A stretch of 28,529 nucleotides of DNA from assembly GCA_963749915.1 (NCBI GenBank), contig CAVVOP010000031.1, forward strand, positions 1 to 28,529, written 5' to 3'. Position 1 is the first letter of the stretch, and each line of letters begins with the position of its first letter. The notes under the pieces are model-generated. The model saw only the letters and a list, made by a program, of their open reading frames with translations, searched no databases and was not told where the DNA came from. This document shows positions 1 to 28,529 of this stretch, in pieces. A program made the position numbers and the translations under genes. Origin of the DNA: an uncultured cyanobacterium (GTDB taxonomy: Bacteria > Cyanobacteriota > Cyanobacteriia > Cyanobacteriales > Cyanobacteriaceae).

Positions 1-144
1 GGTTTAACTTCTCAGTTCAGACGTGCCGCCATTTCCGTCCCCGCAAATATTCTAATAGTATTGAGTACAAAAAAACTCCTGACTCCTGACTCCTATTTTT
101 TCCCTTTGTTTATCATGTCTCACTCTTATTTAAAACGACTATAA
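1..144 (+). pseudogene. Truncated four-helix-bundle (23S rRNA IVS protein / TIGR02436-like) gene fragment, 5' end outside window
   Basis: Frame 1 reads GLTSQFRRAAISVPANI, the family hallmark that normally continues AEG. It then runs into heptamer repeats and stops at 142-144. Confidence 0.7.
76..143. repeat. CTCCTGA heptamer repeats plus a MITE-like end (TGTCTCACTCTTATTTAAAACGACTATA)
   Basis: ctcctgactcctgactcct at ~77-95. The terminal motif ending in TATA resembles cyanobacterial MITE ends. Confidence 0.5.
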
Positions 145-158
145 CTTGGAATTTCCAA

Positions 159-878
159 TCATTCCGAAATGTTAAATTCTTGGCCGTTTAGAGTATACCC
201 TGTCTTTTTGCGTTCCTGAATACGTGTCCCCGAAGCGATATAAACCATTGCCAAAATGGTAAAAACATATGCCTGAATTTCTCCTACTAATAGTCCAAAG
301 AGAATCATCACAGTGGGAAACAATAAAGGAACAATAGATACTAAGATGGCAACCAGTAAGCTGGTACTCATAATATTGCCAAACAGGCGAATTGCCAGAG
401 AAACTGTCCGGGAGATTTCCCCAATGAGGTTGAAAGGTAACATTAACGGTGTAGGTTGAAGGTAATGTTTTAGATAATTACCAAGCCCCACATTTTTGAT
501 ACCATAAAAGGGGACTGCCACAAAAACGCACATAGATAAAGCAGTAGTGGTGGAAAGAGAACCCACGGGAGATTCATATCCAGGGAAAATGGTCAACAAA
601 TTCGCCATGGCAATAAATAAAAACAAAGTACCGACAAAGGGCAAAAATTGATTTGACTCTTGTCCGCTAGCATCCCGAATTTGCAACTGAATTTGTTCAA
701 TAATAATTTCTAGGGTAGTTTGCCAACGAGAAATCGGTGGTTTGACTGATAATTGCCGGGTGATTAACCAAGACCCCACCACTAAAATCCCCATTACCAG
801 CCACGTAAAAATAATCGTAGCGTTCAGATTGATCCATTGCCACTGCCAAAAAATAATATTGTCAGGACTAATATTCAT
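159..878 (-). CDS. atpB: F0F1 ATP synthase subunit a, N-ATPase type
   Basis: MNISPDNIIFWQW start (ATG 878), hydrophobic helices, SLAIRLFGNIMS with the conserved Arg, and IQAYVF. Directly downstream of atpR. Confidence 0.93.
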   Translation of the reverse strand: MNISPDNIIFWQWQWINLNATIIFTWLVMGILVVGSWLITRQLSVKPPISRWQTTLEIIIEQIQLQIRDASGQESNQFLPFVGTLFLFIAMANLLTIFPGYESPVGSLSTTTALSMCVFVAVPFYGIKNVGLGNYLKHYLQPTPLMLPFNLIGEISRTVSLAIRLFGNIMSTSLLVAILVSIVPLLFPTVMILFGLLVGEIQAYVFTILAMVYIASGTRIQERKKTGYTLNGQEFNISE

Positions 879-882
879 CAGC

Positions 883-1188
883 TTAATCTTCCCTAGAAAC
901 TTCAAAATTAAGTTTGTGCTTCGGTTGCCAGAAGTGCGTCATCACAATTCTAGCCGTGACCAACCCTCCCAAACAAATCAAGGCTCGTTGCCACTGTCCG
1001 TCCATCACTAGATAAAAACCTAGTAGAGTTATGACCATGCGACAGAACCAACTACCGATAAATAAACGTGCTGGATAGGTAGTAGTGGGTAGTTGTTTTA
1101 CCGTAATCCAAAGACTACCAAAATAGAAACTGCCTAGGGCAACTCCCGGAACAAAGGCAGATAAGATAAATAAAATACGATCTGTCAT
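883..1188 (-). CDS. atpR: N-ATPase accessory subunit AtpR (F1/F0 ATPase subunit 2)
   Basis: GVALGSFYFGSLWITVKQLP...GSWFCRM pattern, ~100-aa membrane protein, immediately upstream of N-type atpB. Confidence 0.85.
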   Translation of the reverse strand: MTDRILFILSAFVPGVALGSFYFGSLWITVKQLPTTTYPARLFIGSWFCRMVITLLGFYLVMDGQWQRALICLGGLVTARIVMTHFWQPKHKLNFEVSRED

Positions 1189-1383
1189 GAACGACAATTT
1201 TAATTTTCTATTTAATTGTTTAAAATGGGGACTTAATTATATTCTAGTTTTTGAATTGGTCAAAAGGTTTGCAGAAACAAGGGAAATAAACCTAGGAAAC
1301 TAAACAGCAATAAAAGATAAGGGGCTAAAAGTGTTATTATAGCTTTCTAAAGAACTTTTTCTCAAAAAAACATTCGATAATTA

Positions 1384-1578
1384 TTAAATATTTTTTGATT
1401 TAAGAGTTAAAGAACCAATTAATCCAAATGTACCACCGATTAAACCAATAAGTAACCATAAAGGGAAAAAATAACCTTTAGTATCCGCTACAATTCCTGC
1501 CGTTAAGCCAATTAAACAGTGCAATAATATCAGATAAAAGACAAAATTGGGATTAGGATTGAGAAAAATTTCTGACAT
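1384..1578 (-). CDS. Small membrane hypothetical protein
   Basis: 64-aa ORF with two hydrophobic segments (HCLIGLTAGIVADTKGY...WLLIGLIGGTFGL), 11 nt downstream of aspS. Confidence 0.7.
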   Translation of the reverse strand: MSEIFLNPNPNFVFYLILLHCLIGLTAGIVADTKGYFFPLWLLIGLIGGTFGLIGSLTLKSKNI

Positions 1579-1589
1579 CTTAAATTATA

Positions 1590-3380
1590 TTAGTTCGATT
1601 TTGGTTTATGGGTAGAGATGATGTGCAACTCTTTCAATTGTTTGCTATCAACTTCTGCTGGTGCTTCCGTTAATAAACAACTGGCTTGTTGAGTTTTTGG
1701 GAAAGCAATAACATCCCGGATAGAATCTTCCCTCGCTAATAACATTACCAGACGATCAAGTCCGTAGGCAATACCCCCGTGAGGCGGAGTGCCATACTCA
1801 AAAGCCTCGAGTAAAAAGCCAAATTTATTTTTAGCTTCTTTTTCCGATAAGCCAATAGTGGCAAAGACTTTTTCTTGTACTTCTCTTTGATAAATCCTTA
1901 AACTCCCTCCTCCAATTTCCACTCCGTTTAAGACTAAATCATAAGCCAACGCCCTTGCATTTGCTAAGTCTTCTATGTCTTCAGGGTTTGGTGCCGTAAA
2001 GGGATGATGTAAGGCTTCTAGGCGTTTTTCCTCACCATTCCACTCAAACATGGGGAATTGTGTTACCCACACGAAGTTCATTTGATCTTCATCAATTAAG
2101 CCTAATTGTTTACCTAGCAATAATCTTAAGCGGTCGAGAGATTTATTGACATTTTCTGCATCTCCTGCCCCAAATAAGAGTAAATCTCCAGGTTTTGCCC
2201 CAGTTTTATCTAATAACGCCTGTTTTTGCTCTCGAGAAAGGTTATCTTTGATCGCCCCAATGGTGTCAATTTCCCCATTTTCTCTGACTCTAATATAGGC
2301 AATGCCTTTCGCCCCCGCAATAGTCGCCTCGGTGAATAAGTCGCCACCGGGTTTAATTCTCACATTGGAAATTTTATCGTTACCCTGGGGGATGGGCAAA
2401 ACCTTTATTTTCCCGCCGTTTTGGATGGCAGAAGCAAACACTCTAAACCCCGAATCTTTCATAATATCGGACACATCCACTAACTCTAACCCAAAACGAG
2501 TATCAGGGCGATCGCTACCATACTTTTCCATGGCCTCAGCGTAGGTTAAACGAGGGAAGGGACGGGGTAATTCAATGTTTTTGACCTTTTTGAAGATATG
2601 ACAGATCAACGCCTCATTGAGCTCAATAATTTCGTTTTCGGACATGAAACTCATTTCCATATCAAGTTGAGTAAATTCCGGTTGTCTATCCGCACGTAAA
2701 TCCTCATCCCTGAAACATCGTGCAATCTGATAATAGCGATCGAATCCTGACACCATCAACAACTGTTTAAATAACTGTGGTGACTGAGGTAGAGCATACC
2801 ACTGCCCCTCATTTACTCTCGAAGGCACGAGATAATCCCTTGCACCCTCTGGAGTTGAACGAGTTAGTATAGGCGTTTCAATTTCCATAAAATGTTCTTG
2901 ATCTTCAAGGAAACGACGCATAGCCTTAACAACTTGATGACGCAATTCTAAATTATGACTCATGCGTTCCCGCCTTAAATCTAAGTAACGATATTTGAGC
3001 CTTAAATCCTCTCTAACGTTTTCCTCTTCAACGGTGGAAATTTGAAAGGGTAACTGCTTCCCAACGGCATTGAGTAACTGAATTTCTGTGGCATAAATCT
3101 CGATTTCCCCTGTGGGTAATTTAGAGTTAAGGGATTCGGGAGGGCGTTGGGATACTTTACCCGTGATTTTAACTACATATTCACTGCGCAAACTTTCCGC
3201 ATTTTTGTATGATTCAGGAGTACGTTGGGGATCACTAACTATTTGAACTACACCAGAGCGATCCCGTAGGTCGATAAAAATAACGCCACCATGATCTCGT
3301 CTTCGATCAACCCAACCATAAACAGTCACCATTTGATCTAAATGCTCAAGGCGTAAGTCGCCACAATAATTAGTTCTCAT
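1590..3380 (-). CDS. aspS: Aspartate--tRNA ligase
   Basis: [52 protein letters not shown] and [14 protein letters not shown] motifs. Confidence 0.99.
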
Positions 3381-3635
3381 AATAAGTTATTTTTTATACC
3401 ATTATCAATATACCGTTTTTCCACTCTCCAACAAAGTCATACAAACTATCCATTTTACCTGATTTCGATATAAAAAATGGGCTCTAAGGGCTGACATACC
3501 AAGGCAAACCCACACCACACATTTCTTCACATTCAATAATCTTATGAGCATTATGGGAACTAGACATAAGATCGAAGGGGTAAAAAAGCTAATCAGTTTC
3601 ATTGCACTCTACTGAAGGTTACGAACGAAATAGTC

Positions 3636-4421
3636 TCAGTCCAAGTATTGGGCATAACGAGTAGTTTGTAGGGCTGTAACAAGTTCGTCATAGTTCTCGA
3701 CAGTCTCTTCCAGAGATTTGGGTAGAATTTTGCGGTGGCTGCTAACTTGCTCAATGGGAGAGACACCGAGAAACTCGAAGACTTGACTCGTCATCACTTG
3801 AAGTGACGAAGCATTCGTAAATGACTCTTCGTAGCTTATGTGCAATATCGGATTTTTGCCTAGGCTCTGGACTAGACTGTGTTCGTATTGAACCTCCTGA
3901 GATAATACGTCTAATTTTATCAGCATATCCTCAATGTCGATTTGCATTTTGCTGAGAGTCACAGACGCCCCCTCTGTTGCAACAATGTTGTGGTGCTTGA
4001 GTGATTGAAGCGACAGGTACCTTTGGAGAAGATTCTCTCGGTATAGGTATATCACGGCAATATCTGGATTCTCTATTAGAAACTCCCCGAGGTTGAGACG
4101 CTGAAAATGGATGCCAAACTCTTTAATACCTATAGATTTCAGATTGTTGCGAAGCTTAAAGTTGACCGGTTTCTGCTTGCGCAAGTGGGCGGTAGCTGAC
4201 AAGAATTGAGCACAGTAGAATATGGTCCGGCTACAAAATAATAGTTCTAAGAAATCCCGATTTGAAAAGCCGGCAAAACGCATTGTACGAAGAAGCTTAT
4301 TTGCCAGGGTCCACTCGCCAAGTACTTCGCCGTAGTTCACTAGGTCTGGATGAAGATTTAGGGTGTTCGTCAGGAAGTTGCTACCTGATCGACCCTGAGT
4401 AAGAATTATATGTCTTAACAT
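3636..4421 (-). CDS. Sulfotransferase-family protein (Stf0-like)
   Basis: 5'-PSB loop IILTQGRSGSNFL..LNLHP, 3'-PB-like YLYRENLLQRYLS, HISYEE, and C-terminal VENYDEL. Confidence 0.8.
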   Translation of the reverse strand: MLRHIILTQGRSGSNFLTNTLNLHPDLVNYGEVLGEWTLANKLLRTMRFAGFSNRDFLELLFCSRTIFYCAQFLSATAHLRKQKPVNFKLRNNLKSIGIKEFGIHFQRLNLGEFLIENPDIAVIYLYRENLLQRYLSLQSLKHHNIVATEGASVTLSKMQIDIEDMLIKLDVLSQEVQYEHSLVQSLGKNPILHISYEESFTNASSLQVMTSQVFEFLGVSPIEQVSSHRKILPKSLEETVENYDELVTALQTTRYAQYLD

Positions 4422-4520
4422 ATTCTACACTGAGTAACTTTCTCTGATATGGCTAACTATCGATTATACACAAACTCTCCTTATAGTCAACATAGTCAAC
4501 CCTTATGGGGTAAACCCATT

Positions 4521-4640
4521 AGTACATTAATACCAAGAGAAGTAATAAGTATTGATGGGAAAACTTTGAGACGTTCTTATGATCGAGAAGACCAAAAAAA
4601 AGTAAATGAGAAGTCCAATGAAATTACGGCAATTCCTGAG
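4521..4640 (+). mobile_element. ISAs1-family transposase fragment, internally deleted
   Basis: EVISIDGKTLRRSYDR joined directly to VNEKSNEITAIPE; the intervening residues are missing. Confidence 0.8.
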
Positions 4641-4643
4641 TAT

Positions 4644-5182
4644 TTTGAGGTAGTTAGAAGTAAACCTCATGGTCATGTTGCTTTAATTTTAGAAACTATT
4701 AAAAAATTAAATTTAGACACAATTATTAGTTCTCAATCCTCTCGTAATCGTAATTTAATTATGGCAATGATTGCCGCCAGAATTATCAATCCTGGCTCAA
4801 AATTAGCCACTGCTAGGAGTTTTAATGAAGAAACTTGTAGCAATAGTTTGGGACAAATATTAAACCTGAAAAAAGCGGATGAAGATGAATTGTATTTGCC
4901 TGTAGAAACCCTTTAATTGCGGAAAATAATAAACAGCAAAGAGAGGCATTATTATTGGACTTTATTAGAAGATTTAGGGACAATTTGTCTTGTGGAAGTA
5001 GAATGTAATTTGGCTCAGGGAAAGTCTAGTTTCCAGACCATTACTCGACCAACACGATTACAACAAAAGGCATTAAATTTGGTGGAGATTTCCTTAATTT
5101 GTCCCCAGTAAATAGGGGGAGATAAGTGGTTCAAAACTTTACACAGCAGGGGTTTTCGTTTTTGTCAAAGGGGGAAGTTCTG
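4644..5182 (+). mobile_element. IS1634-family remnant: N-terminal and C-terminal transposase pieces plus right end
   Basis: RSKPHGHVALIL...ARIINPGSKLATAR...DEDELY, then TLLEDLGTIC...TRPTRLQQKALNL. Terminal GGGGGAAGTTCTG at ~5170-5182. Confidence 0.8.
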
Positions 5183-5740
5183 GAATATGAACGTCATGGA
5201 ACTCAAGGGTTAATTGCTAATTTTGAGGTAGCCACAGGGAAAGTTATCTGTCCGACCGTGGGAGATACCCGAACTGAAGAAGATTTTGTAGCACATATCC
5301 GTGGGACGGTAGCCACTTATCCGTCTGAAGAATGGATCTTTATTTGTGACCAATTGAATACTCACAAATCACAAGGATTAGTTCGGCTTGTAGCAGAGTT
5401 ATGTGGTCTGAAAGAGGAGTTAGGAAAAAAAGGGTCTTCTGGTATTCTCTACAATATGAAGAGTCGTGCCACTTTTTTAGAGAATAAAAGTCATAGTATC
5501 CGGTTTGTGTATACTCCCAAGCATTGTTCATGGCTCAATCAAATCGAAATCTGGTTCGGAATTTTAAGCCGTCGTCTGCTTAAAAGGGGCAACTTCAGTT
5601 CTACGGAAGAACTTAAAAACCGAATTCTTAAATTTATTGAGTTCTTTAATGAAACTCTAGCTAAGCCCTTTCGATGGACTTATATTGGTAAACCATTACT
5701 AATTTAAGTAATCGGATTTATTTCCAGTTCGGTGTACTAG
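5183..5740 (+). mobile_element. IS630-family transposase 3' half and right end
   Basis: EYERHGT, DQLNTHKS, YTPKHCSWLNQIEIWF and PFRWTY motifs. The element ends ...GTACTAG with a TA target. Confidence 0.9.
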
Positions 5741-6371
5741 CTATACTATTTATCGGGTTGTTGAAACCATTCGCATTTTGGTCTTTACAACCTTGGCAAT
5801 TCTGTTCTTTAATTCCTACCCGTTAACTGCGGTGATGATCGTATTTTTGGCACTTCTCAATGATGGAGCCCTGATCAGTATTGCTTACGATCGCACCCGT
5901 ACAGCTCAGAGTCCCCAATCCTGGAACATGACTAGAACTCTAGGAGTTTCTGGAGTTCTGGGATTAATCTGCGTGTTTGAAACCTTTATTCTCTATTACT
6001 TAGCAGAAAAAGTATTTACCTTACCCTCAAACTTAATTCCCACCTTGGTTTATCTCAACCTGGCCCTAGGAGGAATGATGACAATTTACGCTACTCGTTT
6101 GGAGGGACCTTTCTGGTCAATGAAGCCAGCTAAACCTCTAGTATTATCAACAGGAACGGCTGCTTTGATTTCAACAGTTATGTCAATTTTCGGGATTTTC
6201 ATCCCTGGAGTTGGCTGGGGTTGGACACTTGCGAGCTGGGGCTATGCGTTTATCTGGTTTATAGTGATTGATAGAGCCAAAATAGGACTTTATTCGATTT
6301 TTGACGCTAAAAAACCAGTTCTAGGACAAAAATATTTAGGAGCTTGGCATAAGTTTGCACATCGCCCATAG
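5739..6371 (+). pseudogene. Plasma-membrane H+-efflux P-type ATPase (type IIIA), C-terminal membrane part only
   Basis: Frame from 5739 reads SYTIYRVVETIRILVF...PLTAVMIVFLALLNDGALISIAYD, including the proton-site ND. The 5' part is absent beyond the IS630 end. Confidence 0.85.
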
Positions 6372-7345
6372 GAGAGAAAGGACTTCAAATTGTATTGAAT
6401 AGAAAAACTGTATGCAAACTTTTTATGGAAGACACAGAATTACATTTGAATAAAAATCAAACAGTTATTAACTGAACAGTACGAAGTTTTTTTCTGGAGA
6501 CAGCTGGAAAGCAGAAAAAAGAACATTCCAGTGACAAACCAGCCCAGAATGTTCGAGAATAGCTGAAATAGCAAAAACAATCAGCCAAATTCATTATGCA
6601 GTTATCCGAGCGTTTAGAGCAAATTGTTACTGAGTTGCGTCCCGTGTTTAGTCGCGAGGCAACATTCCAATGGTTTGTGCTCCTGTTGTGGGGACTGTTA
6701 TTAAGCAGGCAAGCTCCAGCAATCACCAGTTATCTCAACGCTTTGGGAATGGGACAAGAGTACTATGGTCAAGCACTGCATTGGTTCCATTCGAGTGCAT
6801 TCACTATAGACGACCTTTGCAAGGGTTGGGGCAATTGGCTCAAGAGCCATCGGAATGTACGACAATTGAAGGGACAACGGGTATATGTCGGCGACGGTAT
6901 CAAAGTGAGTAAAGAAGGGCGAAAGATGCCAGGAGTCAAACGACTCCATCAAGAGTCTGAAGATGTCAGTAAACCAGAATGGATACGAGGACACTACTTT
7001 AGTGCATTAGGTTTGTTGTAGGGTCTCTATCTGATTACTCGAGTTAAAATTTCCACGGTTGCCCATGCTGCATTTAGTCGTCGGCCTGGCAAACATGGAC
7101 CCGGACGCCACAGAAAATGGGGGAGTGAGATCAAATTACGAGAGCTGTTTGCCCCTTTTGAGCAATGTGAGCAGGCATCCGTCAGACTCTACGGACTAAC
7201 CGTGAAAGTGTACTTTCAATGCTTCAACTTTTATTGGGATAGCCCTGATGGGCAAGTCCTGTTTGTCCTAACTCAGTTGCCCTCAGGCAAGCAGATTATT
7301 TTACTCTCGAGCGACCTTGAGTTAAAGGGAGAACAAGTGATAGAG

Positions 7346-8627
7346 CTGAGGGGGCGACAATGAAGCTAAACAGACGATTCTATAAGGGATTGAACATGCT
7401 AATCTGGATAAAGATAAGATATTTTCAGTTTTTATATTAATTGCCATAGAAAAAAATGTTTCAACTTCCTCAATATTATCAGGATAATTTAAAAAAGCAG
7501 TTTAATTTACCTCAATATTTAACTCTTTGTCTTTTAGTTAACTTACTTCAAAATCTTAAAACTGTCAGGTTAGAAGAAATGGCAAAACTTTTTCCTTATC
7601 CGATTAAATTAAGAAGTAGAATTAAAAAGTTACAACGATTTCTAAGTCTGGAAAATTGGAAAATTGAAACTATCTGGTTTCCCATTTTAAAATCAGGGAT
7701 TATTAATAATTGGGAATCGAAAAAAGTCATCTATTTCGTAATTGATAGAACACAGTGGCAAAATATTAATATATTGATGGTAAGTTTAGTTTATAATCAA
7801 CGAGCTATTCCCGTTTATTTTACATTACTAGATAAAAAAGGAAGCAGTAATTTATTAGAACAAAAACAAGTATTAGAACCGAGTATTAATTTATTAATTG
7901 AATATAAAATAATTGTCTTAGGAGATAGGGAATTTTGCTCTGTAGATTTAGCAAAGTGGTTATCAGTAGAGAAACAGGTTTATTTATCTCTACGTTTAAA
8001 AAACAGTGAATATGTGGAGTTAGAAACTGATATATGGTTTCGATTAAGTGAATTAGGTTTATGTCCAGGATTCTCGGTATATTATCAAGGAATAAAAGTA
8101 ACAAAAACCAAGGGATTTTCAGGAATTAATTTAGCCGCAAAGTGGAAAAGAAATTATGGTCATAAATCTAGCAAAGAACCATGGTTTATTTTAACAAATT
8201 TAGAAAATATGTCGGAAACAATCTCCGCTTATTCCAAAAGAATGGGGATTGAAGAAATGTTTAGAGATTTGAAATTAGGAGGATATAATTTAGAGAGCAC
8301 AAAAGTTGAAAATGAATGACTAATTTCTTTAATTATACTAATAACATTATCCTACAGCTATTCAACATTTATAGGGGAAGAAATTAAAAGAAAAGGAATA
8401 AGTGAATATTTAGTTCGTCCGACAGAAAAAGGAAGAAAATATAAAAGAAATAGTGATTTTTCTATTGGTTTAAATGCCATAAAATGGCTAAGTGAAATCT
8501 GCTTTTTCCAAGAACAATTGGAAGAATTAACCTCTTTATTTCCTCAGAAACACTCTTATTATCGTCAAGGTATGAGAGCTATTTCCCTTATCCAATCTGC
8601 GTTATGAATGCTTTGTCGCCCCCTCAG
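7346..8627 (+). mobile_element. IS4-family element (1282 bp) with a 9-bp target duplication
   Basis: 15-bp perfect IR CTGAGGGGGCGACAA / TTGTCGCCCCCTCAG. TSD GTGATAGAG at 7337-7345 and 8628-8636. Confidence 0.95.
7456..8607 (+). pseudogene. IS4-family transposase with a single in-frame nonsense codon
   Basis: IDRTQW, GDREFCS and YSKRMGIEEMFRDLK motifs. TGA at 8317-8319, but the same frame continues open to TGA 8605-8607 (383 codons). Confidence 0.88.
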
Positions 8628-9130
8628 GTGATAGAGGCTTATAGCTGGCGATTTAAAATTGAGGTCTGCTTCCGGACTCTGATTCAGCTACTTGGCGGCT
8701 TTTGCTATCGCTTCTGGCTAAAATCAATGCCAACGGCTCCCAAATGGCCTCAAAACTTGTCATTGACAAACTCGGAGAAAGATTTTCCCTATCAAGTGAG
8801 CCGTAAGGTTGAAGCCTTTGAACGCTTTGTTAATCTTAATGCCATTGCCTTAAGTTTACTACAAGTGCTCGCCCTAGAAATGCCCCAGCAAGTTTGGGAA
8901 GTCTTTCCACTCTGGTTTCGCACCTTGCCCAAACATGGGTTTCCCAGTGAACAAATTGTGCGCCTTTCCCTCCAACATCAACTACATCTCAATTTATCCA
9001 GAAGTATACCACGCCTACTTCTGGATAAATTACTCACCACTAAAATGGGAGCAACTGCACACTCTGATGTACCTACTTTGGCAGCCTGACTCAGAGGCTC
9101 AGATATCAACACAAACTTTTTACTGTCCAG

Positions 9131-9308
9131 TTAGCTAAAGAAAATATTGTTTTATCTTGGGCAAGATTGCGAGATCCTTCCTTTGTATACAGAGATGCGA
9201 AAAGCTGGATTAGTTGAAGAAATAGGAGAAAGCAATTTTTATGACCGAATTACTGATGGGATCGAGGCTTTTGTCGCAGCGGTAAAAAACAACGGTCATG
9301 AAGTATGA
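9131..9308 (+). pseudogene. C-terminal STAS-domain remnant of a SulP-type anion transporter
   Basis: Removing a TCCT duplication (9175-9182) gives LAKENIVLSWARLRDPLYTEMRKAGLVEEIGESNFYDRITDGIEAF. Confidence 0.65.
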
Positions 9309-9490
9309 ATCTAAAAGCGATCGCCTCATATCTAAACTAAACCCTATGGTCTCGATTAATTGGATGAATTTCTCTCCTTGTTAACTCAGATTCTCTTCTT
9401 CTCTGCTGTAGCACCTTGAAGAAAGGCTATCATTCCCCATAAATTGCTAAAATAATAGCAAGGGATCCTAAAATCTTAGGAGAATGTGCC

Positions 9491-10405
9491 ATGCCATCTG
9501 ATCTGATTAAACTTGAACTGGGACTGCCCACCTCAGAAGAACTACCTTGCTCTGACGATACTCCTGTGGATAACGAATACCAAAACACTATCCCCAATTG
9601 GTTAATTGCCATTCTCGAACAAATCTGGGACCCAAGACAAGACTGGTTCTTTGGGGTAGATATGGGCATTTATGACCGGGAAGCCCAGAAAAAAAGCGTT
9701 CCCGCAGTTGTCCCAGATGGCTTTTTAAGCGTGGGGGTAGAGCGTCACAAACGGGAAGGAAAAGGTCGCCTCAGTTACGTTCTCCAGGAAGAAAATGAGA
9801 TTATTCCCATTTTGGCCTTGGAATTCGTTTCCAAAACCTACGGTCAGGAATATGACGAGAAGATGAGAGATTATGCCCAATTAGGGGTCAAATACTACCT
9901 CATCTACAACCCCGAATATAGTAGGCGAGATAAACACGAACCTTGGGAAATTTACAAGTTAGTAGAAGGACAATATCAACTCCAAAGAGGAGAACCCTTC
10001 TGGATACCGGAAATTGAATTAGGAATTGGGCGAGTGCAAGGAGAATTAGGAGGAATTAGGCGAGAATGGTTAGCATGGCATGATAAAGATGGTAAGTCTT
10101 ATCCTCTTCCCCAGGAATTAATTCGGCAATTGGAAAGAGAATTACTCAGAGAACGCCAACGGACTGAACAAGAACGACAACGGGTTGAACAAGAACACCA
10201 ACGGGCTGAACAAGAACACCAACGGGCTGAACAAGAACGACAACGGGCTGAACAAGAACACCAACGGGCAGCACAAATGGAACAGTCCCTTGAACAAGAA
10301 CATCAACGGGCAGCACAAATGGAACAGGCACTTGAACAGGAAAGATTAGAAAAATTGCGATTACTGGAACAATTGCGACGGTTAGGTGTGGATGTTGATG
10401 AATAG
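9491..10405 (+). CDS. Uma2 (DUF820) family endonuclease-like protein with a coiled-coil repeat tail
   Basis: LPTSEELPCSDDTPVDNE, WFFGVDMGIY, VPDGFL, LEFVSKTYGQEY and LGVKYYLIYNP motifs. Confidence 0.93.
   Translation: MPSDLIKLELGLPTSEELPCSDDTPVDNEYQNTIPNWLIAILEQIWDPRQDWFFGVDMGIYDREAQKKSVPAVVPDGFLSVGVERHKREGKGRLSYVLQEENEIIPILALEFVSKTYGQEYDEKMRDYAQLGVKYYLIYNPEYSRRDKHEPWEIYKLVEGQYQLQRGEPFWIPEIELGIGRVQGELGGIRREWLAWHDKDGKSYPLPQELIRQLERELLRERQRTEQERQRVEQEHQRAEQEHQRAEQERQRAEQEHQRAAQMEQSLEQEHQRAAQMEQALEQERLEKLRLLEQLRRLGVDVDE
10151..10339 (+). repeat. Nine 21-nt coding tandem repeats (ERQRAEQ heptads)
   Basis: GAACACCAACGGGCTGAACAA-like units, in frame within the Uma2 gene. Confidence 0.9.
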
Positions 10406-11051
10406 TTGGGTGGGATGATGGGTTGTGCAACCTTTTGCAGGGTAAGTAAGAGCGATTTGCAGGGTAAGTAAGAGCGATCGCGAAGGGTTCTGGCGAAGCC
10501 AGCATGCACTCAACCGAAAAAGCAGATCGCCCCTCTTCATTTTATGGGCGGTAAATGCTGGAGTTATTAGACAAAAGCAATCACTGCATCCCAATCGTTG
10601 AGAATTTCTTTAGCTAACGCTTTGAGGTTTTTCATGCGATTTGAGAGAACCTAAAAAGCAACTTGCTTCTAACACCATCAAATTATTTGAAATAGTTTTT
10701 GATGATTTATCTTCCCCTTTTGCAATCGGGGGAGCAATTAGTTCCTTTAAGACTATCTAATATCCATTTTCCTATTTGTGCCGCTTTTCGATGTAATTGC
10801 TCCTGTTAAGGCAATGGCTTTTGTAATTAAATGAGCAAGGCATCTCTGCCTTTTGGGTATGAACGATAACTTAAATAACCATCTGTGACTAACCACCCCA
10901 CAAAGGCTTCTGTTACCAAATATAATAATTCTTCTTTCCTGCGAGAACCAATGTGATACACCGCAGTTTGACCCGAAATAGCTACCCATAACCATTGAAG
11001 ATCTCCTTGAACTTCCCAATGAGTCTCATCTAGATGTAAAACTTCTACATT

Positions 11052-12413
11052 CAGTAGATCGAAAGGAAAAAAAATAAAGAGATTATTGGGACATAAGTAC
11101 TAAGTAAAGGGTTCTATTTTAGAGGATAATGAAGAAATAGTATAATTAAAATTTATATTTTTTATCCCATGAAGCAAAAATATAATAATCAACAAGAAAA
11201 ACTGGTTTTAACTGATCAAGAAACCTTAACACAAGTAGTAGATTGTCTCAATGAAAATATTTCTTTAAACGACCATGGTAAAAGGAAAAATAATGATTTA
11301 TTTCTGGTTTTAGTAAGAGCCGCTTCGACCCAAAATACTATAGAAAATTCCTCTAAAGAATTAAAATTAGCAACTTGTGGAAATAATATTCGATTTCATC
11401 TCAAAAAAATATCTGATTTCTTAAAATTAGAAAAAGAAATTAATACAGCATTAAAAAATCAAATTCCTTCTGGATTAAAAAATAATTGTTTAAATGTAGC
11501 AGTTGATTTTAATTTGATTGGTTATTATGGGGAACCCAATCAAGAAGAAAAACCTTATATTTGTAGAAGTCAAGCAAAAAATGGAACTTGTTCTTTTTAT
11601 GGATATGCAACGATATATACGATTAAAAAAAATAAAAGAGTAACTTTAGGAATTAGAGCGATTCGAGTGAAAGAAACGAAGGTTTGTATCTTAACTCATT
11701 TGTTATCAGAATTATCGAGTTTAAATATAAAGATAGAAAAATTATATTTGGATAGAGAATTTTTCAGCATATCAATAATTAGATGGTTACAAGCATTAGA
11801 AATACCCTTCATTATTCCTGCTATTAGAAGAGGAAAAAAAGCAGGAATAAAACAATTTATGAGAGGAAGAAAAAGCTATGAGACTAATTATAAAATGTTA
11901 AAAAATGAAGAAGACTATGTAGATTGTCGCCTAGCAATAATTGTTAAATATAAAAAAGGAAAAAGAGGAAAAAAAGGAAGAGAATACTATATTTATGTAA
12001 TAAATAACATTAAGATAAATATAGAGCAAATTCATTCTTGTTACCGAAAAAGATTTGGTATTGAAAGTAGTTATAGAATGAAAAATGTTTGTAGAATTAG
12101 AACGACAACAAAAAAACCAGTTTGGAGACTATTATTTGTAGGAATATCATTTTTATTAGTTAATATATGGGTAAAAATATTATGGAAAAAAGTAAGTAAG
12201 CCAAGAAAAGGAGGAAGATTAGTCTATAATAAAATATTTTCTTTAAAACAAATGTTATCTTTTCTCAACCACACAATAGAAAGAATTTTTCAGGTAGAAA
12301 CCAATGTTTATATACCAACAATATCAAACTAAAAATAATATAAGTAAATATTATATCAGTAGGTAAGACACAATGAAATCTAAAATCAGTAAAATTTTTA
12401 TTTCGATCTACTG
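11052..12413 (+). mobile_element. ISH3-family element (1362 bp), apparently intact, 5-bp TSD
   Basis: 13-bp IR CAGTAGATCGAAA / TTTCGATCTACTG. TSD ACATT at 11047-11051 and 12414-12418. Confidence 0.92.
11169..12332 (+). CDS. ISH3-family DDE transposase
   Basis: VAVDFNLIGYYG, AKNGTCSFYGYAT, LYLDREF and YRKRFGIESSYR motifs; 387 aa uninterrupted. Confidence 0.9.
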   Translation: MKQKYNNQQEKLVLTDQETLTQVVDCLNENISLNDHGKRKNNDLFLVLVRAASTQNTIENSSKELKLATCGNNIRFHLKKISDFLKLEKEINTALKNQIPSGLKNNCLNVAVDFNLIGYYGEPNQEEKPYICRSQAKNGTCSFYGYATIYTIKKNKRVTLGIRAIRVKETKVCILTHLLSELSSLNIKIEKLYLDREFFSISIIRWLQALEIPFIIPAIRRGKKAGIKQFMRGRKSYETNYKMLKNEEDYVDCRLAIIVKYKKGKRGKKGREYYIYVINNIKINIEQIHSCYRKRFGIESSYRMKNVCRIRTTTKKPVWRLLFVGISFLLVNIWVKILWKKVSKPRKGGRLVYNKIFSLKQMLSFLNHTIERIFQVETNVYIPTISN

Positions 12414-12700
12414 ACATTGTTCTACGGCTAATTGATGCAAATTGGTAGCAACTTCTACTAACCTCTGTTTTTCCAGAGATTCAAAGTAGCTTTTACTCAT
12501 TTGTCCCAAATCATCTTTGTTTAGTTTAGCCATAAAATAAAGTTTAAACTATTTTGTCGGGCATCACTTCCTTTTTTCAATCAAATAACGGCCTATCTCT
12601 AATAAGTTATCCTATGATAACCGCTAACATTTCCAGCTTTCTCTAATTTGGGCTTGCCGATTTCAGGACTAATTCAGAATGGGGGGGAGTGAACGGTTAC

Positions 12701-13460
12701 CTGTGGGATAGCTGATTAAGTCATTCCAACTCCATCTCTCTTCAGTCAATCCCCCCCTCTGCGCTGCTGTCGTTCCTAACCGACTATTTTCCCAAATCCA
12801 ATTGAAATAGCTGACCACTAACCTTGCCGTTACTTTCGTTTGCTCCCAGACCTTGGCAAATTTATTTTGTTGCCGATGCCATCTTCCTGTCTGTTGCCGG
12901 AGAATTCCATTGGTCCTCTCCAGCTTTTGGTTTCCTTTTTTACTGATCTGGTGCTCTATCTCCTCTGTTAATACCCTTTGATAACCCCTTAAGCCATCAG
13001 TATTCCAGTTTTGGCATTGGGTTTTTCCTTCTGTGGTCACGAGCATCTCCTCCAGAAGTTGATCCTTTCGTTTTCCTACACGAGCTGCCAGAATCAAGCC
13101 ACTATCTTGAGCTAAACTAATTCCTATCCAGCAATCCCCGGCTATTATTTCGTCTGGTTCGCATTGGCACTGTTTTGTCTTGGTGCGCGTTCCCTTGCGT
13201 CTTACGCCGACGCGGGGTCGCACCGCTTTTCGACAAATGACCACATTTCATCAGCGCTTACTTGTTCTGTTTCCACTTGTTGAACCTCAGCATTATGTAT
13301 CATTTGAGCTTTTTGGCTAGCATCCCTAATCAAAGAAACTACTCTCAGTTTTGCCATGTTTGTAAGCTTTATGGTGACCGCAGAGAAGACATTTCATAGA
13401 AATAAATGGAATACTACTTTTCTATCATACTCTCATCCCACAGATTTTTGTTTCACGACC
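12701..13460 (-). mobile_element. IS1-family copy A (insA deleted, right end displaced by IS66, 51-nt insert)
   Basis: Left IR GGTCGTGAAACAAA at 13460. Near-identical to 15505-16213, with ADEMWSFV, TDG and LERTNGILRQ motifs. Confidence 0.9.
13177..13227 (-). mobile_element. 51-nt structured micro-element, copy E1
   Basis: AGCGGTGCGACCCCGCGTCGGCGTAAGACGCAAGGGAACGCGCACCAAGAC is present in IS1 copy A and absent from copy B, which has an A7 run there. Confidence 0.9.
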
Positions 13461-13599
13461 GATTCTTTTGTTTAACGTTTGCATCCATAATCAAACTTTA
13501 AGTATTGCCATAATTGATATGCTAAAATTATTCACAGTATTACATAAAATATCGAAAAAAACCATTAAATTTTTATCAGAATATCTTCCACTAATAGAA

Positions 13600-14244
13600 A
13601 TGAATATATCGATCGCCGATTTAAGAAAAAACTATACCCAAGGAGGATTACAAGAAAAGGAAGCCAGTTTAAACCCCTTTGAGCAATTTAGACATTGGTT
13701 TCAAGAAGCGGTTTCAGCAGAAATACTTGAACCCAATGCCATGACTTTAGCCACTATCAGTGAAGAAGGAAAACCTAGTGCAAGAATCGTTTTATTAAAA
13801 AAACTAGATGATCGAGGCTTTACTTTTTTTACCAACTATGACAGTCGGAAAGGGAAAAACTTAGAAAAAAATCCTTGGGCATCTTTGGTGTTTTTGTGGG
13901 GGGAATTAGAGCGCCAAGTGAGGATAGAAGGGAAAGTCGAGAAAGTTATCCCGGCAGAATCAGATCAATACTTTAGTAGTCGCCCCATCGGTTCACAATT
14001 GGGTGCATGGGCTTCAAATCAAAGTGAAGTAATACCCAATCGAGAAGCATTAGATATTAAGCTACAAGAAATCACCAGAAAATATCAAGGACAAACTATA
14101 CCCCGACCAGAACATTGGGGAGGTTTTAGGGTAGTACCTAATTTAATCGAGTTTTGGCAAGGGAGGGAAAATCGTTTACACGATCGACTCTGTTATAGGC
14201 TAGAAGATAATCAAGAATGGATAAGAGAACGTTTAGCACCTTAA
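13600..14244 (+). CDS. pdxH: Pyridoxamine 5'-phosphate oxidase
   Basis: IADLRKNY, EPNAMTLAT, PSARIVLLK, FFTNYDSRKG and EFWQGRENRLHDRL motifs. Likely start is ATG 13600. Confidence 0.97.
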   Translation: MNISIADLRKNYTQGGLQEKEASLNPFEQFRHWFQEAVSAEILEPNAMTLATISEEGKPSARIVLLKKLDDRGFTFFTNYDSRKGKNLEKNPWASLVFLWGELERQVRIEGKVEKVIPAESDQYFSSRPIGSQLGAWASNQSEVIPNREALDIKLQEITRKYQGQTIPRPEHWGGFRVVPNLIEFWQGRENRLHDRLCYRLEDNQEWIRERLAP

Positions 14245-14346
14245 CAAGGATAATCAAGGCTTTTGTAACCCTAACTTTTTCTCTGTTAAGACTTACAAAA
14301 GCCCGACAAGAGAAACAAACTTAAACTTGAAGGTTGTGTCTCCAAG

Positions 14347-14383
14347 TATCCTGACATAGATAGAAAACAGCAGAGTCAGGATA
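14347..14383. terminator. Possible stem-loop between convergent pdxH and psaK
   Basis: TATCCTGAC...GTCAGGATA 9-bp inverted repeat with a large loop. Confidence 0.3.
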
Positions 14384-14403
14384 TTTTGAGTATTAGTTGT
14401 CTA

Positions 14404-14682
14404 TTATTGTAAAAGTCCTGCGTTAGATAATCCTAAGACAAAACCAGCACCTAAAATATGTCCAAAACTGACAGTTGCTAATAATTCTGCCAGGCCAAAT
14501 TTTTTCCATAATGCCGGTTTTTCCACAGGTAAATCAGGACCGATTCCGGCTTTTTGAATAGCAAATCGTCCGATAAAAACTGCTAATAAATTCGCTGAAA
14601 TCATTACCAATGCCACGTTGAAATTCCATTCTACTGTCTGAGGAATATTTGCTAAAAGATTTGATAATGCTAAAAAAATCAT
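14404..14682 (-). CDS. psaK: Photosystem I subunit PsaK
   Basis: PQTVEW...VMISANLLAVFIGRFAIQ...ELLATVSFGHILGAGFVLGLSNAG. Confidence 0.95.
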   Translation of the reverse strand: MIFLALSNLLANIPQTVEWNFNVALVMISANLLAVFIGRFAIQKAGIGPDLPVEKPALWKKFGLAELLATVSFGHILGAGFVLGLSNAGLLQ

Positions 14683-14783
14683 GGTTTTAATCTAATTTGA
14701 TTGATGTTAACTATTTTTGTTATGTTAATAGTTATAGTGCCTTGTCTGTTGGTTTTCTTAAAATTTATTAATTATTTTTCATT

Positions 14784-15416
14784 ATGCGCGTCAAAATATG
14801 CGGTATTACTGATTTAGAACAAGGTTTGGCGATCGCCAATTTAGGAGCTGATACCCTAGGATTCATCTGTGTAGAAAAATCACCCCGATATGTGAACAAT
14901 GAAATAATTAAAAATATTATTCAACAATTACCGAAAGAGATAAGTAAGATTGGAGTATTTGTTAATGAAAATATCGATAATGTTATTAAAACAGTGCAAG
15001 AAACGGGATTAACGGGGATACAATTACACGGAGAAGAAAGTCCTGCTATATGTGCCCAATTAAGAGAATTTTTATCTGACATAGAAATTATTAAAGCCTT
15101 TCGCTGTCAAAATTCAGAATCATTGACTTTATTAAACAGTTACATTCCCGTCATCAACACTATTTTATTAGACGCTTATCAACAGGGGGTTTACGGGGGT
15201 ACAGGAAAAACCTTAAATTGGTTACAGTTAGCTGATTTTCGCCCTTCTCGCCCTTGGTTATTAGCTGGAGGTATTAATACTGATAATGTGTTGACGGCCT
15301 TGGAAACCGTTGAATGTGATGGAATAGATGTGTCTAGCGGTGTCGAAATCAGTCCGAAAAATAAGGATTTAGAGAAAGTTCGACTTTTATTTCAAAAATT
15401 AAATAGGGCTTGCTGA
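14784..15416 (+). CDS. trpF: Phosphoribosylanthranilate isomerase
   Basis: MRVKICGIT, SPRYV, QLHGEES, LLDAY...GGTGKT, LAGGI and DVSSGVE motifs. Confidence 0.97.
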   Translation: MRVKICGITDLEQGLAIANLGADTLGFICVEKSPRYVNNEIIKNIIQQLPKEISKIGVFVNENIDNVIKTVQETGLTGIQLHGEESPAICAQLREFLSDIEIIKAFRCQNSESLTLLNSYIPVINTILLDAYQQGVYGGTGKTLNWLQLADFRPSRPWLLAGGINTDNVLTALETVECDGIDVSSGVEISPKNKDLEKVRLLFQKLNRAC

Positions 15417-15504
15417 AAAAATTACCTAAAATTTTATTAGTATTTACAAGCTGAAGGAAAGATAATTTTTTCTTTCTCTTGAAAATAATATTGATAACTT
15501 ATCA

Positions 15505-16230
15505 GGTCGTGAAACAAAAATCTGTGGGATGAGAGTATGATATAAAAGTAGTATTCCATTTATTTCTATGAAATGTCTTCTCTGCGGTCACCATAAAGCT
15601 TACAAACATGGCAAAACTGAGAGTAGTTTCTTTGATTAGGGATGCTAGCCAAAAAGCTCAAATGATACATAATGCTGAGGTTCAACAAGTGGAAACAGAA
15701 CAGGTAAGCGCTGATGAAATGTGGTCATTTGTCGAAAAAAACAGTGCCAATGCGAACCAGACGAAATAATAGCCGGGGATTGCTGGATAGGAATTAGTTT
15801 AGCTCAAGATAGTGGCTTGATTCTGGCAGCTCGTGTAGGAAAACGAAAGGATCAACTTCTGGAGGAGATGCTCGTGACCACAGAAGGAAAAACCCAATGC
15901 CAAAACTGGAATACTGATGGCTTAAGGGGTTATCAAAGGGTATTAACAGAGGAGATAGAGCACCAGATCAGTAAAAAAGGAAACCAAAAGCTGGAGAGGA
16001 CCAATGGAATTCTCCGGCAACAGACAGGAAGATGGCATCGGCAACAAAATAAATTTGCCAAGGTCTGGGAGCAAACGAAAGTAACGGCAAGGTTAGTGGT
16101 CAGCTATTCCAATTGGATTTGGGAAAATAGTCGGTTAGGAACGACAGCAGCACAGAGGGGGGGATTGACTGAAGAGAGATGGAGTTGGAATGACTTAATC
16201 AGCTATCCCACAGTTATTTGATGCACGACC
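15505..16230 (+). mobile_element. IS1-family copy B (726 bp, non-autonomous, insA internally deleted)
   Basis: IRs GGTCGTGAAACAAA / TTTGATGCACGACC. MKCLLCGHHKAYKHGKT is cut after the first Zn-ribbon half. A7 frameshift site at ~15735-15741. Confidence 0.92.
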
Positions 16231-16300
16231 CTTATAGTTGTTTATGGGGATACGCTGGGTTGGAAGACGAGATTTGGTAAGTTGAGCTAAAATTAAATTC

Positions 16301-16588
16301 ATGGACTTACGATTTGAGTGGAATAAGCAAAAAGCAAGACTTAATGTCAAAAAGCATGGCATTCAATTTGAAGAAGCCAAGGCTGTTTTCCGAGATCCAC
16401 TTGCCTTCATTTTTGATGATGAATGGCATTCTGTCGGTGAAAAACGAGAAATTATTATCGGACACGATGAGAAAAATCGTCTTTTATTAGTTTGTTTTAC
16501 TGAAAGAAATCAAATAATTCGTATAATCAGTGCACGTTTAACAACCAAGAAAGAGCGTCAAGACTATGAAGAATACACAAAATTCTGA
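16301..16588 (+). CDS. brnT: BrnT-family toxin
   Basis: FEWNKQKARLNVKKHGIQFEEA...HSVGEKR...IRIISAR. Confidence 0.93.
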   Translation: MDLRFEWNKQKARLNVKKHGIQFEEAKAVFRDPLAFIFDDEWHSVGEKREIIIGHDEKNRLLLVCFTERNQIIRIISARLTTKKERQDYEEYTKF

Positions 16589-16790
16589 CATCAATCCCAA
16601 TTCAGAGGATGACCTACTTCCTGAATATAACTTTGATTATAGTAAGGCTCGTCCTAATCGTTTTGCTACTCAGCTAAATGAGAAAACAATCACTGTTACT
16701 TTAGAATCAGATGTAGCTAAAGTTTTCCAAACTTCTGAAGAAGTAAATAAAGCACTTCGAGCTATATTATCTGCTATTCCTAAAAAATAA
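16566..16790 (+). CDS. Cognate antitoxin (BrnA-like)
   Basis: Overlaps the brnT end; DDLLPEYNFDYSKARPNRFA...VNKALRAIL. Confidence 0.8.
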   Translation: MKNTQNSDINPNSEDDLLPEYNFDYSKARPNRFATQLNEKTITVTLESDVAKVFQTSEEVNKALRAILSAIPKK

Positions 16791-17253
16791 GTCAGCGATC
16801 GCTCTTGTCGGTTGGGTTGACCATCGGAAAACTAACATTATCTTAGTGCGATCGCTCTCGTTCTTCAATGTATATTGCGTTGGTTTTGATGTTTCTTGGC
16901 TACGATCGCTGTTTGGTTGAATTATTTGCTGTTTGGTTGAATTATTTAATGACGAGCGATCGGGTTAAGGGAGGGGTGAAGGGCAATCAAGTCATGGGAT
17001 GGGATGTAGGGCGATCGTCATTTAGGATTGGGGTGCGATCGTTTTTTGTGGGATGGAAGGGCGAACTGCTTGCAGCAACGCTTCGCTCCCGTTGTTTGCG
17101 AGGTATATTTCGCTCCCGTTGTTTGCGGGGTATATAACGATCATAATTTCTGATTTTCCAGTGCTTCAGTAGAACTTCCACCAAAACGATCGTCAATTTC
17201 TCTGACTTCAAGTTAACCAATGCAGACTTCCGAGGTTTGCAGTTCACCAGAGT

Positions 17254-17307
17254 GGGCGATCGCGCAGCGCCACTTCGTGATCGTGAAACGGCGCTGCGCG
17301 ATCGCCC
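17254..17307. repeat. Two SDR5-like hairpin micro-elements inserted head-to-head in one HIP1 site
   Basis: 18-bp perfect inverted arms GGGCGATCGCGCAGCGCC / GGCGCTGCGCGATCGCCC around a central GATC. Confidence 0.8.
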
Positions 17308-17441
17308 TAGGAGTAAAAAGGTTTCAAATGCTTATAATGAAAGAATCATAAATTTTTGGAGATGTCTATTGGTTGGCAAGAGGAATATTGGCATTTTCAA
17401 GGTTGGCGCGCTGGGAAGCAGATCCCTGCGGGATCGCATTT

Positions 17442-17948
17442 CTAATTAATTTTTACCGAATTAAGAATAGTTTTCAGAGGTAATAGCAGGGAAAAAGGAG
17501 CATCATATAAGGGAATAAAACCATATTTGAGATAAAACCTCTTTGAATCTTCATCGATGGCATCGACACGAACTGCGAAAATTGCCATTTCTGTGGATAC
17601 TCGTATAGCTCTTTTTAAAGCATGCATTAACAAAATTTTGCCTAAACCTTGTCCTTGAACCGATTGATCTACAGCTAACTGCCCAATTAATATTACAGGA
17701 GCAGGATATCTTGGTAAGCCTTTTTTTAGTGAACCAGGAAGATTGGCAAATTCAATATTAGAAGCACTAACGGAGTAATAGCCTCGGATAACCTTACTTT
17801 CAGATTGAGTTGCGACAAAAGTAAGAGAATATTTTTTCTTAAAGTTTTGAGTCGCAAATTTTTTCAGAAAATCATTGAGCTGAATATAGCCACAATCAAA
17901 GTTAGATTTATCAAAACTATTATCTAGTTGACTAATCTGCCACTTCAT
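17442..17948 (-). CDS. GNAT-family acetyltransferase toxin (TacT/AtaT-like)
   Basis: FDCG..LNDFLK, GYYSVSA, PVILIGQLAVD, QGQGLGKILL, VDAIDE and FYLKYGF motifs. Confidence 0.92.
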   Translation of the reverse strand: MKWQISQLDNSFDKSNFDCGYIQLNDFLKKFATQNFKKKYSLTFVATQSESKVIRGYYSVSASNIEFANLPGSLKKGLPRYPAPVILIGQLAVDQSVQGQGLGKILLMHALKRAIRVSTEMAIFAVRVDAIDEDSKRFYLKYGFIPLYDAPFSLLLPLKTILNSVKIN

Positions 17949-18228
17949 CGTCTTTGTACTCTAACTCAAATTGTTTCATTGCCTTTTTAAGAGCTGGATT
18001 AGGTTGAGGAGGATTGACTAATAATTGAAGAAATAAATCTCGATCTCGGTCAGATAAAACTAATTTATGGTGAACTTCTAAATCTGCTTGTGCTGCTTCT
18101 AAGGAGTTAGTTAATAAATAGCTACTTAAACTCATTCCTTTAAAATGAGCCGCTCTTTCCAGTAGATCTTTTTGCTCTGGAGTAACTCGTAAATCAATTC
18201 GTTTTTGCTTATAGTTAGTACTTTCCAT
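17932..18228 (-). CDS. DUF1778 (TacA/AtaR-like) RHH antitoxin
   Basis: RIDLRVTPEQKDLLERAA...LSDRDRDLFLQLLVNPPQPNPALKKA; overlaps the GNAT start. Confidence 0.92.
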   Translation of the reverse strand: MESTNYKQKRIDLRVTPEQKDLLERAAHFKGMSLSSYLLTNSLEAAQADLEVHHKLVLSDRDRDLFLQLLVNPPQPNPALKKAMKQFELEYKDDEVAD

Positions 18229-18318
18229 ATATCACCTCAAGATTAACTTGAAATAATTAACTTAGTTTAATTATATCTTTTCTTTACGGTAAAAGTACAC
18301 ACAAAATATCTGTCTTAG

Positions 18319-18617
18319 TTAAGAAGTTTGAGAAACTTTAGGCTCAAGAGAAATTCCTCGCTCTTCTTCAGCTTCTTGATTCAAAAGCTCCTGATGGGTT
18401 TGACAGTATTCGATCACTGAAAGTGGCGCTGCGCGATCGTTTTCATGACCGCATCCAATTATAAATCCCATTTCTCGGCTAGCTTTTCTGGGGTGTCTTT
18501 CTTTATTATCATATCCATCCAAACATTAAAAGCTTTCAATCTTTTTCTTTTAAAGTAAAGTTGCTGCCGCCAAGAATTGGGGCGTTTTTCTAAATACTGC
18601 CATTGAGTGGTGGTCAT
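18319..18617 (-). pseudogene. DUF433-like antitoxin pseudogene
   Basis: MTTTQWQYLEKRPNSWRQQLYFKRKRLKAFNVWMDM...WDL*LDAVMKTIEYCQTHQELLNQEAEEER once the 23-nt insert at 18411-18433 is removed. One internal stop remains. Confidence 0.65.
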
Positions 18618-18789
18618 AAATATTTTTTTTCTTTCTTCTTAATATCTTGTAGTTTTAATTTCCAATCATTAAAACTTTACTTTCCGCTAAATCCGGAATG
18701 AGAAAATCAATCCAGACTCTGGTCTGAAGCAAAAACACCTGTTATTTAGTATTTAGTTGACTCAAGAAGCGATCGCCGTAGGCGCACCT

Positions 18790-19674
18790 TTGGTGAGCGG
18801 GGCAACACCAGCGCCAGATAACTGAGAATATTGCCAACTAACATCGCCAGTTCCGGCAGACGCTGGCAACTTTCTGGAGCAAAAACGAACTGACGGTGTA
18901 GAGGGGGTCAAAAAAGACCCAGATAGAAAAAGTCTGATGAGATGGGTAGGCGCTCACCTGCCAACTGTCCGACTTCCACCACCAAGGCAAAACCAATACC
19001 TTTGAGCATACGATTGGCTATGCCGTTGAAATATTTGCCCATCCATCCTTTCAGACGCAAACGCCAAAAGGCTGTTAAATCCACTGCCAGCGGTCTATAA
19101 CCTTCATACTCATGGATTTGCCATTCCCCTCGTTCCTGTACATAGTCACCCCATGATTGCAACAAATCATCGATGCACCAGGCACCATAACGCATTGCTT
19201 GCTTGCCAACTGCGCCTGATCTCCTCGGGGCAGAAGCCACTTTCTTGCAGAGCGGGAAAAATTGCGCCTCGACTACTCAGAAATGAGCCATTGAGTATAC
19301 TCCACATCAGGTGTATCAGAGCCAGATTCGTCCCCACTGGTACACTTTGCACAATAATTTGTAAAGCTTGTAAAGCTTGTAAAGCTTGTAGAGTTTGTTC
19401 GATGGCAATTAGCATACACTCATCTCTGGCAATTTGTTTAGCTATCTACATATTATGAACTAGAATTCTAATTGCAATTAGAAAAAGAAGAAATAAAGTT
19501 ATTACCTACATTGGTAATCTGAGCAATTAAGTAATTTTAAAAAAGATAAAATTGAGGCCAAAAACAGCAATTTTTAGCTAAATTTGTGCTGTTTATTGGT
19601 TATGAATAATTAGAAAAAAGGGGAAAACAGTTATTATAGCTAGCTTCCAGCATTATTGTTATATCGAACTGAGG
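18790..19674 (-). mobile_element. Degenerate DDE (IS701/IS4-like) element, frameshifted and internally deleted
   Basis: VPVGTNLALIHLMW, YRPLAVDLTAFWR and C-terminal [16 protein letters not shown]. End-like motif CCTCAGTTCGATATAA at ~19659-19674. Confidence 0.7.
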
Positions 19675-19675
19675 T

Positions 19676-20182
19676 GTTACTGCAAGATGGATGGCTCAAG
19701 GTTCTCATTGTGGTTTACCCGCCTTAGAGCCTGGAATGTCTTTAATAAAGAAGCCAAACTGACCCGCCATCAAACGGACGCTTTAATTATTAAAGCCTTT
19801 CCCGCAGTAACCTATTCAGAAAATAAACACATCATGATTAAGGGCGATGCGTCCCCATTCAATGGTGACATTATTTACTGGAGCAAAAGAGAATCCAAAC
19901 ACTACGGTGGGATAACAGTCAAAGCTTTAATCAAGCAAAACCATACCTGTGGATATTGTGGACTAGGATTTATCGATGGTGAAGATATAAACCTCCATCA
20001 CATTGATGGTAACCACAATAACTGGAAACCTCAAAACGTGACGGCAGTACACAAGTCCTGTCACCATTATATTCACCTGAGCAAAAGGGAAACCTGAGAT
20101 TGTCGGGAGCTGGATACACGGAAACGGGTACGTCCAGTTCTAAGTGGGAGGAGCGGAAGATAATACTTCCCTTCGACCCTAC
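19676..20182 (+). mobile_element. Group II intron 3' remnant: IEP C-terminus with HNH, plus domains V and VI
   Basis: ORF 19687-20097 has KGDASPFNGD..YW, CGYCG, LHHIDGNHNNW and HKSCH. DV GAGCTGGATACACGGAAACGGGTACGTCCAGTTC at 20107-20140. DVI ends GACCCTAC. Confidence 0.9.
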
Positions 20183-20257
20183 TCTACCCCTATCACCTCC
20201 GCCAGAATGCTATTGTAAAAAAACCTACCCCTGTGAGAGGTTGGCGATAGGATTACG

Positions 20258-21508
20258 TCATTGGAAAAAGGCGATGGTATCTTGAAGGGCGATAATAAAA
20301 GCATCAATTTCCGCAAAAGTGTTATAAAAGTATAAACTAGCCCTTGCACTACCGGAAATATTTAAGTAACGGTGTAAAGGTTGGGTACAATGATGACCAG
20401 AGCGAATGGCAATACCTTCATGATCTAAAAGTGTGGCTAAATCACTGCCATGAGTGCCTTTAACGTTGAATGCCGCTAAGGCCGCCCTTCCTTTACCGTC
20501 TGCTGTTGGTTGATTACCATAGATAGTTAAGTCTGGTATCTCATTCAACCGTTTAAATAAATATGCTGTCAATTCTTCTTCATAACGGTGAATATTATCC
20601 ATGCCTATGTTATTAAGATAATCCACCGCCGCCCCCAATGCGATCGCCTCACCAATGGCTGGTGTCCCCGCTTCAAATTTATGGGGTAATTCGCCACAGG
20701 TAAAATGATCTAAGTACACATCTGCAATCATCTCACCACCACCCATAAAAGGAGGCATCGCGTTTAATAACTCTTCTTTCCCATATAAAAAGCCGATGCC
20801 CGTTGTAGCGCACATTTTATGCCCTGAGCCCACTAACCAATCACAATTCATCTGTTGAACATCCATGGGTAAATGAGGTAAACTCTGACAAGCATCAATT
20901 AAAACTTTAGCACCGTATTGATGGGCTAAATTAAGAATATCCTCTACAGGATTTATACAACCTAAAGTATTGGAAACATGAACGACCGAAACCAATTTAG
21001 TCTTATCCGATAATAAAGACTGATAGTGACTAAAATCAAATTCCTGAGTGGGGGTTAACTGTACAAACTTAATGACTGCACCAGTTTTTTCCGCGATAAT
21101 CTGCCAGGGAACAATATTACTATGATGTTCCATTACCGTGAGAATAATCTCATCCCCGGATTTTAGGGTATTTAACCCCCAAGTATAGGCAACAATATTA
21201 ATAGCTTCAGTAGCATTACGACTATAAACAATTTCATTGCGACTTTTAGCATTAATAAATTTAGCTACCTTATCCCTAGCACCCTCATAAGCATCCGTTG
21301 CCCTTGAACTTAAGGTATGGGCTCCTCGATGCACGTTAGCGTTATCATACTCATAGTAATGACATAAGGCATCAATCACTGCCTTCGGTTTTTGAGATGT
21401 CGCCGCATTGTCAAGATATATTAAGGGTTTATCATGGATTTTCTGGTTAAGAATGGGAAAATCCCCTCTGACTTGGTCGGCGATGGTTTTTACTTGGGCA
21501 AGAGTCAT
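20258..21508 (-). CDS. sufS: SufS-family cysteine desulfurase
   Basis: [42 protein letters not shown] and [10 protein letters not shown] (class II) motifs. Confidence 0.97.
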
Positions 21509-21608
21509 GATGAATAATTAATAATTAATAATTGATAATAAACAATTTTTATTCTCCTACACCGAAACTAACAATTATTATACTCACTTTCGGTGAAAGA
21601 GTGGATGT

Positions 21609-21814
21609 TAATACTGCTCGGAAGCACGCTGAAAAGGTTGTCGTTAGAAGGAAGTAATAAGTAATAAGTAATATATAACTTAAGGTTTTGAACCCAAAAT
21701 CTTACTATGAAAGAAACTCAGAAATATAATTTCCCTGATTTTATTACCCTCTGCCCTCTGCCCTCTGCCTTACCATCGCCGACAATTATATTTTCCAAAA
21801 CCTTCGCAGTATTA
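21609..21814. mobile_element. MITE-like element with internal heptamer repeats
   Basis: Terminal IR TAATACTGC / GCAGTATTA; internal AAGTAAT x3 and CCCTCTG x3. Confidence 0.7.
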
Positions 21815-21840
21815 GATTGGATTGGATGTAAAATTACCCT

Positions 21841-24687
21841 TTAAATCTCTTTTTTATTAATCACTTTAGTACAAAGTTGAGAAAAAGAAATGAAATAAAT
21901 AAGGGCAAAAAAAGAAGCTAAACTTAATCCTAAACCGAGATGAAAACTCAGAGGTTTAAATTCAAATTTTACAATATGTTTCCCCTTGGGTAAAATTATA
22001 CCACGCCCTAAATAATTGGTGACAAATACTCTAGTTTTTTTGCCGTCAATTGTGCTTTGCCAACCAGGGTAATAAGTGTCACTTAAAACGAGAAAAGTAG
22101 GGGCATTAGAATCAGTTTTTATGTCAACACTTGTCGCCGTTTCTTTGATAATTTTTGCCTTACTTTTAGTATCAAATTTAACCTCCTGAAAATTTATATT
22201 TTCCTCAACTAAGGCTACCCCACGGGGGTTATAAATACTATTATCAGGCAAAGAAGAAGTTTTAATGGTATTCATTATTTCTTCTGGCGTTAATGTCATC
22301 ACTTTTGGCACTAACCAAACTCTAGGTAAGGCAGATTTATTTTCATAAACAGTCGTTTCGTTTATATCTTCTACATAATGCCATCTTGATGAGTTTGAGA
22401 GGGAATTTTCTATTTCATTAAAGGGGTAAAACTCTTTTTTTTCTTCATTAACAAAAGTAATTTTTTTGACATTAATACTTCCCTGTGGTGGTAAGTATTC
22501 TATTTCGATATTTTTAATGGTTTCTGGTTTATCTAAAGGGATTAAACTTAAATATACATTTCCATCAGGAAAATTATCAAAAATATTCTTGGCTTTCTCA
22601 TGCTTGACTAAATTATCAAGATTATCATAAGCGTATTCTGCGGTATCCTTTCCTGCTTTTAAAGTTTTTATCTGTGTTTTTCCCTCTGAATCGGTAATAG
22701 TGATTTTCAAAATATCAGTATTATTTTGTATATTAATAGAGCAGGATAAATGATTAACTATGGCAATGGTATTGGCTTCTATTTCTTGAGGGAGAGTATA
22801 ACTCACTTTGAGATTTTTTTCATTGTCGATAACACATTCTTTTCCTAAGTTAAGAGTCATGTCATGATCTATCCATAAAATGCCTTTTTTAGTGGTTAGA
22901 TTTGAGTATTTTTTTCTCGTCATAAAAACGTAGCGAATTGCCATTAAATTAAAAGTTTGATTGTCATTTTCCGCCCAACTGGCCGTTTTAATTCCGCTGG
23001 CATAATCTGCATTAAATAACTCAGCATATCTTCTCAAAAGCAGGGGATTATAAATACTGGCATTGGGAATTTGCCATTTTCTCGATAAATTAGGACGCAT
23101 ATTTTCCATGGCTCCTAATACTCCTTCTAATGATATCATTCTCTGATTTTCAGTGTTAAGAATATCCCTGTATTTCATGGCGGAAGGATGACTTTCAATT
23201 AAAGTATATTCATAATAATATGATTCTTTTTGCCAATTCCAAAAATAACTAAAGCTACTTAAATCTAAAATTATTAACAAAATCAATAAAATACCAATAG
23301 GTTTAAAGTTAAATTTATTAATAATAAACAAAACTAATTGTATCGTTAAAATACTGACAAGAAAAATAATCAAGGGAACGATTAAAGCAGGATTTTTAAA
23401 ATTAATAATGTTCTCGCTATCTAAACTTTTATTAGCAATGATCAAAGGTTTAATAAAGAAATCGATATAAAATAATGCTAATAGCAATATTCCAGTAAAA
23501 ACTCCCATTATTTTCAGCCATAAGCTTTGAGATATTTTGTTATTTTGTAGTGATTGAATACCCAGACTTGCTAAAACACTTATACCTAAAGACATCTCCA
23601 AAAAATGACGTGCCAAACAGCGAAATTTGTTGTAAATTGGTACTTGATAACTTAACCATCCTAGGGGAGTTGATTCCCCAAAGGCAATTAAAAGAGATAA
23701 AATAACAATTATTAACCAAAATTTAGCGACGGTTTTTTGACCATGAGAAATGAATCCTATAACTGCTAAAATTAAGGTACAAATACCGATATAACCTGTA
23801 GTTTCTGTTAAAGTCCAACTACCAAAATAATTTATATTATATAATCGGGAATTGCCTCCCCCAAAAAAATAGGGGAAAATTAGTTTAATTATTTCTGGTG
23901 GAGGTAAAGTATATTGCGTATAAAAATTAAAAGTAATTTCATCTCTAACGCTTAAAGTAGATAATTCTAAAGTTGGGATAATTTGAACGGAGGCAAGGGC
24001 TATACCAAAAATTAAAATTAACCCAATTATTTGATAATATTTAATAGTTTTTACCGGTGCATTAATTCCTAAAATAAGGCCGTATAAAATTATTAAAATT
24101 AAGCTATAAACCGTAATTTGTGGATGCCCTGCGAAAATATTTATCGTAATAGATATAACGGCTATTACAATCCAAACTTTATCTATTTTATGCCTTAATT
24201 TTTCCAATGCCCAAAGAGATAATGGTAACCAAATCGCCGCCTGAATCATATTTGTGTGTTCAATATGGGAAATCATAAAGCCACTCATGCCATAAATAAA
24301 TCCACCACCATAAGCGGCAATAACGGATTGAGTAAGGCTATATATATAACCGTAAGTGAAAAAACTAGCCAATATATAGGCTGAAATTACAAATAAGTTC
24401 CATGCTATATCCTCACTGGAAATTAAGGATTTTAGAAGATAAGATATGGGATACCAAATAGCCACTTGGGGATCTGCCATCAGAGGAAAACCTCCTTGTA
24501 AATCCGTTGTCCAAAGGGTTTTCGGTGACAGAAAATTGGGCAAGTTTTGCATGATATGATCTGTGCCAACTAAAAAAATCTCGTTTTTTCCAATGACAGG
24601 CAGAAAAAAAATTAGATAGAAAATAACATAACAAATTAAGGCAAACAAGTAATGTATTTTCTTATTTTTAGTTAGTATTTTGATCAT
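21841..24687 (-). CDS. YfhO-family polytopic membrane protein (putative GT-C glycosyltransferase)
   Basis: LW...GFPLMADPQ..WYP, AGHPQ, GYIG and FRCLAR motifs; C-terminal FLVLSDTYYPGW..IDGK...LPKGKHIVKFEFKP. Confidence 0.88.
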   Translation of the reverse strand: MIKILTKNKKIHYLFALICYVIFYLIFFLPVIGKNEIFLVGTDHIMQNLPNFLSPKTLWTTDLQGGFPLMADPQVAIWYPISYLLKSLISSEDIAWNLFVISAYILASFFTYGYIYSLTQSVIAAYGGGFIYGMSGFMISHIEHTNMIQAAIWLPLSLWALEKLRHKIDKVWIVIAVISITINIFAGHPQITVYSLILIILYGLILGINAPVKTIKYYQIIGLILIFGIALASVQIIPTLELSTLSVRDEITFNFYTQYTLPPPEIIKLIFPYFFGGGNSRLYNINYFGSWTLTETTGYIGICTLILAVIGFISHGQKTVAKFWLIIVILSLLIAFGESTPLGWLSYQVPIYNKFRCLARHFLEMSLGISVLASLGIQSLQNNKISQSLWLKIMGVFTGILLLALFYIDFFIKPLIIANKSLDSENIINFKNPALIVPLIIFLVSILTIQLVLFIINKFNFKPIGILLILLIILDLSSFSYFWNWQKESYYYEYTLIESHPSAMKYRDILNTENQRMISLEGVLGAMENMRPNLSRKWQIPNASIYNPLLLRRYAELFNADYASGIKTASWAENDNQTFNLMAIRYVFMTRKKYSNLTTKKGILWIDHDMTLNLGKECVIDNEKNLKVSYTLPQEIEANTIAIVNHLSCSINIQNNTDILKITITDSEGKTQIKTLKAGKDTAEYAYDNLDNLVKHEKAKNIFDNFPDGNVYLSLIPLDKPETIKNIEIEYLPPQGSINVKKITFVNEEKKEFYPFNEIENSLSNSSRWHYVEDINETTVYENKSALPRVWLVPKVMTLTPEEIMNTIKTSSLPDNSIYNPRGVALVEENINFQEVKFDTKSKAKIIKETATSVDIKTDSNAPTFLVLSDTYYPGWQSTIDGKKTRVFVTNYLGRGIILPKGKHIVKFEFKPLSFHLGLGLSLASFFALIYFISFSQLCTKVINKKEI

Positions 24688-24782
24688 TTAAGGTGAAAGT
24701 AAGGAAAAAAATAGGGAATGATTTTGATCAAATTATTAGAATAAAAAACTATTATTATAGTCACCAGAAAATTTGGTAAAAT

Positions 24783-25754
24783 TTACTTGAAGAAACTGTT
24801 TTTCTTCTTTTTTTTACTTTTATTTTTCTCATAGTCGATCTCTTTGATTTTCTTCATAATGCGATCGAAATATTCTTTCAAATAAGCTTCTAAAGTAGTA
24901 GTATCTTGGGGATCTAAATTAAATGTTTTATAGACTTCCTCCATCGGTGCATCTAAAGGCTTACCACTGGCTAAAACTTCCGCAAAAGCAAGGCGATCGG
25001 ATGTATTGAGAGTCCACTTAAACCAACGGGTAAAACCTCGTAAAAATCGCAGTAAACCGATGGGAATACGGGAAATTTTGGCTTTTTTGCCCGATAATCG
25101 CTCACAAAGCTGAATAATCTGTTCTCCTGTCCATGCACGGGTACCAACCACAGGATAACTATTATTAGCAGTTTCCGGAATTTCGATGGCTTTAAGGGCA
25201 AATTTAGCAATATCTTGGGTATTCATATAAGCAATAGGAGTACTTTCACCACTTACCCACACTGGTTGATTATCAAGGATGGGGATACCATATTGAGCAA
25301 TCAAACCCTGCATAAATCCCGCTAACTTAAGAATAGTATAATTTACGCCAGACTCTTGTAAAAATAACTCAGTACAATACTTAATCTCCATCAAAGGCAC
25401 ATTTTCAAAATCTTGAGCATTAAGAATGGAGAAAAATACATAACGTTTAATATTAACTTCTTTTGCCGCCCGAATTAAATTAACTTTACCTTGCCAATCC
25501 ACCTCTTGTATTCTCAATGAATCTGTCGCTCTGGCAGTTGCCGCATCAATGATTACATCTACCCCCTCAAAAGCAGGAATTAAGGTTTTCGGTTGACAAA
25601 TATCACCTTTGACTAATTCTGCACCCCATTCTTTCAAAAAACTAGCTCTAGCATTATTTCTGACTAAACAACGTACTTGATAATCTTGATCAATGGCATG
25701 ACGCACTATCTGTCTTCCTAAAGTGCCTGTCGCCCCAACTACTAATATTTTCAT
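24783..25754 (-). CDS. ycf39: Ycf39 atypical SDR (PSII assembly factor)
   Basis: VVGATGTLGRQIVR, FLKEWGAELV, VDWQGKVNLI, VPLMEIKYCTE and DRLAFAEVL motifs. Confidence 0.93.
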   Translation of the reverse strand: MKILVVGATGTLGRQIVRHAIDQDYQVRCLVRNNARASFLKEWGAELVKGDICQPKTLIPAFEGVDVIIDAATARATDSLRIQEVDWQGKVNLIRAAKEVNIKRYVFFSILNAQDFENVPLMEIKYCTELFLQESGVNYTILKLAGFMQGLIAQYGIPILDNQPVWVSGESTPIAYMNTQDIAKFALKAIEIPETANNSYPVVGTRAWTGEQIIQLCERLSGKKAKISRIPIGLLRFLRGFTRWFKWTLNTSDRLAFAEVLASGKPLDAPMEEVYKTFNLDPQDTTTLEAYLKEYFDRIMKKIKEIDYEKNKSKKKKKNSFFK

Positions 25755-25850
25755 TGATTATTAAGTTTATTTACATATTTTTAAATTTCATTAAGATTTT
25801 ATCAGAAAAGAGGAGAGGAGAATGAGCAATTAAAAATGGGCAATGAACAA

Positions 25851-26147
25851 TAGACCTCTTGCAAAAATAGATTTCTCGGTTAGGTAATTTTGGATCTCTT
25901 GGTCGGCATTCCCTCTCTTGGTGGACGTTCCCTTGCGACTTCCGTCGTCGCGGGCTTCCACCGCTTGCGCCTTTCGGCGGCACGGGGTCCGACCGCTTTT
26001 GGATTTTGGATTTTGGATTGGAAAAGCCTTTCTGGACTAGCGGGGGCATTTGCCCAGGAACCTACGGTTTTGAGAAAAGTAGTGTTCAAACCTCTTGATC
26101 TATAGCCTGAAACCCGCATTCTACCGCTGAAAATCTGCACTAGACTA
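25851..26147. mobile_element. MITE-like element with TTTTGGA heptamers hosting the nested 51-nt elements
   Basis: Left end TAGACCTCTTGCAAAA; degenerate right end TGCACTAGACTA. Confidence 0.5.
25896..25997 (-). mobile_element. Two nested 51-nt structured micro-elements (E3, 25915-25965, inside E2)
   Basis: 102 bp = 2 x 51. Both align without gaps to E1, and removal restores a perfect TCCAAAA heptamer run. Confidence 0.9.
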
Positions 26148-26941
26148 CCGTACGGATTTCTTGATTACGTACTTTGGCAACAAAAGTAGGGGAAACTTGA
26201 CACTGTTTGGCTATTACTCGATCGCTCCATTGACTCCATTCAGAATCTTGCAGTAAAGTCATGACAGCCTTACGTTTATCAGTATTACTACGGCGTAAAC
26301 CATGAGTAGAATTGACACCCAGAGAAAACAATAAAGCCTCTCGATAAGTACCAGGCTTTTCGATAAAGGGTAATTCAGTTATTCCTGCTTGTTTCGCCGC
26401 TTCTATCTACTCGGTGAAAGCCATCAACCAAATAATAACAGTCAGTGGGCAGTGGGCAGTGGCCAGTGGTGGTTAATTCAGAATTATGAGAATCAATTAT
26501 TTGATTATTTTCACTACTCTCTACTCCCTGCTCACTACTCCCTACTTGCTCTCCACTCCCTTCTTCTCTCCAGACGGTTATAGGAGGAAGTTCGACACCT
26601 TCAGAGTAAGCATTTTGATAATCATCCACCACAGAATAATTAATCTCTACCCTCTGCTGTAGGTTGACATCAATGGTAAGTAAAGTTAGCTTAATCTTTT
26701 CTGATACTTCTCGAATGCTATCTGAAATCGCCATCGGTTTATTAACCTTCTGAAGATTGTTAGCCAGTTCGGGGCTAAGAACATTAGAACTATCCCAATT
26801 AACCCAAAACTGCAACATCTTGCCGTTATTAACGTGAATGTCAATTACTTTGCCGACATTCCCCCTGGCAAATACCCAATCGCCGATTTTGACATTATGG
26901 GGATTGAGAGAAAAGTCAGGATAATGTTTCGATTTAAGCAT
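26140..26941 (-). pseudogene. ParB/Srx-like domain protein, phage/plasmid-type, frameshifted
   Basis: GGAGGAGG RBS; LPPITVW..YYLVDGFHR. Removing a TAGA duplication gives VEAAKQAGITELP...NSTHGLRRSNTDKRKAV...WSDRVIAKQCQVSPTFV (HTH). Confidence 0.8.
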
Positions 26942-27494
26942 AATGACCTCCTCCCATAATTTGCCGGAAAGCATTTATCAAACCCAGTGCTTGAGGATTT
27001 TCTGGTATTACTGTTTCTGATTGTTTAACATAATACTGTTCGTACCATCGATAAAATAATATCCTTAAATTTCGGGTATAACCTAAGCTATTATCCTCAG
27101 TAAAGGTGTAATCAACACGGCAATTTTTAGCCTTGGCTAACCAGACATCAAAACAAGGTAGTTTACCTTTAAAATCCACCTTCTCCCAGTTAAATTTCTC
27201 CCATGCAGGAATTTTTCGATACTCCTCAATTAAATTATCTAAGTACTCCGAGCCTGTAGAATTCGGGTTATTCTTTCCTGTTTTCCATTGTTGATACTCT
27301 AACCATAATCTTTCTAAGATGCGATTGCCCGTTGTTTTATCATTAGTGAGGAGGTATCGCTTAATATCTCTCGCTTTTGGCAATTTGCCCTGAGAATATT
27401 TGATAAACTCCTCATTTTCTAATCTTTCATCAGAAGCAGGGATTGGGCAGTCGGGGGCAGTATTTTCTCTTAACACGTCTTCTCCGTTCTCCAT
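26934..27494 (-). CDS. Hypothetical protein, probably 5'-truncated, coupled to the ParB-like gene
   Basis: 186-aa ORF whose stop overlaps the ParB-like start. Its 5' end lies in TTCTCCG heptamer repeats beside an IS end. Confidence 0.55.
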   Translation of the reverse strand: MENGEDVLRENTAPDCPIPASDERLENEEFIKYSQGKLPKARDIKRYLLTNDKTTGNRILERLWLEYQQWKTGKNNPNSTGSEYLDNLIEEYRKIPAWEKFNWEKVDFKGKLPCFDVWLAKAKNCRVDYTFTEDNSLGYTRNLRILFYRWYEQYYVKQSETVIPENPQALGLINAFRQIMGGGHYA

Positions 27495-27515
27495 TCTCCG
27501 TTCTCCGTTAATTCA

Positions 27516-27725
27516 CTGATGTTACGCAGCCTTGAGAAACTGTAACTCTGTCATAGCTTCTTGGAGTGCTTTAATGTAAATACGACCCCGAAGAGCAAAA
27601 TGATTGACCTTATGCTTGATCTTTAGGCATTCTAATTGAAACGCTGCATATATTGACATAAAAATATGATTACACTGAGTTTTAATACACTTTGTTGGTG
27701 ATTTAGCTAAACCAGTATTCGATTC
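27516..27725 (-). mobile_element. IS701-family 3' remnant and right end
   Basis: SNTGLAKSPTKCIKTQCNHIFMSIYAAFQLECL...NHFALR; ends TGCGTAACATCAG. Confidence 0.8.
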
Positions 27726-27787
27726 CATATTCTCTTGGATTGAAAGAACTAATTAGATCCCACATTTGTCAGGATGGCATCTGGCAC

Positions 27788-28394
27788 TTGCGGTGCATGG
27801 GATAAAAGCGGGTAACTGGAAGCCTCAATCTGGAACTCCTGCTAGCTCAGTTAGATATGGACAACAATTGTGAACTGATAATAGAAGCGTCGTTAGAGTA
27901 AACCAGCTAAAGGGGCTGATAAGCTGGAGCCAAAATGGCAATAGGTTAGAGCCTGAAGTTTTGACCGGATTCAGGAGTGCACTCGACAACCTCGGCGTAT
28001 AGTCGGGAGCCTAAGTCTAACATCAAACGGAAATTAGGAACGAAGTAAGGGTTTCTGTTTTCTCCTTTTCAAGGAGTGGGTAGCCAACTAAATGGACAGA
28101 AATCAGAGGATTCTTCAAAAAGCAAATGCCTTTGGGAAAGCCAAAGGATAGGCAGACGTGAGGACGGTAGTATATAAACTTTCGTGATAATAAACGGTTA
28201 ACATATTATGAACCAGACATTAATCTAGGTATAAGTGAGAGTTTTTAACTCAAAGCCATGAAAATCAAGAAAGTAAGTCCAATAATTGGGTATTCAAGAC
28301 AAGAAATATACTACTGAGGAGCCGTGTAAGCTGGAAACTCTTATGCACGGTTTTGAATCAGAGGTGAGGGCAGCGATGCCCCATGGACTGTAAC
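27788..28394 (+). ncRNA. ORF-less group II intron (IIB-like), ~607 nt
   Basis: 5' TTGCG (tentative boundary); DI-like GGCGTATAGTCGGGAGCCTAAG and TTAGGAACG. DV GAGCCGTGTAAGCTGGAAACTCTTATGCACGGTTTT at 28319-28354. DVI ends ACTGTAAC. Confidence 0.82.
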
Positions 28395-28436
28395 AGGAAA
28401 AATAGGAGTAAATAGAAGGTTGTCTACAAACTAACT

Positions 28437-28529
28437 ATGCAATCCTCAAAATTTACTCTGATTCCTCCAGAAATTAAACCAGATGAATTATTGCCAGCTC
28501 TCGAAACAATTATTCCTCCAGATGAGATA
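28437..28529 (+). CDS. Probable IS4-family transposase N-terminus (runs off the window)
   Basis: MQSSKFTLIPPEIKPDELLPALETIIPPDEI resembles cyanobacterial Nterm_IS4 starts; only 31 codons are visible. Confidence 0.5.
   Translation, partial: MQSSKFTLIPPEIKPDELLPALETIIPPDEI

What the first reader, a model, noticed from the sequence alone, without database searches (positions are those of the whole stretch)
25896..25997. 51-nt mobile micro-element family with covarying stems, one copy nested inside another
Seen: three 51-nt minus-strand sequences align with no gaps. E1 (13177-13227) is AGC GGTGCG AC CCC GCGTC GGCGTAA GACGC AA GGG AACG CGCACC AAGAC. E2 (outer copy) is AGC GGTCGG AC CCC GTGCC GCCGAAA GGCGC AA GGG AATG CCGACC AAGAG. 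E3 (25915-25965) is AGC GGTGGA AG CCC GCGAC GACGGAA GTCGC AA GGG AACG TCCACC AAGAG. Stem sequences differ but pairing is always kept: GGTGCG/CGCACC, GGTCGG/CCGACC, GGTGGA/TCCACC, and GCGTC/GACGC, GTGCC/GGCGC (one G-T), GCGAC/GTCGC. The termini (AGCGGT...ACCAAGA), CCC/GGG, the AA bulge and the GNCGNAA loop are conserved. Removing each copy restores a clean A^A site with no duplication (GAAA^AAAAC, TCCAAA^ATCCAAA, GGCGCA^AGGG). Inference: a non-coding, structure-defined mobile unit moved in trans through a folded ssDNA or RNA intermediate, for example by an HUH/Y1 (RAYT-like) or RT enzyme. No candidate mobiliser is identifiable here. It is larger than, and distinct from, the 21-27 nt cyanobacterial SDRs; I cannot confirm it is undescribed.
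Basis: partly seen in the sequence, partly recalled or inferred. Interest (0 to 1): 0.9.

Follow-up and report, generated by a model that had tools for sequence, protein, structure and literature searches.

The report
Self-nesting 51-base cyanobacterial hairpin elements
A gene-less 51-base DNA hairpin has inserted itself precisely into repeats, genes and its own copies in many cyanobacteria; it is among the smallest mobile DNAs, and the enzyme that moves it is still unknown.

Summary
The unit is GCGGT...ACCAAGA(C/G)A (51 nt); the upstream A is target, and there is no duplication. Empty sites exist in the window and genome. The family is widespread in cyanobacteria: 117 of 119 genome hits, 16 of 61 relatives, 80-143 matches in four genomes. 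The fold is supported out of sample: 115 of 121 metagenome copies pair fully. G-T beats A-C 53 to 6, so one strand folds. Insertions lie either way relative to transcription (24:18), pointing to a DNA target. In this genome most copies ride in larger IS or MITE hosts. No mover was found: Y1, RT, Y2 and RtcB profiles do not track it. It works like the SDR micro-elements of Nostocaceae but is twice their size and mostly outside that family. Best guess is HUH-type single-strand transfer (about 0.4), then RNA plus RT (0.3). This scan already noted the family on other DNA (e1-2469595, e1-7329224).

The parts
25895..25996 (-). Outer element E2 (5' part 25996-25965, 3' part 25913-25895), split at its own AA bulge by E3; 102 nt in all
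   Evidence: an unsplit E2-type copy at G000:C30:13392
25914..25964 (-). Inner element E3, 51 nt, inserted at GCAA^GGG
25997..26017 (-). Three TCCAAAA heptamer units upstream of E2 (target array)
   Evidence: read directly
25888..25894 (-). Fourth TCCAAAA unit, downstream of E2; array continues in register once 102 nt are removed
25851..26033 (.). One-ended copy of a host MITE-like repeat (terminal inverted repeat at 25851-25866; partner end not in the window) that carries the array and E2/E3
   Evidence: terminal repeat, whole copies elsewhere; 11 empty, 6 filled with 49-102 nt; loose ends at 25851 and 26033
13176..13226 (-). Element E1, 51 nt, inserted in the A7 run of an IS1-family transposase gene
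12698..13463 (-). IS1-family copy that holds E1 (174-nt internal deletion)
15501..16216 (+). IS1-family copy without the element (empty site, cut between 15738 and 15739); same 174-nt deletion
24783..25754 (-). NmrA-like NAD(P)-binding gene 140 nt downstream of E2; context only; its region is matched in same-genus genomes, where the match stops before the repeat (5 of 6)

Best explanation
A non-autonomous micro-element of the SDR kind. SHOWN: a 51-nt unit (50 in one lineage) with fixed ends inserts precisely, without duplication, into many unrelated sites, usually just 3' of an A in an A-rich stretch; its G-first strand is under selection to fold into one hairpin (6-bp basal stem, 2x4 internal loop AN/AAYG, CCC/GGG, 2-nt bulge, 5-bp stem, free 7-nt loop); its own bulge and loop fit the target rule, so it nests; recombination between nested copies makes 70-nt chimeras; hosts (IS, MITE) then copy it passively. 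INFERRED: the target is DNA, and a trans-acting enzyme reads the fold plus the invariant loop and bulge bases of a single-stranded copy. GUESSED (about 0.4): the enzyme is an HUH-type single-strand transferase that cuts at the hairpin foot, closes a small ssDNA circle and joins it 3' of the target A, as IS200/IS605 TnpA does. That it is a mobile, structure-dependent SDR-like element I put at 0.9.
For: Empty and filled sites: (5 of 5 outgroup IS1 alignments that span the site have the unbroken A run). Covariation: 98.0% of cells paired, 7 of 14 pairs with two-sided change, 0 of 500 shuffles, slid controls 20-43%; same fold from RNAalifold; 115 of 121 out of sample. One strand: G-T 53, A-C 6 in 179 distinct elements. 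DNA target: 24 sense to 18 antisense between co-oriented genes, p 0.44. Target information only 5' of the cut and no duplication, as for IS200/IS605 (PMC3479197, passages). Imperfect one-strand hairpin with a bulge is the TnpA/TnpAREP substrate type (PMC3479197, passages). Head-to-tail array of 3 whole copies plus a part in L178 fits a circular intermediate.
Against: No 4-nt guide at the hairpin foot and no guide-like covariation with targets. No Y1 gene flanked by the element; the two copies within 1.5 kb of a Y1 gene are ordinary insertions. Y1 genes are in 10 of 10 positive genomes but also 4 of 5 negative ones; G435, with 80 matches, has only one weak, truncated RAYT-type frame. IS91-type Y2 in 1 of 5. 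The target consensus is far looser than that of known TnpA enzymes. Lagging-strand bias could not be tested (no clear GC skew in G000). The L178 array could be unequal exchange or assembly error. G-T tolerance fits RNA at least as well.
Confidence: 0.42

Rival explanations
1. RNA intermediate: the element is cut out of transcripts as a structured 51-nt RNA and written into a nicked DNA target by a group II intron-like or other reverse transcriptase (template jump or target-primed synthesis). This is what I recall Elhai et al. proposing for SDRs.
For: One-strand fold with frequent G-T/G-U; asymmetric internal loop and bulge look like a protein-binding RNA motif; every positive genome checked has an RT (11 of 11); concatemer in L178; coding inserts are mostly sense (25 of 30).
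Against: RTs are also in 17 of 19 negative genomes; no RT type was shared by the 5 positive genomes examined; the sense excess is not significant against the A-rich target bias (expected 0.70, p 0.08) and is absent between genes; ends are exact with no truncation series or duplication; no Rfam match. No RNA data could be laid.
Confidence: 0.3
2. Moved by an enzyme class not tested here (a host repair, recombination or phage enzyme that captures folded single strands), a route unlike HUH or RT.
For: None of four enzyme families tracks the element; no gene family recurs within 1.5 kb of copies except IS transposases that serve as targets; similar micro-elements are noted in other phyla by this scan (unchecked).
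Against: No candidate; my profiles were family-level on 5 to 30 genomes and movers can be lost after a burst.
Confidence: 0.2
3. No dedicated mobility: copies spread only by gene conversion between repeats and as passengers of IS and MITE hosts.
For: In G000 the copies fall into few host contexts; all 12 in G008 sit at one IS site; the same 102-nt composite lies in two different MITE hosts that share the heptamer array; IS1 copies show mosaic SNPs.
Against: 143 independent non-self targets, many in unique coding sequence; passive copying does not explain compensatory change or fixed ends.
Confidence: 0.08

Closest known systems
Small dispersed repeats SDR1-8 of Nostoc punctiforme and relatives (Elhai et al. 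2008, Genome Res 18:1484; not held; features recalled, plus passages in PMC5861425, PMC4390886, PMC2884548, PMC3116915)
   Same: Gene-less, precise insertion; sits in heptamer tandem repeats and miniature transposons; nests in itself; compensatory structure; length mostly a multiple of 3 (all recalled for SDRs, shown here).
   Different: 51 nt against 21-27 (recalled; 'some 20 bp' in PMC2884548); three-helix hairpin; found in Okeania, Dapis, Xenococcus, Waterburya, Crocosphaera, Spirulina and others, while SDR5 was reported for Nostocaceae only (PMC5861425 passage); not targeted to HIP1. Sequence comparison with the SDR consensus was not possible.
REP/REPIN with RAYT (TnpAREP) (PMC3479197, PMC3733652, PMC3116915, PMC6006769; passages)
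   Same: Imperfect GC-rich hairpin with a bulge; the commonest basal stem GGTGCG/CGCACC resembles the foot of REPs beside subclass-2.2-like RAYT genes (subclass label by my reading of the PMC6006769 table).
   Different: No GTAG or CGTC tag; single unit, not a doublet; not flanking a RAYT gene; often inserts into GTAG-type REPs and in frame into genes.
Non-autonomous IS200/IS605 derivatives (PATE-like; name recalled, also in note e1-2394261)
   Same: No target duplication; target information 5' of the cut; strand-specific hairpin.
   Different: One hairpin rather than two ends; no 4-nt guide; very loose target; no match to TnpA-flanking ends in 60 Y1 loci scanned for the core motif (30; 14 of the other 30).
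Cyanobacterial MITEs such as Nezha (PMC3184786, passages)
   Same: Non-autonomous, dispersed, empty and filled sites.
   Different: MITEs are 119 nt or longer in that table, with terminal inverted repeats and duplications; this element has neither and is itself carried by MITEs.

Membership tests
SDR1-8 | Length 21-27 nt (recalled) | tested here: not met
   51 nt, 50 in one lineage
SDR1-8 | Confined to Nostocaceae | tested here: not met
   Named hits span many other families; one Rivularia MAG only; family f7, which I take to be Nostocaceae without being told, has 0 of 46 by pattern and 0 of 5 by model at E below 1
SDR1-8 | Embedded in heptamer repeats and miniature transposons (recalled) | tested here: met
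SDR1-8 | Self-nesting (recalled) | tested here: met
   37 bulge-nested sites of 272; five deep in L120
SDR1-8 | Structure kept by compensatory change (recalled) | tested here: met
SDR5 | Insertion inside HIP1 (PMC4390886 passage) | tested here: not met
   G at -1 in 4 of 143 targets; A in 126
SDR1-8 | Match to a published SDR consensus | not testable with these tools
   paper not held
REP/REPIN | GTAG or CGTC tetranucleotide at the hairpin foot | tested here: not met
   5' overhang is GC only
REP/REPIN | Cognate RAYT gene flanked by the repeat | tested here: not met
IS200/IS605 non-autonomous element | No duplication, target read 5' of the cut | tested here: met
   (weak consensus)
IS200/IS605 non-autonomous element | Two subterminal hairpins each with a 4-nt guide that predicts the target | tested here: not met
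   one hairpin; no complementary covariation
IS200/IS605 non-autonomous element | Lagging-strand insertion bias | tested here: inconclusive
   no usable GC skew; strands mixed along near-closed chromosomes (150 of 453 matches listed)
MITE (DDE) | Target-site duplication | tested here: not met
Described structured RNA or intron (Rfam 15) | Match to a family model | tested here: not met
Integron attC cassette | Paired AAC/GTT core box at the crossover (recalled) | tested here: not met
   by inspection of alignment A2: no such box on either strand

The most novel reading that the evidence does not exclude
The element is the substrate of an undescribed single-strand insertion system, neither a known Y1 HUH transposase nor a known RT, that needs only a short hairpin with a defined internal loop and bulge, accepts cargo at the tip (nested 102-nt and longer units), can excise precisely and inserts scarlessly after almost any A. 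It would also account for SDRs and the similar micro-elements in other phyla.
Probability: 0.2. Interest if true: 0.88.

Novelty: new variant of a known kind. Interest (0 to 1): 0.55.

Why it matters
How the smallest bacterial mobile elements move has been open since SDRs were described. This family is long enough to model, has exact ends, hundreds of sequence variants, empty sites and genomes with over 80 copies, including named cultured strains, so the intermediate and the enzyme can be tested directly. It also adds 17-residue inserts to proteins (frame open in 29 of 32 in-gene sites) and can break or restore an IS1 slippery run.

Tried and rejected
Neighbour search: 766 reading frames around about 140 loci clustered; only IS transposases and common genes recur, no mover. 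Enzyme profiles: Y1, RT (49, 50, 74), Y2 (64), RtcB 4 of 5, missing in G007 which is 84% complete and has 46 matches (65); none tracks the element; IS110, Cas1 and plasmid Rep or relaxase families were not profiled. Guide-target pairing: two weak signals near the permutation limit (z 6.2 and 5.8 against 5.5), neither complementary. One-base duplication model rejected (last base is A in 15 of 18 sites with T at -1). Insertion into mRNA rejected as the general route. Replication-strand test not possible. A search for a long autonomous form (arms 250-2500 nt apart) could not be run, so that question is open. Rfam, plasmid and phage collections: no match. Viral contigs: 5 of 6 hits are unpaired chance matches. 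Reads: only DNA contigs were laid, no joint across the element, no expression evidence. tRNA-like, group II domain V, retron, kink-turn and attC likenesses were considered from recall and dropped because the covarying stems do not keep them. Literature: 8 searches found no description of this family; most subscription papers, the SDR paper and its supplements are not held, so absence from print is not shown.

Full report
1. Observation. The three sequences are in the window as described. The strict pattern matches 21 times in the 4.69-Mb genome G000 and the reversed control 0 times. The window holds its own empty site: an IS1-family copy at 15501-16216 is 99% identical to the copy at 12698-13463 and lacks exactly 51 nt. 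Five of five more distant IS1 alignments that span the site have an unbroken A run, so the insert is the derived state.

2. True ends. At A-flanked sites the register is ambiguous. A site with T before the cut settles it: the empty form occurs 8 times in 2 genomes with no extra base, and the filled forms L081 and L085 carry GCGGT...ACCAAGAGA, 51 nt. So the first A belongs to the target, the last A to the element, and nothing is duplicated. Outside one lineage, 20 of 24 heptamer-array sites and 26 of 26 self-nested sites give the 51-nt register; in the lineage group around G007 and G012, 10 of 10 and 11 of 11 give a unit one base shorter. Ends are thus fixed per lineage. Sister forms with other tails (47-48 and 52 nt) came from the covariance model.

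3. Spread. Model R1: 16 of 61 genomes, 0 of 6 in the same genus (strict filters, 97 candidates scored per genome). Four genomes reached through titled loci have 127, 80, 143 and 82 matches and a fifth has 21, capped at 150 candidates each (two Waterburya MAGs, an Okeania MAG, ESFC-1, Baaleninema).

4. Structure. Alignment A2 holds 91 of the 93 distinct 7-nt-loop sequences, after I dropped 7 loci whose stems did not pair (L101, L117, L173-L177), which flatters the result. On it 98.0% of cells pair, 7 of 14 pairs change on both sides, 0 of 500 shuffles reach this and slid controls give 20-43%; RNAalifold returns the same fold. The fair test is the later metagenome set, nothing dropped: 115 of 121 distinct matches pair at all 8 positions the pattern left free, with many new stem types. 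In 179 distinct elements stems hold 1874 Watson-Crick, 53 G-T, 6 A-C and 36 other pairs, so the G-first strand is the folded one; the apical loop is free in sequence; 5' GC, A9, CCC/GGG, the WA bulge and AA-N-G loop are kept (the pattern fixes these, the model hits agree). Many basal-stem mismatches are recombinants of nested pairs (three 70-nt forms in G000).

5. Targets. Among 143 independent non-self targets, -1 is A in 126, -2 to -5 lean to A or G, and the 3' side carries almost no information. Targets include heptamer arrays, REP-like palindromes, MITEs, IS genes, an omega/HEARO RNA and ordinary genes; the element's own bulge (GCAA^GGG) and loop fit the rule, hence nesting up to five deep. 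In genes the frame stays open in 29 of 32 sites. Orientation between co-oriented genes is 24 sense to 18 antisense; in coding frames 25 of 30 are sense against 0.70 expected from target bias, p 0.08 (crude ORF calls). I read this as insertion into DNA, not mRNA. One lineage uses pyrimidine-rich arrays too, so the rule is not universal.

6. This genome. Most copies are passengers: IS1 4 filled and 1 empty; a second repeat 4 and 4; two MITE-like hosts with 6 filled and 11 empty, and 8 filled and 29 empty, plus a few odd spacings. The E2/E3 locus is duplicated on contig C34. So G000 records perhaps six to eight insertion events and need not be active now. The empty IS1 copy shares a 174-nt deletion and one SNP with the filled copy in the window, while three undeleted copies are filled: either the element was lost precisely (slippage between the AAAA runs at the hairpin foot would do it without an enzyme), or it was gained by conversion; mosaic SNPs and assembly error leave both open.

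7. Mover. No gene family other than target IS genes recurs near copies. Y1 genes occur in 10 of 10 positive and 4 of 5 negative genomes; G435 has only a truncated RAYT-type frame. RTs occur in 11 of 11 positive and 17 of 19 negative genomes, with no type shared by the five examined. Y2 1 of 5, RtcB 4 of 5. No element column predicts a target base by pairing. The mover is unidentified. Exact ends, no duplication, 5'-only target information, a one-strand bulged hairpin and a head-to-tail array fit HUH chemistry best (PMC3479197 and PMC6006769, passages read); missing guides and missing cognate genes count against it. I give HUH 0.42, RNA plus RT 0.3, an untested enzyme class 0.2, passive spread 0.08.

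8. What is known. It works like the SDR elements (Elhai et al. 2008; not held, features recalled; citing passages read) but fails their size and host-range tests, and I could not compare consensus sequences. It is not a REP, MITE, attC site or Rfam family by the tests listed. Eight literature searches found no description (listings and abstracts' starts only); supplements of the SDR paper could hold longer repeats. This scan noted the same family in two other genomes (e1-2469595; e1-7329224) with the same open question; I had reached my reading before seeing them, and they are not independent support.

9. Verdict. Real, mobile, structure-dependent; a new, larger variant of a known but unexplained kind. 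Interest 0.55.

Noticed in passing
window 12698-16216: The two IS1-family copies point away from each other around three host genes (13468-15416; they read like pdxH, psaK and trpF, labels recalled and not tested), a composite-transposon layout.
   Followed up: no
window 19687-20182: Group II intron domain V/VI match at 20105-20182 (Rfam RF00029) after a short frame that looks like the HNH end of an intron protein; probably a truncated intron.
   Followed up: no
window 24700-26500 and G000:C34:38560-40364: The region is present twice at 99% identity: segmental or assembly duplicate.
   Followed up: partly
G000:C5:328420, C26:33120, C8:279207; C27:47144; C32:94360-94509; C28:1333: Sister or composite forms: a 47-nt variant in three copies, a 150-nt nest of several small elements, and a 52-nt unit with the same ends but another core.
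   Followed up: partly
L191, L204, L205, L247 (G305, G022): 48-nt sister family with the same core but a GTT tail, inserted in GGGGATT-type arrays.
   Followed up: partly
L178:2980-3151: Three whole head-to-tail copies plus a 5' part in a 99.9-kb viral contig.
   Followed up: partly
L129, L149: Elements inserted near the 3' end of a HEARO/omega RNA match.
   Followed up: no
G008 (L001 and others): All 12 copies sit at one site of one IS transposase gene, so this genome probably received the element as a passenger.
   Followed up: partly
G007:C4: 10 of 11 listed model matches on this contig are on the plus strand; other contigs and genomes are mixed; picked after the fact.
   Followed up: partly
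G000:C8:888378-889756 (L291): An E1-bearing IS1 copy lies about 700 nt from an RT gene that reads like a DGR type (label recalled); taken as chance.
   Followed up: partly
G000, genome-wide: A short GC-rich hairpin 18-mer occurs 52 times (top row), the most abundant such word; not examined.
   Followed up: no
L467 (G438), L275 (G000): GTAG-type REPs beside RAYT genes have a GGTGC/GCACC-like foot close to the element's commonest basal stem; a lead on origin only.
   Followed up: partly
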